Positions 1-64,000 of a stretch of DNA of 64,000 nt are shown here, piece by piece. The notes below the pieces were generated by a model that saw only the letters and a program-made list of their open reading frames with translations, did no database searches and was not told where the DNA came from. The translations under genes were made by a program, and so were the position numbers. The DNA comes from Dictyostelium discoideum. Taxonomy: Eukaryota. The stretch is taken from contig CM000152.2 in the NCBI GenBank assembly GCA_000004695.1, positions 288,001-352,000 on the forward strand, read 5' to 3'. Positions within the stretch are counted from its first letter, which is position 1, and each line of letters begins with the position of its first letter.

Positions 1-364
1 CTCTTGGATATAAACCTGTAATTGCTGGTGTTGTAATTGAATTCTTATCAAAAAATGGTACAAATGTTTTATGTTTATTATCTAATTATTTTTTAAATAA
101 TATTTATATATATTAATAATTATCAATTCAATTACAAAAAAAAGAAAAAAAAAAAAAATACATACATAAATCGAAATATTTTGATGATGTATTTGGTGAG
201 TCTTCAACTTTTTCAATTGGATCTGTGTTATATGGTAAATTATTATTTCTATTTTCAAAGTATGAGCAATATTGTCTTTTACCAATATTATTGGCTAATT
301 GTTTTGTGATATTTAATTTAGTTAATTGCTTTATCATTATTATTTTTATTGTGATGCGCTTCAA
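1..364 (-). CDS. 5' part of a hypothetical protein-coding gene that runs off the window start. Exon 1 is about 364..166 (MKRITIKIIMIKQLTKLNITKQLANNIGKRQYCSYFENRNNNLPYNTDPIEKVEDSPNTSSKYFDL). After a GTATGT intron, exon 2 is about 81..1 (..YNKHKTFVPFFDKNSITTPAITGLYPR..).
   Basis: Minus-strand ORF 128..364 begins at an ATG. A canonical GTATGT donor follows ..KYFDL at about 165. An AT-rich intron ends at a TAG acceptor near 83. The downstream frame stays open to position 1 with protein-like composition. No homolog recognised. Confidence 0.35.
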
Positions 365-614
365 GTGAGAGCTTTGAAAAAAAAAAAAAAAAAGAAAAAA
401 AATAAAAAAAAAAAAAGCAAAAAAAAAAAAAAAAATTGAGTTTTTTTTTTTTATTTTTTTTTTATTTTTTTTTTTTATTGATAAATTTGCGACATTCTTT
501 TTTATTATTTTCCATTAAATAATTTAATTTTATTTATTTTTAAAACGAATTTAGTATAAAAAAAAATAAAATAAAATAAGTAGACCACTCTAAAATACAC
601 AAAATGATATAAGG

Positions 615-645
<31 letters not shown>

Positions 646-910
646 TAAATTTAATTCATTTATTTTTTGATTTAAAATTTTTTATTAAAATATTTGCAAT
701 TTTGTAGTAAAAAAAAAAAAAAAAATAGTATAAAAATTAAAAAATAATAAAAAAAAGAATAAAAAAATAATAAAAATAGTTATTTTTTTATTCTTTTTTT
801 TATTATTTTTTAATTTTTATACTATTTTTTTTTTTTTTACTACAACATTGGTGAAAAGTAATTTTACGAGGCGCTGGTGAGTTGGTCGCCTTTTTTTTTT
901 ATTTATTTTT

Positions 911-3900
911 TTATACACACCCCGCTACTGAAACATAGTCTGGTAGTTTTCCCATTTGATTTTCAGATAGTGGTGTTTGTGGTGGTCTTGTTGGTGGAGG
1001 TGTTGAGGATGAAGATGCTTCTTGTTCTTCTGTTGTTAGAGTACGTTCTCCTCCACTAGGTAACCCTCTAAGAGTTTTCAAATCAGATCTGTATCTAATT
1101 TTTTTTAAACTTATCTGTACTCCATCCATTGCATTTGAAAGTTGATTTTTCATATGAACAACAGTTCTTTTATTTCTATTTATACGTATTATCAATGCAA
1201 AGCCTCCACAAAAAGCGATAAATCCAGCAATTGCCATAAATGGTATTAACCATTTCTTTCTTTCAAATATACTTTTATATTTATCACTATCACCATTATT
1301 ACAACCATCAAATATTTTTTTACCAGTATTGTTTCTATTATTTTCAGATGATTGGTTACCTAGATCACCTTTATTTGGATTTTCAATATAAATCATTAAA
1401 TAGTTACCACCACTTTCCATTAATTGTAACATTTGCATATTGTTGTTGTTGTTGCTCTTGTTGAGTATTATTTCCATTTAAAGGTTCAACAATGCATGAA
1501 ATAATCATTGAATTAATAAAAGTAGGATCTGAACATCTTCTTTTACCAATTGATATTTCAATAGTTTCATTATAAAATTCATTTCCAAAAATTGTGATAA
1601 TACCCCCAATTGATGAATTTGAAATCATTGTTGAGTTTAATACAATTGGTGGAATATGAAATTGTTATGTTTTTATTTTGTTTTTCACCATTGAATTTGA
1701 TTTGACAAATTTGATCAAATGGTCCAGCCAATTCAATATCACACGAAATGGAAGTATAGTTTTCAAATGAACAATTATATATTTGTTGATTAGAGAAGCA
1801 ATAAACACTTGTATTATCACATGTGTTTGGAATAAAGTTTTCACCATTAATTATTATTTGACCGTCTGTGGAATTGAAAACTGGATAGTTGTTTATTTGA
1901 GTAAGTGTTGGTGATATATTAACTTTAAAACCTGTTGATGTATCATCGCATACGATTAAAGAAAGTTCACTTGATCCATATTCTGGTTTTAATGGGAAAA
2001 AAAAGAAGTTACTTTCAAATTTTATTTTCTTATTTGGGATATCATCAAATACTATCCCATTTGAAAATTGGATTTTAACTTTACCATTTTCATAGTAGTT
2101 AACATTGTTGGCATAATGGCCCGAACAACGAATCATTTGATCACTACTAATTGAACAGCTTGTAACATTTGGTAATTTGTAAAAAAGTTCAGTACGTGTA
2201 GTTTGATTTCCAATTGAAATTGAAATAAGATTCCTTCCACAACGCTTTGGAATTGGGAATGAGTACGTATGTGTTGAATACTCATTTGAATTTGAATTAT
2301 CAATACCTTGAATAGTTGTGTTATACATAAATGTAAGAATTGGTACACTAGAATGATTTAAAATATTAACATTATATAATTTAAAGTTTACAATTTGACC
2401 AAGTACTGATGGTGATGATGGTGATAATTTAACAAAGAATGATGAATCAATTTAGATTACATTTGATTTTTTACCATTTACAATTATATATAACTTTGAA
2501 TTTTTTATTTGATTTAATGGTGTAAATGATAGAGTTGTTTGTTTATCATTTATATTGGTTGTTAAATTTAATTGTTGGATATCATCAATATAGACTTGAG
2601 TTGATTCATTTGAACCTAAACAATCACCAATTAATTTAACATCTCCTTGAGGTAGAATAAAACCAGAAATAAAAGGTACATCAAATGAAAACAATAAAAT
2701 ATTATCATTAGCAATACCGTCTATTGAAACATTAACTCGTAAACCAGTTGAATCATTAATAGCACCAATTTGAACAGGATCTAAATTACATGTTATTTCA
2801 TTTATAGAAGAAATAACATTTTTGCATTGATGGTTACCAATTTTAACGATTATCAATGAATTGATTTTTTCAGATGATAATCTTTCTCCAGATAACAATT
2901 GTTATCTAACCACCTTTTGACTTTGGAATACTATTTATCTTTAAAAGAAAAGATCGGAAATCAAATTTGATTTTATTTGATTCTAAACCGACTGAAATAA
3001 TATTTACATAAATTGATTTACAATATTGTGAGGAGTATCTTAATTGAAAGAATTCATGATCAATTGAAAATAAAATTTTTTTATCAACTCGAACACCATC
3101 AATAAAGATATTGGCATCGGTTGAATTACAAAAATTTGAACCAATTGCAACCAATGAAGAATTATCACTAGAAATTTTATCAATGATTGGACTCGTGTGA
3201 TTAAACGAATACTTGAAGCCATTTGACCATTCAAATGTTATTTCGCCGCAACCACCTTTATAATCAAGAAATAAATTAGTTGCATCAAATGATTCATCAC
3301 CAATGTTGCCGACAAAAAAAACTTTTGTATTTGGAATTATAGTCAAATAAGTTGAAATTTAAAGAAGTAAGTAATATCCTTTGATTATAGAGCGACCACC
3401 TTTTGTTGAAGGTTTAAAATCACCTTGAATTAATGGAACTGGAAAATCCTTTGTAATATTTGTTGCTACACCACATGCATTAGAACCATCTACATCCATT
3501 ATTATTGATGATATCACAGCCCCATGAAATTTTTTTGGCAATTTCTTCATCTATATCTGCTGTACATGTTCTTATTCTGCTACCATTTTCACAAGTAAAT
3601 GGTAAAACATATTTTATATCAGGAAAATAAAAGCTTGAAAAAAATAAACCATTTGTTGGAGGTTTAAAATCACCTTGAATTAATGGAACTGGAAAATCCT
3701 TTGTAATATTTGTTGCTACACCACATGCATCAGAACCATCTACATCCATTAAACATGATGTCACACCACCATGTAATTTTTTGCAATTACTTCATCCATA
3801 TCAGCAGTGCATGTTCTTATTCTGCTACTATTTTCATAAGTAAATGGTAAAACATATTTTAAATCAGTAAAAGAAAAGCTTGAAAAAAAAACCATTTATG

Positions 3901-4092
3901 TCATATGTATAAACCAATGATTTATTTGTACCCTGAATACTTATAGAAATATTAAAATTAAAAGTGTTAAATTATTGCTATGATTTTTTAATTTTTAAAA
4001 TTTATAAATAATTACCAATAGGATGAGGAATATAAATCCCATCAATTTTTGAAATTAAAAAAACAAATAAAAATAAAAATAAAACTTTCATA
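911..4092 (-). pseudogene. Fragmented locus for a large secreted or type I membrane glycoprotein, probably a pseudogene. It has a signal peptide (MKVLFLFLFVFLISKIDG), an N-glycosylation-rich ectodomain of more than 800 residues with internally repeated segments, one transmembrane helix (GFIAFCGGFALII) and a Ser/Pro-rich cytoplasmic tail.
   Basis: The start ATG is near 4092, followed by a hydrophobic signal peptide and a GTAATT intron. The body is covered by six overlapping ORF-track pieces: 3480..3764, 3359..3550, 2906..3346, 2452..2898, 1579..2328 and 911..1477. Consecutive pieces are separated by in-frame TAA codons at about 2452-2454 and 3359-3361. They are also separated by +1/-1 frame changes near 2898-2908, 1600-1628 and 1445-1477. 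None of these breaks is spanned by a credible AT-rich intron. Many NxS/T sequons. The C-terminal piece has a transmembrane segment and a basic stop-transfer sequence (RINRNKR). Confidence 0.45.
3380..3900. repeat. Direct tandem duplication of about 260 bp, two copies. It lies inside the fragmented glycoprotein locus and duplicates a coding segment (..DVDGS[DN]ACGVATNITKDFPVPLIQGDFKP..).
   Basis: Positions 3401..3478 are nearly identical to 3661..3733. Positions 3575..3655 match 3822..3900. The two overlapping minus ORFs 3359..3550 and 3480..3764 translate to near-identical peptides. Confidence 0.7.
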
Positions 4093-4759
4093 TTGTAAAA
4101 ATGTATAGATTGTGTAGTTTTAATATACAATATGTCGGCAAATAAAAATAATTAAAATAAAAAAAAAAAAAAAAAAAAAAAAACATATATATATAAGAAT
4201 AAATTTTTTTATTTTTTTTAATTGTTTGGACACACTTTCCCACACAAAAAAGTTTTTCTTTTTTTGATTTTCCATTATTATTGCCAAGCCATAAAAAATT
4301 TAATATTGGTGATGTTAAAAAAACACATCACACACTTTCAAATATAAAAAAAAATAAAATAGAAATCGAATTTTAAATCTCAATTATTTGAAAAAAAAAA
4401 AAAAAAAAAATTAAATTAAATTAAATTATAACCTGATTTCCATATATTTTTTTTATTTTTTATTAAAAAAAATGCATTATTGAAGTTTTATTATTTAACC
4501 TTGTGGTTGGGCGAAACAATTTTTTAAAAATTCATAGATATGGTGATATGGTTGTTTTTTTTGTTTAATTTTGTTTTTATTTTTATTTTTTTTGGGAATG
4601 TAATATTAAAGTATTTAAATAAAAGATTTTTTAAAATTCAAATAATAATTTTAAATATTATAAAATAAAAAAGATAATTAATTTAATTAATAATAAGTGT
4701 TGTTTTTTTTTTTATTTAATTTTTTGGATTGTAAAATTAAAAAGGTAAACTCTATTAAT

Positions 4760-5419
4760 TTATTGATCTGGATTTAATAATTTTTGAACTTTTTGGTAAT
4801 ACTGAATAATTTGAGAAAAATAAAGAAAGAAAGGATTAGTATTTTTTAAAAAATAAGACGATTTTTTTTTTTTTTTTTTTTTGTTTTTTTTTTTTGGTAA
4901 TCAAAAAATTTAAAACTTACTACTCTTAATTCTTTGACTGTAATGGTACCATCTTTATTTGTATCCATTTCAGTTAAAATAAAATTGGCACTCTTTTCTG
5001 GATCTTTAGCACCAGTTTCTTTGAATCCTTGAATTAATTCATCTTTAGTAATATCAGTATTATCATCTTTGTTATGTCTTAAAATGAATGCTTCAATATC
5101 TTCTTCAACTTCAGCTTCTTGTTGTTTAGATTTTGCTTGTTTTTCTTTATATTCTTTAAGAGCTTTATCGAAATCGATCTAAAAAATAAAAATAAAAAAA
5201 ATTAATTAATTTATTATTATTTTATTTTATTTTAATTTATTTTATTATTTTAATATTTACATCACCAGCTAATTCTTTAATTGTAATTTTACCATCATTA
5301 TCCTTATCATAAACTTGGAATAAATAAATTGCACTTCTTTCTGGGTTGAAGGCCTCTATTTTTTTTTTTTTTTTTTTTATTATAAAAATAATTTATTTAA
5401 ATATGTGTGTGAGATTAAT

Positions 5420-5464
<45 letters not shown>

Positions 5465-5617
5465 TAATTTTTAATTAAAGAATAATAAAACTAATTCCAT
5501 ACTCTTTCCTTTGAAATATTCAACAGCTTCAGCTTTTGTGATTTCACCATCTTTGTTGGTATCATAGGTATCCAACATTTTTTGAACTTCTTCAACAATA
5601 TTTTGGGTGCTTGCCAT
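4760..5617 (-). CDS. cafA: EF-hand Ca2+-binding protein, calfumirin-1-like, about 168 aa, four exons. The spliced product is MASTQNIVEEVQKMLDTYDTNKDGEITKAEAVEYFKGK / KAFNPERSAIYLFQVYDKDNDGKITIKELAGD / IDFDKALKEYKEKQAKSKQQEAEVEEDIEAFILRHNKDDNTDITKDELIQGFKETGAKDPEKSANFILTEMDTNKDGTITVKELRV / YYQKVQKLLNPDQ.
   Basis: Three canonical EF-hand loops are present (DTNKDGEIT, DKDNDGKIT, DTNKDGTIT). Exons are about 5617..5503, 5354..5260, 5179..4921 and 4801..4760. Introns have GTATGG, GTAAAT and GTAAGT donors and TAG/CAG acceptors. Intron 1 holds a poly(T) run of about 63 nt. The symbol is assigned from remembered similarity to Dictyostelium calfumirin-1 and was not verified. Confidence 0.7.
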
Positions 5618-5972
5618 TTTTTTTTTTTTTTTTAAAAATAAGAATATGTGTATTATAACTAATGATTTGGAAAAAATGATTTTTTTTACTTAAATATTAT
5701 TTTTTAACAACAAAAAAAAAATAATTAAAAAAAAAAAAAAAAAAAAATAATTGAAAAAAAATTATTTTAATAATCAAAAGAAAACATCTTTATTTTCAAA
5801 TTACAAAATTAAATTTTTACCTTTTTTTTTTTTTTTTTCTTTTTACCAATTTCAAGAAAAAAAATAAAAAAAAAAAAATTGATGAAAATATCCAAATCTT
5901 AAGATATAACCCCCTTTTTTTTAATAATAAAAATAATAAAAAAAATTAATAAAAATCATTGTTATCAAATTT

Positions 5973-6006
<34 letters not shown>

Positions 6007-6307
6007 CAAATAAAATTAAATCTTGCGAATATACTCTTTATTTAATAATGGTCTTCAAATAAAATAAAATAAAATACTAATCTTTTTTATTTTTTTTTTA
6101 AAGATATTTCTCTTGCTTTTTAGATTTTTTTTTTTTTTTTTTTTTTTTTTAATTATAAATAATAGTTGGTAAATAATTTCTATAGATCAGGATTGATTTT
6201 GTGTTCATTCTACTTGTATTATTATTTATTATTATTTATTATTATTTATTATTATTATTTATTATTGTATTTTATGGTTGTATGTGAGGTAAATATTTTT
6301 AAAATGA

Positions 6308-6864
6308 TTAATCATCATCCTCAATTGTTCTTCTTTTCATTGTAATTGTTGTTTTTTTTGTTTTTTCACTTAATTGTTCCAATAATGAGATAAGTTTAGC
6401 ATCATCAACTCTCTCTGTTAATTGACCAGTTTGTGCTGCCCTTATTATTAAATCCTCAATTTGACGTGATTTCTCTGGTTTGACAATTGTAATTCTTGAT
6501 ACTTTTTTTTTTTTTTTTTTATTTTTAGTTGAATGAAAAATTAGAATCAAAGTAATCTAAAAATAGCCAATAATAAAAATAATAATAATAATAATAATAA
6601 TAATAATCAAAAAAATAATAAACGTACATCTTTCTCTAGCATCTGGTGTCAAAATTTGAATTAAGATACCTTGTCTTCTTTCATTTGCTTCTTGTCTTTG
6701 AGCCTCTTGTCTTTGTTGGGCTTCGGGCTATTTAAATGTTTTTTTAAATTAGATTATTTTTTTATTTTTTTTTTTCTAAATATTTTATTTTCTCTCCTAC
6801 ATACATCAAAACCTTGACCTTGCATTTGTGATAATTGTTGTTGAATTTCTTTTTCGCTGCTCAT
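6308..6864 (-). CDS. Programmed cell death protein 5 (PDCD5/TFAR19) homolog, about 117 aa, three exons. The spliced product is MSSEKEIQQQLSQMQGQGFD / PEAQQRQEAQRQEANERRQGILIQILTPDARER / LSRITIVKPEKSRQIEDLIIRAAQTGQLTERVDDAKLISLLEQLSEKTKKTTITMKRRTIEDDD.
   Basis: The C-terminal exon (ORF 6308..6550) carries the PDCD5 signature LSxxxxVKPEK..Y/IxxA..GQL..KV.E..L..LL..........KxxRR....D(D/E)DD. Upstream exons were found by GTATGT and GTACGT donors and AG acceptors at about 6864..6805 and 6731..6631. Confidence 0.75.
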
Positions 6865-7248
6865 TTTTTTTTTTTTTTTTTGTTTTGTATATCTGTTTTG
6901 ATGGGGTCCAAATTTATAAAAATAAAAAAAAAAAAAGAAAAAAAAAAAAAAAATTATTTTCATTTTTTTTTTTTTTTTCATTTTATTTTACATTTTATTT
7001 TTTATTTTTAGAATTTAATTATTTACCACCATTCATTTTTTGTAATTGTTTTTTTTATTTTGGGGAACTTCAAGAGGGAATATATTTTTAATATAAAAAA
7101 AAAAAAAAAAAAAAAATTAAAAAAAAAAAAATTAAAAAAAAAAAATTAAAAAAAAAAAAAAATAATCTAGATTTAATTTTTAAAAAATTTAAAAATATAT
7201 ATATAAATTATTAACTATTAATTATTAATTAAATTTTAATTTATTTAT

Positions 7249-7926
7249 TTAATTTGTTTTTTTAATATTTGTAGTTGAACCTTTTTTATGAGAAGCAATA
7301 AACTTCTTTCTTTGACCTAACATATAAGTGTAAAGATATGGTAAACCAATAACGTAGAAACCTAAAGAGAAAATTAAAATATTATGGAAGTCGAATGCGA
7401 AATTCAAAGAATTTGGCATTGTCAATGTCATAAATTTAGTGTTCTTGACGAATTCCAAACTTGTCCAAATTGTACCAGTTTCACCAGTGACACCGGTTGG
7501 ATAGAGTATGATGAAAGTTGTGTATCTTAACCAACCCAAAATGTAAGAATCGATCTTTAGAATTGAAAGTGCGTAAAAACTATAACGAATTACTTCTGTA
7601 ATTGACCATGACATTAACATCAATGAAAGGAAGAAATGGTTTTGAGTGGTTGGTACGTTTTGTGCCAAGAATACACATGCAACACGTGAAAATACTTGAA
7701 TAAATGTTGTAGCTGCTGATGTCTTTACTAAACCAAATACTGAATGAACAATCTCCAATACTGCTGCATATTGAAAAATTGATACTAACGCTCCAACTTT
7801 TTCCCAAACTCCAACTGGTGATTGAGTTTCAAATAAATGAATACTTAATTTAAATAATATAATACTCCATCCAATTGTTTGTATAACATTATATAATACT
7901 AAATATAAATTTTTAATTGATACCAT
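7249..7926 (-). CDS. Very-long-chain (3R)-3-hydroxyacyl-CoA dehydratase, PTPLA/HACD/Phs1 family. Single exon, 225 aa.
   Basis: Intact ORF with a multi-pass membrane profile. The characteristic PTPLA blocks are present (YLVLYN..GW, ..FQYAAVLEIVHS..GLV.S...T..QV.SR, ..YP.GV.GE). It ends in a basic tail (RKKF..HKK) that resembles an ER-retention motif. Confidence 0.85.
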   Translation of the reverse strand: MVSIKNLYLVLYNVIQTIGWSIILFKLSIHLFETQSPVGVWEKVGALVSIFQYAAVLEIVHSVFGLVKTSAATTFIQVFSRVACVFLAQNVPTTQNHFFLSLMLMSWSITEVIRYSFYALSILKIDSYILGWLRYTTFIILYPTGVTGETGTIWTSLEFVKNTKFMTLTMPNSLNFAFDFHNILIFSLGFYVIGLPYLYTYMLGQRKKFIASHKKGSTTNIKKTN

Positions 7927-8601
7927 TTTATTTTTTTTGTCAATTATTTAAAATAAAACAATGTTTTTATTTTTTTTTTTTGGGTGAATGAACGATCAAA
8001 AAAAAAAATAAAAAAAATAAAAAATTTTAAAAAAAAAAAATAAAAAATAAAAAATTTTTAAAAAAAAAAAAAAAAATCTAAAAAAAAATAAATTAAAATT
8101 AATTACAAATAAAAATTATTATTATTAGTAAAAAAAAAAAAAATATACAATATATTATTTTTTGATTATAAAAAAAAAATAATAATAATAATTTTTTAAC
8201 CTTATTTTATTAAATTTGTAATCTGTTTTTTAAAAATAAATAAAAAAAACACACTCCTTTTTTGATATCTAATCGTATTTTAATTAAAAAAAAAAAAAAA
8301 AAAAAAAAATTATGACGACTCAAATAAAAAGTTTTTATCAAGGTGTTTTTTTTAAAAATCCCAACTATTTTTCATTTTGTCATTTATTTCCAATTAAAGA
8401 AAATCATAAAACCATATTTTTAATTTTTTTTTTTTTTTTTTTAATTTTATTTTAAATAATTTTAAAAAAAAAAAAAAAAAAAAAATAGTTGGGAGTACAT
8501 TTAAATAAAATTTTTTTTTTTTTTTTTTTTGTATTTCTATTTTCACAAAAAAACAAAACACTTTTGTGCTTTAACAAAAAAAAAAAAAAAAAAAAGGAAA
8601 T
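7927..8601. promoter_or_regulatory. Divergent AT-rich intergenic region between the start codons of the HACD gene (minus) and the TMEM53-like gene (plus). Putative bidirectional promoter.
   Basis: 675 bp of more than 90% A+T with long homopolymer runs. The two start codons face away from each other. No TATA or initiator element could be mapped confidently. Confidence 0.3.
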
Positions 8602-9542
8602 ATGGGTGCCCAAAAATTACCAATATTAGAATATCTTCAAGCAGAAAATGATTCACCATTACCATATGAAGGTGAAGATAGACCATTGGTAGTAGTTTTA
8701 GGTTGGATGGGATGTCGTCGTGAACATTTATTAAAATATGTTGACCAATGGAGAAAACGTGGTTTCAATACATTTTCATTTTGTTCAAAACCAATTCAAT
8801 TGTATTGTATCATTATTTTAAAATAATTTGTAAATATTAAATAAATACTAACCCTTCCCCCTTCCCCCTTCCCCCTTCCCCCTTCCCCCTTCCCCCCTTT
8901 TTTTTATTTTTTTTTTTTAAAATATTTAGATTGGTTCCAGGAGTAATTCAAAATAAAGGTGATGAAATGTTAGAACAAATTAAAAAATATTTAAAAGAGA
9001 ATAGAAATTGTAAAAGTGTAATATTTAATGCATTTTCAAATGGTGGTGGATTTTATTATGCACATATGATTCGTCAAATTCATGAAAGAGAGGATTGCAA
9101 GTGGATGGCTCCTTTGGTAAAGGGAACTGTGTTGGATTCGTTGCCTGCAATTAGACCATTATCCATCTATTCAGCATTCCGTTTAACTAGTCCAAATATG
9201 TTTGTAACTTTCTTATTAGCATTGGTAGTACCATTATTTGTAGTTTTATTTTGGAGTAAGATGTCATCGTATCAACAAATTTTAACCTCAAAAAAGAATC
9301 AATGGCAACATTTAATTTTCTATTCAAAAGCTGATACTATAGTTCATTCTGATGATATCGATAATTTAGTTGGTAAAATAAAGAATAATTTATCAGATGT
9401 CAATCATCTAGATTATAAATGTTTCGACGATTCACCACATGTTCTCCATATGAGATCACATCCAAAAATATATGAAGATAAATTAAATCATTTCGTTACT
9501 TCAATTAAAAATTCAAATTTGAAAAAATTACAAAATAAATAA
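8602..9542 (+). CDS. TMEM53/DUF829-family membrane protein, two exons of about 8602..8801 and 8930..9542.
   Basis: Exon 1 encodes MGAQKLPILEYLQAENDSPLPYEGEDRPLVVVLGWMGCRREHLLKYVDQWRKRGFNT.., which matches the PLV(I/V)LLGW.G....L.KY TMEM53 motif. A GTATTG donor lies at about 8802 and a TAG acceptor at about 8929. Exon 2 continues in frame to the TAA at 9542. Confidence 0.7.
8855..8907. repeat. (CCCCCTT)n heptanucleotide microsatellite, about six units, inside the TMEM53-like intron.
   Basis: A C5T2 repeat is read directly from the sequence. The complementary strand is (AAGGGGG)n. Confidence 0.8.
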
Positions 9543-9892
9543 ATAAAAAAAAAAAGTGTATAATTACAATAAAAACAGAATTCTATTTTTTTTTCTATTT
9601 AAAGATTTTTTATTTATTTTTATTTAATTTTCCCCCTTTTTTTTTTTTTTTTTTTTTTAATTTTTTTAATTTTTTTAATTTTTTTTTTACTTTTTTTTAT
9701 AATTTTTTTTTTTTTTTTATTTTATTTTATTTTTTTTTGTTGTTGATGTCATTGCACAAAAAAAAAAAAAATATCTTTTAAAAAAACTAAAAAAAAAAAA
9801 ATATTAAATAAATCACAAAATTAATAGAGGTTATGTCAATTGATATTTTATAATAATATTAACAATAATAACATTAAACTATACATATTACA

Positions 9893-14229
<4,337 letters not shown>

Positions 14230-14307
14230 CTATTTGGTTGACATCATCATAAAAATAAAAAAAAACACACTTTATACATATAGATTACAACTTGTAATTC
14301 ATATTTT

Positions 14308-15514
14308 TTAAATGAATAATTTATTTAACCAATTTTTATATTTTTTTAATTTACCGCTATTTACACTTTTTTTTATATTATTTTTTTTTGCTATATATGG
14401 AATATTTAAATAACCAGATTTTAATATATCATCCTCTATTAGTGAATCTTTTTTTTCTTTTACAACCATTTTAAAAGTTTCATCATTAAAATTTTTTAAA
14501 ATAATTTTTGAACCTTGTTTGTGATCAAACACTATTGAATGTTTCATTATTCTATTATTATCAATAGTTTCTCTATATCTATGAGTAAAAATGGAAATAA
14601 ATGAACGAACCATATTTGATTTATCTTGTTTATTATTATTATTATTATTATCCTTCTTTTTTATAAATTCTTTAAATTCTTCATTTTTTAATGATCTAAC
14701 AACTCCAATATCACCATCTTTAATTTTATCAAATTTGAATCTGTCAAATATTTCTATTTTAGAGTTTGATAATTATAATTATAATAATAATAATTAAATT
14801 TTAGTAAATATAATTTTAAAATATTAACAAAAAAAAAAAAAAGAAATAGGGATAATAATTACTAATTGATGTTTTTCCTTTAAATTTGGCCATAGTAACA
14901 CAATTAATGTTTGGGCCATTTGATTGACTAATTTCAACATTTTTAAATTTGTTTGTTGAATTATTTGATTTCTTTTTTATATAATAAAATTCCTATTTTT
15001 AATTTAAATATTTAAAATTTTAGTATTAATAAAAAAAGAAAAAAAAAAGAAAAAAAATAATGTTTTATAAATATAATAATTTAAAAAATGAACTTACAAA
15101 TGGAATATCATCTAAATTACAAATTGTTAAATATTCAGCTCTATATAAAGCTCTATTTTTATCAACTTCATTGGAATAAGGATATTCATAATGAAAAAAT
15201 TTAGAATTTGTGAGATATTTATCAACTAGTATTGTTGAAATAAAAAATACATAAAACCCTATAACTATAAAAAGAAAAAAAAAAAAAATACATTAATAAA
15301 AATCCAATTAAATTCAAATTTATAATAAAAAATAAAAAATTAAATAAAAAATTTGAAATTTACTTGATAATAAAACAAAAACTAATACATAATGTGCTAT
15401 AACTTCTATCTTTCTTGAAACTCTATTTTCTTCTTCCTCCTCTGGCGTTAATGGTGGTAAATTTGGTGGTGCAAAATAATTTGTTTGAAATCCGACTCTT
15501 ACCTCTTCATCCAT
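14308..15514 (-). CDS. Hypothetical protein of about 265 aa with two predicted transmembrane helices, four exons. The N-terminus is MDEEVRVGFQTNYFAPPNLPPLTPEEEEENRVSRKIEVIAHYVLVFVLLS / IIGFYVFFISTILVDKYLTNSKFFHYEYPYSNEVDKNRALYRAEYLTICNLDDIPF / EFYYIKKKSNN.. / KIFDRFKFDKIKDGDIGVV..NWLNKLFI.
   Basis: ORF-track pieces 15320..15514 and 14308..14613 are joined through exons at about 15264..15098 and 14992..14878. Donors are GTAAAT, GTAAGT and GTAATT, acceptors are TAG. The two adjacent hydrophobic segments loosely resemble PIG-P-type small membrane proteins, but no homology is secure. Confidence 0.45.
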
Positions 15515-16184
15515 TTTTTTTTTTTCTTATTTTAAATTATAAAAATAAAATTGAAAATATTTTATGATTACTCTTTTAAATTCCCAATTTTTTTTTATTT
15601 ACAAAAATAGAATTGCAAATATTTTTTTTTTTAAAAAAAAAAAAATTAATTTATAAAATAAAAAAAAAAAAAAAAAGGCTTTTATAATTTCAAATAATAA
15701 ATAAAACATTGGCAAAAAGATCTTAAGACTTGGAGATACGAGATCTTTTTTTAAAATATTTTGACATATTTTTTTTTTTTTTAGGGTTTGTAAAAAAAAA
15801 AAATAAAAAAAAAAATAAAAAAATAAAAAAAATAAACAAAAATTTAAAATATTTTTTTATATTTCCAAAAAAAGAAATTTTTTAATATTTTATTTTATTT
15901 TTTTTTTTTATTTTTTTTTTTTTTTTAAGTTTTTACTTTTTTTTTTATTTACTTATTTTTTTACATTTTTTAAATCTGGCCATATTACTTTTAAAAAATG
16001 AGATGGATTTTTGACTTTTTTTTTGTAACTTTACAATTTAAATAATGGATTTGAAGTTAAAAATCAATTGGGTTGGATTGTTTTTTTTTTTTTCAAAATA
16101 AAATTAAAAAAAAATAAAAAAAGAAATAAATAAAAAAATAAAAATTGAATAAACAAAAATAAATAAAAACAAAACAAAAAAAAA

Positions 16185-16233
<49 letters not shown>

Positions 16234-16341
16234 AATACTTTTTTTATAATTTTTATTTTTTTACTATAATCTCTTTTTTTTCAATATATAAAATTTAACT
16301 CTTGGAAATAATTGAAGGTAGTTGAATGAGTTTTATATATG

Positions 16342-16372
<31 letters not shown>

Positions 16373-16396
16373 AAAATTTTTATTTTTTTATCTCAT

Positions 16397-17683
16397 TTAA
16401 ATGACTTTGAATTTATTTTTAGCTTCAAGAGCTTTTACATGCCATACGACAATGTTACCATCTAAACCAGAGGTACTGAAATCAGAGACGACACCACCTA
16501 CACTCTTGAATGGAACGATTGAAGTAATACAATTTTGATGAACGGTTGTTAACTTTTTATCGGCAGATTTTGATTCACCAAGGTCTACTTTATTTTGGAA
16601 GAGTTTACGAGCAGAGGTTTCAGAGCCAGCGGCAGCACCACCTTCAGAGGCCTTATCCATTTCACCAGAATATTTCCAACCGTTTTGATTAGTGATTAAA
16701 AGTGGAGCACAATCGTAACCAACACCGGCGATAGAGTTTTCAGTGATGTAAAGGAGATCACGTAATGGTAAATTACGAACTCTGAGTTTTTCGATGGTTG
16801 GTGGATTGGTTGAAAAGTTTGCAACGGCAAAGACACCATCGTGTGAGGAGTAAGCCAAGGTACTACCGGATGGGGACCATTTGAGGGCATGGACCCATGA
16901 GGCGCATTGGTCAAATTCAAAGACTGGTTCACCAAAAGCGACTTCACCGTATGGACGAGTGACACTACGACCATCGGCTTTCTTTATGTAGGCGTCGAAT
17001 ACTCTAACCTTGTAGTCAGAGGATGAGGTTGCCAATAATAAATTGTTTGGATGCCAGTCAACCTTTAATACGGTTGATTTATGCTTCTTGATATGATTTG
17101 ATGCCCACCAATCATGTTCCTCTTCAAAGAAACAAATACATACCAATTTGGCACCAGTTGCAACAGCAAATTTGTTTTCTTGTGGTGACCATTTAACATG
17201 AGTGGCTGCTCTATTAATACGAAGTAATACTAATACTGGTTTCCATTGACCATCTTTAAATGTCCAAACGTATGCATTACGATCTTGTGATGATGTTAAA
17301 ATACGATTAGTTTTTGGTGCCCAATCAATTGATGTAACAAGTTGATCATGCTATTAAAATTTAAAATATTTATTTAAAATTAAATATTTGTTTTTTTTTA
17401 AATATATATATACATTATATATAATTTTAATTATAAAAATAAATTAATTGGTTAGCATTATTAAATTTTTAATCATATATTATTCTATATTTTATTTTAT
17501 TTTATAATAATACTCACTTCAGCTAAAACATGTTCAACAACCCATGAGGTTCCTTGTTTGGCATAAATGTGTACTTCATTATTATTTGGGCATAAAGCGA
17601 CTCCTAAAATTATTTTCAATATTTAAAAAATAAAATAAAAAATAAAATAAAAATTTTATTAGTATTTAATTTCTTTATTATTC

Positions 17684-17764
<81 letters not shown>

Positions 17765-18034
17765 TAATAATCATTTCATTCATTCATTCTTCCATTCATC
17801 CATCCATTGATAAATTATTAACATATTTTGAAAAGTGTAAAATTTAATTTTTTTTTTTTTTCATTGCAAGTGATGATCACTTTTTTTTTTTTTTTTTTTT
17901 TTTTTTTGAATGGAATTGAATGATTGATTATTATTATTATTGATTATTTAACATTGATAATTACTTGATCTATCAGCATTCCATGCGTGAGCAGTAATGC
18001 AACTTGCTAAATGTTCAATTTCGAAAGCTGACAT
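16397..18034 (-). CDS. arcA: Arp2/3 complex subunit 1 (ARPC1, p41-Arc), a WD40 protein of about 369 aa, three exons.
   Basis: Exon 1 is about 18034..17965 ([23 protein letters not shown]). Exon 2 is about 17603..17518 ([29 protein letters not shown]). Exon 3 is 17350..16397 ([68 protein letters not shown]...). Together they align along the whole length with metazoan ARPC1 ([22 protein letters not shown]...GIDWAP.SNRIVT...DRNAYVW). Donors are GTAATT and GTGAGT. Confidence 0.9.
17688..17762. repeat. (AAT)n microsatellite of about 24 units, followed by a (CATT/CATC)-rich stretch, in intron 1 of the ARPC1 gene.
   Basis: Direct reading of the sequence. Confidence 0.8.
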
Positions 18035-18849
18035 TTTTAATTATTTTTTTTATTTTTTTTTTAAAATATTATATATAAAAAAGGTGATTTTAATATGGAA
18101 AAAAAAAATATGAGGTGGAATATAATACAATGTTTTTTATTTAATTTTTACAAGGGTTTACACTATAATTGATTTGTTTTAATTTTTTATTGATTAAGTA
18201 AAAAAAAAACAAACACACAAATCTTATATAGTTTATAATTTGGATAATTAAAAAAAAAAAAAAAAAATTTTAAAAAAAAAAAGATATTAAAAAAAAAAAA
18301 AAAAATTTTTAAAAAAAAAAAAAAAAAAAAAAATTTATTGAAAAAAAAAAAATAAACCCAATTTTTTAGAGCCACTCATTTTTCATATAAAGATTTGCAC
18401 TCCATATTTTTTACAAAAAAAAAAAAAAAAAAAAAAAAAAAATAAAAAAAAAATAAAAAAAAAAAAAAAAAAAAAAAATAAAATAAAAATTCTCTTTCTA
18501 GCGAAAAGAAGTTCACGGTTATAAATGAAAATAGTAATAATAAAAAAAAAAAAAAAAAAAAAAACAAACAAATAAATAAATAAAATTCTTTAAAAAAAAA
18601 AAAATTAATCATTACAATTTTGATTTTAAACCTTTTATTTTTCATTTTTTTTTTTATTTATTTTTTTTTTTTTAGTCACTGATTGAATTTCATTAAAAAG
18701 TCAAAACACACAATATTAAATTTTGATGACACCCAAAAAAAGTTAAAAAAAAAATTGAAAAATGAAAAATTTTGTGTTTTTTTTTTTTTTAAAAAAATTT
18801 CATTTTTCAATTTGTTGTGTATATATATAAATAAACTTTTTTAAAAAAA
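18035..18849. promoter_or_regulatory. Divergent AT-rich intergenic region between the ARPC1 start (minus) and the Sec61-beta start (plus). Putative bidirectional promoter.
   Basis: About 815 bp of more than 90% A+T with poly(A)/poly(T) tracts. It is flanked by diverging start codons of two highly expressed housekeeping-type genes. Confidence 0.3.
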
Positions 18850-19279
18850 ATGAAGTATGGATTTACAATAATTCAATCACCTTTTTTTTATATTTTATAA
18901 AATTAATTAATTAATAAATGAATAAATATAAATATATATATATATGATATATTAATATAAATTTCATAAATAATAATTATTATATTTATATAGGCGTCCA
19001 TCAACTCAAAGAGCACCAGCAACTGTCAACAAAGGTGGTAACAGTATGATGAAATTTTACTCTGAAGATGCTATTGGTTTAAAAGTGTATGTATTTATTT
19101 TAATTTATCATTTATATTATTAATTTTACTAACAAATAATTAATTTTTTTTTTTTTTAAAAAAAAATAAAAAAAAATAAAAAAAAATTCAGTGGTCCAAC
19201 TGCTGTTCTTTTTATGAGTTTAATTTTTATTGCTTTTGTCATTATTTTACACATCATGGGAAAATACACCAGATCATAG
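18850..19279 (+). CDS. Sec61 translocon beta subunit, about 62 aa, three exons including a 5-nt first exon (ATGAA). The spliced product is [61 protein letters not shown].
   Basis: Exon 2 (about 18994..19086) and exon 3 (about 19193..19279) carry the Sec61-beta signature (FYTEDSPGLKVGP..V...SL.FI..V..LHI.GK) and a C-terminal transmembrane segment. The first exon is inferred from ATGAA followed by a GTATGG donor at 18850..18856, with phase matching the TAG acceptor at about 18993. A Met inside exon 2 is an alternative start. Confidence 0.7.
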
Positions 19280-19680
19280 ATTAACAAATACTATATAGGT
19301 TGATGTAAAAAAGAAAAAAAAAATAGTAATAAACGGAATAAAACTTTAAAGAATAAAAAAAAAAAAAAAAAAATTAAAAAAATAAAAAAAGATTAAAAAA
19401 AAAAAAAATATACATATATCTTATGTATAAGATATAAAAGTTTATTCGTTTTTGGTTTTTTATCTTTAAAAATTTGGACTATTTTTTAAATAAATATCTA
19501 AATTTTAGGCACAGAAAAAAAAAAAAGACAGAGGAAAAAACTGCTTAAATAATGGATTTTTGTGAAAATATGTCTATCCTTCTTCCCCTCCCCAACATAA
19601 AGTATCAATTATTCACTTCAAACACTTGTTTTTTTTCTAATTTTGTTTTTGGACTTGGAGTGTTGTCGTACTTCCAGCAT

Positions 19681-19769
19681 TTATTTTTGATGGCTTTGTT
19701 CTTCAAGTTCCATTTCTTCATCGTCATCATCATAGTCACAACCATAATCATCACCATCACCATCATCAC

Positions 19770-19826
<57 letters not shown>

Positions 19827-19871
19827 CATAATCATCACCATCATCATCATCATAATCATCACCATCATCAC

Positions 19872-19902
<31 letters not shown>

Positions 19903-21046
19903 TTTATTATAAACATTATCATAATAATAGTAATCATTTTCACTTTCATCTTGGTATTGTTGTTGTTCCATTTTTATTTGATTTTTTAAATTTGATTCTA
20001 TAATTCTTTCAGAATTTATTAATTTTAATAATGAATTTGGTGGTTTTTTAAAATGATCAATTGGTTCTAAAGTTGAATCTTTTCTTTTAAAATGATTTAA
20101 AGCGTCAAATGTTAATTTATTAATTCTAATTGGTTGATAAGAGATTGCAAAAGAGTTTGCGATATAAGGTTGATTCGAAGAGATTCTATTGAAAATAGTG
20201 GTTACTAAAGATGTAATTGATTCTTGATTTGTTAAATCTGCAAATTGATAACTTATTTTCAATTTCTTTAAAACTATTTCCAATTCTTCATTTTCAATAG
20301 CCATTAATTCATTTAAGTCCTCTTTTGAACCTATAACTGTAATTTTACACATTGAATAATACTCAATATCAATTTCACTCTCTAATAAAAATGATTTTAT
20401 AAATCCCCAACTTTCTCTACTAGTTATATCAAATAAACATATTATAAAATCAAATTCTTTTTTTTCAAAATAATCAACATCACTATCATCACTATCATCA
20501 CTATCATCATCACTATCACTATCACTATCATCACTACCATCACCATCACCATAACCATCACCATCACCATCACCATCACCATCACCATCACTATCACCAT
20601 CACCATCACCATCACCATCACCATCACCATCACCATCATCATCATCATCATCATCATCATCACTATCATCATCATCACTATCATCATTACCACCATCTTC
20701 TTTATTATCATTTACTTTTTTGTTATTATCATCATCTACTTTTTTATTACCATCTACTTCTTTATTTGAGATGAATTTAGATGTGGATATTCTGAATGTT
20801 TTTTTAAGTTAGAATAAATTATATTTTTATTTTTTTAATTGTTTGTTATATATGAGTGTGTTTATATAGTTACATATGTAGATTATATTTTATTTTTGCT
20901 TCTGTGACTTTGGTTATTTGAGAATCTGCATATGCATAACTGAATTTTTGACGGTTTAATACAGAAGGGTGAGAATAAAGTGCATTTGAAAGTGTTGTTT
21001 TTCCAGTTCCTTTATCACCAATTATTAAAATATTTAGATCGCTCAT
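19681..21046 (-). CDS. Ras-superfamily-like P-loop protein of about 427 aa, two exons. An Asp/Gly/Ser repeat region of about 120 residues stands in place of the switch I/II region, and the C-terminal tail is a Y/D-rich acidic repeat.
   Basis: Exon 1 is about 21046..20874 (MSDLNILIIGDKGTGKTTLSNALYSHPSVLNRQKFSYAYADSQITKVTEAKIKYNLH) with a GTAACT donor. Exon 2 is about 20791..19681. It begins ..ISTSKFISNKEVDG.., runs through (DGDG/DSD)n coded by (GAT GGT/GAT AGT)n, and then reaches Rab-like blocks (FDFIICLFDITSRESW, KITVIGSKEDL). The G1 P-loop is present (GDKGTGKT). The DxxGQ (G3) motif is absent and NKxD reads SKED. Confidence 0.55.
19735..19905. repeat. (ATC/ATG)-type trinucleotide repeat, coding on the minus strand as (GAT)n and (GGT GAT)n. 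It gives a poly-Asp/Gly tail.
   Basis: Direct reading. The antisense poly-Met and poly-Ile ORFs in the track (19552..19989, 19605..19949) are artefacts of this repeat. Confidence 0.85.
20465..20700. repeat. (CATCAC/CATCAT)n hexanucleotide-type repeat, coding on the minus strand as (GAT GGT)n and (GAT AGT)n. It gives the Asp-Gly/Asp-Ser repeat of the GTPase-like protein.
   Basis: Direct reading. The antisense ORF 20442..20711 (poly-VM) is an artefact of this repeat. Confidence 0.85.
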
Positions 21047-21086
21047 ATATATAAATATGAACATGAATAATTAGTAAAATTTTTTG

Positions 21087-21119
<33 letters not shown>

Positions 21120-21380
21120 TGAAAAAAAAAAAAAAAAAAAATTAAAAAAAAATATGACATTGTTTATTTTTAGATGTCAAAAAAAAAAAAATATCCGCCT
21201 CATCCCCACTTTATTTTTAAATTAATCATTTTAAAATATTATATTAGATTTTTTTATTTTTTTTTTATTTTTTATTTTTTATTTTTATTATTTATTTAAA
21301 TAAATATTATTATTTTTTTATAGCACATATTTTATTCTTGTTTTTTGATTTTATTTTTTTTTTTTTTGATTTTATTTTTT

Positions 21381-21989
21381 TTAATGTAAAACTAATGCAC
21401 CAGTATTGGTGTAACCACTTGGACCAAATTTAGATTGATAACATCTTGGACAATAAATTAAACCTTCTTTTTCACTGTATTGACCACTTACTAAGTTTTT
21501 ATTACATGAGAAACAAGCGAAACAACTAATATTTATTTTATATTTTATATTTTTATTTTTTGATTAATAAATTTTTTTTTTTTTTTTTTGATTTTTATTT
21601 TTGAAAATAAATTGAAATAAATAAATAAATAAAAAGTACATACGTCTTATGCCAATCACGAGAGTTATAAACTTTAAGTTCATTAAAGTATGCTTTCTTA
21701 CCACATTTTGGACAATTGGTTGGGAATAATTGAACTTTAACTTCTTCAGTTGGTGTTAAAAAAGTTGGAGGTGGGGTTGGTTCGACTGGAGTTGTAGTTT
21801 CAACTTTTGGTGCTGGTTCAAAACTGTCTGCAACAACACCACCACCTCTGTAACCTGCTTGTCTAAATAATCTATCATAATCCTATTATTTGTTTTTGTT
21901 TTTGTTTTTGTTTTTTTTGTTTTTATTTTTTTCATTTAAAAAATTTGTTATTTCATTAGTAAATAATTGTTTTAAAATTCTTTTTTTTT

Positions 21990-22041
<52 letters not shown>

Positions 22042-22345
22042 ATAATTTACAGTTTTGCAATATGGTTGACCATCACGTTCAGAGTACTAAATAAAAATAA
22101 AAATAAAAATAAAAATAAAAATAAAAATAAAAAATGTTAGCGATTTATTTTTATTTTTTTTATTTTTTTTTTTTATTTATTTTTTTTTTTTTAATTAAAA
22201 TGATTGTGATACTTACTTGACCTAATTGAAGGATTTTATGACAATGGAAACATTGAAGACATAATTTATGATATTGTTTTTCACATGCTTTAACAGCTTC
22301 AGCTGCATAAACTCTTTTAGTGCATGTTGGACAGATAGAACTCAT
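21381..22345 (-). CDS. LIM-domain protein with two LIM domains of CRP/CRIP type, about 190 aa, four exons.
   Basis: Exon 1 is 22345..about 22215 (MSSICPTCTKRVYAAEAVKACEKQYHKLCLQCFHCHKILQLGQ). Exon 2 is about 22095..22060 (YSERDGQPYCKT). Exon 3 is about 21875..21640 (..FPTNCPKCGKKAYFNELKVYNSRDWHKT). Exon 4 is about 21505..21381 (CFACFSCNKNLVSGQYSEKEGLIYCPRCYQSKFGPSGYTNTGALVLH). Each pair completes a CX2CX17HX2CX2CX2CX17CX2C double zinc finger. Donors are GTAAGT, GTAAAT and GTATGT. Confidence 0.8.
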
Positions 22346-22703
22346 TTTTTTATTAAGAATAAGTTATAATAATGACAGATAAATAAAAAAAAAAAAAAAT
22401 AAAATTGATTTTGATTTTTTTTTTTTTTTTTTTTTTTTAATTTTTAATTTTTTTTATTAATATTTTGATTTTTTTTAGCGATGTTTTTGATGAAAAATTT
22501 ATCCCACCAAAAGCCATTTTTTTATTTTTTTTTTATTTTTTTTTTTTTTTTTTTTTTAGCGATGTTTTATTTGTGAAAATATTCAAAGAAAAATGCTATT
22601 TGATCAAGAATAATCCTCTTTGCACTTTTTTGTTTATGCACAAAGTCATAATTTATTTGAAAATCATATTATTAATATTACTTTTTAAAAAAAAAGTGTT
22701 CCG

Positions 22704-22734
<31 letters not shown>

Positions 22735-23160
22735 AGTTCACATTAAATAATTGAAAAGTTTTAAAACTAAAATTAAAACTAAAATTTTTTATCATTGGAA
22801 TTGTTTATTTTTATGCGAAGTTAATAATAATAATAAAAAAAAAATATAACTTTTGGTTAAAAAAAAAAAAAAAAAAAAATACAATCATTTTATGTTTTTT
22901 GAGTGCTCTATTTTCAAAAACTAAATTCTTAATGTATTATAACTATTTAAATCAATTAGTAATTAGTAGTATTGCATTTGGTTCATTAACAATCCCAATT
23001 TTTGATTTTTAAAGTTTTTTTTAACCTTTTTCAAAAGATTCCAATTCATTTTCAATTAAAAGTATACATTCAATTTATACACTTTTTCAATGACTTTTTT
23101 TTTTTATTCACTTTTTTTTTTTTTTTTTTTTCACTTTTTTTTATTTTATTTTAAATAAAG

Positions 23161-23662
23161 ATGTCCAACACAGATTCTTGGAGAGTTGAGTTATTAATTG
23201 AAGAAAAATTGAAAATAGCATTGTTGTGTTCAAAAGTAAGATATATATAGTATTACAAATACCTATTAATTATTTATATTAATGATGATGTATTAGTTTA
23301 TAGATTCAATAAATGAAGATCTTGAAGAAATAATTGAAAGCATATCAATGCTTCAAACTCGAGATACTTTAATTCAAAAATATATCATTGAAATGGAAAA
23401 TCCACAAATTAACAATACTAATAATAATAATGATATTAATAATAATAATGATATTAATAATAATAATAATGATGATGATGATGATAGTGATGATAATATA
23501 AAAACAAATACATTACTCTTAGACTACCATACGAAAAATGATACTGATAGCAATGCAACTAACAATGATAACAAAGACACCAACAGTGATAATGATAATA
23601 ATAAACAACTTGATCAAGAAATGCAGGATATTAAATCAATTAATGAAAATAATGATAAATAG
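23161..23662 (+). CDS. Small acidic Asn/Asp-rich hypothetical protein of about 147 aa, two exons. The spliced product is MSNTDSWRVELLIEEKLKIALLCSK / FIDSINEDLEEIIESISMLQTRDTLIQKYIIEMENPQINNTNNNNDINN...
   Basis: The start ATG is at 23161. A GTAAGA donor lies after codon 25, at about 23236. A TTAG acceptor at about 23296 gives phase-0 continuity into ORF 23348..23662. No homolog recognised. Confidence 0.4.
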
Positions 23663-23964
23663 TCAATAGAAATAAATGTACACAAACACACAATTAGAAA
23701 TGGAACCAAACAAACAACAAATTGAACTTCTTATTATTATTATTACTATTATGGTAGACATTTAGTTTTTTAATGATCCAATTATACAAACAACAAGTGA
23801 TCACTCTATAATATGTTATCAAATCAATATTTATTTTATTTTAAATCATTTAATTTAGTGAAGATAATTAGTATTGGTAATAGAAAAACACACTAACACA
23901 CAAATACACACTTCAAATAAATATATTTGAAAATAAAAATAAAATATTGTATTACACAACTCTT

Positions 23965-24008
<44 letters not shown>

Positions 24009-24020
<12 letters not shown>

Positions 24021-25085
24021 AAGTTCATTAATAATTGGTAAAATATTTTTATCAATATCATTATCATTTTGTGGGGTTGGAATATCATTGATTTGGAATA
24101 GATACCATTTTTCAGTTAAAAGTTGTACAAAAGGTGTTGATGTTTTAATTCTTGATGGTGATGAGACATCGATTGGTGGTGATAATGGTGGTGTTGGTTC
24201 TAAAGTTAATAATTTACCAACAGTTTCTAATTCTAAAATGTCATCATCAGTGTAAACCTCAACATTTGCACCAAGATCAACTTGTAAATCTTTGGTATCT
24301 GTATCAATGATTTTTACAAATAATGTTGAATTAGTGATTGATGCACTCCAACCACTATTAACACGTGAGCCAATTTTATTTGAACCAATGTTTTCCAATG
24401 ATTTATCTTGTTGTTGAACCATGATATATTTATTACCAAGTGTGATTCTTGGGTCTTGAAGTTTGGTATAGTTCCATAATGAAATTGATGTTTTTGGAAG
24501 TAACCCATTTGCAGAATCATTAGAGAGGGGAATGATTGCCTTTGTGTCTTTTGTCATAACTGAGATTGCCCATGGTGCACATTGGATTGGCCAAATTCCT
24601 TTATTCTCTAGGTAATGGTTGACTTGGATATACGATAATCTGCTACCATCACCAACACTACCACCACCACCACCACCACCACCTTCTTTAATCTCCAATG
24701 TGATGGTTTTCTTCACACCTGTTAAATGCTCGATGGCTTGTCTCATTATAACCATTGTACCATCATTTACAATTTCAATTTGAATTGGTTGATTATCTGG
24801 ATAATAAGTTCTACCTGCACATTCTGGTGCGTGCCATAAACGATGTCCACCGAAAAGATTCCATTGATCATTCAATGAAGAATGATTACCTTCACCACCA
24901 ATAGTTGATGGTGTTGATAGTGTTGATAAATTATGAGATTTCATTCCAAAAATTGATTGATTATCATTATACGATAATGATAAAACTCTTGGTCCAACAT
25001 CTTGAGTAATTATTAATTTAAAATGATTCCATGTAATTTTAAAACAATTTTTAAATCCTTGGAATTCAATTTTTTCAATTGTCAT
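24009..25085 (-). CDS. Conserved hypothetical protein of 358 aa, single exon. It may have a DUF4380 or galactose-mutarotase-like fold, with an internal poly-Gly insert.
   Basis: The ORF is intact from ATG to TAA. The FGGHRLWHAPE motif and the overall beta-rich composition resemble DUF4380/aldose-epimerase-like proteins. This comes from memory of the motif only and was not verified by search. Confidence 0.5.
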
Positions 25086-25758
25086 TTTTTTTTTTTATTT
25101 TTTATTTTTTATTGGTAATCTTATTATTTTTTTTTTATTATTTTTTTTTATTATTATTGTTTTATTTTGTGTGTGAGAAATTAAAAAATTAAAAAATAAA
25201 AATTAAAAAAAAAACATGAACTCACTTTAATTTTTTTTTTTTTTTTTTGTTTTTATTTTTAATAATCATTTTTAAATCATTTTTAAATTTTTTTTTGTTT
25301 TTACTTTTAAATCATTTTTAAAATTTTTTTTTTTTTGTTTTATTTTTTTATTTTTTTATTTTTTTTTTATTTTTTTTTTTTATTTTTAGCACACCCCAAT
25401 CATTTTTAATGGGGGTGGTGGATTCTGAAAATTTAAATTAAAATAAAAAATAAAAAATAAATTAAAAAATTAAAAAAACAAATAAAAAAAAAAATAATAA
25501 ATAATTAAATTATATAGATTAATATATTAATTTAACTTTAATATATTTTCGTTTTTCCAACACTTACAAAAATTAAAAAAATCTTTTTTTCTTTTTTTTT
25601 TTTTTAATTTTTTTTTTTTTTTTTTTTTTATGAGCGACTCGTTTGTAGGATTTTTTAACAGTTTTCAAAAAAAAAAAAAAAAAAAAAAACTATTTTTTAT
25701 TTTTTTTTTTTTTTTACTTTTATTTTTTTTTTTTTTTTTTTAAAAATACATTTATAGA

Positions 25759-26112
25759 ATGGTTTTAGCATCAGTTACATGTACTGCACCAGTTAATATT
25801 GCAGTTATCAAATATTGGGGAAAGAGAGATGAAAATATTATTTTACCATTAAATTCATCACTCAGTGGAACTTTACATCAAGATGACCTCAAGACAACAA
25901 CAACTATTGTTGCATCAGAAGATTACACTGAAGATGAACTTTACTTAAATGGAAAGTAAGTTTTTTTTTTTTTTTTTTTTTTTCATTTTTTTTTTTTTCA
26001 TTTTTTTTTTTTTTCTAAAAAAGTTAAAAATAAATATTAATATTTAATTATCTATACCCCCCTCCTCATTCCATCACCCTCAACTCATTCAATTCCTTAT
26101 TCAATTTATAAA

Positions 26113-26158
<46 letters not shown>

Positions 26159-27215
26159 TAATTTTTAAAATTTATTATAATTATTTTAAATAATAATAAA
26201 TTTAATTTAATTAAATTTATTATTAAATTTAAATAGAAAAGAAGATATTAATGCAGTTAGATATCAAAATGTTTTAAAAATGATTAGATCAAGAGCAACA
26301 AAATTAATGGATAAAAAACATTGTGTACATATTGCATCAATTAATAATTTCCCAACAGCAGCAGGATTAGCATCAAGTGCAAGTGGATATTGTTGTTTAG
26401 TATTTACATTGGCACAAATGTATGGTGTCGATGGTGATATTAGTGGTATTGCAAGATTGGGATCAGGTAGTGCATGCAGATCAATGTATGGTGGATTTGT
26501 TAAATGGGAGATGGGCACCAAAGACGATGGTTCCGACTCGATTGCAGTTCAAGTGCAACCAGAATCACACTGGCCAGACATGAACATCATCGTATTGGTT
26601 GTCAACGATAAGAAGAAGGAGACATCAAGCACTGATGGCATGCAAAAGAGTGCTGCCACCTCGGTGATGATGAAGGAGCGTTGTGCAGTCACTGTACCAA
26701 ATAGAATGAGAGATATCGAGGAGGCAATCAACAAGAAGGATTTCCAAACCTTTGGAGACATCACCATGAAAGATTCCGACGACTTCCACGAAGTTTGCGC
26801 CACCACCACACCACCAATCTACTATCTCAACGACACCTCTCGTTACATCATGAATTTAATTCACCGTTATAATAAACTCAGTGGTTCCATTAAATGTGCC
26901 TACACATTTGATGCTGGCCCCAACGCTTGTATCTACTTACCTGCTGAAAGCACCACTGAGGTACTCTCACTCTTTATGAAACATTTCCCTGGTGATGATA
27001 TGCAAACCTATTATCGTGGTCCAAAGGAAAACATTCCATCAATTGAAAATTTCGTTCCATCTGAAAAATTAGCTTCCCTCTACACTCCAGATACTACCTT
27101 TGTTAATTCTCTCAAATATATCCTTCATACTAAAGTTGGTCCAGGTCCACAAATCTTATCAGAATCTGAATCTTTAATTGATAATACAACTGGTTTACCA
27201 AAACAATTAAATTAA
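25759..27215 (+). CDS. mvd: Diphosphomevalonate (mevalonate pyrophosphate) decarboxylase, about 391 aa, two exons of 25759..about 25955 and about 26237..27215.
   Basis: The N-terminus [39 protein letters not shown] is the MVD signature. Exon 2 has the GHMP-kinase-family motifs ([18 protein letters not shown]). A GTAAGT donor follows ..LYLNGK. An ATAG acceptor at about 26236 restores the frame. Confidence 0.9.
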
Positions 27216-27449
27216 AATTCAAATAATAAAAATAAAAATAAAAAATAAAAATAAAAAAATAATAATAATTAATAATAAATAAATAAATAAATAATAATTA
27301 CTATTATAAATTATTTTTATATATATTTATTTTATTTTTATTTTTATTTTTTTTAAAACAAAATTTAATTAATTATATTGGTTTCTTTTGAAATAAATAA
27401 TTATAAATAATTAAAATAATAATACTAATAATTATATTTTATTAATTTC

Positions 27450-27488
<39 letters not shown>

Positions 27489-27860
27489 AAAAAAATATTA
27501 AATATTATTATTCAGTAAAAAAAAAAAGAGAATAGAATATTTTTGTATCAATTAAAAATAGAAGAATACAGATAAAATAATTTGTCATTAAATATCTTTA
27601 TAAATCTGATGGTAAAAAAAAAAAAAATAAAGGCAATTAATTTGCTTTAACACTAAGTTTTTTTTTTTTTTTTTTTTTTAAATAAAGAAAATCTATTTTA
27701 TATCTATTATTATTATTTTATTATTTTTTTATTTTATTTTTATTTTTTTTATTTTTTTAAAAATTGGGTCATAATGGTTTTTGTTAAAAGGAACGGAGTG
27801 GAGGGTTGAATAAAAAATTAAAACCCAACACACAATCGTGCATAATTGGGATATTTTATG

Positions 27861-27899
<39 letters not shown>

Positions 27900-28045
27900 T
27901 TTTTATTTTTTTTTTATACATGTGAAATATTAATTTATTTTTAACTTTTTTTTTTTTATAGTTTTTTAAAACTTTTTTTTTTCATATAATATTTTTAGAT
28001 TTTCAGACTAATCACATATTTGAAAAAAAAAAAAAAAAAAAAAAA

Positions 28046-29868
28046 ATGAATACAATTAAATATTTATTATTAATAATTTTAATAATAAATTTATTAATAG
28101 TAATTTCAGTAAATGGTAATCAACTACAATCACAAATTAATCAATTTAGTTATTCAAATGTTACAATACCAAGTGAAAATTCGGATGATCCATGTTCATT
28201 TTGTACAGTAGGAAATGAAAATAATTATTATTGTCCATCACAAAAAACATGTATTACCGATTTAAATAGTGGTAATAGTAGTTGGCCAACTTGTAAAGGT
28301 GGTTATTGTAATTCCGATTCATGTCAATGTTATGCTCAATGTATGAATACAATTTGGCCATGTAGTAATACTGTCGTTGGTGATTTAATGTTAATGGCTG
28401 CTTATGGTGTATTATTAGCATTTGGTGCTAAATTCATTAGTGATGGTAGTGAAGGTTTAATGGAAGTAAGTTTTTAATAATAATAATAATAATAATAAAT
28501 TAAAATATGAAAAATATTAATATTAATTTTTGTATTTTTTTTGTTTCTGTTTTTTTTGAAAAGATTTTAGATCCAGGTTTAATTGGTGGTTTAGTTTTAC
28601 CAATTCTTTCAGCATTACCAGATGCAATTATTATTGTAGTTGCAGGTGCATTTGGTAGTAATCCACAAGCACAATTAAGTATTGGTATTGGTACATTAGC
28701 AGGTTCAACAATTATGTTGATGACAATTCCATGGTCATTAAGTTTAATACTTTCAAGATGTGATATTAGAGGTGGACAATCAGTTGATGGCACATTAACC
28801 AATAAGTTTAGTTTAACAAAAACTGGTACAACAGTTGATGATGATACACCAACCAATGCAAAAGTTATGATTTTGACAAGTATTAGTTATTTAATTGTTC
28901 AAGGTGTTGCATTTGCATACCTTAAAGATCCAGATAGTGGTAAATCTGTTGAAAAATGGTTTGCATTGGTTGGATTTATTGTGTGTTTTAGTTTGATGGC
29001 TGCATATTGCACCTATCAAGTAATTTCACCAAAATTACAAGAGAAAAAAATGACAGAAGCAAAGAGAAGTTATCTTCAAAAACGTATCATTCATCATTTC
29101 ATTCATAATTTAACAATAAAAAGAAATTTATTCCAAAAGGGTGATAATACTCAATCGCAATTAATTACTTCTGATCAGAATGGTAATGGTGAAAATTCAC
29201 CATTAATTTCAAATGAACATAAGAAATTACCAGTTGATATTAAAGCAATGGGTTTAAAATGGAAAAAGAATGCTCATGAACAAGCTATTCAACATCAACA
29301 ACAAGGTAGTAGTAATGGTGAAACTTCAATTCAAGTTGACGAAAATGATGAAAAAGAAGAAAAAGAAGAAGGTCCAATTAACAAGAAAAAGATTGCATTA
29401 CAATCTGCTGGTTATTTATTACTAGGTACTGCAATGGCATCAATTTTCTCTGATCCAATGGTTGATGTTATCACTAGTTTTGGTGAAAAATTAGATATTG
29501 GTTTATTCTATATCTCATTTATAATTACACCATTTTGTTCAAATGCATCAGAATTAATCTCTTCTTTAATTTTCTCTTCAAAGAAAAAGAAAGCAAATTC
29601 ATCACTATGTTATTCAGCTTTATATGGTAGTGCAACTATGAATTCTACACTTTGTCTTGGTATTTTCTTTGCTTTAGTATTCTTTAGAAATTTGACATGG
29701 GAATTCTCTGCTGAAGTTGTTTCCATCTTATTTGTTGTAGTTTCCGTTGGTCTTATAGGTTCAACTCAAAAAACTATGAAAACTTATTTAGCACCAATTG
29801 TATTATCTTTATATCCATTATCTTTATTATTAGTTTTCTTATTAGAAAAGTTTGCAAATTGGCAATAA
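28046..29868 (+). CDS. Cation/Ca2+ exchanger-like membrane protein of the Na_Ca_ex superfamily, with an N-terminal signal peptide and a Cys-rich extracellular region. Two exons of 28046..about 28465 and about 28564..29868.
   Basis: Two Na_Ca_ex-type alpha repeats are present. The first is GLVLPILSALPDAIIIVVAGAFGSNPQAQLSIGIGTLAGSTIM. The second is ..LGTAMASIFSDPMVDVITSFGEKLDIGLFYISFIITPFCSNASELISSLIF. A GTAAGT donor follows ..EGLME. An AAAAG acceptor gives phase-0 continuity into ORF 28507..29868. Confidence 0.7.
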
Positions 29869-30472
29869 ATAAATAAATCTTCATTTTTTATTTTCTCTTT
29901 TTATAATTAAAAAAAAAAAAGTTTATTTGATTAAACTCATATTGTATTTAATTATATTTTTAATAAATCTTTATGTTTAAATAAAAATATAAATGAAAAA
30001 CAAAGGAGTAATTTTTATTATTAATATAATTATAAAAAAAAAATAATGTGGGTTAAAAAACACTTTTTTTTTTATTTTCTTCATTCCAACAATAATTGTC
30101 TCCACCAAATGTTTTGTTTTTTTTTTTTTTTTTTATTTAAATTTATTAATAATATTAATATTATTTGCACGTAAAAAAAGTTTAAAAATAGAAAACTTTT
30201 TAATCCACTTTAATTCCTATGTTTTTAAAATCTATTTTTATCATCACACACACTCACCAACCACAAAAAACATTGTACACAATATTGGAAAAAATTATTT
30301 ATTTATTTTTAATTATTATTTTTTTTTTTTATAATTTTTTTTTATTTATTTTGTATAAATAATATTTTTAAATCAAATACTTAATTTTTTTTTTTTTTTT
30401 ATATTAAAAAAATTAACCACCATATTACAAAATATACCCCTTTATTTATATATATATTTTTTTTATTAAACA

Positions 30473-33112
30473 ATGGATTATAATAAAGTTTCAAATATTT
30501 TTAATAATTTATTAATTAAAAATTTAAATAATAATTATAGTTTTAATAATAATATAAATAATATAAATAATTTAAAAGATAAAATTGAATTAACAGAAGA
30601 ATTAATATGTGATTTTAAAGTAATTAATATTCAAGAGATTTTAAAAATTAATAAAGATCTATTAAAAGAAAAAGTTAAAAGAAATCAATTATTAGATTTT
30701 AAAGTAAATAATGAAGAAAGTATTGATAATTGTGGTTTTGGTGTTGGTGGTAGGGTGAATAATTATTTTGAATTAATTTTTAATAATTTTAAAGATGAAA
30801 TAATGGATATTGAATTTTATAAAAATTTATTTAAAAATTATTCAAAATATTTTTTACCATCAATTTTTTACACTGCAAATTATTTATTAAGATGTGATTG
30901 TGTTGTTGGGTTAAATGTTTTAATTGAACATTTTTTATTTAAAATACCAATTAATTTATATCCAAAATCAATTGAATTTGGTTCAATTAATATTTCAAAT
31001 TATTTAGTAAAGGAATATAAATGTAAATTAACCTTGGAGGAACAAAATAATATTTGGTCACTTTTATTAAATAAACCATATAAAAATGAAATAATTTTAA
31101 AAAATTTAAATAAATCATTTCATTATTTAGCAAGTATAAATACAATTTTACCAACAATACCAATAAAATTTGTAATTGATTTCCCAATTAAATCAAAATG
31201 TTTAGATTTTATTATTGATACTTGTTTTTCAATTTCATATATAATCAATTCATTAAAATCATTACAATTTTCATATACTTCAAAAGATTCCACTGAAAAT
31301 CAAATTAAATTATTATCAATAATTGAAATTGAACAAATTAGAAATAAATTTTCAAGTGTAGAATTGGAAACACTTGTTGAAGATTTAGATAATAGTAAAT
31401 ATTCAATTAAATTATTAGTTAAAATGGCATGTTATTTTACAAGTTCAACGTATAGAGATGAAAATTTTACATTTTATAATTTAAAATTTGAAAATAAATT
31501 TGATATTCAAAATTATACAGAACATCAATTAATAGAAAGTTCAATACTTTCATGTAATTATGGTATCTTATCAAAACTTTATGAATTTCATTTAAATGAA
31601 AATGAAAATGATAAAAATTCAATATTTTTAAATATACCAAATGAATATATTACAAATGATCCAAAACAAATATTTAGATATAGTTTACCATTATCAAATG
31701 ATTTAAAAAGACAAAAAATGTTTATTGAATGTTCAATAAATGATTATTGTAATAATAAATTAAATAACAATAGAAAATTCCCAATTAATCATTTAATTAA
31801 AATAATTTTATTATTTAATAATCCAACATTAGTTCAATATATGTTGGATTTAATTATAAAATTTAAACCGATAATACCAAAAATTAAAAATAAAACTATA
31901 ATTTCATGGATACAATCAACCCAGGTTTTTGATTTATTATTTCAACAAAAACAAGAACCATTAATAATTAAAGATTTCAAATTTAAACATTTATTATTAC
32001 CAAGAAAAGATATGAATTTAATTGATTCAAATCAACATGTTTTTAATAAAAATAAAATTAAAGATCAAGAATTTTTAGAAAAATTAAAAAAAGATAAAAC
32101 GTTAAATATTTTATTAAATCATTATAAAGAGAATTATAATCAAGACTATAAGAATGGAGTTTTAAATTTAAAAGTTTCACCATTTATGTTTGGTAGTTCA
32201 TTTATTTTCGATAATAATAATAATGATAATTTCAATGATTTTAAATCATTATTAATTGAATATGAATTTTGGAGAAAACATTTACTTGGTGAACATGATT
32301 ATAAAGGTAAAATTATTAAAGATGGTCCAAGATTATTATCAACTTCACAATTTATTAAAATCTTATCAATAACACCAGAGAATCAAAATTACACTTGTTT
32401 AGATTCAATTGAAACTTTAGATTGGTTAATTAAAAATAAACCAGATGATTTAAATAATCAAAGATGTATTACAAATCAGTTATTACTATTCACTCATTCA
32501 TATCATAGTGGTACTTTAAAAGAAACCAAAATTGAATTTGAAAGATACCATGGAAATTATTTTTTAAATTTTATTCTTGCAAGTGGTTTATTAGAATCTA
32601 TTATCAAAAATGCAGATATAGAATCACTGAATATTATAATCGATATTTTTAATGAAGTAAAATCACCAACATCAATAAAATCGCCAATATCAATATCACT
32701 ATCAGTTACAAATTTAGAAAATGGTGAAAAAACTCATTATTATGAAAATGAACAAAATAATCAACTAAAACAAATAATTAAAGATATAAAATTACAAATT
32801 TTTAAATTCATTGGTTCATCAAATCGTGCTGATATTTTAGAATATTTAATTACTTGTCATTCAAATTTATTTTCACCAATTTCAAACTACCAATCTCTAT
32901 ATCAAACTGGTTTCGATAATTCATTTACTTCAATTTGGTGTAATATTGAAGTATCTGAATATATTTTAAATACTTTAAAATATAATTGTTTTAGTTTGTC
33001 TGACCCCTCAAATATTGAAAGACTTTTTAAAAAATCAAAAAATAATAATTCACCTCCTTTTACTCACATGTATGAAAAATTTAATTCAAAAATTAATTTT
33101 AAAATAATATAA
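30473..33112 (+). CDS. Large hypothetical protein of 879 aa, rich in Asn, Lys and Ile. Single exon.
   Basis: Uninterrupted ATG-to-TAA ORF with protein-like, non-repetitive composition in most regions. No recognisable conserved domain. Confidence 0.5.
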   Translation: MDYNKVSNIFNNLLIKNLNNNYSFNNNINNINNLKDKIELTEELICDFKVINIQEILKINKDLLKEKVKRNQLLDFKVNNEESIDNCGFGVGGRVNNYFELIFNNFKDEIMDIEFYKNLFKNYSKYFLPSIFYTANYLLRCDCVVGLNVLIEHFLFKIPINLYPKSIEFGSINISNYLVKEYKCKLTLEEQNNIWSLLLNKPYKNEIILKNLNKSFHYLASINTILPTIPIKFVIDFPIKSKCLDFIIDTCFSISYIINSLKSLQFSYTSKDSTENQIKLLSIIEIEQIRNKFSSVELETLVEDLDNSKYSIKLLVKMACYFTSSTYRDENFTFYNLKFENKFDIQNYTEHQLIESSILSCNYGILSKLYEFHLNENENDKNSIFLNIPNEYITNDPKQIFRYSLPLSNDLKRQKMFIECSINDYCNNKLNNNRKFPINHLIKIILLFNNPTLVQYMLDLIIKFKPIIPKIKNKTIISWIQSTQVFDLLFQQKQEPLIIKDFKFKHLLLPRKDMNLIDSNQHVFNKNKIKDQEFLEKLKKDKTLNILLNHYKENYNQDYKNGVLNLKVSPFMFGSSFIFDNNNNDNFNDFKSLLIEYEFWRKHLLGEHDYKGKIIKDGPRLLSTSQFIKILSITPENQNYTCLDSIETLDWLIKNKPDDLNNQRCITNQLLLFTHSYHSGTLKETKIEFERYHGNYFLNFILASGLLESIIKNADIESLNIIIDIFNEVKSPTSIKSPISISLSVTNLENGEKTHYYENEQNNQLKQIIKDIKLQIFKFIGSSNRADILEYLITCHSNLFSPISNYQSLYQTGFDNSFTSIWCNIEVSEYILNTLKYNCFSLSDPSNIERLFKKSKNNNSPPFTHMYEKFNSKINFKII

Positions 33113-33234
33113 ATAAATAAATAAAAATAAATAAATAAATACAAACACATATCATTACTTTAAGAATTATTTTTTTTATTTTTTTTTTTTATTATTATTA
33201 TTTTATTTTATTTAAGAATCTATAATAATAAAAA

Positions 33235-37752
<4,518 letters not shown>

Positions 37753-38137
37753 ATTATTAATTGTTGTACATAAACGTTGAGAGCAATGGGAATTAAAAAA
37801 AAAAAAAAAATAAAAAAAAAAAAAATAAAATATTTTTTCATTTTTTTTTTTTTTTAATTTAAATTTTTAAAAAAAATAAGAATTTTGTGTATAAAAATAG
37901 AGCACACATAATGATATAAAATATAAAAAAAAAAAAAATGAATGAAACCATTATGATTTTGAGCTTTTTTTTTTTAAACTGAAGATATAAATGTTTTTAA
38001 AAAATAAAAAATAATAAAAAAAAAAAAGAATTTTTTTTGAAAGTAATAATATATAATTTATTTGTAGTTTTGTAAAAAAGGAATATTGTTTTGGTTTTTT
38101 TTAAAAAAAAGGATAATAAAAAATAAATGAAACTAAG

Positions 38138-38189
<52 letters not shown>

Positions 38190-38426
38190 GGCGGGAATCA
38201 TGGAAAATTATTAAATTAAAAAAAAAAAAAAAAAATAATAATATCAATTAGTTACTTTCTGTTTAAAATGGTGTTGGTTTTGGAGTATGAAGAAAGTAAA
38301 AAAAAAAAGATATTATGTGAAATATAAATATAGATATATAAAAAAAGTAACATTAATCAAAATCAATAAGTAGGGAAAGGGGAAAACTTTGTAATGGAAT
38401 ATATCTGTTGCGGTATTTTTAAGACT

Positions 38427-38751
38427 CTAGAATGTACTGGTTGTTTGAACCAAGATGACCCCTTGAGCTCCACATTTTTGGCATGGATACATTGAATGTG
38501 GTGGCATTGGAATAAAGCCTGTTGATTTGCAAAGTGGACATGGTACTGATACAGTAAGTAATGCTGGGGAAGAAATCTTGCTAATTAATAAGTGTTGATT
38601 GCAAGTGCCTATTTTTAGAGTGAGAGAAAAAAAAAAATTTTTAAAGTTAGAAATGTTTTTTTTTTTTTTTTTTTATTGAAATTTTTTGTCGGGTTTTATT
38701 TATTTTTTTTTGATTACTTACTTGAATTATGACCAGGTTTACGACAACGAG
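38427..38751 (-). CDS. Cys-rich microprotein of about 73 aa, with a CCHC zinc knuckle and a downstream CxxC...CxxC zinc ribbon. Two exons. The spliced product is MPCSRCRKPGHNS / STCNQHLLISKISSPALLTVSVPCPLCKSTGFIPMPPHSMYPCQKCGAQGVILVQTTSTF.
   Basis: The ATG is at about 38751. A GTAAGT donor lies after codon 13, at about 38711. A TAG acceptor at about 38609 gives an open frame to a TAG stop at about 38427. The exons stand out as islands of about 40% GC in an AT desert. CSRCRKPGHNSSTC matches CX2CX4HX4C. Weak evidence, no homolog recognised. Confidence 0.4.
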
Positions 38752-38934
38752 AGCAAGGCATTTTTAATATAATAATTTAATTTTAATTTTTATTTTTTTA
38801 TTTTTTTGAAAAAGAAATTATTGTTTTTATATATTTAATTATTTATTTATTTAATTAATTATTTTATTTATTTATTTTGAAAACAATATATGATTTTATA
38901 TGAATAATAATTATAAATTTTTAATTTTAATATT

Positions 38935-38990
<56 letters not shown>

Positions 38991-39135
38991 AAAAATGATG
39001 GATCATTATAATCTAAACAAATATAAAAATATCTCTTTTTTAATTGAATAAAAATTTATATAAATTTTTATAAAAAAAAAAAAAAAAAAAGAAAAAATTT
39101 TAGTTTAAATATTTTTTTTTTTTTTATTTTAATTT

Positions 39136-39169
<34 letters not shown>

Positions 39170-39347
39170 CTTTTTAATAAAATTAATTTTTTTTTTTTTT
39201 TTTTACGTTAAAAGTCGGGCATGCGTGTGCCTTTTGATCTGCCACAAAAAGAAGAATTTTTGTTGTCACTTTTTTACTTAAAAAAAATAAAAAAATAAAA
39301 AAATAAAAAAATCTAAAAATAAAAATCTTTTTTTTTTTATTTTTTTT

Positions 39348-41843
39348 TTATTTTTTTAATTTAATTAATTTTTCAGTTTGATGAAGTAATTTAAAATTTA
39401 ATTTAATTAATAAAAGTAATTGAGAGAAACCATTTTGGTTGAAAAATATTTTTGGAGAATTTGAAAATGTATAACGAGAAGCTTCATCTAAAATTTTATC
39501 GGTATAATAGATTGGAATTAAAGGTTTACCTCTATTTTCAGCCAATGAAATTTCATCACGAATTAAAGGTGTAAATGCAACCTCTGATATAATTACCACA
39601 ACTACCCAACTTGAGATAACTTTTTTCTCTCTTGGTACAATTGTGATACCATTCTCTTTAAAGAAATCGAATAATGGTTTAAAAGTTTTTTCACTATTTG
39701 GATCGAATGATATGAAAATTGATTCAGAACCAGAGATTGAATGAGGTATAGTATCAACATCATGTTTATTATCACTATCATCTTCATCCTCATTATCTCC
39801 ATCACCTGATTTTGAACTTTTTGAATCTTTAGTATTTAACATATTATAAACACCTTCTAATAAAACACTGAAAGAGTCATTATAGATTTCATATGATGAG
39901 AAATCGACCAATTGTGAACGGAAAATACAAGATTCCAAAGTTGGGTCGGTGATTTTAGTTTTTTCAGCCCAAATTGAAACCATTGGTAATTTTGAAAGAA
40001 AAGTTAACAATAGATTCACTTGATAGCTGAGGGTTAGGGATTTAGAAGAGACAAAGAATATATAACCATAGCAATTACGATTTTCATTTGATTCTGAACT
40101 AATTAAACAAGCTGTTATTAAATTGTCTTCTAATGAATACTTCAACCTATTGGCCAAGTCTACATATTCACTAGTGTAAACTATACCAATATCATACAAC
40201 TTATTTTGTTTCTTTATTTCAAATGCGACATCCTTATCCAATAAATCAAATGGTCTTTCATCTTGATAGTTTCTTTGTTTATGATTTGCACCTGCTTTAA
40301 TCGCTATCTCAAATTCCTTTATTGATAACTTTTTTGCGAAAAAATGTAAACAATTATCACCTGTTATCTTATTAGTGAAATTAATATCTGATAGTAGATT
40401 AGAAGCAACCGATTTTAAAGGCCATTTTAAGATTTCTGCATTGTAAAAGTATGGTGGTAAATTTTCTTTGTTTAAAGTTTTAAGATTTGGTGCTAAAATT
40501 TCTTCAACATTGAAAAATGTGACATCACGATAACCCAATCGTTTTTTGGCTATAATATGTAGCAAACTATCTCCATTACTATTCCTATAGGTAACTGCTG
40601 ATTTGGTATCACAATGATACCACATGTTTTTATAATGCTCCATTTTACCAGTCCACAATAATTGAGCCAATAACTCTTGTGGATTATCATAAAGTAATGC
40701 ACTATGATAAGAACCTGTTGAAACTTGACTTGGAAAACCAATGATCTCCTTACAATTTGAAATTGGTACAGTATCAGCATAAATCTCCTCCTCTGTCGCA
40801 GATTGACCATATCTATTCCAACCAAATGCAAAAACTTGATTATTTTGACTTCTCGCCAAAACATGTTTACCACAATCTGATGAACAATCAAAATCAATAA
40901 AACCACCACTATTACCATTTGCTGCTGCTGTCGTTGTTGTTGTGGTGGTGGTGGTGGTTGTAGTTGTAGCTTCAACTAAACATTTTGGAACTGATGAAGA
41001 ATATTCGTCAACAAATGTACCCCAACACCAAAAACTACCATTTTCACCAACTGCGCATGTGTAAGTACCACCACATTGAATGGTGGCGAATTTTTGAAAT
41101 GATTTAACTTTAATTGGGATTGGTAGTGATTTGTTGAATGATGAGCCATCGCCTAACTGATACTCTTCGTTCATACCCCATGTGTAGAGCTCGCCTTTTA
41201 GATCGATCGCACCCATGTGTCTATCGCCAATGGCGAGGGTTTTGATACCAATATTATCAAAGAAAACACAACGAAATGGTGTGTATTGGTCAGTTTGGTT
41301 ATTAATCCCCAACTGACCGTACTTGTTGTATCCCCATGTATACAACTTACGCTGAACGGTATCTTTACTAATGGCAGCAGACGACGCACCACCCGCATAC
41401 ACACTTTCAATGTTACTCAAGCCCGGCACGAGTTTGGGCTGATAGATAGCCAGGGTCTTCCCTTGACCCAAACGGCCCAGTGATGAACTGCCCCATGTCA
41501 AAACTTGCGATGAGGAAGTCAACGCTATTGAATGATCATTCCCGCATTGTAAATCTCTAATTGAGTGATTCATCTCCACTAGTGTTGGCTCTGATCTATC
41601 TTCAGTATCGCCTGTACCCAATTTACCAAAACTACCATTACCAAACATATATAAATTGCCTGTTCCAGTAATGAATCCTGTATGTTGCACACCACATGAC
41701 ACCTTTTTAACATTATAATAATTTGGTAATAAAGTTGGTATACCTGTATAATTATCTTGATTATAAATAAACTCTTTATCAATTTCAATACCAATTTGAC
41801 CATGAGAATTCTTACCAAATACAATCAATGCCCCAAATGCCAT
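39348..41843 (-). CDS. Multidomain protein of 831 aa with N-terminal RCC1 repeats (about six blades), ankyrin repeats and two C-terminal TIR-like domains. Single exon.
   Basis: Residues 1 to about 290 show the RCC1 pattern repeatedly (..G.N..GQLG.., VSCG..HT.., WG.N..G.LG). The ankyrin signature appears in GDSLLHIIAKK and GDNCLHFFAKK. The C-terminus has TIR-like blocks. One set is ESIFISFD (box 1), SWVVVVIISEVAFTPLIRDEISL (box 2/alphaC) and GKPLIPIYYTD (box 3). A second set lies upstream (DIGIVYTSEYVDLANRLKYSLEDN, YIFFVSSKSLTLSYQVNLLLTFL, PMVSIWAEKTKITD). Confidence 0.7.
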   Translation of the reverse strand: MAFGALIVFGKNSHGQIGIEIDKEFIYNQDNYTGIPTLLPNYYNVKKVSCGVQHTGFITGTGNLYMFGNGSFGKLGTGDTEDRSEPTLVEMNHSIRDLQCGNDHSIALTSSSQVLTWGSSSLGRLGQGKTLAIYQPKLVPGLSNIESVYAGGASSAAISKDTVQRKLYTWGYNKYGQLGINNQTDQYTPFRCVFFDNIGIKTLAIGDRHMGAIDLKGELYTWGMNEEYQLGDGSSFNKSLPIPIKVKSFQKFATIQCGGTYTCAVGENGSFWCWGTFVDEYSSSVPKCLVEATTTTTTTTTTTTTAAANGNSGGFIDFDCSSDCGKHVLARSQNNQVFAFGWNRYGQSATEEEIYADTVPISNCKEIIGFPSQVSTGSYHSALLYDNPQELLAQLLWTGKMEHYKNMWYHCDTKSAVTYRNSNGDSLLHIIAKKRLGYRDVTFFNVEEILAPNLKTLNKENLPPYFYNAEILKWPLKSVASNLLSDINFTNKITGDNCLHFFAKKLSIKEFEIAIKAGANHKQRNYQDERPFDLLDKDVAFEIKKQNKLYDIGIVYTSEYVDLANRLKYSLEDNLITACLISSESNENRNCYGYIFFVSSKSLTLSYQVNLLLTFLSKLPMVSIWAEKTKITDPTLESCIFRSQLVDFSSYEIYNDSFSVLLEGVYNMLNTKDSKSSKSGDGDNEDEDDSDNKHDVDTIPHSISGSESIFISFDPNSEKTFKPLFDFFKENGITIVPREKKVISSWVVVVIISEVAFTPLIRDEISLAENRGKPLIPIYYTDKILDEASRYTFSNSPKIFFNQNGFSQLLLLIKLNFKLLHQTEKLIKLKK

Positions 41844-42249
41844 TCTATTCTATTTTATTATTTTTACAACATGTAATTTATTTAATAATTATTATGTATT
41901 ATTATTATTTTGTTTTGAAATATTTTTAAAATAAATAAATAAATAAATAAATAAATAAAGAAATAAAGAAATAAATAAATGAAGATGGGTAGAGATAGAA
42001 AAACAGAGAAATTATATAAAAATAACTTCTTTTTTTTTTTTTGGTTTTGGTTTTTTTTTTTTTTTCAGAAAAAAAATATATTTAAAAGAATGATTTTTTG
42101 GTTTATTTTAAAAATATTATTTTTTTTTTTTTTTTTTTTTTTTTTAGAAAATATCCAGATCTGTTTTTTTTCTCATATAAATTTTTTTTTTTTTTTTTTT
42201 TTAAAATTTTTTTTTTTTCTACACATCAAACAAGTTTGACAAAAAAGAA

Positions 42250-43290
42250 ATGAGCGGGAAAATCACAGATTTCTTTGAGAAAAAGACAACAACAACTATA
42301 GATGAAGCAGAAAATAAAGATAATGATAAAGAATTAACTTCTACCACTACCACCACCACAACAACCTCCACCACCTCAAAAAAAAAAGTAGCTGCAGCAC
42401 CAAAAAAAAAAGCAGCTGTAGCATCTAAAAAAAGAAAACATGAATCGTCAGATGAAGAAACAGATAAAGAAGAACAACAAAACGATGATGATGACGATGG
42501 TGAAGAAAAAGTCGAAAATAATAATAATAATAAAAAATTAAAAAATGAAGAGAAATCTGAAGAAATTAATTCGACAATAACAGATAACAATTATTATGAT
42601 GATATTGAAAATTATTTTACAGATAAACAATGGAAAGAAGCATTGAGTGGTGAATTTGGTAAAGCATATTTTAAGAAAATGATAACACAATTAAATAAAC
42701 GTTATAGTTCAAAAGAGAAACCAATTTATCCACCAAAGAATGAGATTTTCTCTGCATTTAATTACGCACATTTGGAGGATGTCAAGGTGGTTATCATTGG
42801 TCAAGATCCGTACCATGGCAAGGGTCAAGCTCATGGCTTGAGTTTCTCGGTCAAGAAGGGGGTATCACCACCACCATCATTGATTAATATCTACAAAGAG
42901 TTGGAGACTGATATCGAGGGCTTTAAAAGACCTTTGAAAAACGGCTTCTTAGAGCCATGGGCTAGACAGGGTGTGTTCTTACTTAACGCTGTCTTGACAG
43001 TGGAAGAGGCAACACCAAATTCTCACAAAGATTTCGGTTGGGCTGATTTCACTGATGCCGTATTAAAAATACTAAGTAAACAAGATCAACCAATCGTTTT
43101 CATTTTGTGGGGTGGCTTTGCTCAAAAGAAGGAAAAACTATTCACAAATAAAAATCATTTGGTTTTAAAGAGTGGTCATCCTTCACCATTATCAATTAAA
43201 CATTTCATTGGTTGTAAACATTTCTCAAAATCAAATGAATTTTTAAAATCAAAAGGTATTGAAGAAATTGATTGGAAGATTACAGAATAA
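42250..43290 (+). CDS. ung: Uracil-DNA glycosylase, UDG family 1, 346 aa, single exon. It has a Lys/Glu/Thr-rich N-terminal extension of about 160 residues.
   Basis: The catalytic water-activating loop is present (VVIIGQDPYHGKGQAHGLSFSV). So is the rest of the conserved UNG core (PPS..NI..EL, the leucine loop HPSPLS). The N-terminus begins MSGKITDFFEKK. Confidence 0.9.
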   Translation: MSGKITDFFEKKTTTTIDEAENKDNDKELTSTTTTTTTTSTTSKKKVAAAPKKKAAVASKKRKHESSDEETDKEEQQNDDDDDGEEKVENNNNNKKLKNEEKSEEINSTITDNNYYDDIENYFTDKQWKEALSGEFGKAYFKKMITQLNKRYSSKEKPIYPPKNEIFSAFNYAHLEDVKVVIIGQDPYHGKGQAHGLSFSVKKGVSPPPSLINIYKELETDIEGFKRPLKNGFLEPWARQGVFLLNAVLTVEEATPNSHKDFGWADFTDAVLKILSKQDQPIVFILWGGFAQKKEKLFTNKNHLVLKSGHPSPLSIKHFIGCKHFSKSNEFLKSKGIEEIDWKITE

Positions 43291-43473
43291 AATTAAAAAA
43301 AAAAAAAATAAATAAAAATAAAAATAAAAATATCTCAAAAAATATTTTTGTGTATGTATGTGTATGTGTGTCAATCAAATTCCAAATCTGGATATTTTAC
43401 GGAAAATCTGAAATTTTTTATTTTATATTTTTTTATTTTTTATTTTTTATTTTTATTTACACTTGATTTTGGT

Positions 43474-43505
<32 letters not shown>

Positions 43506-44006
43506 CAAATTTATTAAAATAAAAGAAAAAAAAAAAAAATTACAAATAAAGTAAAATATAAAAAAATAAAAATTAAAATAAAAATAAAATAAAATAAATC
43601 AAAAAAAAAAAAAAAAAATCAAATAATACCCCTTGTAAAAAATTTTAAAATAAAAAAAAAATAAAATATCTTTTTTTTAAAAAGCACCTTTTTTTTCAAA
43701 ATAAAAAAATATCTAAAATTTAATTTTTATTTTATTTTTTTTTTTTATTTTATTTTATTTTATTTTTTTTCTTTTTTTTGAAATTAATGTTGGAACCATC
43801 AAAAAATTCTGTGGATAAGAAAAAAAAAAAAAATTAAAAAATTTAAAGCTCCACTGCTGATTTAAATATTTATTATTATTTTTTATTTGTATTGTGGTGG
43901 GTTTTGTTTTCTTGTAAATTAAAAATAAATAAAAATAAAAACTTTTTTGTACTATTATTATTATTATATAAATTATTTTAAAAATAAAAAAAATAAAAAA
44001 TTAAAA

Positions 44007-44063
44007 ATGTCAAATCCAGTCTGTGTATGTGTTTTTATTTACAATTTGATAAGGAAAAAAAAA

Positions 44064-44115
<52 letters not shown>

Positions 44116-44145
44116 AATTTTATTTGTAGATATATTGGGAAAAGA

Positions 44146-44197
<52 letters not shown>

Positions 44198-44397
44198 AAT
44201 AAAAAATATAAAAAAAAAAACTAATTTTAAGATTTAATTTTTATAGATAAGTAATAGTACAAACGGAAGTAGTAATAGTTTAAATGGGGAATCAGTATCA
44301 CCAAATAGATTGGGATCATCTCCAGGTTCGCCAATTTCAAAAGCATCATGTAATATATCTTTAAATTTATTTATTTATTTATTTTATTTTTAACTTA

Positions 44398-44447
<50 letters not shown>

Positions 44448-46836
44448 CTCTCTCCTTATTATTAAATAATAATTATTATTAGCATTTGATTTAAATGGTA
44501 AAAAACCTACCAAAAGTAATGTTGTAAGATTATTATTAAATAGAACTAATTCTGGAAGCAATTTATTATCAAAAAGAAGAACTTCAGAGACAGGAGATGA
44601 TGATAGTAATTCTAGTGTTGGTTTATTGAATAACAGTACTGGTAGTATAGGTAAAATGAATACACCAGAATCATCACCCAAATCATCATATATTCTAAGT
44701 AGTAGTATTGGTAGTGGTGGTAGTGGTGGTGGAGGTGGTAGTAGTGGTAGTCTTCAAAATTTAGATAGTGCTAGTAATAATAGTAGTGGCCCAAGGAGTA
44801 GAAGTGGTAGTCTTGGTAAAAATAATAGTAGCCAACAAAATAATAATAATTTAATATTAGACCCAAATTTTAATAATATTGATAAATCATTATGGACTGT
44901 TAGATCATTAAAAGAACATTCAAATCTTGTTGATATTATGGAAAGAATTAAACCAGCAAGTAGAGCCATTTCATTTGGTCAAATTTATGCAAGTGAAGAA
45001 ACTCAATTTGAATTTGATCCAGTTATTGGTCGTGATAATATTTTACAATTAATTTTACAACATTTACAATTTGAAGGTTTAATGGACTCTAGAAAAATTT
45101 TAGAAGAGGAAGCTAAAATTCAATATCCAGAATATACATTCAATGAATCAAGATTAGTCACCTTATTACGTGCTGTCATAAAAGATTCTGATAAAGTTTT
45201 CGATCTAACTCTAAATGATAGAGATAAAGATTCTCAACAAAAATTAGAAGAACATTTAGCATTCCTTGGTTTATTCAAAGATGAATCTCAAACTAATATG
45301 GTTGAAGATGTAAATATCTATGATGAACCTGAAAATTCAAATATTATATATGTAGATGAAAAAGATAATGATAAACCTTCAAAAGATTCACCAACAACAG
45401 CAACAACAACAACGACAGCAACAACAATTGCACCAAGTACAAGTATTAATAATTTATCAAGTTTATCAGTTAGTATAAGTTCAAATAATATAAATAATAA
45501 TAATAATAATAATAATAATATAAATAATTTAAATAGTACACAATTAATTAGTAATACACAACAACAACAAGCAACACCAAATACACCACCACAAGGTTTA
45601 AAATCAACACAATCAATTACAGGATCAACTGGTACATTAGGACCACAAGTTAAAGCAGCATCATTAAATAAATTAGTAATTTTATTAACACCAGAGAATA
45701 ATCATGATTTAGAGTATACAAAGACATTTTTATTAATGTATCAATCATTTACAACACCAGAGATATTATTACAGAAATTGATTCAACGTTATCATGTACC
45801 ACAAAAGGCAGGTCAATCAGTTGCAGAATGGAGACAACGTTCAACTCATATTCAACTTCGTGTACTAAATGTATTGAAAACTTGGATCAAAGATTATTTC
45901 TCTGATTTCTCTGAAAAGTTAATACTTGCCATTAAATCATTATTGGAATCAATGAGACAAACTGGTAATATGTCTTATGCAAAGGTGATTTCCGATGCCT
46001 TGAATTCAGGTTTAAAGAAAAGTGGTCGTAATAACACGGTTTTCACAGTTTCAGCACCCGAGCCTAAAGTACCTAAAAACATTTGGTCTCACAATTTAGA
46101 CATTTTCTCTGTGGATGAAGAGGAGATCTCTAGACAATTGACCTTGATGGACTTTGAAATCTTTTCAAATATTAAATCAACTGAACTTTTAAATCAGTGT
46201 TGGAATAAACCAAAACTACGTCACCGTTCTCCAAATGTTTTAGAATTAATTGGTCGTTTCAATGAAATCTCTCAATGGACTGCCACTTCGATTCTCTCAT
46301 GGCCCAAGGTTAAAGACAGAGCTAGAATCATGGGTAAATTCATAAAGATCGCTGAATACTGTATGAAGCATTTAAATAATTTCAATACTTCAATGGCAAT
46401 TCTTTCCGGTTTAAACGCTTCCTCAGTGCACAGATTAAAATTCACAAAAGAGGAATTACCAAGACACACTCAACAAGTTTACACAGAGTTACAATTTCAT
46501 CTAAGTTCAGCCCAAGCTTACAAAGAGTATCGTGCTTTATTAGCCAAGGCTAATCCACCATGTTTACCTTATCTTGGTGTTTATTTAACAGATTTAACAT
46601 TCTTTGAAGAAGGTAATCCCGATTTCATTCAAGGTTTTATCAATTTCGGTAAAAGAAAGTTAATCTATGGTTCAATCTCAAATGTTCAAAGTTTTCAAAA
46701 TACAAAATATAATTTACAACCTGTTTATCAAATTGCAAAATTATTAAAAGGTTTTAAACTTTTAGAAGAAAATGAACTTTATACAAGATCAATGTCTTTT
46801 GAACCAAGAAATAAAGAAAGAAGTGAAATTTTATAA
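44007..46836 (+). CDS. Ras guanine-nucleotide exchange factor with a LisH motif, a RasGEF N-terminal (REM) region and a CDC25-homology RasGEF domain. About 820 aa, three exons of 44007..44024, about 44247..44349 and about 44483..46836.
   Basis: An 18-nt first exon (ATGTCAAATCCAGTCTGT, MSNPVC) is followed by a GTATGT donor. Exon 2 starts after a TATAG acceptor (ISNSTNGSSNS..SPISKAS). Exon 3 contains ORF 44626..46836. The LisH motif is ILQLILQHLQFEGLMDSRKILEEEA. The CDC25 domain runs from LTLMDFEIFSNIK to GNPDFI and includes the conserved ..N.....AI...L..S..RL..T...L...... block. Confidence 0.8.
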
Positions 46837-46995
46837 AATTATAAAAGATTATAATCTTATTATTAATAGAATAAAAATAAATAATAAAAATAATAATAAT
46901 AAAATAATAATAAATAATAATAATTAATTAATGTAACAGTAACAATTTTAAATAAAATAAAAAATTAAATAAAGTAATAAATAATTCAAAGTTTG

Positions 46996-47026
<31 letters not shown>

Positions 47027-47062
47027 TTGAATTATCAAAATAAATTATTTATTTAAATAAAT

Positions 47063-47396
47063 TTATTTTGGACAACATTTTTTGTCACATCCACATGTTT
47101 TGTTACATGTGTTTTCACATGAGCATGAAGAGCATTTACATTCTATTTGTTGTTCTTTTGGACATGAACAACTATCTTTACAACAGTTGCAGTTGTCTTT
47201 AGTTTTGCAGCATTTACAACAGTTTGCCTGAATTGTTTATTTCAATAAAAATAATAATAATAAAAAAAATAAAAGAAAATAATAATATTAAGTATTAGTT
47301 TTAAATATTAATGGTTTAGATAATAATATATATAAAAAAAAAAAAAAAAAAAATAAAAGATAAATTAAATATATAATTTTTATGTGAACATACCAT
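47063..47396 (-). CDS. Cysteine-rich metallothionein-like microprotein of 54 aa with 19 Cys. Two exons, the first being ATG alone. The spliced product is M / ANCCKCCKTKDNCNCCKDSCSCPKEQQIECKCSSCSCENTCNKTCGCDKKCCPK.
   Basis: ATG at 47394..47396 is followed immediately by a GTATGT donor. A 164-bp AT-rich intron ends at a TTCAG acceptor at about 47228. Exon 2 is 47227..47063 and is 35% Cys in CC, CxC and CxxC clusters, with no aromatic residues. It is a GC-richer island. Confidence 0.55.
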
Positions 47397-48191
47397 TTTT
47401 TTATTTTTTATTATTATCTGTTTAAAATTTTAATATATTTAAAATGTTTTTTTAAATTTTTTTTTTTCGTTCTTATACTTTTTTTTTTTTCCTTTTTTAT
47501 TAAATGAAAATTTAGTAAAAATTAAAATTAAAATTAAAATTTAATAAAAATCCTTTTTTTGGAAATTTCACCCACATTCTAATATTTTCATAAAAAATAT
47601 TTTCACAATTTAAAAGACACACAAAGAAAGAAACTTTTGGAAATTTGAAAAAAAAAAAAAAAAATAAAAAAAATAAAAAAATAAAAAAAAAATAAAAAAG
47701 TTAATTTTAATATTATAATAAACAATGATACCATATTATTGTAATAATTATAAAATTTGAAATAAATAATATTTTTTTTTAAAATAATATATTATTTTTT
47801 TTTTATTTTAATTTAATATTTTCAGTTTTCTATTTTTATTGTTATTATTATTATTTTTTTTTTTAAAGAAATTTAAAGTTACCAAAATTAGGGAATTTAA
47901 ATTAATCCTGATGAATTGTAAACATTACTTTGATATTAAAATTTTTTTATTATTAACAAAATTGATAAATGAGTGATGGATTATTTTTTATAAGGGAATA
48001 ATTTTTTCATCTTGAATATTAACTGAGAATCTTATTTCTAATTCACCTCTTTCATTCAAAAAATCTTGTAAAACTTTTCTTGATTCTGTAAAACTATTAC
48101 CCAACCCAAATTTCTCGATTCTTCGAAATCTATTAGAAGCAATATTAGTATTAAACATCTTTAAATAAATTTATAATAAAGAGAATATACG

Positions 48192-49549
48192 CTATTTACC
48201 TTGATGATATGGTCCAAATGATATCACAGTGGCAGTTGAATCATCTGGTGGAATTAAAGAAAATGAAAACATATATTTTAAGAGTATATCGGATCTTGTT
48301 TTTCTCATTAAATATATACCAAGCTTTCCTTTATTTCCGGTATTGCCTTTTGGATAAATCCTAATATTAAATTTGTGAGATCCCACTTTAAAAACATTTG
48401 ATTCTTTATATTTTTCATGGGTATATAATGCACTAACACTTCTATAGTCAGGAATAATCCATTTGTTACTGTATTCCATCTCTTTAAAACCATTCTGTTT
48501 CAAAACATTTATTTCCTTTTTCAATTGAGTATAATCACAAAGGAGGATGTTAAGTTTTTGATTAATTTCTTCCATTTTTTTTTCTTGATTTAAAAAACTT
48601 TGATTATCTTTTTTTATTATTTCATTTTGATTCATTAGTTTTGTGACTGAATGTTCTAAAGAGTGAATTTTCATTTTTGATCTAGGAAAAAGTTTTCCAC
48701 ATAAAAATTCTTGACAAATAATATTAATATCAGACAATCATCATTTATATGTTTAGTTTTTGTATCTCTTTTAATCATAATTTTACAATGAGAGCATTCT
48801 ATTAAATATTTTGTGCAATGTGTTTTATGATGATCAGATAATGACGATCTTTGAATATTACTATTACAATATACACATTTTGAATATACTTTTGAACATT
48901 CATTTTGATGTTTGTCTGAATCCTTACTAAAAAACTTAATTAAACATAAATCACATTGCAATATTCTTGATTCACAAACTTTATAATGATTCTCTAATTC
49001 ACTAAATTTCATTACACCATGATTACATAGATCTTGATGTAATGTTTGATTGCTATTATTAATAGCAGGTAAACCCAACATGTTGAGTCTAAATACATTT
49101 TCGTTTGAATTTGGACAAAAAACCAATCTGTCTTTTAACCAATTAGAATATTCATTTTCCAAAAATCTATTTCTTGATAATTCTGAAATAGAAGAAATTG
49201 GTGTTTTACAAGTCATACACTTTTTATTTGTACTTAAATATCTTTCCCAACAACTTCTACAAGCTAAATGACCCTTTTTCCAAAATTATAAATATTATAT
49301 GGTTAGAATAAATAATGTTAGATTATTAATAATATAATTTATATTTACTTCTTTGCATTGAAGAGCTTTTGGTTCACTTCCAATAAATAATTCTAAACTA
49401 CAAATAATACATTCATATTTTTCTTCATCTGAATCAAATAAAATATCTTTTATTTCATATTTAATTGGAATTGCTGTTTGTGTAATTCTTGTTGGAGATG
49501 TTGCGTTGTTTACATGATTTAAAATACCGAACATTTTTTTTAAAGACAT
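48192..49549 (-). pseudogene. Array copy A of the TRAF-like RING/MATH gene. The RING exon is intact (49295..49549), but the main exon is split into two frames (48671..49216 and 48192..48737). This is probably a frameshift pseudogene.
   Basis: Exon 1 encodes ..KYECIICSLELFIGSEPKALQCKE. Exon 2 translates colinearly with copy B up to ..TKHINDDC. A 1-nt length difference relative to copy B at about 48725 then shifts the frame. The TRAF zinc fingers, coiled coil and MATH domain continue in the other frame (MSDINIICQEFLCGK...WIIPDYRSV...IRIYPKGN..). Confidence 0.55.
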
Positions 49550-50476
49550 TAAAAGAACAAATATAATAAAAAAGAAAATTCTAAGACATTAAAAGAACAA
49601 AAATAAAAAAAAAAGAAAAAAAAGAAATATAATAGGAAATGGCAGTTTGTGTTTTTTAAAAAATTTTTTTTTTTAATTACGAAAATAAATTTGATATTTG
49701 ATTTATTTATTATTGATTATCTTGATCAAAATTAAATTAACAAATAATAAATCTTTAAAAATTTAATTGATTAGACCATGTAAAAAAATTAGTATAATAA
49801 AAAAAAAATTAAGATAAAATATTATATTTAATTTTTTATGTGAACATACCATTTTTTTTTTTTAATTTTTTTTATTATCTTTTGTAATATCTTTTAATTG
49901 TTTTTAAAAAATTTTTTTATTCTACTTGAAGTATACTTTTTTTAATTTTTTTATTCCACTTGAAGTATACTTTTTTTAATTTTTTTTTTTTTTTATGAAG
50001 TTTGATATAATATTATAATAAACAAAGATTATTGTAATATTATAAAATTTGAAATAAATAATTTTTTTTTTTTTAAATCAATATATTGTTTTTTATTTTA
50101 ATTTAATATATTTCATTTTATTTTTATTACTATTATTTTTTTCAATCAAATTTAAAGTTACCAAGATAGAGAGTTCGAATTAATCCTGATGAATTATAAA
50201 CATTAGTTTTATATTAAATTTTTTTTATTATTAACAAGACTAATATATGAGCGATCTATTAATTTTTATAAGGGAATAATTTTTTCATCTTGAATAGTAA
50301 TTGAGAAACTTATTTCTAATTCACCTTTTTCATTCAAAAAATCTTTTAAAACCTTTCTTGAATCTGTAAATACATTAGTACCACAACTCAAACTTCTAGA
50401 TTCTTCGAAATCTATTAGAAGCAATATTAGTACTTATTAACTTCTTTAAATAAATTTAAAATAAAGAGAATATAAA

Positions 50477-51827
50477 CTATTTACCTCTATGGATTGGTCC
50501 TAATGATACTTTTGTAGCAGTTGAATCTTCTGGTGGAAGTAAAGAAAATGAAAACATATATTTTAAGAGTATACCATATCTTGGTTTCCTTTCTAAAAAT
50601 ACACCAAACTTTCCTTGTTTTCCGGCTTGACCATTTGGATAAATCTTAATATAAAATGTGTGGGATCCCACTTGAAAATCATTTGAATTTTTACTCTTTT
50701 TATGAGTATATAAAGCATTAAAACTTCTATATTCAGGAATAATCCATTTGTTACTGTATACCATCTCTTTAAAACTGTTCTGTTTCAAAACAGCTATTTC
50801 ATTTTTCAATTGAATATAATTATTAAGGAGGTTGTTAAGTTTTAGTTTAATTTCTTCGATTTTTTTTTCTTGATCCAAATTTTGATTATCTTTTTTTATT
50901 ATTTCATTTTGATTCATTAGTTTTGTGACTGAATGTTCTAAAGAATGAATTTGCATTTTTGATCTAGTAAAACGTTTGCCACATAAATATTCCGAACAAG
51001 TAATCATAATTTCTTCACAATCATCATTTATATGTTTTGTTATTGTATCTCTTTTAATCATAATTTTACAATGAGGGCATTCTATTAAATATTTTGTGCA
51101 ATGTGTTTTATGATGATCAGATAATGATGATCTTAGAATATTACTATTACAAAATTCACATTTTGAATATACTTTTGAACATTCATTTTGATGTTTGTCT
51201 GAATCCTTACTACAAAATTTAATTAAACATAAATTACATTGTAATATTCTTGATTCACAAGCTTTATAATGATTCTGTAATTCACTAAATTTCATTGCAC
51301 CATGATTACATAGATCTTGATGTAATGTTTGATTGCTATTATTAATAGCAGGTAAACCCGACATATTGAGTCTAAATACATTTTCGTTTGAATTTGGACA
51401 AAAAACTAGTCTATCGTTTAACCAATTAGAATATTCTTTTTCCAAGTATCTATTTCTTGATAATTCTGAAATTGAAGAAATTGGTGTTTTACAAGTCATA
51501 CACTGTTTATTTGTGCTTAGATATCTTTCCCAACAACGTCTACAAGCTAAATGACCCTTTATTTAAATGATTTTAATTAAATTATATGGTTAGAATAAAT
51601 ATTGTGATATAATTGATAATTTAATTAATATTTACTTCTTTGCATTGAAGAGCTTTTGGTTCACTTTCAATAAATAATTCTAAAGTACAAATATCACATT
51701 CATACTTTTCTTCATCTGAATCAACTAATATATCTTTTATTTCATATTTAATTGGGATTACTTTTGGTGTAATTTTTGTTGGAGATGTTGGGTTGTTTAT
51801 GTTGTTAATTAGATTTATAAAATCAAG

Positions 51828-51830
<3 letters not shown>
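50477..51830 (-). CDS. Array copy B. This is the intact TRAF-type E3 ligase-like protein, with an N-terminal C3HC4 RING, TRAF-type zinc fingers, a coiled coil and a C-terminal MATH/TRAF-C domain. About 425 aa, two exons of 51830..about 51636 and about 51556..50477.
   Basis: The RING spans the intron (CDICTLEL..EPKALQC / GHLACRRCWERYLSTNKQCMTC). There are three TRAF-ZF units (C..C....H.....C patterns such as CESRILQCNLCLIKFCSKDSDKHQNEC). The MATH signature is WIIPEYRSF..FQVGSHTFYIKIYPNGQAGKQGKFGVFL. A GTAAAT donor and an AAAG acceptor give a 79-bp intron. Confidence 0.8.
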
Positions 51831-51860
<30 letters not shown>

Positions 51861-52299
51861 CTAATAATGAGTATGAACAAAAATTAAAAAATAAAAGAAA
51901 AAAAGAAGAATAATTGGAAATTATGGTGAGTGTTACTGTTTGGAGGATGTTAAAAAAAAAAAAAAAAAAAAAAAAATAAATCAAAAATTAATCGTAATTT
52001 ATTTTAAAAAAAAAAAAAAAAATTTTTTTTCAATTTTGATTTTTGATTTATTATCTAGATTTAAAGCACAATGAAGCAGTTAGGGAATTAATTTTTTTTT
52101 TTTTGGGATATTTTTTTCTTTTTTTGGTGTCACGAAATCAGGAAAATAAAAAAAAATTAAAAATTAAAAATATATATTAATTATTTTTTTTTTTTTTAAT
52201 TTTACATTTTTATATTTTATTTATTTTTATATTTTTATTGTTTTTTTCAATGAAATTTAAAATTTCCAAAAATAGAGCAATTGATAATTTTTTATAATG

Positions 52300-53780
52300 G
52301 AACAGTTTCTTCACCTTTAATATTAATTGTGAAATATAATTCTAGTTCACCCCTTTCATTCAAATAATTTTTTAAAACATTTGTTGAATCTGTAAATTCA
52401 CTAGTACCCCAAAAGAAATTTTTAGATTCATGAAAATCTAATAGAAGCAAAATTAGTATTTTTTTTTTTCATCTTTAAATAAATTAATAAAAATGAGAAT
52501 AAACAGTATTTACCTATATAGCATGGTTTCGATTTAATAATTTTTTTAAAATTTGAATCATTTGGTGGATTTTTAAAAAATAAAATATCATGTGTGCCAT
52601 ATATTGGCTCTCTAACTAATAATACAGCAAACTTTCCATGTTTTTTGGCCCTGCATTTGGATAAATCCTAAGATTAAATTTGTGAGAGCCCACTTTTAAA
52701 AACATTTGAATCTAAGTGCTTTTAATAATTCACTAACCTTTTAATAGTCATGAATAACCCATTTGTTTGTATGTCCTATTTCTTTTAAAACCATTATCTT
52801 TTGTATTAGTTAACCCATTTTGATTCATTAATTTGGCTACTGAATGTTCTAAAGAATGGATTTGTCTTTTTGTTCTCTTAAAACTTTTGCCACATAAATA
52901 TTCTGGACAAAAATCATTATTTCTTCACAATCATCATTTAAATGTTTTGTTTTTGTATCTCTTTCACTCACCATTTTACAATAAGTACATTCTATTGTAG
53001 ATCATCATTATCTGATCATCATAAAACTTATTGTAAAAAAAATTTTTTACAATAAGTTTTATGATGATCAGATAATGATGATCTTATGATATCAGTATTA
53101 CAAAATTCACATTTTAAAAATACTTTTGGACATTCATTTTGATGTTTTTCAGAGTCCATACCAAAAAACTTAACTAAACATAAATTACATTGTAATATTT
53201 CTAGATTCACAATTTTGAATATGTTTCTCTAATTCACTGAATTTCATTACTCCACGAATACACAAATCTTAATGTAATTTTTGATCAATGCTATTATTTT
53301 CATTATTAATAGCAGGAGAACCTAACATGTTGATTCTATATAAATTTTCAATGGAATATGGACAAACAACTAATCTATTTGATAGTCAATCAGAATATTC
53401 ATTTTCAAAAATTCTATTTCTTGATAATTCTGAAATTGGCATTTTACAAATCATACAATCTTTTTTTGTTCTTAAATGACTTTCCCAACAATTTGAACAA
53501 ACTAAATGACCCTTTTTAAAATATATATTTGGTTAGAATAAATGATGTGTTATATTAAATAAAAAAATTGTATATTTACTTCTTTGCATTGAAGAGCACT
53601 TGCATGATTTCCAATAGAATATTCTGAATAATAATTACATTCATATTTTTCTGCATCTGAATCAACTAAAATATCTTTTGTTTCATATTCAATTGAGACT
53701 GTTATTGGTGTAATTTTTGTTGAAGATGTTGTGTTGTTCAAATGATTAAAAATACCAAACATTTTGTTTTTTCCAACCAA
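52300..53780 (-). pseudogene. Array copy C. It is a decayed RING/TRAF/MATH pseudogene with multiple frameshifts and an internal 84-bp palindrome.
   Basis: Only short ORF remnants survive. The RING exon is 53550..53780 (..KYECNYYSEYSIGNHASALQCKE). A TRAF-ZF fragment is 53028..53210 (..ILQCNLCLVKFFGMDSEKHQNEC..DHHKTYCKKF). The MATH region at about 52300..52760 is recognisable only at the DNA level. Confidence 0.5.
53000..53083. repeat. Perfect inverted repeat (palindrome) with 41-nt arms and a 2-nt AA spacer. It is made of TRAF zinc-finger coding sequence inside decayed copy C.
   Basis: GATCATCATTATCTGATCATCATAAAACTTATTGTAAAAAA at 53000..53040 is the exact reverse complement of 53043..53083. 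Confidence 0.85.
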
Positions 53781-53829
53781 AATAAAAAAAAAATAAAAAT
53801 AAAAATAAAAAAGTTCTAGTTCGGAGGAG

Positions 53830-54200
53830 GAAAAAAAAAAAAAAAGAAATCAAAGGAACTTGTTTTTAGTGTGATGGTTTTGAGGATGTTAAAAAAAGAA
53901 ATAAAGTAACTGGTAGTGAGTATTATGGTTTTAAGGGTGTAAAAAATTAAAAAAATAGAAATAAAAGAAATGTTGGTGATTATATAGTTTTAAACTATAT
54001 GGTTTGTAGGATGTGAAAAAAAGAAATAAAAAAAAAGAAATCAAAGAACCGTTGGTGATTTTATAGTTTTATTGTTTTAAGGATTTTAAAAAAAGAAATA
54101 AAATATCTGGTGGTAAATATTATGGTTTTGAGGATGTAAAAAAAAAAAAAAAAAAAGAAATCGAAGGATTTTATAGTTTGCATGAAGTTAAAAAAAAAAA
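53830..54200. repeat. Minisatellite of about six tandem units of 55-65 bp, with consensus roughly AGAAATAAAGNAACTGGTGGTGANTATTATGGTTTTGAGGATGTAAAAAAA. It lies immediately 5' of array copy C. Single copies of the same unit lie 5' of copy B (about 51895..51950) and copy A (about 49625..49665).
   Basis: The repeated blocks all end in ..ATGGTTTT(G/A)AGG(A/G)TGT(T/A)AAAAAA. This is read directly from the sequence. Confidence 0.6.
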
Positions 54201-54269
54201 TTTAAAAAATAAATAAAATTTTTCTCAACTTAATTTTAATTATACAAAATATATTCAACTTATTTTTTA

Positions 54270-54760
54270 ACACTATTGATTAATGGTAAACCCATATTGA
54301 GTCCAAATGTATTTAATTTGGAATATGGACAAACAACTAATCTATTATTTAACCAATTAAAATATTCATTTTCTAAATATCTACTTCTTGATAACATTAA
54401 AATTGATGGAATTGGAGTTCTGCAAATCATACACTCTTTTCTTAAAACTAAACATTTTTCCCAACAACTTTTACAAGCAAAATGACCCTATTTTTTTTTA
54501 AATTATATAAATAAATAATGTAGTGAGTATAATTATTATATTTTAATTATTAGATATGTATGTATTTATTTATTTACTTCTTTGCATTGAAGAGCTTCTG
54601 GTTTTTTCTCATTAATTAACTCTGAATTACAAATATCGCATTCATATTTTATTTCACTTGAATCAACTAATATATCTTTTATTTCATATCTAATTTGGGC
54701 TGGTATTGTTTCAATTTTTGTTGGACCTCTTCTATCCATTAGAGATACGACCCTAATCAT
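54270..54760 (-). pseudogene. Array copy D. It is a truncated 5' fragment with the RING exon and the start of exon 2 only.
   Basis: ORF 54566..54760 encodes ..IKYECDICNSELINEKKPEALQCKE. The antisense ORF 54276..54485 covers the first half of a RING/ZF exon (GHFACKSCWEKCLVLRKECMICRTP..). The unit ends at about 54270 with no TRAF-ZF or MATH part. Confidence 0.45.
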
Positions 54761-54895
54761 TTTTTTTTAAATCCAAAATTGTGTAATTTAAAAATTTAAT
54801 GGCAACTATCAAAAAAAAAAAAAAAAAAAAAAATTAATTTATTTTCGTTCTTCAATATTTAAATTAAAATTGTGTTAAAAGTTAATATATGCTGA

Positions 54896-54926
<31 letters not shown>

Positions 54927-55306
54927 AGATCTTTTAACAAATTCTAAAATCCAATTCTTTAAATCCAGTAAATTTTAACTTTATTCAAGCAAAAAAAAAA
55001 AAAAAAAAAAAAAAACTCTATATCGGGTATTTTAATTTTTTTTTTTAAAAAAAAACCATTAATTTTATTTTTAATTTGTTAATTAAAAGGAATTTTTTGT
55101 TTTATAATTGATTGTTATAATATAAACACAAAAATAAATTAATATCAATTTTTATTTTTTGAATTAAAATTATCATCCATTCAATAATTAATTGGTACTG
55201 TTGTTGTCTAGAGAGTATGAAAAAAACCATTGTGGTTTTTATTTTAATCATTTTTTTTAAATCTTTATATAAAAATATATTTACAAAAATGTAAATACCA
55301 TTTTTC

Positions 55307-55337
<31 letters not shown>

Positions 55338-55454
55338 TAATAATATTTTAAAACACATTATTTATTTTATTATTTTTTATTTTTTTACAACTTTTTTATT
55401 ATTTAAAATAATTTTTTTATTCTTTGAGCCTTTTAAGTACTTTTTTAATTATTT

Positions 55455-55491
<37 letters not shown>

Positions 55492-55670
55492 CTGATTACA
55501 CCCCATTTTATTAAATATAATATTTTGGGTTGACTTCCAATTATGATTTTGATAATTTTAAAACATTTGATATGTACATATATATATTTTGTTTTAATTT
55601 TAATTTATTTAAATTTATTTTATTTTATTTTATTTTTATTAATTATTTTATTTTATTTTTATTTTTATTT

Positions 55671-58615
55671 TTAATTTAAAATACCTCTACCAAAATATTC
55701 AGAAACAGTAGTGAAACCATCAGGAGAACTTCTTAATAATTTAAAGAATTGATCATGTTGATTGGCGGAATCAGCTTGTGATCTTTTAATCTCTTGAATT
55801 CTTTTATTAGCACCAGCACAAGAAGGACATTCTCTTTCATTCTCACCGAGACATCTTTGATGGAAAGAATGTTGACATAAAAAGTGAACACTTGGTAAAT
55901 CCAAAGCCAATAGACAAGCGATACATTTAGTTTGTTGGAAAATTTTAGAATTTGTACGAAGTTCGTTGATTTCATGTCTCATCTTTTCAGTCTCATCGGC
56001 GTATTGTCTGATTTGAGTGTAATCCTTATCGATTTGTTGAGTTTCTTGAGACAATCTTCTAGAGATATAATCTTTGATGACGGCCAAAGTGGTATTCTTA
56101 TTTTGTGATAGGATTTGTATTACCAAGAGTGGTGGAATGAGATTCTCCTTATCGATGTTGGTCAACACCTCGATGATCTCATCTTGACAATCCTGTTTAT
56201 TGGTTGAAAAGAATGACAATGCTCTCACCCAAAGGTTTGGATCTTTTACACCATATCTCTTGCAAGCTTTGATCAAGCCATCGTAATCATTATTCTCCAT
56301 ATGGTACTCGATGATCTCATTGAATAACTCTAACTTTTCATATAAATACAATACACCCTCCTTCCAATTATGAACTTGTACTAAAATCAATGCATGATCT
56401 TGATCAAATTTTGATTTTGGATTCGTTAAAAATTCATATGCTTTCGCTTTTCTCTTTATTCTCTCATCATCAGTTTGATTGACATCATCTCTCAAATATA
56501 ACTCTAACAATGTATTATAAATTAATGATGATTCATTATTACCTTGTTGTACCATATATTCTAAAAATTTAACTAACCAATCTGCTTGTGATACAAAAAT
56601 ATGAATAAATTCTTCTGGTGCTGATTTTTGTTTAAATCCAATATTATTATTATTATTATTATTATTATTTTGATTATTATTATTACTATTATTATTTTGA
56701 TTATTATTATTTGTTACATTTGTTACAGTTGTTGTTGTTGTTGTTTGATTACTAATTGTTAAACCATTTAAATTTAAAGCTGTTAAAGAATCAAAAGCTT
56801 GAACTGGTTGATAATTTGTACATAATTTCATTAAGACACCAGTAGTTTCTTCAGGAATTTCAGAGACTAATTGTTTACCATATTTTTTAAGATTTTTATC
56901 AGCTTCTTCCCAATCAAGTGTTTGAATGTAATCTAAAGCTTTTCTATATTCATTGAGATCCTCCAAGAGAATTTTAAGATACCAATCGTGACGACTATGT
57001 TTTGATGCTAAAAAGAGTGCACGATCGAAATAACCACCTTGACGACAAACTTTAATTGCTGTCTCGACATCGAATGTACCATTGTCTGTCATAATGAAAT
57101 GATCGAGTTTCTTTACATCCTTTAATTTGGTATAACAATTCAAGAGTAGTGTAGTGTGGTTGGCTGTGGCTAAATTCTTCTCATGCAATGCTTGAATGTA
57201 TGATGTAAGATTATGAATTCTTTGAGCGTCCAAGAACTTTCTAATGACATAAGATGGCTCCAACTGACCAATCGTGCAAAGGTATTGGGTGATGGCGCCG
57301 TCGTAGTCGCCCTTGGCATACAACCTGTCGCCATACTCCCTATAGACGTCTGCAATGGCACTATTGTCATAATGCTGTGACTTTGCTAAATCGATAGCCA
57401 CTTGATATGAATGCTTCTTAAACAAGGTTTCCAACTTGGTTTGTGTGTCTTTCTCCTCCAATTGAAACACCTTACCATCGGCACCAAATATGAAAATTGA
57501 GCCCCACTCACTGCAAATATGAGACACTGTATCGAACTTCTCTGTGAAACCAATATATTTATTCTTTAAATCATAGATATTCAATACATTGTTTTTCGTG
57601 TTTTGCACCATAACCGATGGCGACCCAATACTACCTGTCTGACTACCCAACCCACCTATGCTATTCTGTCCGCCTACCACAGCACCTGGGAACAAGGCAT
57701 TGGTGTTGTTAGTGTCATATCCAATCACTACCAAATAGGAACGGAACCACAGCACTTTGGTCTTCACACCTGTGAAACCAAAACACGGTCCTCTTCCATC
57801 CACATTATAGAAATAAATTGCATCTGATCTTGCTATAATTGGCGACCCATCGTCACTCATTAAAAACGAGCCGATGTCACCCCCCTCATCGTCTATTATC
57901 GTCTCTTGATCTTTATGTGCTGTATGATAGGTTATAACATGTGTTGTTGTCACTACAAACAACACTGCACCCGCACTCGCACTCTGTTGACTCTTTGTTG
58001 GGAAAAACCCTAACCCTGTAATTGGCGAATCGTTTGGTACTTTGATAATCTTTTGTTTAATAACTTTATCTCTAAATATATCTGCTCTAATTATAATGAT
58101 TTCACCATTTGCTAAACCAACGATAATCTGTGACAAATCTTCCAACAATGTGAAACATGTTACTGTAACTGATTTCTCTAATTTAATAGATCTAACACAA
58201 ATTGGTTGTTCATTCTTATCAGTTTTATCAAGATTCCAAATTTTTAAGATTGCTGCACCACCAATATCATCATGACCAACTGAAGAAAGGAAATTTCTCT
58301 CCTTTAATTGATAAATTAATGATACTGATTGTTGATATGCTTGAAATGATGATATTCCAAATTCTCTATCTACAAAATTAATAAAACCTTCTGCATCACC
58401 AATAATTAAACTACCACGACCACTAGTTGTACATGTAATTGATAATTTCTTTTTTTTTTTCAATAATAATAATAATAGTAAAAAATAAATTAGTATTAAA
58501 TTCTTATTAATATTATTTTTTTGTGAATACATACTTGTAACGAAGATCCATCTTCTTTTTCAACCTGTTTTACAGTCTCAATATCAAAGAATGTGAATCT
58601 CTTCCAATTATTCAT
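55671..58615 (-). CDS. vps11: Vacuolar protein sorting-associated protein 11 (VPS11/PEP5), a HOPS/CORVET class C core subunit. About 953 aa, two exons of about 58615..58535 and about 58448..55671.
   Basis: Exon 1 is MNNWKRFTFFDIETVKQVEKEDGSSLQ, with a GTATGT donor. Exon 2 begins KLSITCTTSGRGSLIIGDAEGFINF. These match the metazoan VPS11 N-terminus (RRFVFFDKE..SGRGSLVFGDMEG.IWF). A long block of near-identity to the VPS11 central region is present (YREYGDRLYAKGDYDGAITQYLCTIGQLEPSYVIRKFLDAQRIHNLTSYIQALHEKNLATANHTTLLLNCYTKLKD). The C-terminus is a RING-H2 (CIACLLALDLPSVHFLCQHSFHQRCL...CPSC). Confidence 0.9.
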
Positions 58616-58767
58616 TCTTTTTGTATTCTTTAATAAAATGAAATTGTAATTTTGGCGAAAAAAAAAAAAAAAAAAAATCAAAAAAATCAAAAAAAAAAAA
58701 ATTAAAAAAAAAAAATTAAAAAAAAATTAAAAGAAAAATAAAAATAAAAAAATAATTAAAAAAAAAT

Positions 58768-58802
<35 letters not shown>

Positions 58803-59067
58803 TAGAGAAAATAATTTGACCTTTAACCTTTATTTGAAGCAAAATATCCTTAAGGATACTTAATTTTTTTTTTTTTTTTTTATTTTTTTAATTTTTTTTT
58901 ATTTTTTTTTTTTCTTAAACAACAAAGAGGTGCGCTTTGTGACCAGTGTATGGCGAGGGTTGTTATCTAATACCTAAAAACTTTTTAATTTTTTAAATTA
59001 ATTTTTATTTTATTTTTTTTAAATTTTATTTTATTTTTTGTTTTTTTTTTTTTTTTCAAAAATAAAA

Positions 59068-59108
<41 letters not shown>

Positions 59109-59204
59109 TATATTTTTTTTTTTTAATTTTTATTTTTTTTTTTTCTTTTTTTCTTCAAAAACATTTTAAAAATCAATACTTTGCGGTTGCTTTATGACGC
59201 TTCC

Positions 59205-64000
<4,796 letters not shown>

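Follow-up and report, generated by a model that had tools for sequence, protein, structure and literature searches.

We identified the locus at positions 911–4091 (minus strand) of the 64-kb window, that is, the whole stretch of DNA analyzed, as almost certainly an unprocessed pseudogene that belongs to Tgr ('tiger'), a Dictyostelium family of surface glycoproteins with a single membrane pass, and that stands at its original site downstream of cafA. This pseudogene is an ordinary case of the birth-and-death turnover already known for the tgr family. Specifically, the locus is a single colinear Tgr-family gene with the layout of signal peptide, Ig_TgrO1 and IPT/TIG domains, transmembrane helix, and tail, in which eleven lesions, ten of them disabling, were mapped by alignment to intact alleles of two other D. 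discoideum assemblies. It is the sole tgr sequence within the window; across the rest, the ten large ORFs scanned belonged to ordinary housekeeping-type Pfam families only, and a tRNA scan found no tRNA genes. The gene parts and the upstream neighbor are as follows:

4776–5622, minus strand: cafA (calfumirin-1), four exons, upstream neighbor and synteny anchor
4016–4091, minus strand: exon 1, with the ATG at 4091–4089 and the signal peptide MKVLFLFLFVFLISKIDGIYIPHPI, ending in phase 1 before the donor (G/GTAAT)
3947–4015, minus strand: intron 1, about 69 nt and about 92% A+T, the normal intron of the tgr family after the signal peptide
911–3946, minus strand: remains of exon 2, with ectodomain, transmembrane helix, cytoplasmic tail, and the original TAA stop at 913–911
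1187–1252, minus strand: putative transmembrane helix WLIPFMAIAGFIAFCGGFALII, read from the translation and followed by the basic RINRNKR and the cytoplasmic tail

The ORF pieces were colinear (3761–3895, 3480–3764, 3359–3550, 2906–3346, 2452–2898, 1579–2328, 1404–1628, and 911–1477, plus exon 1 at 4091–4016), and the original prediction that six such pieces belong to one ectodomain was borne out, in that the joined pieces matched Tgr proteins over 100% of their length. The best match in the homology search had E = 0 with 81% identity and 100% query coverage, and all of the homologues of the joined translation (32/32) were from Dictyostelium. In the repaired translation, Pfam searches recovered Ig_TgrO1 (PF24612; E = 3.8e-25, 88 bits against a cut-off of 27.9) and TIG (PF01833; E = 1.6e-6, 28.4 bits against a cut-off of 20.9), each in two stretches, and strands of the GGxITIxGxxF type were visible at about 2912–2880 and about 1606–1575 in the three-frame translation. 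Exon 1 aligned with its counterparts in L003 and in L002 copies 1 and 4 (L001–L005 label the other sequences compared), and matched the N-termini of proteins P0012 and P0001. Additionally, as judged by inspection, the signal peptide MKVLFLFLFVFLISKIDG at 4091–4038 and the helix each lined up with the corresponding segment of P0001 and P0005. The extent of exon 2 was established from the three-frame translation, Pfam, and alignments to intact alleles, and the spliced cafA translation was identical to D. discoideum AX4 XP_642131.1 (UniProt P54670). Together, the Pfam domains and the Dictyostelium-only homologues uphold the earlier suggestion that this is a decayed surface-protein gene from a lineage-specific family; the decay is also backed by the intact copies that two other assemblies carry at this chromosomal site and by lesions that are all lineage-specific. 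The qualifier 'recently' in that suggestion is relative, given 11 lesions, 87 private substitutions, and duplicated units that differ at 19 sites.

The best AX4 protein matches to the joined translation showed 51–56% identity, and the protein collection, in which the neighboring AX4 calfumirin-1 protein was present, contained no AX4 protein from the pseudogene locus. Two of these matches, P0011 (1087 aa) and P0015 (846 aa), equal the CDS lengths listed for tgrA3 and tgrA1, and P0010 (1038 aa) equals tgrO4 in length, yet lies on a chromosome-6-sized contig. Judged by the length and chromosome of the best AX4 matches, the pseudogene appears most like the tgrA group. Moreover, the copies of other strains at the syntenic site are unpaired and in same-strand tandem, as reported for the tgrA cluster (bioRxiv 10.1101/2025.10.22.684067). 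The pseudogene shares with the AX4 tgrA/H/I/O group and its annotated pseudogenes the signal peptide, short intron, Ig_TgrO1 and IPT/TIG domains, transmembrane helix, and tail, along with homologues confined to Dictyostelium and the tandem arrangement just described. Unlike the closest AX4 proteins (P0011 and P0015, chromosome-6 cluster), to which it is only 51–56% identical, it adjoins cafA on a 6.4-Mb chromosome-length contig. Twenty-six tgr pseudogenes are reported in AX4, and we infer that the locus is one of these 26 annotated pseudogenes. AX4 tgr pseudogenes may be intact in other strains (bioRxiv 10.1101/2025.10.22.684067) and, like many of those reported, the one described here is dead in one lineage and intact in others. 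According to the literature, expression of most tgr genes in AX4 is low or undetectable.

The lesions comprised a lost intron-1 acceptor AG, six frameshifting indels (−2, −1, +1, +4, −2, and −2), three stop codons (GGA>TAA, TTA>TAG, and CAA>TAA), and a 246-bp in-frame tandem duplication. The point lesions, in the order of transcription, were:

between 3947 and 3946, minus strand: acceptor AG lost by deletion, ATATTT--CTATAAG versus ATATTTAGCTATTAG in L002 copy 1
3883–3890, minus strand: 2-bp deletion (AATGGTT--TTTTTTT), where the other copies and unit B of the duplication have TA or CA; frame 2 to 1
3777–3782, minus strand: 1-bp deletion in an A-run, 6 A versus 7 in the other copies; frame 1 to 2
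3537–3538, minus strand: 1-bp insertion in unit B, an extra C (ATTGCCAAAAAAA); frame 2 to 1
3359–3361, minus strand: in-frame TAA, which is GGA (Gly) in L002 copy 4, the last L004 copy, and L003; two substitutions
2906–2908, minus strand: in-frame TAG, which is TTA (Leu) in all four other alleles; adjacent double substitution TA>AG
2893–2896, minus strand: 4-bp insertion GTTA, a +1 frameshift; frame 1 to 0
2452–2454, minus strand: in-frame TAA, which is CAA (Gln) in L002 copy 4, the last L004 copy, and L003, and GAA in L005 copy 2; single substitution
1653–1654, minus strand: 2-bp deletion, TCATAT--TCCACC versus TCATATT[C/A]TCCACC; frame 0 to 2
1412–1413, minus strand: 2-bp deletion in AAGAG (AATGGAA--AGTGG); frame 2 to 1

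L002 copy 1, used for the acceptor comparison, has the closest intact-type 5′ end, and the next AG after the lost acceptor (3941–3940) gives a junction that is out of frame. The mapped lesions wholly explain the chain of frame changes (2>1>2>1>0>2>1). Because the reading frame from the ATG extends at most about 45 codons into exon 2, no Tgr protein is possible. Both pairwise and five-way alignments placed every lesion privately in the window lineage, and about four to five of the 6 frameshift indels were in short repeats or homopolymer runs. The original prediction had recognized two in-frame TAA codons, correctly so, as the pieces 3359–3550 and 2906–3346 are both in frame 1 with a single TAA (3361–3359) between them, and 2452–2898 and the 5′ extension of 1579–2328 are both in frame 0, again separated by one TAA (2454–2452); however, a third in-frame stop, the TAG at 2908–2906, had been overlooked. 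Likewise, the several frameshifts that it reported, and for which it proposed alignment to intact copies, were located by such alignment as the six indels. The first break between pieces (4015–3947) is not itself a lesion but the normal intron, though one without its acceptor AG.

An A+T-rich C-terminal stretch (about 915–892) that we considered as a further lesion was rejected. The apparent insertion arose in the pairwise alignment with L002 copy 4, and since L003 and L005 copy 2 share the arrangement seen in the window, it reflects instead a deletion in L002 and L004. Across 2,291 aligned columns, the window lineage carried 87 private substitutions. On all branches, including those of the intact alleles, the codon positions had nearly equal shares of the substitutions, and nonsynonymous changes outnumbered synonymous ones by about 2:1; because intact and non-intact branches were alike in this respect, the codon-position and synonymous/nonsynonymous test was uninformative and gave no separate sign that constraint had relaxed in the window lineage.

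The internal duplication noted in the original prediction was recovered by aligning two adjacent units:

3655–3897, minus strand: duplication unit A, 243 nt
3405–3654, minus strand: duplication unit B, 250 nt

Aligned with each other, the units match at 224 columns, mismatch at 19, and are gapped at 7. Ancestrally the unit measured 246 nt, or 82 codons, and the duplication was therefore in frame. The unit boundaries share the near-repeat AAATGGT/AAAAGGT (microhomology), and other copies in L002, L003, and L004 have one unit only, in each case.

The number of tgr copies at the syntenic site was one in L001, two in L005, three in L004, and four in L002, arranged in same-strand tandem wherever there was more than one. 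Gene order (cafA, tgr, hexapeptide-repeat gene) was kept in L001, L002, and L005; in L004, cafA was followed by tgr within the sequence covered, which ends before the hexapeptide-repeat gene. The last array copy was intact in two strains, with an uninterrupted exon 2 of 940 codons in L002 copy 4 and 942 codons in the last copy of L004. The pseudogene retains the intron, the promoter region, and the syntenic position, and is hence not a retrocopy. It is also mosaic: the part at 4290–3391 had 83–94% identity to L002 copies 1 and 2 versus 72–88% to copies 3 and 4, while the part at 2340–841 matched copy 4 and L003 only.

These similarities suggest how the present state may have arisen. A single tgr copy would have been left at the site in the window lineage, related lineages having two to four. 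Its 5′ part (promoter, exon 1, intron, and N-terminal domain) resembles the upstream array copies and its 3′ part the last array copy, from which we infer past unequal recombination within the array. The remaining copy then gathered, probably under relaxed selection, the lost splice acceptor, the six small indels, and the three nonsense codons; the indels in short repeats and homopolymers are probably of the slippage type, and the 82-codon tandem duplication may have formed between the microhomologies AAATGGT and AAAAGGT.

Copy-number change, chimeric copies, pseudogenes, and strong strain divergence at one site are also features of the tgrB1/tgrC1 allorecognition locus, a hypermutable hotspot (PMC12745789). 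Unlike tgrB1/tgrC1, the array next to cafA is at another locus, belongs to another subfamily, and does not consist of head-to-head pairs with a shared promoter; moreover, tgrA/H/I/O proteins, unlike tgrB1/tgrC1, have no known allorecognition role. The interval between cafA and the hexapeptide-repeat gene is one more site at which tgr arrays have expanded, collapsed, and died between close Dictyostelium lineages, which fits the published birth-and-death picture of tgr recognition genes. Beyond annotation, the locus matters little. Public protein models from it include two with invented introns (the 830-aa ACTFIT_009899 and the 911-aa ACTFIY_005201) and two that fuse adjacent copies (the 1626-aa ACTFIW_003146 and a 2238-aa model in L004), and such artefact protein entries would mislead homology and orthology analyses.

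A copy that is dead as a protein gene might nonetheless be kept for another role, either lending sequence to functional tgr genes through conversion or recombination, or yielding a regulatory transcript. Such retention is compatible with a pseudogene, and tgr duplicates and pseudogenes have been proposed to recombine into expressed loci (PMC12745789; bioRxiv 10.1101/2025.10.22.684067); the window copy is itself a mosaic. However, our data showed no donation from the window copy, which is the only tgr in the 64 kb, the 51–56% protein identity of its closest AX4 paralogues is low for conversion, and its private substitutions and lesions resemble neutral decay. We therefore regard retention for either role as unlikely.

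It is highly improbable that the gene is functional and its lesions are bypassed, whether through unconventional short introns, as in the model ACTFIT_009899 (P0003), or through programmed readthrough or frameshifting. Automatic annotation did derive an 830-aa protein from the locus by skipping each lesion, but the stretches skipped by P0003 are 28–155 nt long and 56–75% A+T, whereas the genuine intron is 92% A+T. Intact alleles also use these stretches as coding sequence for conserved residues, such as GGRSIIKGYYLLL, NGKKSNVIxIDSSFFVKLSPSSPSV, and a whole strand region. Mapping P0003 on the window, where these stretches proved short, not A+T-rich, and conserved as coding sequence, led us to reject lesion-spanning introns; the model moreover takes an internal Met as its start, has no signal peptide, and retains the duplicated segment. 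Unconventional splicing across the TAA sites is implausible and unneeded. In the case of programmed recoding or an alternative code, the eleven heterogeneous lesions, of five kinds, shared no common recoding signal, and TAA serves as the ordinary stop of cafA and also ends the pseudogene's own ORF.

Equally remote is the idea, raised in the original prediction, that the gene is intact and its stops and frameshifts are a cluster of errors in the consensus or the assembly. The window does have an extreme A+T content and abundant homopolymers, with many of the frameshifts at error-prone runs or repeats, but GCA_054883475.1 (L001), a separate de novo assembly from Nanopore and Illumina data (PMC12745789), was identical to the window at every base of 911–4092 while differing from it, over the rest of the 13.7 kb compared, at 52 alignment columns, mostly in homopolymers and microsatellites, so that assembly-specific consensus errors are excluded at the assembly level, and neither three nonsense substitutions, of which two each require a pair of base changes, nor a 246-bp duplication with units diverged at 19 sites are error types. 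As both assemblies may share a laboratory lineage, this identity rules out errors rather than strain specificity.

Finally, we examined the palindrome that had been reported at the break near 2891–2906:

2890–2907, no strand: perfect 18-bp palindrome AGATAACAATTGTTATCT, containing the 16-mer GATAACAATTGTTATC at 2891–2906

The palindrome is present and perfect, but it spans 18 rather than 16 bp and does not stand apart from the lesions, which produced it. It was not the cause of the break: the TA>AG change, by which the TAG arose, and the frameshifting GTTA insertion together gave rise to it. We rejected it as a significant stand-alone signal because shuffled windows averaged 0.33 18-mer palindromes with at least 4 G/C (at least one in 29% of shuffles) and intact alleles of the same gene also carry palindromes of 14–20 bp, the longest noted being a perfect 20-bp one; perfect 16-bp palindromes number 26 in the window. 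Its relevance is that of a derived state, created by the lesions themselves. The putative ancestral state, GGTTTAATAACAATTTCTGGAG, is found in L005 copy 2, four other copies resemble it with small differences, and the ancestor TTAATAACAATTTCTGG pairs at the AATT center only. The inserted GTTA is not a tandem copy of adjacent bases; rather, it is the exact reverse complement of TAAC (2904–2901), located across the AATT center and 4 nt upstream, and the AG of the TA>AG change is the reverse complement of CT. The derived bases thus raise the complementarity of the arms and equal the reverse complement of the opposite arm.

The palindrome is a by-product, in which GTTA is an inverted copy of the opposite arm and TA>AG lengthens the complementarity. 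Hairpin or template-switch (quasi-palindrome) mutagenesis is a possible source of both the TAG and GTTA, at somewhat less than even chances in our judgment. As in quasi-palindrome and template-switch mutations described from E. coli, yeast, and primates (PMC7202029, PMC8604942, PMC8794818), the changes are clustered within 18 bp, the arms became perfectly complementary, the insert is an inverted copy of the other arm, and there is an adjacent double substitution. Unlike a single quasi-palindrome switch, the changes here are on both arms, so that at least two template-switch events would be needed, and the ancestor has little arm pairing beyond AATT; we did not find in it a pre-existing imperfect inverted repeat that could have templated the change in one event. 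A broader proposal is more doubtful, namely that the TAG and the +4 frameshift at 2890–2908 are template-switch footprints and that such events, if frequent in A+T-rich tgr arrays, are one mechanism for the hypermutability, diversification, and killing of recognition genes. The palindrome nevertheless offers a small, testable hint of template-switch mutation in the Dictyostelium genome. A second private change (T>C) perfects a 16-bp palindrome at 2958–2973.

The broken membrane-glycoprotein locus of the original prediction was confirmed on the minus strand, immediately downstream of cafA, and its reading as a decayed tgr ('tiger') gene copy is supported by Tgr homology, intact counterparts and lesions mapped against them. 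The spliced translation of cafA was an exact match to D. discoideum AX4 calfumirin-1 (XP_642131.1 / P54670), and this gene lies on the same strand, 685 bp upstream of the pseudogene ATG. Downstream of intron 1, the colinear ORF pieces numbered eight.

Features of the locus and its neighbor
4776-5622, minus strand: cafA (calfumirin-1, 169 aa, four exons), exact AX4 protein match
4091-4016, minus strand: exon 1, signal peptide
directly after exon 1, minus strand: intron 1, ~69 nt, 92% A+T
1252-1187, minus strand: single transmembrane helix, with a tail after it

The repaired translation matched the Pfam families Ig_TgrO1 (E = 3.8e-25) and TIG (E = 1.6e-6), and had the architecture of the Tgr family, that is, a signal peptide, Ig-like and IPT/TIG repeats, one transmembrane helix and a tail. 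Its homologues were exclusively Dictyostelium proteins, the best with 81% identity at 100% query coverage, while the nearest AX4 proteins reached only 51-56% identity. Two AX4 matches, P0011 (1087 aa) and P0015 (846 aa), agree in length with the entries for tgrA3 and tgrA1 and are encoded on a chromosome-6-sized contig, on account of which we would call the locus tgrA-like. No AX4 protein from the pseudogene locus was present in the protein collection, though AX4 calfumirin-1 from the neighboring gene was.

Lesions were located by alignment to the tgr copies of loci L002-L005, among which two intact counterparts were recovered, the last array copies of L002 and L004. All eleven changes were private to the window lineage.

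Lesions of the pseudogene (all minus strand)
1. 3947/3946: intron-1 acceptor AG deleted
2. ~3889: 2-bp deletion
3. 3782-3777: 1-bp deletion in an A-run
4. 3897-3655 (unit A) and 3654-3405 (unit B): tandem duplication of an ancestral unit of 246 bp (82 codons), between AAATGGT and AAAAGGT
5. 3538/3537: additional C
6. 3361-3359: GGA>TAA
7. 2908-2906: TTA>TAG
8. 2896-2893: GTTA insertion
9. 2454-2452: CAA>TAA
10. ~1654: 2-bp deletion
11. ~1413: 2-bp deletion

These lesions exactly explained the observed frame walk (2>1>2>1>0>2>1), and all frames from the ATG hit a stop within ~45 codons of exon 2. Both TAA codons proved to be lone in-frame stops, as described beforehand, and a third in-frame stop, the TAG, had been overlooked. 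The predicted internal duplication was likewise recovered as a tandem pair, its units sharing 224 matches with 19 mismatches and 7 gap columns. Private substitutions occupied 87 of 2,291 columns in the window lineage, versus 11 and 17 in the two intact alleles; the codon-position pattern was nearly flat on every branch and did not discriminate the lineages.

A cluster of sequence errors, the other explanation originally offered, was rejected. The syntenic locus L001, from the independent assembly GCA_054883475.1, was 99.76% identical to window positions 1-13765, and none of the 52 differing alignment columns fell within 911-4092; thus, each lesion was independently reproduced. Assemblies such as this one are de novo Nanopore and Illumina constructs (PMC12745789). 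The differences were mostly of homopolymer or microsatellite length, which could be true polymorphism or assembly noise, and included homopolymer or TTA-type changes at 5453-5463, 6147-6150, 8308-8309, 8529-8530 and 13307-13315. A small intergenic substitution cluster was also seen at 5835-5841.

The order in L001 was cafA, tgr and a hexapeptide-repeat gene, of which the window, whose edge falls inside it, includes only ~355 nt. Between the same two flanking genes, L002 (GCA_054859355.1) had four same-strand tgr copies, and exon 2 of copy 4 was uninterrupted over 940 codons. Three copies followed cafA in L004 (GCA_054859385.1), the last with 942 open codons, and L005 (D. cf. discoideum) had two, both broken at positions other than those of the window. 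The genome of L005 also contains L003, a related copy that lies outside the syntenic site and has its own frameshifts. The interval thus held one, two, three or four tandem copies, depending on the assembly. Several upstream copies in L002 and L004 were diverged and cut short beyond ~640 residues, with ORFs of 569-683 codons in which nothing matched the transmembrane and tail region; L002 copies 2 and 3 were additionally frameshifted.

Spans of the tgr arrays and of artefact gene models in the comparison loci
L001: artefact model 10001-12839
L002: array 3452-15817; artefact model 10001-15817
L003: artefact model 10001-12941
L004: array 11929-20509; artefact model 11929-20509
L005: array 11778-18207

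In single-copy flanking DNA, L004 and L002, whose assemblies carry the D. discoideum labels ACTFIR and ACTFIW, had only ~88-94% identity to window positions 4610-13765 and differed by many indels. D. discoideum strains are quoted as diverging by roughly 0.3%, far less than this, and these isolates are therefore distant lineages.

Scanning identity in 150-nt windows between the pseudogene and the other tgr copies revealed a mosaic. The region 4290-3391, comprising the promoter, exon 1, intron and duplicated N-terminal region, was nearest to L002 copies 1 and 2 (83-94% identity, versus 72-88% to copies 3 and 4), while 2340-841 had counterparts in L002 copy 4 and L003 only. Unequal recombination within an array probably left the single surviving copy; the alternative is the opposite polarity, in which the array expanded out of a single copy.

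The palindrome predicted at one break was present there, but is a perfect 18-mer (2890-2907) and not 16 bp long. At the aligned site, L005 copy 2 reads GGTTTAATAACAATTTCTGGAG and the window GGTTAGATAACAATTGTTATCTGGAG, the sole differences being TA>AG and the inserted GTTA; the former creates the TAG stop, the latter a frameshift. The inserted bases are the reverse complement of TAAC across the AATT center, AG is the complement of CT on the opposite arm, and jointly the two changes convert near-zero arm pairing into the perfect palindrome. The palindrome coincides with the break, then, because the lesions themselves made it. GTTA was also the only one of six frameshifting indels not of slippage type. 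Both changes are consistent with hairpin or template-switch mutagenesis, as described in bacteria, yeast and primates (PMC7202029, PMC8604942, PMC8794818), in which case they would have been templated. However, this reading requires two events, palindromes of 14-20 bp are present in intact alleles too, and it is not unusual for chance to produce one comparable 18-mer in a window.

A second perfect palindrome, AAATCAAATTTGATTT (2958-2973), lies 50 nt away and is owed solely to a window-private synonymous T>C (L002 copies, AAATTAAATTTGATTT; L003, AATACAAATTTGATTT), a further change in this pseudogene that perfects the pairing of palindrome arms. Additionally, the coding sequence (NFTLYNVN) of intact alleles contains a 20-bp perfect palindrome, TTTACATTATATAATGTAAA, found at L002 ~14306-14325, in the L004 last copy and in L003 (alignment columns ~1026-1045); two substitutions disrupt it in the window (~2397-2378). 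It follows that long palindromes are general in this gene and do not mark the lesion.

Across the window, G+C was 16-36% per 2-kb block (mostly ~22%) and introns were short and A+T-rich; with the exact calfumirin-1 match, this identifies the stretch as nuclear DNA of D. discoideum. Outside the tgr locus, the scanned large ORFs were of housekeeping type (TTI1, RCC1, RasGEF, VPS11, Na/Ca exchanger) or matched no family. Searches of the window returned no tRNA genes, and no tgr sequence besides the locus at 911-4091.

Duplication and relocation of tgrA/H/I/O genes occur at transposon-like rates (PMC12745789). The genes of the tgrA cluster are unpaired and lie on the same strand, and other strains have intact versions of some AX4 pseudogene loci (bioRxiv 10.1101/2025.10.22.684067). 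The cafA-adjacent locus matched this published picture in every tested respect, and the pseudogene is an ordinary object of an already described kind. The minor added value lies in the possible template-switch footprint and in mis-annotated public proteins from the array. P0003 (830 aa), the top match to the repaired translation, comes from GCA_054883475.1 and was rejected as a real protein: it has an internal Met start and 'introns' across every lesion (28-155 nt, 56-75% A+T) that excise residues coding in intact alleles. Invented introns skip frameshifts in both P0003 and P0005 (911 aa), and P0001 (1626 aa) and a 2238-aa model fuse two or three adjacent tgr copies.

Follow-up and report, generated by a model that had tools for sequence, protein, structure and literature searches.

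A Ras-like pseudo-GTPase of Dictyostelium discoideum with acidic repeat tracts is very probably an orthologue of the inner-kinetochore protein CENP-M

CENP-M is a known pseudo-GTPase scaffold of the inner kinetochore, and the human protein has been described structurally (PDB 4P0T, 7QOO and 7PKN; Basilico et al, 2014; Pesenti et al, 2022). It has a Rab-like G-domain fold with a five-stranded core and lacks the DxxGQ, NKxD and SAK motifs; its P-loop (VGTEDALL) is degenerate, and it binds no nucleotide. Leu52, within its LPLP motif, was called invariant, and in the L94A-L163E double mutant CENP-H is lost, as are CENP-I and CENP-K, and CENP-I no longer co-purifies (Basilico et al, 2014). Because distant members of the family have kept a P-loop of canonical form (Basilico et al, 2014), loss of the P-loop does not define the wider CENP-M family. 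Within the same supergroup as Dictyostelium are the amoebozoan proteins of Acanthamoeba castellanii (ACA1_135600, P0033, P0090) and Balamuthia mandrillaris (QOT17_015957, P0095), which are compact (153-234 aa) and have a canonical LPLP loop and a deleted switch I. In Mortierella, CENP-M carries long low-complexity insertions at two sites, one behind alpha1, the other between beta3 and beta4.

Two further systems bear on the comparison. EhRabX3 of Entamoeba histolytica (PDB 5C1T), a Rab-like protein from an amoebozoan in which the GTPase motifs have eroded, is built as a tandem of two G domains. The coding repeats of D. discoideum, dominated genome-wide by Asn and Gln tracts, have units of 3 or 6 nt, use a single codon and vary in length between isolates (Scala et al, 2012; Sucgang et al, 2011). 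Among Dictyostelium proteins of the inner kinetochore (CCAN), CENP-H, CENP-K, CENP-M and CENP-N are reported in a 2022 review, according to which only CENP-A is experimentally characterised (PMC9252888), and CENP-I (DDIS008819), CENP-L, CENP-O and CENP-S have entries in the dataset of van Hooff et al (2017; PMC5579357).

The gene analysed here lies in a 64,000-nucleotide window of D. discoideum AX4 DNA. It has two exons on the minus strand (21046..19681) and encodes a 427-aa product; its coding limits coincide exactly with the interval 19681-21046 delimited by the initial annotation, which made no mention of the 82-nt intron.

20874..21046, minus strand: exon 1, encoding residues 1-57 and 2 nt of codon 58 (beta1, P-loop, alpha1 and the dictyostelid-specific alpha1-beta3 segment)
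20792..20873, minus strand: intron of 82 nt, GTAAC...TTCAG, phase 2, AT-rich
19681..20791, minus strand: exon 2, one unbroken open reading frame with both repeat tracts, including the stop codon (19681-19683)

Removal of the intron gives exactly the published 427-aa sequence, which is catalogued as 'Dictyostelium_discoideum_DDIS008194_CenpM' in Dataset EV1 of van Hooff et al (2017; PMC5579357). The assignment of the gene to CENP-M is already known, and we regard the locus as ordinary in that respect. Five genomes assigned to the D. discoideum complex or to D. citrinum keep the intron position and splice sequences, as does D. purpureum; the donor ACATAT/GTAAC is kept in L001 and L004-L006, and the D. 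purpureum intron lies at the same position. The exact 427-aa sequence was not found in a collection of 15 billion proteins, where neighbouring AX4 proteins are present.

Along the protein, from the N-terminus, the following features were distinguished.

20993..21019, minus strand: intact Walker A motif or P-loop, GDKGTGKTT, residues 10-18; GxxxTGKTT is invariant in 8/8 dictyostelid orthologues
20897..20968, minus strand: alpha1-beta3 segment of 24 aa, PSVLNRQKFSYAYADSQITKVTEA, absent from other CENP-M proteins; the switch I Thr is missing from the Rab-aligned column
20773..20787, minus strand: G3 equivalent, STSKF instead of DTAGQ (hhalign against Rab-like GTPases); STS is invariant in dictyostelids
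20455..20778, minus strand: hypervariable beta3-beta4 loop, the vestigial switch II, residues 63-170, 108 aa; length and composition vary in orthologues, pLDDT < 50
20479..20697, minus strand: Asp/Gly/Ser tract, residues 90-162, (GGTGAT)n and (GATAGT)n; codons GAT 43, GGT 18, AGT 10
20422..20454, minus strand: beta4 block FDFIICLFDIT, corresponding to CENP-M RIDFIVFxVDMT
20344..20370, minus strand: DIEYYSMCK motif, corresponding to CENP-M VDxxYFxGK, whose human counterpart contains Leu94
20314..20331, minus strand: vestigial G4, GSKEDL (NKxD with N to S); [ST][KR]xD in non-metazoan CENP-M
20230..20247, minus strand: QFADLT in the place of the G5 SAK, corresponding to CENP-M [FY]x[CV][DN]L(T)
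20095..20124, minus strand: C-terminal motif INKLTFDALN, corresponding to CENP-M (V/I)(T/S)PLLxDxT, the human Leu163 region
19684..19953, minus strand: Asp/Tyr-rich tail, residues 338-427, 90 aa, of which 49 are D and 9 are Y; (GAT)n-type repeats

The initial annotation had described a Ras-like protein with a good P-loop and Rab-like blocks in the G4/G5 region, but with neither a switch I Thr nor a DxxGQ motif, and this description holds at the homologous positions. In a profile-profile alignment to Rab-like GTPases, K34 occupies the G2 Thr column, S60-T61-S62-K63-F64 aligns with DTAGQ, SKED with NKxD and DLT with SAK, leaving G1 as the only element of the G1-G5 set that is present. A DxxG string does occur trivially within the (DG)n tract. 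The protein scores 31.9 bits against Pfam Ras (PF00071; E 1.2e-7), above the gathering threshold of 21.6, and 34.7 bits without the acidic tract. At switch I, dictyostelids carry 22-24 residues between alpha1 and beta3 that are missing in other CENP-M proteins, amoebozoan ones included; here this segment has pLDDT < 50 in both AF2 models, and no beta2 is predicted.

Set beside human CENP-M, the Dictyostelium protein shares the fold and core, the loss of DxxGQ, NKxD and SAK, the beta4 xD(F/L)I, the (F/Y)(F/Y) near Leu94, the (F/Y)xx(D/N)L and the Leu-rich C-terminal motif. It differs in its canonical GxxxxGKT P-loop, in having 108 residues in place of the human LPLP loop of 12 residues, and in the 24-aa alpha1-beta3 segment and acidic tail, both absent from the human protein; sequence identity is about 10%. 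With the amoebozoan proteins it shares a largely kept P-loop (GxPKxGKKT in those proteins), the (T)(R/K)xD remnant of G4, DxDY(F) and FYCNLT, and its C-terminal PYIA is the counterpart of their PYIS; unlike it, they reach 94 bits with Pfam CENP-M. In P. violaceum the C-terminal motif reads ITPNLLLLDTTD, comparable to Nematostella VTPLLLDTTR. The Mortierella insertions lie at the same two sites as the long segments described here, although they are rich in Ser, Thr, Pro and Ala, are not acidic and are not tandem hexanucleotide repeats; both loops therefore tolerate insertions across the CENP-M family.

We consider it very probable that the gene is the D. discoideum orthologue of CENP-M, the CENP-H/I/K/M subunit of the inner-kinetochore CCAN, with acidic tracts added by recent slippage. 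When a profile of the dictyostelid family was run against 1.84 billion representatives, only three clusters, all of orthologues, fell below 1e-30, and the best match outside the family was P0027 (E 1.6e-11), a protein that scores 83.7 bits against Pfam CENP-M and is also the top outside match of the family HMM (66.6 bits). Acanthamoeba CENP-M (P0033), which matches human 4P0T at 2e-16, was found by the family profile as well. A search started from P0027 returned only nameless metagenomic fragments. In the opposite direction, an HMM of 18 published CENP-M orthologues, none from a dictyostelid, gave four dictyostelid proteins 47-56 bits and every Rab-like control, these being the family's best Rab-like matches in the whole library, at most 35 bits. 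Thus, in both search directions the family lies closer to curated CENP-M than to other small GTPases. The initial annotation had proposed a profile search to choose between Ras, Rab and Roc; a Ras assignment does pass, and beyond it the independent HMM places the protein in the CENP-M family. By hhalign the family matches CENP-M with a probability of 98.9-99.3% (E 1.8e-17 to 1.4e-20), and the two share motifs absent from Rabs, namely xDFI in beta4, DxEY(F/Y), (S/T)(K/R)xD, (F/Y)xx(D/N)L(T) and a C-terminal LLxDxT, together with the loss of the switch II DxxGQ. Fold searches recovered a small-GTPase fold with CENP-M as the top structural match, for a model whose AF2 alignment contained CENP-M homologues and which may therefore lean towards CENP-M; the first AF2 model (P0002, 4-sequence MSA, pLDDT 53.6) was left out of the fold search. 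Between strains the core evolves with a dN/dS of 0.08-0.36. The catalytically dead GTPase-fold scaffold that had been suggested from the sequence is in agreement with this assignment.

A different history, which we judge unlikely, would make the protein a degenerate Rab-like pseudo-GTPase peculiar to dictyostelids, similar to CENP-M through shared erosion and not by orthology, with a function outside the kinetochore. Pfam itself points this way, since Ras passes its threshold and CENP-M (PF11111, cut-off 25 bits) does not: no match was found for the AX4 protein at E up to 10, and the D. purpureum orthologue reaches 12.9 bits (E 0.07) where amoebozoan CENP-M proteins reach 84-94. The full P-loop and a segment of beta2 length are kept, and STSKF stands at the position of Leu52 and its LPLP (SLPLP), a motif also missing in several distant orthologues of the van Hooff set (Mucor, with SVPKKP, Salpingoeca and Spizellomyces). 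Searches of PDB sequences with the single protein or the profile returned Rab27, EhRabX3 (the family's top PDB match, E 3e-6) and other Rabs, with no CENP-M among the best 60 matches listed for the profile, and alone they would have given a 'Rab-like' label. In hhalign the family does slightly better with Rab-like proteins (score 152) than with CENP-M (112-133), so that the margin between CENP-M and Rab is moderate. Long-branch artefacts can draw divergent sequences together. Against this, the dictyostelid-free CENP-M HMM ranks the family 12-20 bits above all Rab controls, the top non-family match among 1.84 billion proteins is CENP-M, and several of the shared motifs, including the C-terminal one missing in Rabs, lie outside the nucleotide pocket. 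EhRabX3 has none of the CENP-M-specific motifs and ranks below CENP-M in the large-library and structural searches. The C-terminus, ...DDDDEEMELEEQSHQK, contains no prenylation cysteine motif (CC, CxC or CaaX). A second CENP-M candidate was not found in dictyostelids, and the independent published orthology call (PMC5579357) is concordant with CENP-M, as is the structural ranking. In D. firmibasis and D. dimigraforme the syntenic loci contained no orthologue within 21 kb. RABL6 has an acidic insert in its switch II region and an acidic tail; it was set aside as a lead once the profile search pointed to CENP-M.

The repeats raise two further alternatives to a CENP-M orthologue decorated by slippage. 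The hexanucleotide origin of the acidic (DG)n/(DS)n tract, read from the sequence at the outset, was borne out by TRF, which reported (GGTGAT)n at 20473-20674 (period 6, 33.7 copies, score 250) and, in the tail, repeats of the (GAT)n type at 19718-19902 (score 244), and the Tyr/Asp-rich tail was likewise correctly recognised. The insert had been put at roughly 120 residues; the loop between STS and FDFI is in fact 108 aa (49 D, 19 G and 11 S) with a pure D/G/S core of 73 aa. That the repeat region is non-coding, whether intron or mis-annotation, the real protein lacking it, is scarcely credible. The AGs within (GATAGT)n could serve as in-frame alternative acceptors, but they are not set in AT-rich surroundings like those of the conserved TTCAG acceptor; the tract sits within a single uninterrupted 1,110-nt open reading frame, its GC content is 36-43% where the genuine intron and the intergenic DNA have about 10-19%, and in six genomes it keeps its frame and contains no stop although its length changes. 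The same data speak against the GC-richer intron raised in the initial annotation, and the gene model speaks against the idea that the repeat is spliced out and a DxxG-containing exon joined instead: from the P-loop exon to the beta4 block, neither the open reading frames nor the gene model offer such an exon in the locus. A selected polyanion module on a pseudo-GTPase, binding Ca2+, polyamines or basic chromatin proteins such as histones through the loop, the tail or both, seems to us very improbable. Asp makes up 49 of 108 loop and 49 of 90 tail residues, each of the six genomes examined from the D. discoideum complex and D. citrinum encodes an acidic, Tyr-rich tail, and a CENP-M would be close to chromatin in an organism where CENP-C and CENP-T have not been identified (PMC9252888). 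The loop, however, measures 108, 95, 77, 72, 44, 43, 26 and 22 aa in eight orthologues. In AX4 it consists of (DG)n and in ACTFIY of (DS)n; poly-Asn makes up most of it in ACTFIZ, and in D. citrinum it is poly-Asn (N33K7) with a single acidic residue; acidic tract and acidic tail are both absent from D. purpureum and P. violaceum; and each residue of the D/G/S tract has one codon only (GAT, GGT or AGT), as recent slippage predicts. The dictyostelid comparison called for at the outset thus found the acidic insert variable or absent and STS invariant at the DxxG position, and the proposed Ca2+ or polyamine binder on a GTPase chassis finds no conserved tract among the closest relatives.

The variation in loop length and composition and the single-codon usage argue for recent slippage-driven low complexity and not for a conserved polyanion module. 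The repeats have the 3- or 6-nt unit, single codon, length polymorphism and lack of positional conservation in D. purpureum that characterise D. discoideum coding repeats, and differ from most of them in forming a less common Asp/Gly/Ser dipeptide repeat. Such repeats are reported to be as variable as their non-coding counterparts and seldom to keep their position (PMC3460934, PMC3188802), and the acidic loop, judged from its sequence, fits this neutral behaviour. AAT and GAT are one change apart, and the poly-Asn of D. citrinum occupies the same place as the acidic tract. In the mechanism that we favour, replication slippage at GAT/GGT/AGT triplets would recently have produced the acidic loop and the Asp/Tyr tail at two exposed, disordered sites, the C-terminus and the beta3-beta4 loop left by the loss of switch II, where the tracts would be tolerated and not required. 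The original reading of a switch region replaced by the repeat needs adjusting: switch II is lost in CENP-M generally, and the repeat grew in the leftover loop.

By analogy with human CENP-M, the CENP-M orthologue of D. discoideum would most likely act at the kinetochore by binding and stabilizing CENP-I as a constitutive structural wedge. The contacts with CENP-I would lie in the conserved surface DxEY(F/Y)..K and in the C-terminal motif (I/V)x(P/K)L..D; in this putative surface DIEYYSMCK aligns with VDASFFLGK, and INKLTFDAL with VSALNLLSL / VTPLLLDTT. The protein is not expected to be a molecular switch, since the switch I Thr, DxxGQ and SAK are missing. A nucleotide may nevertheless stay bound as a static cofactor, because the P-loop is intact and GxxxxGKT is invariant in the eight dictyostelid orthologues, together with the (S/T)(K/R)xD remnant. 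The invariant P-loop suggests that nucleotide binding is retained, opposite to the human protein. More tentatively, and in our view less likely than not, dictyostelid CENP-M could stand midway, as a living intermediate, between a Rab-like GTPase that is active and the dead CENP-M of metazoans, holding guanine nucleotide through GxxxxGKT and (S/T)(K/R)xD but neither hydrolysing it nor switching; if this is true, assembly of the inner kinetochore in Dictyostelium would require a subunit loaded with nucleotide. The acidic Asp/Tyr tail might in addition provide a contact with chromatin or histones, in a kinetochore that has yielded no CENP-C or CENP-T.

The odd Ras-like protein has already been catalogued as part of the kinetochore, and the acidic tract that it carries is repeat-driven low complexity of a kind found all over the D. 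discoideum genome; the remaining interest is in the invariant P-loop. A canonical P-loop in dictyostelid, and partly in other amoebozoan, CENP-M bears on the step at which GTP binding was lost towards the human protein. The eight-genome series also bears on the tolerance of the fit into the CCAN, the vestigial switch II loop accepting from 22 to 108 residues of differing chemistry.

The gene lies on the minus strand of AT-rich eukaryotic DNA, and its coding sequence coincides exactly with the limits proposed by the initial annotation (21046 to 19681). Splicing of its two exons yields a protein of 427 amino acids.

Features of the probable CENP-M gene and its flanks (window positions)
21046 to 20874, minus strand: exon 1, beginning with the ATG at 21046, 57 codons, closed by a GTAAC donor (20873)
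20873 to 20792, minus strand: intron, 82 nt, AT-rich, from the GTAAC donor (20873) to TTCAG (20792)
Downstream of 20792, minus strand: exon 2, a single 1,110-nt ORF with its stop at 19681-19683
20473-20674: (GGTGAT)n repeat (TRF, 33.7 copies, score 250)
19718-19902: (GAT)n-type repeats (TRF, score 244)
18950-19290, plus strand: flanking gene, a Sec61-beta-like C-terminal exon (...GPTAVLFMSLIFIAFVIILHIMGKYTRS), convergent with the CENP-M gene
21400-22345, minus strand: flanking LIM-domain gene, upstream of the CENP-M gene

The acidic loop has 108 residues (49 D, 19 G, 11 S) and the C-terminal tail 90 residues (49 D, 9 Y); the repeat tracts have a GC content of 36-43%, versus ~10-19% in the intron and intergenic DNA. 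Two ORFs rich in I/T and M/V (19552-19989, plus strand; 20442-20711, minus strand, other frame) were rejected as genes, being opposite-strand or other-frame readings of the GAT/GGT repeats.

The Pfam Ras model matched the full protein with 31.9 bits (E 1.2e-7; cut-off 21.6) and, after removal of the acidic tract, matched across the whole G domain with 34.7 bits. Motif columns were read from a profile-profile alignment of eight dictyostelid orthologues with Rab-like GTPases. The P-loop (G1) aligned as GDKGTGKTT and is the only intact G motif: the switch I Thr column holds K34, the DTAGQ column S60-T61-S62-K63-F64, the NKxD column SKED and the SAK column DLT. The initial annotation had described a P-loop protein with an acidic repeat and without the switch I Thr and DxxGQ motif, which the motif alignment bears out; the alignment places the acidic tract between the G3-equivalent and beta4.

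Human CENP-M is a Rab-like pseudo-GTPase in which the alpha1-beta2 loop, the beta2 strand and DxxG have disappeared; it is unable to bind GTP, and the CENP-HIKM complex requires it (Basilico et al. 2014, PMC4080450). Iterative searches in the same study also retrieved a hypothetical protein of D. purpureum. Our spliced model is identical, residue for residue, to the entry 'Dictyostelium_discoideum_DDIS008194_CenpM' in Dataset EV1 of van Hooff et al. 2017 (PMC5579357), which also holds D. discoideum CENP-I, -L, -O, -S and -A. The gene thus has an existing catalogue entry as CENP-M, and the earlier suggestion of a dead GTPase scaffold is supported. A 2022 review counts CENP-M among the CCAN components reported from D. 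discoideum and names CENP-A as the sole one to have been characterised (PMC9252888).

A word-indexed search returned two homologues, P0001 (375 aa, from a 'D. discoideum' assembly with 87-94% DNA identity to AX4) and P0002 (D. purpureum DICPUDRAFT_149252, 228 aa), the latter sharing the AX4 intron position but lacking both acidic loop and acidic tail. When 1.84 billion representatives were searched exhaustively with HMMER, a profile combining D. purpureum and window fragments added P0026 (Polysphondylium violaceum CYY_008657). The best match outside this family, P0027 (E 1.6e-11), ranked above all Rab-like proteins; the Pfam CENP-M model scored it at 83.7 bits and P0033, an Acanthamoeba castellanii protein matching human CENP-M (4P0T, E 2e-16), at 94.3 bits. 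A mixed CENP-M/dictyostelid profile recovered Balamuthia CENP-M and found no second dictyostelid candidate.

An HMM of 18 published CENP-M orthologues, none of them dictyostelid, scored four dictyostelid proteins at 47-56 bits, whereas ~55 Rab-like controls, the family's best Rab-like matches in the whole library, reached at most 35 bits. In the reverse direction, the top outside match of the family HMM was a CENP-M (66.6 bits), and hhalign aligned family and CENP-M with a probability of 98.9-99.3% (E 1.8e-17 to 1.4e-20). A joint alignment identified five motifs that the family shares with CENP-M and that Rabs lack: xD(F/Y/L)I before beta4; DxEY(F/Y)..(K/R), equivalent to the human FFLGK region with Leu94; (S/T)(K/R)xD; (F/Y)xx(D/N)L(T); and a C-terminal (I/V)(T/N)(P/K)L(L/T)xD(A/T)(L/T), equivalent to the human Leu163 region (P. 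violaceum ITPNLLLLDTTD, Nematostella VTPLLLDTTR). Fold family, motif status and conserved surface motifs are established. Against orthology, the Pfam CENP-M model was not reached (12.9 bits in the D. purpureum orthologue), and searching PDB sequences with the family profile gave EhRabX3 and Rabs rather than CENP-M. Dictyostelid proteins also differ from all other CENP-M proteins in carrying 22-24 extra residues between alpha1 and beta3, and have STSK in place of the canonical LPLP/Leu52 motif; however, the same two loops carry inserts in Mortierella CENP-M proteins, and LPLP is also missing from several distant orthologues. Because the hhalign score of the family was 152 against the Rab set and 112-133 against CENP-M, compared with 79 between CENP-M and Rab, the dictyostelid family is intermediate and more GTPase-like than other CENP-M proteins. 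On balance, we consider it likely that the dictyostelid protein is a CENP-M orthologue.

In the human complex CENP-M is wedged among CENP-I, CENP-HK and the CENP-LN vault, where it buries >3,300 A2 and probably acts constitutively, without regulation (Pesenti et al. 2022, PMC9235857). By homology, the Dictyostelium protein would most likely be a constitutive, non-switching structural component of the inner kinetochore, binding and stabilising CENP-I. Static nucleotide binding is plausible in view of the invariant GxxxTGKTT and the (S/T)(K/R)xD remnant, and this possibility is the sole part with some potential for novelty.

To follow the acidic loop, the orthologue was rebuilt from five additional genomes, with neighbouring genes as anchors; conserved donor and acceptor sites give the annotated protein lengths (375, 421, 414, 409 and 396 aa). 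The loop was measured from STS to (F/Y)DFI in eight genomes.

Length and composition of the loop
AX4: 108 aa, (DG)n and (DS)n
ACTFIW: 95 aa, long (DG)n
ACTFIY: 77 aa, (DS)n
ACTFIR: 72 aa
ACTFIZ: 44 aa, mostly poly-N
D. citrinum: 43 aa, N33K7, one acidic residue
D. purpureum: 26 aa, T/S/N-rich
P. violaceum: 22 aa, ordinary sequence

The 73-residue AX4 tract uses only GAT (43), GGT (18) and AGT (10) codons, the signature of recent slippage. The protein core evolves under purifying selection (dN/dS between strains 0.08-0.36). In D. discoideum, repeats within coding sequence are about as variable as those outside it and seldom occupy a conserved position in D. purpureum (PMC3460934, PMC3188802). 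Taken together, loop variability, codon usage and published repeat behaviour indicate that the tract is a lineage-specific, strain-variable, low-complexity expansion in the loop left by the loss of switch II, and not a conserved polyanion device. The scaffold half of the initial interpretation stands, but its proposed Ca2+ or polyamine binder is not supported.

D. purpureum and P. violaceum lack the acidic, Tyr-rich tail, which, since AX4 shares it with D. citrinum, is somewhat older than the tract. The ORF of ACTFIZ (D. cf. discoideum) and that of D. citrinum run beyond ...EVEEQ into a basic tail homologous to 19600-19720 (minus strand), with KPSKIN..TTTT..TPSPNKKSRH and KPSPKSPK..IPSPGKKRK, which resembles an NLS or a CDK-site region. 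The corresponding DNA of AX4, ACTFIR, ACTFIW and ACTFIY, immediately downstream of the stop at 19681, can be recognised but is distributed between two other frames (KPSKINAGSTTT; TPSPKTK); this clade has therefore lost the basic tail through frameshifts.

The assemblies that bear the name 'Dictyostelium discoideum' or 'D. cf. discoideum' (ACTFIR, ACTFIW, ACTFIY, ACTFIZ) differ markedly from AX4: one locus (L001) has just 87-94% DNA identity over collinear sequence, and dS in the CENP-M gene is 0.09-0.24 across the four. This is far above within-species expectation and suggests cryptic species among 'D. discoideum' assemblies. The LIM-domain neighbour is syntenic in every D. discoideum-complex genome compared and in D. 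citrinum. Within 21-kb loci anchored on the mvd gene, tblastn (E below 1) found no CENP-M orthologue in D. firmibasis (L003) or D. dimigraforme (L008), where the gene has relocated, disappeared or become too divergent to recognise; D. dimigraforme retains the LIM-domain neighbour, with a different short gene downstream.

Five other window ORFs match AX4 proteins exactly, among them DDB_G0295725, DDB_G0278611 and uracil-DNA glycosylase; a further ORF corresponds to part of the AX4 diphosphomevalonate decarboxylase cluster. These matches identify the window as chromosomal DNA of AX4. The exact 427-aa sequence was not found in a 15-billion-protein collection in which neighbouring AX4 proteins are present; low-complexity-rich proteins seem to escape its index. 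Annotated orthologues of 396-421 aa are present in at least four other Dictyostelium assemblies. Weak family-profile matches included P0030 (Flabellula baltica) and P0045 (Entamoeba invadens EIN_226630), each a tandem pair of degenerate G domains of the EhRabX3 type (5C1T); together with EhRabX3, these may represent a second amoebozoan pseudo-GTPase family.

Follow-up and report, generated by a model that had tools for sequence, protein, structure and literature searches.

We examined a window of 64,000 nucleotides from chromosome 3 of Dictyostelium discoideum AX4 that carries an array of four head-to-tail TRAF-like units, denoted A to D (Table 1). All four units are on the minus strand, and vps11 and a RasGEF gene flank the array. 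Vps11 is the conserved left-hand neighbour of the array, and the RasGEF gene, its right-hand neighbour, is kept in all five of the other genomes. A tblastn search across the window detected no fifth copy beyond A-D. Copies A, B and D are already annotated under the identifiers given in Table 1; a literature search retrieved no paper mentioning the array gene IDs.

Table 1 Features of the TRAF-like array and its boundaries (window coordinates; residue numbers for the copy B protein)
Feature	Position	Strand	Basis
RasGEF-domain boundary gene	44626..46836	+	ORF; RasGEF_N and RasGEF Pfam matches on orthologues
3' flank of unit A	47341..47985	-	blastn self-comparison
Copy A (DDB_G0278131), recent pseudogene	47988..49534	-	splice-site homology with B
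Copy A exon 1	49534..49349	-	
Copy A intron 1	49348..49274	-	
Copy A exon 2	49273..48200	-	
Copy A intron 2	48199..48130	-	
Copy A exon 3	48129..47988	-	
Copy A lesion 1, 1-nt deletion in exon 2	48732..48733	-	four-way alignment (AX4_A, FIR_A, AX4_B, FIR_B); homology threading; break in the ORF
Copy A lesion 2, indel in exon 3 (MATH)	48099..48107	-	alignment, homology threading, direct sequence reading
Copy B (DDB_G0278133, UniProt Q54YP8)	50266..51830	-	spliced translation, 470 aa
Copy B exon 1	51830..51636	-	
Copy B intron 1	51635..51557	-	
Copy B exon 2	51556..50485	-	
Copy B intron 2	50484..50412	-	
Copy B exon 3, with stop	50411..50266	-	
Copy B protein domains	RING 45-87; zinc fingers 172-273; long helix 263-325; MATH about 330-467		
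Copy C, old pseudogene	52293..53762	-	alignment, lesion list, fragmented tblastn matches in three frames
Near-perfect palindrome in copy C, 86 bp	52999..53084	.	self reverse-complement match, 97.7% over 86 nt
Amplified ~51-70 nt repeat, 5'-flank-derived, between D and C	53839..54200	-	TRF period 51
Copy D (DDB_G0278139, UniProt Q54YP5), truncated 5' part of divergent paralogue	54260..54760	-	ORF and splice model
Copy D exon 1	54760..54578	-	
Copy D intron (GT..AG)	54577..54488	-	
Copy D exon 2	54487..54260	-	
Boundary gene vps11	55671..58532	-	ORF; VPS11 Pfam families on orthologues; homologues named Vps11

The colinearity of the four units, proposed in a preliminary description of the sequence, is borne out by self-comparison at nucleotide identities of 73-88%. 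Copies A and B are 88% identical over 1,820 nt (47708-49512 vs 50008-51799; blastn); copy C is ~76% identical to each of them across ~1.0-1.1 kb and ~73% identical across ~0.54 kb, and B and D share 77% identity over 461 nt. The spacing is 2,283-2,455 nt for A-B, 1,908-2,026 nt for B-C and 967 nt for C-D, not the uniform ~2.46 kb initially proposed. The units had also been described as carrying their own 5' flank, and flanks are indeed shared in part, both on the 5' side (51893-51966 vs 53831-53905; blastn) and on the 3' side, where the flank of unit A is partly homologous to those of B (49796-49950, 50008-50264) and C (52164-52275), with a blastn match of 47341-47490 to 49796-49950. Because the 3' flanks of A, B and C share homology, whole units, not the coding sequence alone, were duplicated, and a head-to-tail array with flanking DNA in its units fits the product of tandem duplication by unequal crossing-over, the mechanism that we infer. 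At the repeat between D and C, 53833-53990 matches 54024-54179 (blastn). This repeat contains five copies of the motif ACATCCTYMAAACMR, and a sixth lies at 51936-51950, 120 nt upstream of the copy B ATG; all six occurrences (0.15 expected) fall in array 5' flanks, and array genes of two other genomes have the motif upstream as well.

Copy B is the only full-length coding copy left in the AX4/AX2 laboratory lineage. Its spliced product is 100% identical to GenBank KAM9948733.1 and shares a 90% cluster with Q54YP8, which UniProt names "TNF receptor-associated factor family protein" DDB_G0278133. The UniProt model has 477 aa and departs from the 470-aa model at the intron-2 junction; the latter agrees with the two intron positions that are common to all intact copies. 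The gene had correctly been called intact, but its proposed end at 50477 is wrong because the first reading ran into intron 2, and exon 3 was overlooked.

The RING, zf-TRAF and MATH domains attributed earlier to copy B are recovered by Pfam, profile and model comparisons, with four zinc fingers instead of the three originally counted. The RING (residues 45-87) fits C-x2-C-x14-C-x3-H-x2-C-x2-C-x10-C-x2-C, that is, C3HC4 with all eight metal ligands, and these eight ligands, together with those of the zinc fingers, are invariant in all six family proteins. Pfam RING matches on copy B are weak and under the curated cut-off (zf-RING_2, E = 6.7e-4); a family profile searched against PDB profiles matches RING structures at 1e-9 to 1e-17. 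For zf-TRAF, copy B obtains 33.3 bits in Pfam (cut-off 27), and 6/6 family members match (best E = 2e-12); residues 172-273 form four complete CCHC/CCHH TRAF fingers, with a possible fifth, degenerate one. MATH_2 (E = 1e-6) reaches 29.5 bits on copy B, slightly below the cut-off of 32, and again matches every one of the six members (best E = 4.8e-11). In the PDB search, the family profile matches the TRAF6 RING-zinc finger region at 4e-20, the SPOP MATH domain at 1e-15 and the USP7 MATH domain at 2e-9. The AlphaFold2 model of copy B (pLDDT 83) gives the same picture: Foldseek aligns the SPOP MATH domain with residues 330-467 (TM 0.79, E = 1.6e-9) and recovers the TRAF6 N-terminal RING-zinc finger structure (3hcs_A, E = 7e-9), and between the fingers and MATH the monomer has two long helices, at 263-289 and at 294-325, with a break of low confidence at 285-294. 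Copy B and the intact A and D orthologues are therefore genes of the TRAF type, with the order RING, zinc finger, putative coiled coil, MATH.

Copy A is annotated as a 262-aa truncated product (exact match to EAL68238.1 / XP_642153.1), and its orthologue in the wild isolate ACTFIR is intact, with 469 aa (P0009). The 1-nt frameshift noticed earlier is a deletion between 48733 and 48732; it falls at codon 246 of the intact orthologue, immediately before the last zinc finger, and leads to a stop at 48671. It is accompanied by a second frameshift, at about 48099-48107, that the preliminary description did not report. At this site, copy A lacks 4 nt compared with B and has 2 nt more than the intact A orthologue, which itself carries an in-frame 6-nt deletion; even with lesion 1 repaired, lesion 2 would create a TGA at 48058..48056. 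Copy A died recently, through these two frameshifts.

Copies C and D had been described as progressively decayed, which is apt for C and not for D. In copy C, a RING cysteine is lost (CDIC to CN-YY), in-frame stops occur at 53388 (TGA), 53271 (TAA) and 52743 (TAA) along with several frameshifts, and ~100 nt are deleted from the coiled-coil region. The palindrome in this copy arose when 41 nt of the coding sequence just before it were duplicated in inverted orientation; the insertion falls at B codon 222, occupies columns 863-903 of the alignment and looks like a lesion of the fold-back or template-switch type. Copy C is old and long dead. In copy D, the two-exon, 136-aa ORF is intact, encodes only the RING and exactly matches XP_642157.1. 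It shares a 90% cluster with 455-aa and 458-aa proteins of the isolates ACTFIW and ACTFIR, is 94% identical to the full-length orthologues (455-458 aa) of other isolates, and loses homology to them at 54269; D-type 3' remnants were sought downstream of the copy and not found. Copy D was truncated by one clean deletion and not decayed by point mutations. With 94% identity to intact orthologues, D differs from B through old paralogy and not through decay. A decay gradient is not supported, the copies being an older paralogue cut by one deletion (D), an old, dead copy (C) and one recently dead (A).

With 78% A+T and many homopolymers in the region, the lesions of A and the truncation of D might be assembly or sequencing artefacts in genes that are truly intact. 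However, an independent long-read assembly of AX2 (Nanopore and Illumina) agrees with the window at 99.5% identity and over 15 kb shows 2 mismatches to AX4 along with 9 small gaps, the latter being a point in favour of artefact. The AX2 assembly carries the same lesions, with A split into 262-aa and 127-aa products, only fragments of 102, 101 and 111 aa annotated at C, and the 136-aa D, so that the lesions are not sequencing errors; furthermore, neither A lesion lies in a long homopolymer. We consider an artefact extremely improbable.

The complement of copies differs among genomes. In AX4/AX2, D is truncated, C dead, B intact and A dead. ACTFIR has intact D, B and A and no C; ACTFIW has intact D and B, an exon-3 remnant as its only trace of C, and only a 5' fragment of A. 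ACTFIY has a D-type and one A/B-type copy frameshifted, with one copy intact, and in ACTFIZ a D-type copy and one of A/B type are both intact, alongside fragments. In a neighbour-joining tree and an identity matrix, the copies group by type, with distinct clades for A, B and D that cut across genomes, and in the quartet made up of the AX4 and ACTFIR versions of A and B the informative sites split 121:6:1, with 121 pairing A with A and B with B and 6 pairing the copies by genome. The duplications therefore all predate the split of the sampled isolates. Few A/B differences are fixed in the central zinc-finger region, a pattern that may mark an older conversion tract, and the A/B-type copies of the two 'cf. 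discoideum' genomes do not sort cleanly into A and B, so that independent duplication or older gene conversion is possible there.

These comparisons bear on the initial proposal that the family is now expanding here by recurrent unequal crossing-over, with new copies decaying along a gradient that runs from intact young copies to decayed old ones. Such a process would produce head-to-tail units that take in flanking DNA, a most similar pair such as A and B, and degrees of damage that vary between copies, all of which are seen. However, the A/B duplication is older than the AX4-ACTFIR split, orthologues of A, of B and of D occupy the corresponding positions in other genomes, and the low D-B identity stems from ancient paralogy. 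No extra or near-identical copies were found in the six genomes checked, where the closest pair within a genome is 88-89% identical, and the differences between genomes are all deletions, truncations or frameshifts. Some copies are pseudogenes, as first proposed, but only losses are seen since the isolates split, and ongoing expansion appears quite improbable.

The TRAF-like family of D. discoideum was already known to be very large, with >40 predicted members, of which TrafE is the characterised one. Sixteen members with RING and zinc finger as well as TRAF domains have been named DdTRAFa-p (PMC5758549). Copy B and the intact A and D orthologues have the same domain order as these proteins, and tandem pairs occur elsewhere in the family too, for example in D. 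citrinum (L006), but DDB_G0278133 is outside the 16 named DdTRAFs (PMC5758549). Human TRAF6 (RING, five zinc fingers, coiled coil, TRAF-C/MATH) agrees with B in domain order. In contrast, the aligned part is only ~17-18% identical in sequence, B has one degenerate finger besides four clear ones, and the best structural match of its MATH domain is SPOP, not a TRAF-C domain. To our knowledge, the TNF-receptor pathway is absent from amoebae. A parallel in organisation is provided by the Dictyostelium tgr allorecognition genes (38 genes and 26 pseudogenes in AX4; PMC12745789), likewise a tandem cluster that mixes full-length genes, truncated fragments and pseudogenes and varies between isolates. 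The TRAF-like array is much smaller, with four positions, has only losses since the isolate split and no sign of a hypermutable hotspot or continuing copy gain.

The array genes evolve rapidly. Their dN/dS is 0.50-0.73, compared with 0.03-0.05 for vps11 and 0.08-0.23 for the RasGEF gene in the same genome pairs, and their dN is ~10 times that of the flanking genes (0.085 vs 0.007). For the AX4_B-FIR_B orthologues alone, dN/dS is 0.73, indistinguishable from neutrality (Fisher p = 0.18), and significant constraint on copy B appears only in longer comparisons (p = 0.0008-0.007). Because the orthologue comparison is near-neutral, the case for a functional B rests on the intact ORF in three genomes, the conserved metal ligands and the constraint in the longer comparisons.

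Such rates could also come from selection, diversifying or balancing, on a polymorphic locus, for example one of cell-autonomous immunity. The fast protein evolution and the presence or absence of copies by strain would then be adaptive instead of neutral decay, with the RING-only D kept as a regulator or decoy. The excess of non-synonymous divergence would fit, as would the contrast with the nearest named members, DDB_G0272340 (DdTRAFg) and DDB_G0277243 (DdTRAFf), which are only 31-35% identical to B and, unlike the array genes, at least 90% conserved across five Dictyostelium species; outside the discoideum clade, the array subfamily has no relative above 35% identity. Moreover, TrafE, another TRAF-like protein, works in anti-mycobacterial defence (PMC10181826), and the D fragment retains its ORF and splice sites, with a dN/dS of 0.20 (p = 0.0008). 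This last value, however, is dominated by the intact lineage and the time before truncation. Furthermore, no region has a dN/dS significantly above 1 (the maximum, 1.38, comes from the zinc-finger block of one pair with 4.5 synonymous changes), and pseudogenisation recurs in every lineage, as relaxed constraint predicts. Selection of this kind is an unlikely explanation, albeit the most serious of the alternatives.

Very probably, then, the locus is an old tandem array of four paralogues undergoing birth-and-death under weak constraint, with lineage-specific losses that left B as the sole full-length gene in the laboratory lineage. The gene with parts of both flanks would have been duplicated head to tail in at least three rounds, most simply by unequal crossing-over: the D-type would have split first (dS about 0.58), copy C second, and A from B last (dS about 0.15-0.2), each round preceding the divergence of the sampled D. 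discoideum isolates. Each lineage has since lost different members under weak constraint; in AX4/AX2, two small indels recently inactivated A, and one deletion removed all of D beyond the RING but left a 136-aa frame that is open and spliceable. From its homology with TRAF6 and Dictyostelium TrafE (PMC10181826), B would work as an oligomeric E3 ligase of the RING type, with its MATH domain choosing partners and its RING recruiting an E2.

The genes are already annotated and the expansion of the family is already in the literature, and the significance of these findings is small beyond the housekeeping of annotation: in the reference, A (262 aa) and D (136 aa) have the status of normal protein-coding genes, whereas A is a pseudogene with two frameshifts and D a truncated relic. 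Given that it evolves far faster than other Dictyostelium TRAF genes, the subfamily is a plausible, if unproven, candidate for evolution driven by conflict. There is a slight chance, marginally smaller than that of selection in general, that the array is a fast-evolving presence/absence locus for cell-autonomous defence or conflict in which the RING-only D is kept to modulate the full-length ligases. If so, wild isolates would differ in the TRAF-like E3 ligases that they deploy (one isolate has three intact, the laboratory strain one), and the D product might compete for E2 or form heterodimers with the full-length ligases. Of the three full-length genes kept by the wild isolate ACTFIR, two are lost from the laboratory strain, a point of relevance to work on TRAF-like ligases in Dictyostelium immunity.

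The RasGEF and vps11 genes bound an array of four TRAF-like gene copies, A to D, in a window with a G+C content of ~22%. Self-comparison of the sequence reveals four colinear units of extended identity, each on the minus strand, in agreement with the head-to-tail arrangement proposed in the preliminary description. A and B are 88% identical over 1,820 nt; C is ~76% identical to each of them across 1.0-1.1 kb, plus ~73% across ~0.54 kb; D matches B at 77% over 461 nt and C at 70.5% over 431 nt. The homology reaches into parts of both flanks (3' flank, 47341-47490 to 49796-49950 and 47778-47891 to 52164-52275; 5' flank, 51893-51966 to 53831-53905), showing that entire units were duplicated. The unit length of ~2.46 kb that had been proposed holds only for the outermost flank match between A and B, but the spacing is uneven (A-B, 2,283-2,455 nt) and shorter for the other units (B-C, 1,908-2,026 nt; C-D, 967 nt). 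A tblastn search with B as the query found no further array copies within the 64-kb window, and a tRNA scan detected no tRNA genes there, so that there is no tRNA-targeted retroelement context. The spacer between B and A carries a short tandem duplication at 49910-49986 (34-nt unit, 2.3 copies, 97% identity) and, at 49543-49619, a 40-nt unit that duplicates the region of the A start and leaves two possible start ATGs (49549 and 49534).

In the 15 kb surrounding the array, chromosome CM142509.1 from a recent long-read assembly of D. discoideum (ACTFIT_ locus tags) shares 99.5% identity with the window and differs from it by 2 mismatches and 9 small gaps. Exact protein look-up identifies the truncated product of A as DDB_G0278131 of the AX4 reference and the D product as DDB_G0278139 (UniProt Q54YP5, 'RING-type domain-containing protein'); B shares a 90% cluster with DDB_G0278133 (UniProt Q54YP8, 'TNF receptor-associated factor family protein DDB_G0278133').

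Features of the TRAF-like array and its neighbours (window coordinates)
Feature	Position	Strand	Remark
RasGEF gene	44626..46836	+	bounds array
B exon 3	50411..50266	-	
B intron 2	50484..50412	-	GT..AG
B exon 2	51556..50485	-	
B intron 1	51635..51557	-	GT..AG
B exon 1	51830..51636	-	
C	53762..52293	-	long-dead pseudogene
D coding exons	54760..54578 + 54487..54260	-	
vps11	55671..58532	-	bounds array

B is an intact gene, as had been proposed, but the 3' end assigned to it (50477) is a stop codon within intron 2. The product of 470 aa is identical to GenBank KAM9948733.1. The UniProt AX4 model of DDB_G0278133 has 477 aa and differs solely by an extra 'VLILLLI' at the intron-2 junction. Both intron positions of B recur in every intact relative, and because the 470-aa model agrees with these positions in all orthologues, the splice acceptor in the reference gene model is probably wrong.

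Pfam searches with B yielded zf-TRAF above the cut-off (33.3 bits, cut-off 27), MATH_2 slightly below it (E = 1e-6, 29.5 bits, cut-off 32) and RING models with weak scores; both zf-TRAF and MATH_2 were matched by all six family proteins (best E 2e-12 and 4.8e-11, respectively). PDB searches with a single sequence or six sequences gave only weak RING and zinc-finger matches, and a profile of 37 sequences, with B as the first row, matched the TRAF6 RING-zinc finger structures (4e-20) and the MATH domains of SPOP (1e-15) and USP7 (2e-9). A second, word-indexed search using the alignment yielded no new homologues. The AlphaFold2 model from a shallow six-sequence alignment (pLDDT 47.7) was set aside and replaced by one from the 37-sequence alignment (mean pLDDT 83), with which Foldseek retrieved the SPOP MATH domain (TM 0.79, E = 1.6e-9) and the TRAF6 N-terminal domain (E = 7e-9). 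All eight ligands of the RING (residues 45-87) are present. Thus, B contains both a RING and a MATH domain. TRAF zinc fingers are present as well, although not three, the number first counted, but four complete CCHC/CCHH fingers (residues 172-273) plus a possible degenerate one (148-165). Long helices are predicted at 263-325.

Copy A is a recent pseudogene. Alignment places the 1-nt frameshift previously noticed in its zinc-finger region between 48733 and 48732, which corresponds to codon 246 in the intact orthologue; the resulting stop terminates the annotated 262-aa product. A cryptic intron bypassing this deletion was rejected, since the sole GT..AG pair seen around the lesion on reading the sequence would delimit ~26 nt, which is too short. 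This is not the single frameshift of A, as had been thought: a second one lies in exon 3, at ~48099-48107. At this site, A is 4 nt shorter than B and the intact A orthologue of the D. discoideum isolate ACTFIR is 6 nt shorter, in frame, so that the AX4 copy is 2 nt out of frame; its frame would then meet a TGA at 48058..48056. The ACTFIR orthologue is a complete gene of 469 aa (P0009), and a 5' fragment is all that is left of A in the isolate ACTFIW. AX4 A and its intact orthologue have diverged with a dN/dS of 0.50, which departs from neutrality (p = 0.004); most of the divergence therefore built up under constraint, and inactivation was recent.

The other two copies had both been described as progressively decayed. 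For C, this is borne out by a lost RING cysteine, three in-frame stops (53388, 53271 and 52743), several frameshifts, a deletion of ~100 nt in the coiled-coil region, and a 41-nt inverted duplication of adjacent coding sequence that forms a near-perfect 86-bp palindrome (52999..53084), as replication errors involving fold-back or template switching would be expected to produce. C is missing altogether from ACTFIR, and ACTFIW retains an exon-3 remnant alone; these two genomes share an AT-rich spacer of ~2.4 kb in its place. In the wild-isolate loci, this spacer (L001 7089-9560, L004 11598-14310) lies between the D-type gene and B, has a G+C content of 19% and contains no ORFs of 70 aa or more; it is without a counterpart in AX4, where pseudogene C occupies the position.

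D, in contrast, is truncated rather than point-decayed. It has an intact start, a 90-nt GT..AG intron and an open 136-aa frame with a complete RING, and is 94% identical at the nucleotide level to full-length genes of ACTFIW (455 aa) and ACTFIR (458 aa). These orthologues group in a D-type clade of their own, whose identity to A and B is only ~65% (dS ~0.58). The homology of D to them ends at 54269, seven bases short of its stop codon, and no D-type 3' sequence was found downstream, which indicates that one deletion took the zinc fingers, the coiled coil and the MATH domain. The dN/dS of the retained part, 0.20 (9 non-synonymous and 10 synonymous changes, p = 0.0008), takes in the intact lineage and hence is no proof of present function of the fragment.

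The vps11-RasGEF interval is common to five other assemblies, most likely those of Holland et al., PNAS 2025 (PMC12745789), a study that covers AX2-214, two tropical D. discoideum isolates and two possible cryptic species. AX4 and AX2 share a truncated D, a dead C, an intact B and a dead A; in ACTFIR, the D-type gene, B and A are all intact, and in ACTFIW, the D-type gene and B are. Of the two cf. discoideum genomes, ACTFIY has a frameshifted D-type gene and two A/B-type genes, one frameshifted and one intact, and ACTFIZ has an intact D-type gene and one intact A/B-type gene, plus fragments. In a neighbour-joining tree, the A, B and D clades are separate across three D. discoideum genomes, and among the informative sites of the quartet of AX4 and ACTFIR A and B copies, 121 support orthology, 6 within-genome conversion and 1 the third topology. 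On these counts, recent A-B gene conversion was rejected. The duplications thus predate these lineages, with losses alone since. Tandem duplication with decaying copies, as first proposed, fits birth-and-death after duplication, but a family that is still expanding is contradicted; the duplications would have arisen by unequal crossing-over. The central zinc-finger region holds few fixed A/B differences, perhaps because of an older conversion tract or because constraint is stronger there.

In D. purpureum, no TRAF gene is present in the vps11 neighbourhood, where synteny is broken, and the nearest D. citrinum relatives reside at a non-syntenic locus. At a locus unrelated to the array (L006 10001-13378), D. 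citrinum carries another head-to-tail pair of full-length TRAF-like genes (442 and 445 aa, ~29% identical to B), so tandem arrangement seems to be common in this family.

The 5' flanks of the array units contain all 6 occurrences of ACATCCTYMAAACMR in the 64 kb (0.15 expected), every one on the gene strand. One lies 120 nt upstream of the B ATG (51936-51950), and the other five belong to a repeat of ~51-70 nt on the upstream side of C (53839-54200). In L004 and L002, two loci from other genomes, array genes have it as well, at a distance of 80-270 nt upstream, but it is absent upstream of AX4 copy A. The sequence could be a promoter element or merely amplified flank; a conserved promoter element was set aside because two genomes among the other five lack it at up to one mismatch.

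The array genes show dN/dS of 0.50-0.73 and dN of ~0.06-0.14, compared with dN/dS of 0.03-0.05 for vps11 and 0.08-0.23 for RasGEF (dN ~0.005-0.011) in the same genome pairs. Neutrality is not rejected for the B orthologue pair alone (p = 0.18), and is rejected in longer comparisons (p = 0.0008-0.007). Among 1.8 billion representative proteins, scanned exhaustively with HMMER, no relatives with >35% identity were detected outside these genomes. Conservation over five Dictyostelium species is at least 90% for the nearest relatives, DDB_G0272340 (DdTRAFg) and DDB_G0277243 (DdTRAFf). By these comparisons, the array subfamily evolves unusually fast for a Dictyostelium TRAF gene. Such evolution could be driven by conflict; no block has a dN/dS convincingly above 1, the highest value, 1.38, coming from the zinc-finger block of one pair on 4.5 synonymous changes, and positive selection is accordingly not supported by these block values. 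We favour relaxed constraint because pseudogenisation is repeated. The flanking genes themselves differ about three-fold in dS in the same genome pairs (orthologues in L001, L003 and L004): between AX4 and ACTFIR, dS is 0.13 for vps11 and 0.04 for RasGEF, with an equal ratio between AX4 and ACTFIY. This gap could stem from codon bias, a local mutation-rate difference or differing haplotype histories on either side of the array.

By analogy with TRAF6 and TrafE, B would act as a RING E3 ligase, with the MATH domain picking partners and the helices driving oligomerisation. Damaged endolysosomes and mycobacterial vacuoles both recruit the D. discoideum TrafE (PMC10181826). The 16 named DdTRAFs (PMC5758549) do not include DDB_G0278133, and no mention of the five gene identifiers looked up was found in the literature searched. 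It appears improbable that the array serves in defence as a polymorphic locus that retains a RING-only modulator. The array is a real feature of the kind given in the preliminary description, which was imprecise in several details. Its members are already annotated and the family is known to be expanded; biologically, this is an ordinary case, a small tandem cluster in birth-and-death decay.

Follow-up and report, generated by a model that had tools for sequence, protein, structure and literature searches.

The minus strand of the window, i.e., of the 64-kb stretch of Dictyostelium discoideum DNA analyzed here, carries at positions 47063-47396 a genuine protein-coding gene with two exons, which belongs to the D. 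discoideum species group; its existence is close to certain, and we infer that it is independently transcribed in D. discoideum itself. The product, MANCCKCCKTKDNCNCCKDSCSCPKEQQIECKCSSCSCENTCNKTCGCDKKCCPK (55 residues, 18 Cys), is probably a basic peptide of 6.0 kDa that resides in the cytosol and functionally belongs with the metallothioneins; it would fold around two metal-thiolate clusters and buffer Zn, Cu or Cd. By composition and architecture the peptide appears to be a member of the metallothionein class that stands outside of every sequence-defined family.

A sequence-only reading of the window had proposed, for the same interval, an exon comprising nothing but the ATG that is spliced to a Cys-rich exon. 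This structure is borne out by a donor, an acceptor and a reading frame that are conserved in four genomes and by an identical gene model in the annotation of Dictyostelium firmibasis. The spliced sequence had been given exactly as it is found here, while the accompanying counts of 54 residues and 19 cysteines were wrong and have to be replaced by 55 and 18.

Gene Structure

The gene consists of two exons, and the stop codon is counted within the second (Table 1). Upstream of the acceptor, the reading frame of exon 2 closes after about two codons, and it lacks an internal ATG, so that a spliced start is required. The intron starts directly after the ATG, is AT-rich and follows the pattern GTATGT...CAG. 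A polyadenylation-type signal, AATAAA, shortly past the stop is also present in Dictyostelium citrinum and D. firmibasis.

Table 1. Coordinates of the gene, of its flanking elements and of its orthologs. Numbers without a locus handle are positions in the window.
Feature	Position	Strand	Description
Exon 1	47396..47394	minus	Start codon ATG alone, AAAAATG context; read from sequence
Intron	47393..47228	minus	166 nt, 9% GC; GTATGTTC...ATTCAG; GT and AG ends conserved
Exon 2	47227..47063	minus	165 nt, 32.7% GC; 54 codons (ANCCKCC...KKCCPK) and TAA (47065..47063)
Putative polyadenylation-type signal	47048..47053	minus	AATAAA; begins 10 nt past the stop
Block with GATA motif	47413..47424	minus	TAAACAGATAAT; 18-28 nt upstream of the ATG
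Putative TATA-like box	47470..47483	minus	AAAAAGTATAAGAA; about 80 nt upstream of the ATG
Conserved upstream block set	47546..47647	minus	Exact collinear matches in three species
Upstream block	47575..47546	minus	GTGGGTGAAATTTCCAAAAAAAGGATTTTT; exact match in three species
Upstream block	47621..47613	minus	TGTGTCTTT; exact match in three species
Upstream block	47647..47636	minus	CAAATTTCCAAA; exact match in three species
Ortholog, D. cf. discoideum	L011, 21268..21601		Amino acid identity 98% (K55R); intron 166 nt
Ortholog, D. citrinum	L002, exon 2 9335..9171, ATG at 9456		Amino acid identity 96%; intron 118 nt
Ortholog, D. firmibasis	L003, 8892..9128		Amino acid identity 91%; intron 69 nt

Exon 2 forms a GC island with about 33% GC as compared to 6-11% GC in the flanking intergenic DNA. 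In a six-frame scan it proved to be the sole non-repetitive Cys-dense open frame of the window, all remaining Cys-dense frames being translated simple repeats. Its codon choice is non-random. Asn is encoded by AAC in five out of five cases vs. 7% AAC in the other open reading frames of the window, a background that is inflated by poly-Asn tracts, and GAC is used for two of the three Asp residues vs. a background of 10% in the same open reading frames. Codon bias of this kind is said, in work by Sharp and Devine from 1989, to typify highly expressed Dictyostelium genes.

Orthologous Genes and Selection on the Coding Frame

Orthologous loci were fetched via the neighboring genes gefI and VPS11. 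The gene is found at the equivalent position and in the same orientation in three more genomes, i.e., those of D. cf. discoideum, D. citrinum and D. firmibasis (Table 1). The donor (ATG followed by GTATGTTCA) and the acceptor (AG followed by GCAAAC) are identical in all four genomes and flank a diverged intron, the length of which ranges from 69 to 166 nt with identities between species of 35-62%. Exon 2, on the other hand, is 88-93% identical between species and aligns without gaps. All 18 cysteines are invariant in the four genomes and so are the lysines, except for K55R in D. cf. discoideum; the amino acid changes are few and of the types D/E, S/T, N/T and K/R. Between 11 of 12 and 17 of 19 nucleotide differences fall on third codon positions, most differences in the exon are synonymous, and pN/pS of the Cys frame amounts to 0.04-0.14, as compared to more than 3 for the +1 frame; dS values between D. 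discoideum, D. citrinum and D. firmibasis are 0.55-0.97. Conserved frame, conserved splice sites and purifying selection thus characterize the locus as a spliced protein-coding gene.

The D. discoideum/D. citrinum/D. firmibasis group diverged roughly 50-100 My ago (PMC12745789). At the loci inspected outside of this group, no ortholog was found beside gefI in Dictyostelium purpureum, Polysphondylium violaceum, Tieghemostelium lacteum and Acytostelium subglobosum or beside VPS11 in D. purpureum and P. violaceum. Synteny is broken in all four species, and the gene is either limited to the D. discoideum/D. citrinum/D. firmibasis group or relocated in the others. It may be a young, lineage-restricted gene.

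Annotation Status

The annotation of D. firmibasis carries an identical model of 55 residues, in which a 69-nt intron follows a first exon of 3 nt. This annotation was generated with MAKER and then checked manually, and the only evidence stated for it consists of genome-guided Trinity transcripts from developmental mRNA-seq and of the D. discoideum UniProt proteome (PMC11193728). Since a one-codon exon is hard to obtain via protein alignment, the model most likely rests on a spliced transcript. The gene is not called in the de novo annotations of D. discoideum GCA_054883475.1 and of a D. cf. discoideum assembly. The single-codon first exon would explain why gene predictors overlooked it. None of the novel models derived from RNA-seq in PMC5282741, a list that comprises only models of at least 101 residues, is located at this position of chromosome 3, and a text search of the literature for identifiers of the form DDB_G02786xx returned nothing relevant. 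The locus may already exist as an uncharacterized dictyBase entry. In more general terms, current pipelines drop or mis-merge genes that start with a one-codon exon and encode short Cys-rich proteins, and such products are also invisible to large clustered protein databases.

Alternative interpretations of the locus itself find little room in these data. It is scarcely credible that exon 2 is part of a larger gene model, as the sequence-only reading had considered, or that the antisense His-rich open reading frame at 47082..47231 is the coding strand. A larger model occurs in the automated annotation of D. citrinum, where a protein of 590 residues ends within the orthologous exon; it does so in a wrong frame with pN/pS above 3, and on this ground it is evidently a mis-merge, i.e., an annotation error. 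In D. firmibasis, moreover, about 500 nt separate the gene from the end of VPS11, the next gene upstream, and the 55-residue model stands by itself in the annotation. The antisense frame is wobble-matched to the Cys frame and likewise yields a low pN/pS of 0.07-0.24, which is why pN/pS alone was rejected as proof of the strand. The strand is settled as minus because no species has an ATG in the antisense frame, because an in-frame stop breaks this frame in D. firmibasis, and because splice signals, TATA-like box, upstream blocks and AATAAA all reside on the minus strand. The shortness of the frame, its one-codon first exon and its omission from two annotations within the D. discoideum clade could point to a chance open reading frame in non-coding DNA, but this interpretation is effectively refuted by a frame that has stayed intact with 18 of 18 cysteines in four genomes at dS values of up to about 1, by conserved splice sites around a diverged intron and by the GC content and codon choice of the exon.

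Properties of the Encoded Peptide

The deduced peptide has a mass of 6.02 kDa and a basic pI of 8.3. It contains 32.7% Cys (18/55) and 18% Lys and is devoid of Phe, Tyr, Trp and His. The cysteines occur in six CxC, four CC and one CxxC motifs, in full accordance with the metallothionein-like composition originally read from the sequence. They are distributed over two halves with nine cysteines each (residues 4-23 and 31-53), between which lies the conserved, Cys-free 7-residue linker PKEQQIE. In the N-terminal half, the Cys spacing is CC-x-CC-x5-C-x-CC-x3-C-x-C.

The only apolar residues are M1, A2 and I29, and hydropathy reaches maxima of 0.27 over nine and -0.27 over 15 residues. Inspection of the hydropathy profile revealed neither a signal peptide nor a membrane segment nor a hydrophobic core; the earlier statement that a signal peptide is absent agrees with this hydrophilic N-terminus. 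AlphaFold, run on the single sequence without metals, did not arrive at a confident autonomous fold (pLDDT 57). Such a low-confidence result would be compatible with metal-dependent folding, yet it is no evidence for it.

Classical metallothioneins are defined by the Fowler/Kagi criteria, i.e., a low molecular mass below about 10 kDa, a very high Cys content, few or no aromatic residues and His, conserved CxC, CC and CxxC motifs, metal-thiolate clusters, induction by metals or stress and a contribution to metal tolerance. The mass of the peptide lies well within this range, it is Cys-rich without aromatic residues or His, and its CxC, CC and CxxC motifs are conserved among the orthologs.

Homology Searches and Comparison With Known Metallothioneins

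A homology or HMM search of the peptide had been put forward together with the metallothionein reading, and it did not retrieve a metallothionein family from Pfam, from the PDB or from 1.84 billion proteins. The Pfam-A scan gave no family at E<=10, phmmer gave no PDB chain at E<=10 and no match among the 1.84 billion representative proteins, and a word-indexed search of 5.8 billion proteins came back empty. Neither the peptide nor human MT2A nor the D. firmibasis ortholog, annotated though it is, occurs in a collection of 15 billion proteins, which renders the absence of the peptide uninformative; as the MT2A control demonstrates that the collection lacks such short Cys-rich proteins, empty searches of this type say little about annotation. 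Among JGI metagenomes and metatranscriptomes, 84 pattern matches were obtained, none of which was confirmed.

In Smith-Waterman alignments with seven metallothioneins, the scores exceeded those of composition-preserving query shuffles by only 0.2-2.2 SD. The peptide is thus not covered by the sequence-defined metallothionein families represented by Pfam models and PDB chains and, with alignment scores so close to those of shuffles, its assignment to the metallothioneins is based on composition and pattern. As metallothioneins are widely considered polyphyletic, missing homology is no argument against a function in metal binding.

With regard to composition and counts of CxC, CC and CxxC motifs, the peptide matches metallothioneins from lobster, crab and man. 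The crustacean proteins, the sequences of which were verified against the PDB (lobster MT-1, 1J5M/1J5L; blue crab MT-1, 1DME/1DMC), come closest in architecture. They have 57-58 residues as compared to 55 here and share the 18 cysteines in two 9-Cys domains, a Cys content of about 31-33%, the richness in Lys and the absence of aromatic residues and His, as well as an N-terminal xxxCCK and a C-terminal CCP(K). The agreement is one of architecture and not of homology, as the Cys spacing differs, alignments score only 1.7-2.0 SD above shuffles and phmmer searches of the PDB are empty. Since the phylum is unrelated, the likeness is most simply explained by convergence. By analogy, each 9-Cys half of the Dictyostelium peptide should bind three divalent ions.

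Vertebrate metallothioneins (human MT2A, PF00131) have in common with the peptide a Cys content of 33%, CKC, CxC and CC motifs, the lack of aromatic residues, a two-domain organization with a short Lys-containing hinge and a 9-Cys beta-type half. They differ by possessing 20 instead of 18 cysteines and an 11-Cys alpha domain that has no counterpart here. The alignment with MT2A, for which a manually entered sequence was used, scores 0.6 SD above shuffles, and a Pfam match at E<=10 is lacking.

Fungal copper thioneins such as yeast CUP1 and Neurospora CuMT are small, cytosolic, Cys-rich proteins that confer tolerance to Cu; their distribution is lineage-restricted, and no homology to the animal proteins is known. 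The Dictyostelium peptide resembles them as a small Cys-rich peptide from a microbial eukaryote. In contrast to it, yeast CUP1 has 12 cysteines in 60 residues in the sequence compared, forms one cluster and contains some aromatic residues and His, and the alignment with CUP1, again with a manually entered sequence, scores 0.15 SD above shuffles.

In D. discoideum, DDB_G0288281 is the sole gene annotated as a putative metallothionein, and its status has been called open (PMC3777012). A single Dictyostelium metallothionein entry was present in GenBank in November 2019 (PMC7216689). DDB_G0288281 stems from the same organism and the same functional class has been proposed for it; however, it constitutes a separate locus on chromosome 5, as deduced from its neighbor by identifier, DDB_G0288283, which maps to chr5:1345755-1346834. 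Identity of the two loci was considered and rejected, as the window belongs to chromosome 3 with DDB_G0278611, the uracil-DNA glycosylase gene and gefI.

Proposed Function and Alternatives

Metal binding by the peptide is suggested by its composition, and cytosolic location, stoichiometry and physiological role are likewise proposals. Devoid of a hydrophobic core, the apo-peptide would be disordered and would fold only when the 18 thiolates wrap around metal ions. The most likely form would contain two clusters, one per 9-Cys half, with the Cys-free PKEQQIE as a hinge. Each half might accommodate about three Zn(II) or Cd(II) ions, or a larger number of Cu(I) ions, in the manner of the 9-Cys beta-type domains of crustaceans and vertebrates. 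In this way, the peptide could act as a cytosolic buffer or trap for Zn, Cu or Cd.

A role of the gene product that does not involve metals is the main competing explanation, yet it appears rather unlikely; it could be, for instance, that of an S-palmitoylated membrane anchor resembling a cysteine string, of a thiol redox sink or of a disulfide cross-linker similar to keratin-associated proteins in spore or stalk maturation. The CCKCC clusters next to Lys at the N-terminus have the appearance of acylation sites, and the upstream GTGTGTC, TGTGGGTG and CC(A)6-7GG-like blocks presumably resemble developmental G-box/CAE and CArG elements. Keratin-associated proteins, too, possess C-rich low-complexity domains; however, the CK class, in which such Cys-rich domains have Lys as the second residue, is found preferentially among metallothioneins (PMC11132505). 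The chemical assay in which, according to the citation of Burlando 2002 in PMC3777012, no metallothionein activity was found in Dictyostelium also fits a non-metal role. Against it stand the distribution of cysteines throughout the peptide in CxC and CC motifs with polar spacers and the 9+9 arrangement with a hinge, which is the layout of a metallothionein and not that of a Cys string, and no sequence feature points to a membrane or extracellular site. A secreted disulfide-rich peptide, be it knottin-like, antimicrobial or a toxin, had been the alternative in the sequence-only reading and would agree with the high Cys content and the net basic charge (pI 8.3), but this is very unlikely, given that the conserved N-terminus MANCCKCCKTKDN is hydrophilic and lacks the signal peptide expected of this class, with a 15-residue hydropathy maximum below zero, that hydrophobic and aromatic residues for packing a disulfide-rich mini-fold are missing, that AlphaFold does not yield a confident fold and that neither Pfam nor the PDB holds a matching Cys-rich family.

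Metal Handling in Dictyostelium

Among the models used to study metal-based cell-autonomous defense, including the poisoning of phagocytosed bacteria with Zn and Cu, Dictyostelium takes a leading place. It tolerates concentrations of Zn and Cu that are 50- to 500-fold the physiological ones. In the working picture of the field, classical metallothionein activity is absent and buffering is accomplished by the contractile vacuole and ZnT transporters. This picture is in line with the outcome of a chemical assay, which reportedly revealed no metallothionein activity in Dictyostelium (Burlando 2002, cited by PMC3777012 and by bioRxiv 10.1101/356949). The notion in the sequence-only reading that classical metallothioneins are poorly documented in this group is consistent both with that assay, as cited, and with the open status of the sole annotated candidate (PMC3777012).

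A gene of the metallothionein type that is conserved and probably expressed offers a concrete target for work on cytosolic thiolate buffering in amoebae, and such a gene, missed by several pipelines, makes the assumed absence of metallothionein activity directly testable. It may tentatively be considered that Dictyostelium owns a lineage-restricted metallothionein, a new sequence family that so far comprises only members from the D. discoideum, D. citrinum and D. firmibasis group and aids Cu and Zn tolerance or metal handling. The thiol assay on amoebae could have missed such a peptide if its expression were confined to certain stages of development or certain kinds of stress. Were this possibility to hold, the peptide would have a role in the unusual tolerance toward Cu and Zn or in metal handling during development or the killing of bacteria. 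The gene does not represent a new kind of system.

Genomic Context and Upstream Region

The locus is situated on D. discoideum chromosome 3, and the window also carries the genes for uracil-DNA glycosylase (P53766) and diphosphomevalonate decarboxylase as well as DDB_G0278611. The gene for RasGEF I (gefI, Q8IS15) is the tail-to-tail neighbor; the two genes are convergent and their 3' ends are 226 nt apart. On its other side, the gene has a MATH-domain gene as neighbor.

The TATA-like box corresponds to an element of the form (G/A)TATAA(G/A)A that is conserved and collinear in the three aligned species. The block closest to the start codon is an exact 12-mer common to D. discoideum, D. citrinum and D. 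firmibasis with matching distance from the ATG, and it probably lies in the leader or in the transcription-start region. Further upstream, the spacer around the conserved blocks is AT-rich and otherwise unalignable among the three species. The set at 47546..47647 is a candidate promoter or enhancer, and the collinear blocks show what can be read as a dedicated conserved promoter. Together with a choice of Asn and Asp codons unlike that of neighboring genes, the conserved promoter suggests regulated and possibly high expression. No RNA family was found between 46500 and 48500 (Rfam, E<=1), and the upstream blocks therefore do not represent a known non-coding RNA. The blocks presumably resemble G-box/CAE, CArG or GATA sites. 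They include repeated AAATTTCCAAA and GTGGGTG.

Reading Frames in and Around the Cys-Rich Exon

In the deposited annotation of D. citrinum, a 590-residue gene model runs into the orthologue of the Cys-rich exon and terminates there, reading the +1 frame (...RQTAVNAAKLKTIVTAVKKVAHVQKNNK*). As pN/pS, the selection measure obtained from orthologue comparison among dictyostelid genomes, exceeds 3 for this frame, the terminal exon of the model is probably a mis-merge. On the opposite strand, a His-rich ORF (SHPHVLLHVFSHEHEEHLH...) yields pN/pS values of 0.07-0.24, which are low because wobble positions are common to this ORF and the frame of the metallothionein-like peptide in exon 2. The antisense ORF lacks an ATG and is interrupted by a stop in D. 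firmibasis. By itself, pN/pS cannot serve to assign the coding strand.

The other Cys-dense frames of the window stem from poly-Cys, (DC)n and CCS runs. None of them is metallothionein-like; they are simple-repeat translations placed inside, or antisense to, larger ORFs.

Features of the window and of the D. citrinum locus (L002)
Feature	Position	Strand	Basis or relation
Cys-dense open frame	window 13725..13844	minus	simple-repeat translation
Cys-dense open frame	window 33980..34072	plus	simple-repeat translation
Cys-dense open frame	window 37076..37195	plus	simple-repeat translation
Cys-dense open frame	window 60084..60203	minus	simple-repeat translation
His-rich antisense ORF	window 47082..47231	plus	antisense to exon 2
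Conserved promoter footprint	window 47546..47647 and 47413..47483	minus	interspecies comparison
Thioredoxin and zf-TRAF/MATH-domain genes	window ~48192..55000	minus	compared with L003 and L011
VPS11	window 55671..58532		
590-residue D. citrinum gene model	L002 9251..11864	minus	deposited annotation

Human MT2A (61 aa) is missing from the large clustered protein collection, as is the annotated 55-residue orthologue from D. firmibasis, and the window peptide found no match in the word-indexed protein search. In effect, neither resource can see short Cys-rich proteins, and empty searches for them are therefore not evidence of novelty.

Conserved Promoter Footprint

The footprint upstream of the Cys-rich gene includes a TATA-like box, two copies of AAATTTCCAAA and TAAACAGATAAT, which contains a GATA core. 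Where D. discoideum has CC(A)7GG, D. citrinum has CC(A)6GG, which we take to be CArG-like, and D. firmibasis has CT(A)6GG. GTGTGTC and TGTGGGTG blocks are also present and are presumably G-box/CAE-like.

Gene Order

In D. purpureum, synteny is broken downstream of gefI (in D. discoideum the tail-to-tail neighbor of the Cys-rich gene), where genes for CGI-121 and a PI4-kinase follow (L004 8702..14456); no Cys-rich ORF was found near gefI or VPS11 in this species (L004 8702..14456; L009). In D. firmibasis (L003), VPS11 lies upstream and its end is only ~500 nt away from the Cys-rich gene. The two are further apart in D. discoideum and in D. cf. discoideum (L011), with a gene for thioredoxin and several for zf-TRAF/MATH-domain proteins in between; the TRAF/MATH genes before VPS11 look like a lineage-specific expansion or insertion.

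Follow-up and report, generated by a model that had tools for sequence, protein, structure and literature searches.

A perfect 86-bp palindrome inside a decayed TRAF-like gene copy of Dictyostelium discoideum is real, and is probably a mutational scar without function, left by one short-range fold-back template switch (order 3-2-1-4) within that copy. The palindrome lies in the window analyzed here, by which we mean the whole 64,000-nucleotide stretch of DNA, with a GC content of 22-23%. Its host belongs to an array of four tandem minus-strand gene copies of the TRAF-type zinc finger plus MATH type, flanked by a RasGEF gene (44626-46836, plus strand) and VPS11 (55671-58532, minus strand). The architecture of the array genes is RING, TRAF zinc fingers and MATH, and the four copies are as follows.

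47988-49549, minus strand: copy A, DDB_G0278131 (AX4), with a -1 frameshift near 48731-48734 that cuts the product to 262 aa.
50266-51830, minus strand: copy B, the intact paralogue of 470 aa, three exons, zf-TRAF and MATH, 100% identical to ACTFIT_009931.
52292-53780, minus strand: copy C, a TRAF-like pseudogene, DDB_G0278135 / ACTFIT_009933, recognized by tblastn frame changes, alignment to copy B, translations and gene models.
54260-54760, minus strand: copy D, the fourth family copy, a 5' fragment with exon 1 and the start of exon 2.

Copy B, with exons at 51830 to ~51636, 51559-50486 and 50412-50269, serves as the reference for the state before the insertion. Its zinc-finger region matches Pfam zf-TRAF at 38.4 bits against a cut-off of 27, which bears out the TRAF zinc-finger coding origin that the first-pass annotation had assigned to the palindrome; MATH_2 scores 24.5 bits, under its cut-off of 32. 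Copy C can be aligned to exons 1-3 of copy B, with breaks in frame and an amino-acid identity of 41-72% in the individual segments; it is the decayed tandem copy in which the palindrome had been placed. Exact-ORF look-ups returned no exact record for the ORF ending in the palindrome, the copy B exon-2 ORF or the RasGEF ORF.

The palindrome had been described as an 84-bp perfect inverted repeat at 53000-53083 with 41-nt arms. Perfection is upheld by the sequence and by two independent scans, but each end lies 1 nt further out, giving arms of 42 nt (52999-53040 and 53043-53084) around an AA spacer. The parts of the palindrome and the insertion that made it are listed below.

52999-53040, minus strand: inverted arm, the new sequence from the event, complementary to the original arm at 42/42 positions and absent from 10/10 non-redundant paralogous or orthologous family copies.
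53041-53042, no strand: spacer, AA on the plus strand, the symmetry centre within an A8/T6 run.
53043-53084, minus strand: original arm, reading AGATCATCATTATCTGATCATCATAAAACTTATTGTAAAAAA on the minus strand and coding for RSSLSDHHKTYCKK of the copy C TRAF-type zinc finger, colinear with all family copies.
52997-53037, minus strand: net 41-nt insertion, sense strand TTTACAATAAGTTTTATGATGATCAGATAATGATGATCTAC, its placement ambiguous by a few nt in the T-run.
53028-53030, minus strand: TAA stop made by the insertion (…KKFFLQ*), ORF 53028-53210.

A structure of this kind is not expected by chance. In a 64-kb window of 23% GC the analytic expectation for a perfect hairpin of at least 42 nt with a spacer of 0-10 nt is 1.7e-15, and the longest arms in 20 simulated second-order Markov windows measure 11-15 nt; chance origin is excluded. 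Folded in silico, the single strand forms one unbroken, strong hairpin, at -41.3 kcal/mol as ssDNA (z = -14, equalled by none of 200 shuffles) and at -58.5 kcal/mol as RNA (z = -13), in agreement with the claim that the sequence can extrude as a hairpin. Longer, perfect palindromes that lack a spacer form hairpins or cruciforms, and break, more readily than others (PMC7999016). At 86 bp the length is modest, and the palindrome is evidently stable enough to match exactly in two assemblies.

The second of these assemblies bears on whether the palindrome could be an artefact of assembly, cloning or sequencing, for example a read that is chimeric or folded back on itself; strand switching in library preparation can indeed generate palindromes. 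The same 86 bp are present, base for base, at 8747-8832 of the L001 locus (GCA_054883475.1, CM142509.1). Across 17 kb, 3 substitutions and 11 indels separate this locus from the window, and all but one of the indels (10) are differences in the length of single-base runs. These run-length differences indicate that the assembly was separately produced, from the same or a very closely related strain, and does not derive from the window sequence; the differences have the pattern expected of a de novo assembly from long reads. A bioRxiv paper describes Nanopore/Flye de novo assemblies of nine strains, including two of a cryptic species, and its fit with the loci L001-L006 is a lead only. In addition, the flanks of the palindrome follow the gene family in exact colinearity, and the inserted segment measures 41 nt with clean limits. 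We regard an assembly chimera as unlikely, and an artefact of any of these kinds as very improbable; the worry about a chimera raised in the first-pass annotation is largely removed. The run-length sites lie at 43505, 44110, 44195, 44447, 47021, 54156, 54926, 55015, 55491 and 59078, and also at 53192-53208, with the A/T runs longer in the window than in GCA_054883475.1. Within copy C the difference is an extra A in GAATCTAG[A]AATATT, found in the window only; such differences are probably homopolymer errors in one of the two records.

What the event did to copy C can be read by comparison with copies A and B (MAFFT alignments) and, across five assemblies, with 10 non-redundant copies of the family. 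The right arm encodes RSSLSDHHKTYCKK in line with the family and is the normal minus-strand coding sequence that it had been taken for; the left arm is the same sequence inverted. The further claim, that this arm took the place of the 5' part of exon 2, does not hold. The insertion falls midway in exon 2, near residue 224 in the copy B protein of 470 aa, coding homology continues immediately beyond it, and the pre-event state suggested by copies A and B lacks the 41 nt. All uninterrupted copies read AAA TA(T/C) TTA ATA GAA TG at the site, and the sequence on either side aligns colinearly with copies A and B and with the 10 non-redundant family copies. Directly past the left arm the family sequence resumes as …AATAGAATGTACTTATTGTAAAATG…, that is IECTYCKM…. 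When the 41 nt are removed in silico the frame is restored (…KTYCKKFLIECTYCKMVSERDTKTKHLNDDCEEIMI), and copy C reads …SDHHKTYCKKF-LIECTYCKMVSERDTKTKHLNDDCEEIMI where copy B reads …SDHHKTHCTKY-LIECPHCKIMIKRDTITKHINDDCEEIMI. Loss of flanking sequence is small, at most ~5 nt, and replacement is limited to a few bases of the T-run.

These junctions fit the fold-back repair or template-switch origin that had been suggested, and may reflect a single switch. On this model the growing strand would leave its template at a short A6/T-run (…TTGTAAAAAA-T(A/T)TTT-AATAG…) during synthesis through copy C, and its terminal T's would pair with the A-run on its own or the sister strand. Some 39-41 nt would then be copied backwards, as the reverse complement of …AGATCATC…TTGTAAAAAA, before the strand returned to the original template at (AC)AATAGAATGT. 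One 3-2-1-4 step would thus yield a perfect inverted repeat, a net gain of 41 nt, a frameshift and a TAA four codons on. The sense strand observed is …CTTATTGT A6 T8 ACAATAAG…GATGATCT AC AATAGAATGT…, and its ancestor would have read …CTTATTGT A6 T(A/T)TTT AATAGAATGT…. We infer both the order of these events and that the error was replicative, not repair-associated.

Several features of the site agree with this scheme. The inverted arm is an exact reverse complement of nearby sequence at the same locus (42/42), and the flanks are colinear with an ancestor reconstructed from paralogues. It carries bases specific to copy C (…ACTTATTGTAAAAAA) where copies A and B have …ACACATTGCACAAAA, and therefore copy C itself was the template. 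The A-run/T-run at the symmetry centre is the sole self-complementary stretch able to prime a fold-back; that the proximal microhomology consists of an A/T run only counts against the 3-2-1-4 model. In published work, switches of the 3-2-1-4 order give rise to inverted repeats and occur frequently in the human-chimp set of template-switch events (PMC5453318), and template switches, whether intra- or inter-strand, can make complete perfect hairpins in one step (PMC10710096).

We tested the four-point template-switch model by brute force on candidate ancestors. Family-like ancestors, …T(A/T)TTTAATAG…, have no exact single-switch solution; 39 of the 41 nt are explained, with the distal AC left over. 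The ancestor …A6 TTT ACA ATA GAA…, which is in frame and two substitutions away from the family consensus, gives exact single-switch solutions in the order 3-2-1-4, and would carry a quasipalindrome with 9-nt arms, TATTGTAAA-AAA-TTTACAATA. The ancestor may therefore have been either …TTTTTAATAG…, with AC as filler or the product of a second switch, or …TTTACAATAG…, with one exact switch. The junction string TACAATA can itself be read as the reverse complement of a stretch of the original arm, TATTGTA, and its last four bases coincide with the AATA at the resume site; a second short switch would also account for the AC. The ancestor has to be reconstructed from paralogues ~24% diverged because no orthologous empty site was found: BLAST against the L002, L003, L004 and L006 loci returned neither a copy C orthologue nor an empty site (69-78% identity, with the best hits of 76-78% at paralogue level). 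A search of a 5.8-billion-protein collection with a copy C peptide reconstructed without the interruption retrieved only two gene models of the same lineage, and no Logan ORFs.

Copy C also contains a 13-nt direct repeat, ACTTATTGTAAAA, at about 52975-52987 and 53046-53058 on the minus strand, at two successive zinc-finger Cys codons. One copy of ACTTATTGTAAAA lies within the original arm near the palindrome centre. In the inferred ancestor the other is found 17 nt past the insertion site, on its downstream side, and the inverted arm can pair with this copy too.

A known system close to this scheme is the short-range template switch, as in the quasipalindrome model of Ripley and the four-point model of Löytynoja and Goldman (2017) with its 3-2-1-4 and 1-4-3-2 orders. 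Shared with it are the copying of a reverse complement beside the switch point, flanks that remain unchanged, and a perfect inverted repeat or hairpin arising from one event. The case described here differs in being a pure insertion with a tract of 39-42 nt, in a coding-derived pseudogene of an amoebozoan. There is only a trivial prior quasipalindrome (the A6/T-run), unless the ancestor read TTTACAATA; two junction bases are unexplained with a family-like ancestor, and the ancestral state comes from paralogues only.

The same product could arise by double-strand-break repair, if end joining of the alternative or polymerase-theta type left a templated insertion in inverted orientation. A break in or beside the A6/T-run would be resected, and the 3' tail would snap back and be extended in one or two abortive rounds of synthesis (a long tract, then the short (T)ACAATA) before annealing through the AATA microhomology. 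The junction lends itself to this account, since TACAATA has its reverse complement TATTGTA in the original arm and an AATA end matching the resume site AATAGAATGT, and a second short templated round would explain the AC. Theta-mediated end joining (TMEJ) is also reported to make hairpin-primed inverted-repeat insertions in several rounds, with enrichment in AT-rich flanks (PMC7165422). The inverted copy of the immediate flank, the AT-rich context and the possible second short round that makes microhomology for the final joint are all common to polymerase-theta end joining with snap-back (PMC7165422) and the copy C event. However, the insertions reported for TMEJ span 3-30 bp and their primary tracts seldom exceed 10 bp (PMC7165422), whereas the 41 nt here include one unbroken tract of ~39 nt, several-fold longer, and flanking loss is at most ~5 nt, essentially no deletion. 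We rank a replicative switch above break repair because the continuous tract of ~40 nt exceeds those of polymerase theta (PMC7165422), and hold the repair route to be possible but distinctly less likely, replication and break repair being indistinguishable from sequence alone. Our literature search found nothing specific on a Dictyostelium polymerase theta.

The presence of inverted repeats is all that would favour a mobile element of the foldback type, or else recombination or gene conversion involving a paralogue in inverted orientation, and we give such an origin almost no credence. One arm is host coding sequence in register with the paralogues, and the other matches it at 42/42 positions including the copy-specific bases; neither the rest of the window nor ~100 kb of related loci contain the arm again. 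A target-site duplication is missing from the ends (…TATTGT|AGATC…GATCT|TATGAT…), and the array holds its family copies in a single orientation, which argues against an inverted paralogue. Foreign arms, multiple copies and a target-site duplication, the marks of a foldback transposon or MITE, are all lacking, and this candidate was rejected.

The palindrome is not the only damage in copy C. Exon 1 has lost the CxxC of the RING and carries a 3-nt deletion. Upstream of the palindrome there are two nonsense codons, TGG>TGA at 53386-53388 and CAA>TAA at 53269-53271, both present in both assemblies. The insertion itself adds a frameshift and the TAA at 53028-53030. Downstream follow a -1 frameshift near 52911 and a deletion of ~104 nt near 52789, and the MATH region holds further indels and stops. 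The extra A within 53192-53208, a +1 frameshift, is in the window only and missing in GCA_054883475.1. The first-pass annotation had proposed that the palindrome disabled this copy; because of the two upstream nonsense codons, and with more lesions downstream, we reject this as unproven. To judge from the sequence, the palindrome is one of at least six lesions, and nothing marks it as the first. The arms show 0 differences in 42 nt, which from these counts places their divergence below ~7% at 95%, and copy C is ~24% diverged from every other copy. These values argue that the event is much younger than the origin of copy C, unless the arms were homogenized or re-switched.

Gene models on copy C splice across the palindrome and use the GT of TTGTAAAAAA as donor. 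ACTFIT_009933, at 8070-9539 of L001, reads …SDHHKTY|YTKTKHLNDD…, and DDB_G0278135 of AX4 reads …SDHHKTY|YFHESKNFF… and then jumps to the last exon. Both models look like annotation artefacts on a pseudogene.

The distribution of the palindrome was examined in other strains, namely the L002 and L006 loci and the "cf. discoideum" loci L003 and L004 (~86 kb). The palindrome is absent from all four loci, which hold no perfect hairpin of at least 20 nt in ~86 kb. The two palindrome-bearing assemblies represent the same or a near-identical lineage, and do not by themselves show the age and spread of the allele. Strains differ in how many copies the array as a whole (47900-54800 in the window) holds and in what it contains. 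No counterpart of copy C occurs in L002, L003, L004 or L006. L002 has three full-length genes; its counterpart of copy A is full length (469 aa), and at the position of copy D it has a full-length gene of 458 aa, to whose 5' end copy D corresponds. The -1 frameshift of copy A falls after …HINDDC, and in L001 the MATH part is annotated as a gene of its own. Between assemblies (window versus L002, L003, L004 and L006) the single-copy genes on the flanks share only ~88-94% identity. This variation in the array fits birth-and-death evolution.

A functional reading has also to be weighed, in which the palindrome would make copy C a newborn hairpin-RNA locus whose transcript folds and is diced into ~21-nt products antisense to the zinc-finger region of the intact paralogues. 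The stem is a perfect 42 bp and as stable as RNA as noted above, and of the 22 21-mers in the inverted arm, 9 would pair perfectly with intact copy B and 3 with copy A. New miRNA hairpins are documented to arise by template switching (PMC10710096), and Dictyostelium has Dicer-dependent small RNAs, some of them antisense to mRNAs (PMC2175303). However, complementarity to the paralogues, the sole footing of this reading, follows automatically from paralogy; the allele was seen in one lineage only, and a perfect stem with a loop of 2-4 nt is unlike typical miRNA precursors. We consider such a locus improbable, and the palindrome most likely has no function. With the new miRNA or hairpin genes that come from inverted duplication or template switching (Mönttinen et al. 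2023) the palindrome shares a perfect hairpin complementary to its family, likewise within a unit annotated publicly as a gene. It differs from new miRNA genes in its perfect stem, its minimal loop and its lack of membership in an Rfam family. The best Rfam match, MIR8675, reaches 45 bits where the gathering score is 90.8, with similar generic matches on both strands; these miRNA-hairpin matches are sub-threshold and generic and were dismissed. The arm sequence was not found in the searchable literature. If the hairpin-RNA reading were true, one template-switch error in a dead gene copy of an amoebozoan would have produced a trans-acting regulator of its own family.

At face value the palindrome is an ordinary mutational scar of a known type. 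Its value lies in being a clean one-step template-switch or fold-back insertion of textbook quality, with an unusually long 42-nt arm, in a very AT-rich genome. We found no catalogue of such events in Dictyostelium, and literature on Dictyostelium palindromes and cruciforms gave nothing specific. A perfect palindrome has the practical consequence that short-read assemblies break and read mapping is confused at the locus.

The window contains a second, longer perfect palindrome at 702-846. Its core, 712-770 and 780-838, consists of 59-nt arms around the 9-nt spacer TAAAAATAG, and it reaches TTGTAGT…ACTACAA if a run difference of A17 versus T14 is allowed. The sequence is AT-rich and not a simple repeat. 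A Tgr-like (Ig_TgrO1) gene, minus-strand ORF 911-1477, has its stop 65 nt away, with the palindrome on the 3' side. At this palindrome no alignment with the D. cf. discoideum locus L010 could be made. Two perfect palindromes in 64 kb suggest that the new long-read assemblies would allow a genome-wide, strain-polarized survey of template switches in Dictyostelium. Arm 1 of the 702-846 palindrome is covered by short-read Logan contigs of other runs (L007-L009), with 99.3-99.4% identity: L007 continues through the loop and 6 nt of arm 2, L009 stops at the end of arm 1, and L008 stops within arm 1. On this coverage the second palindrome is real and is shared by another strain.
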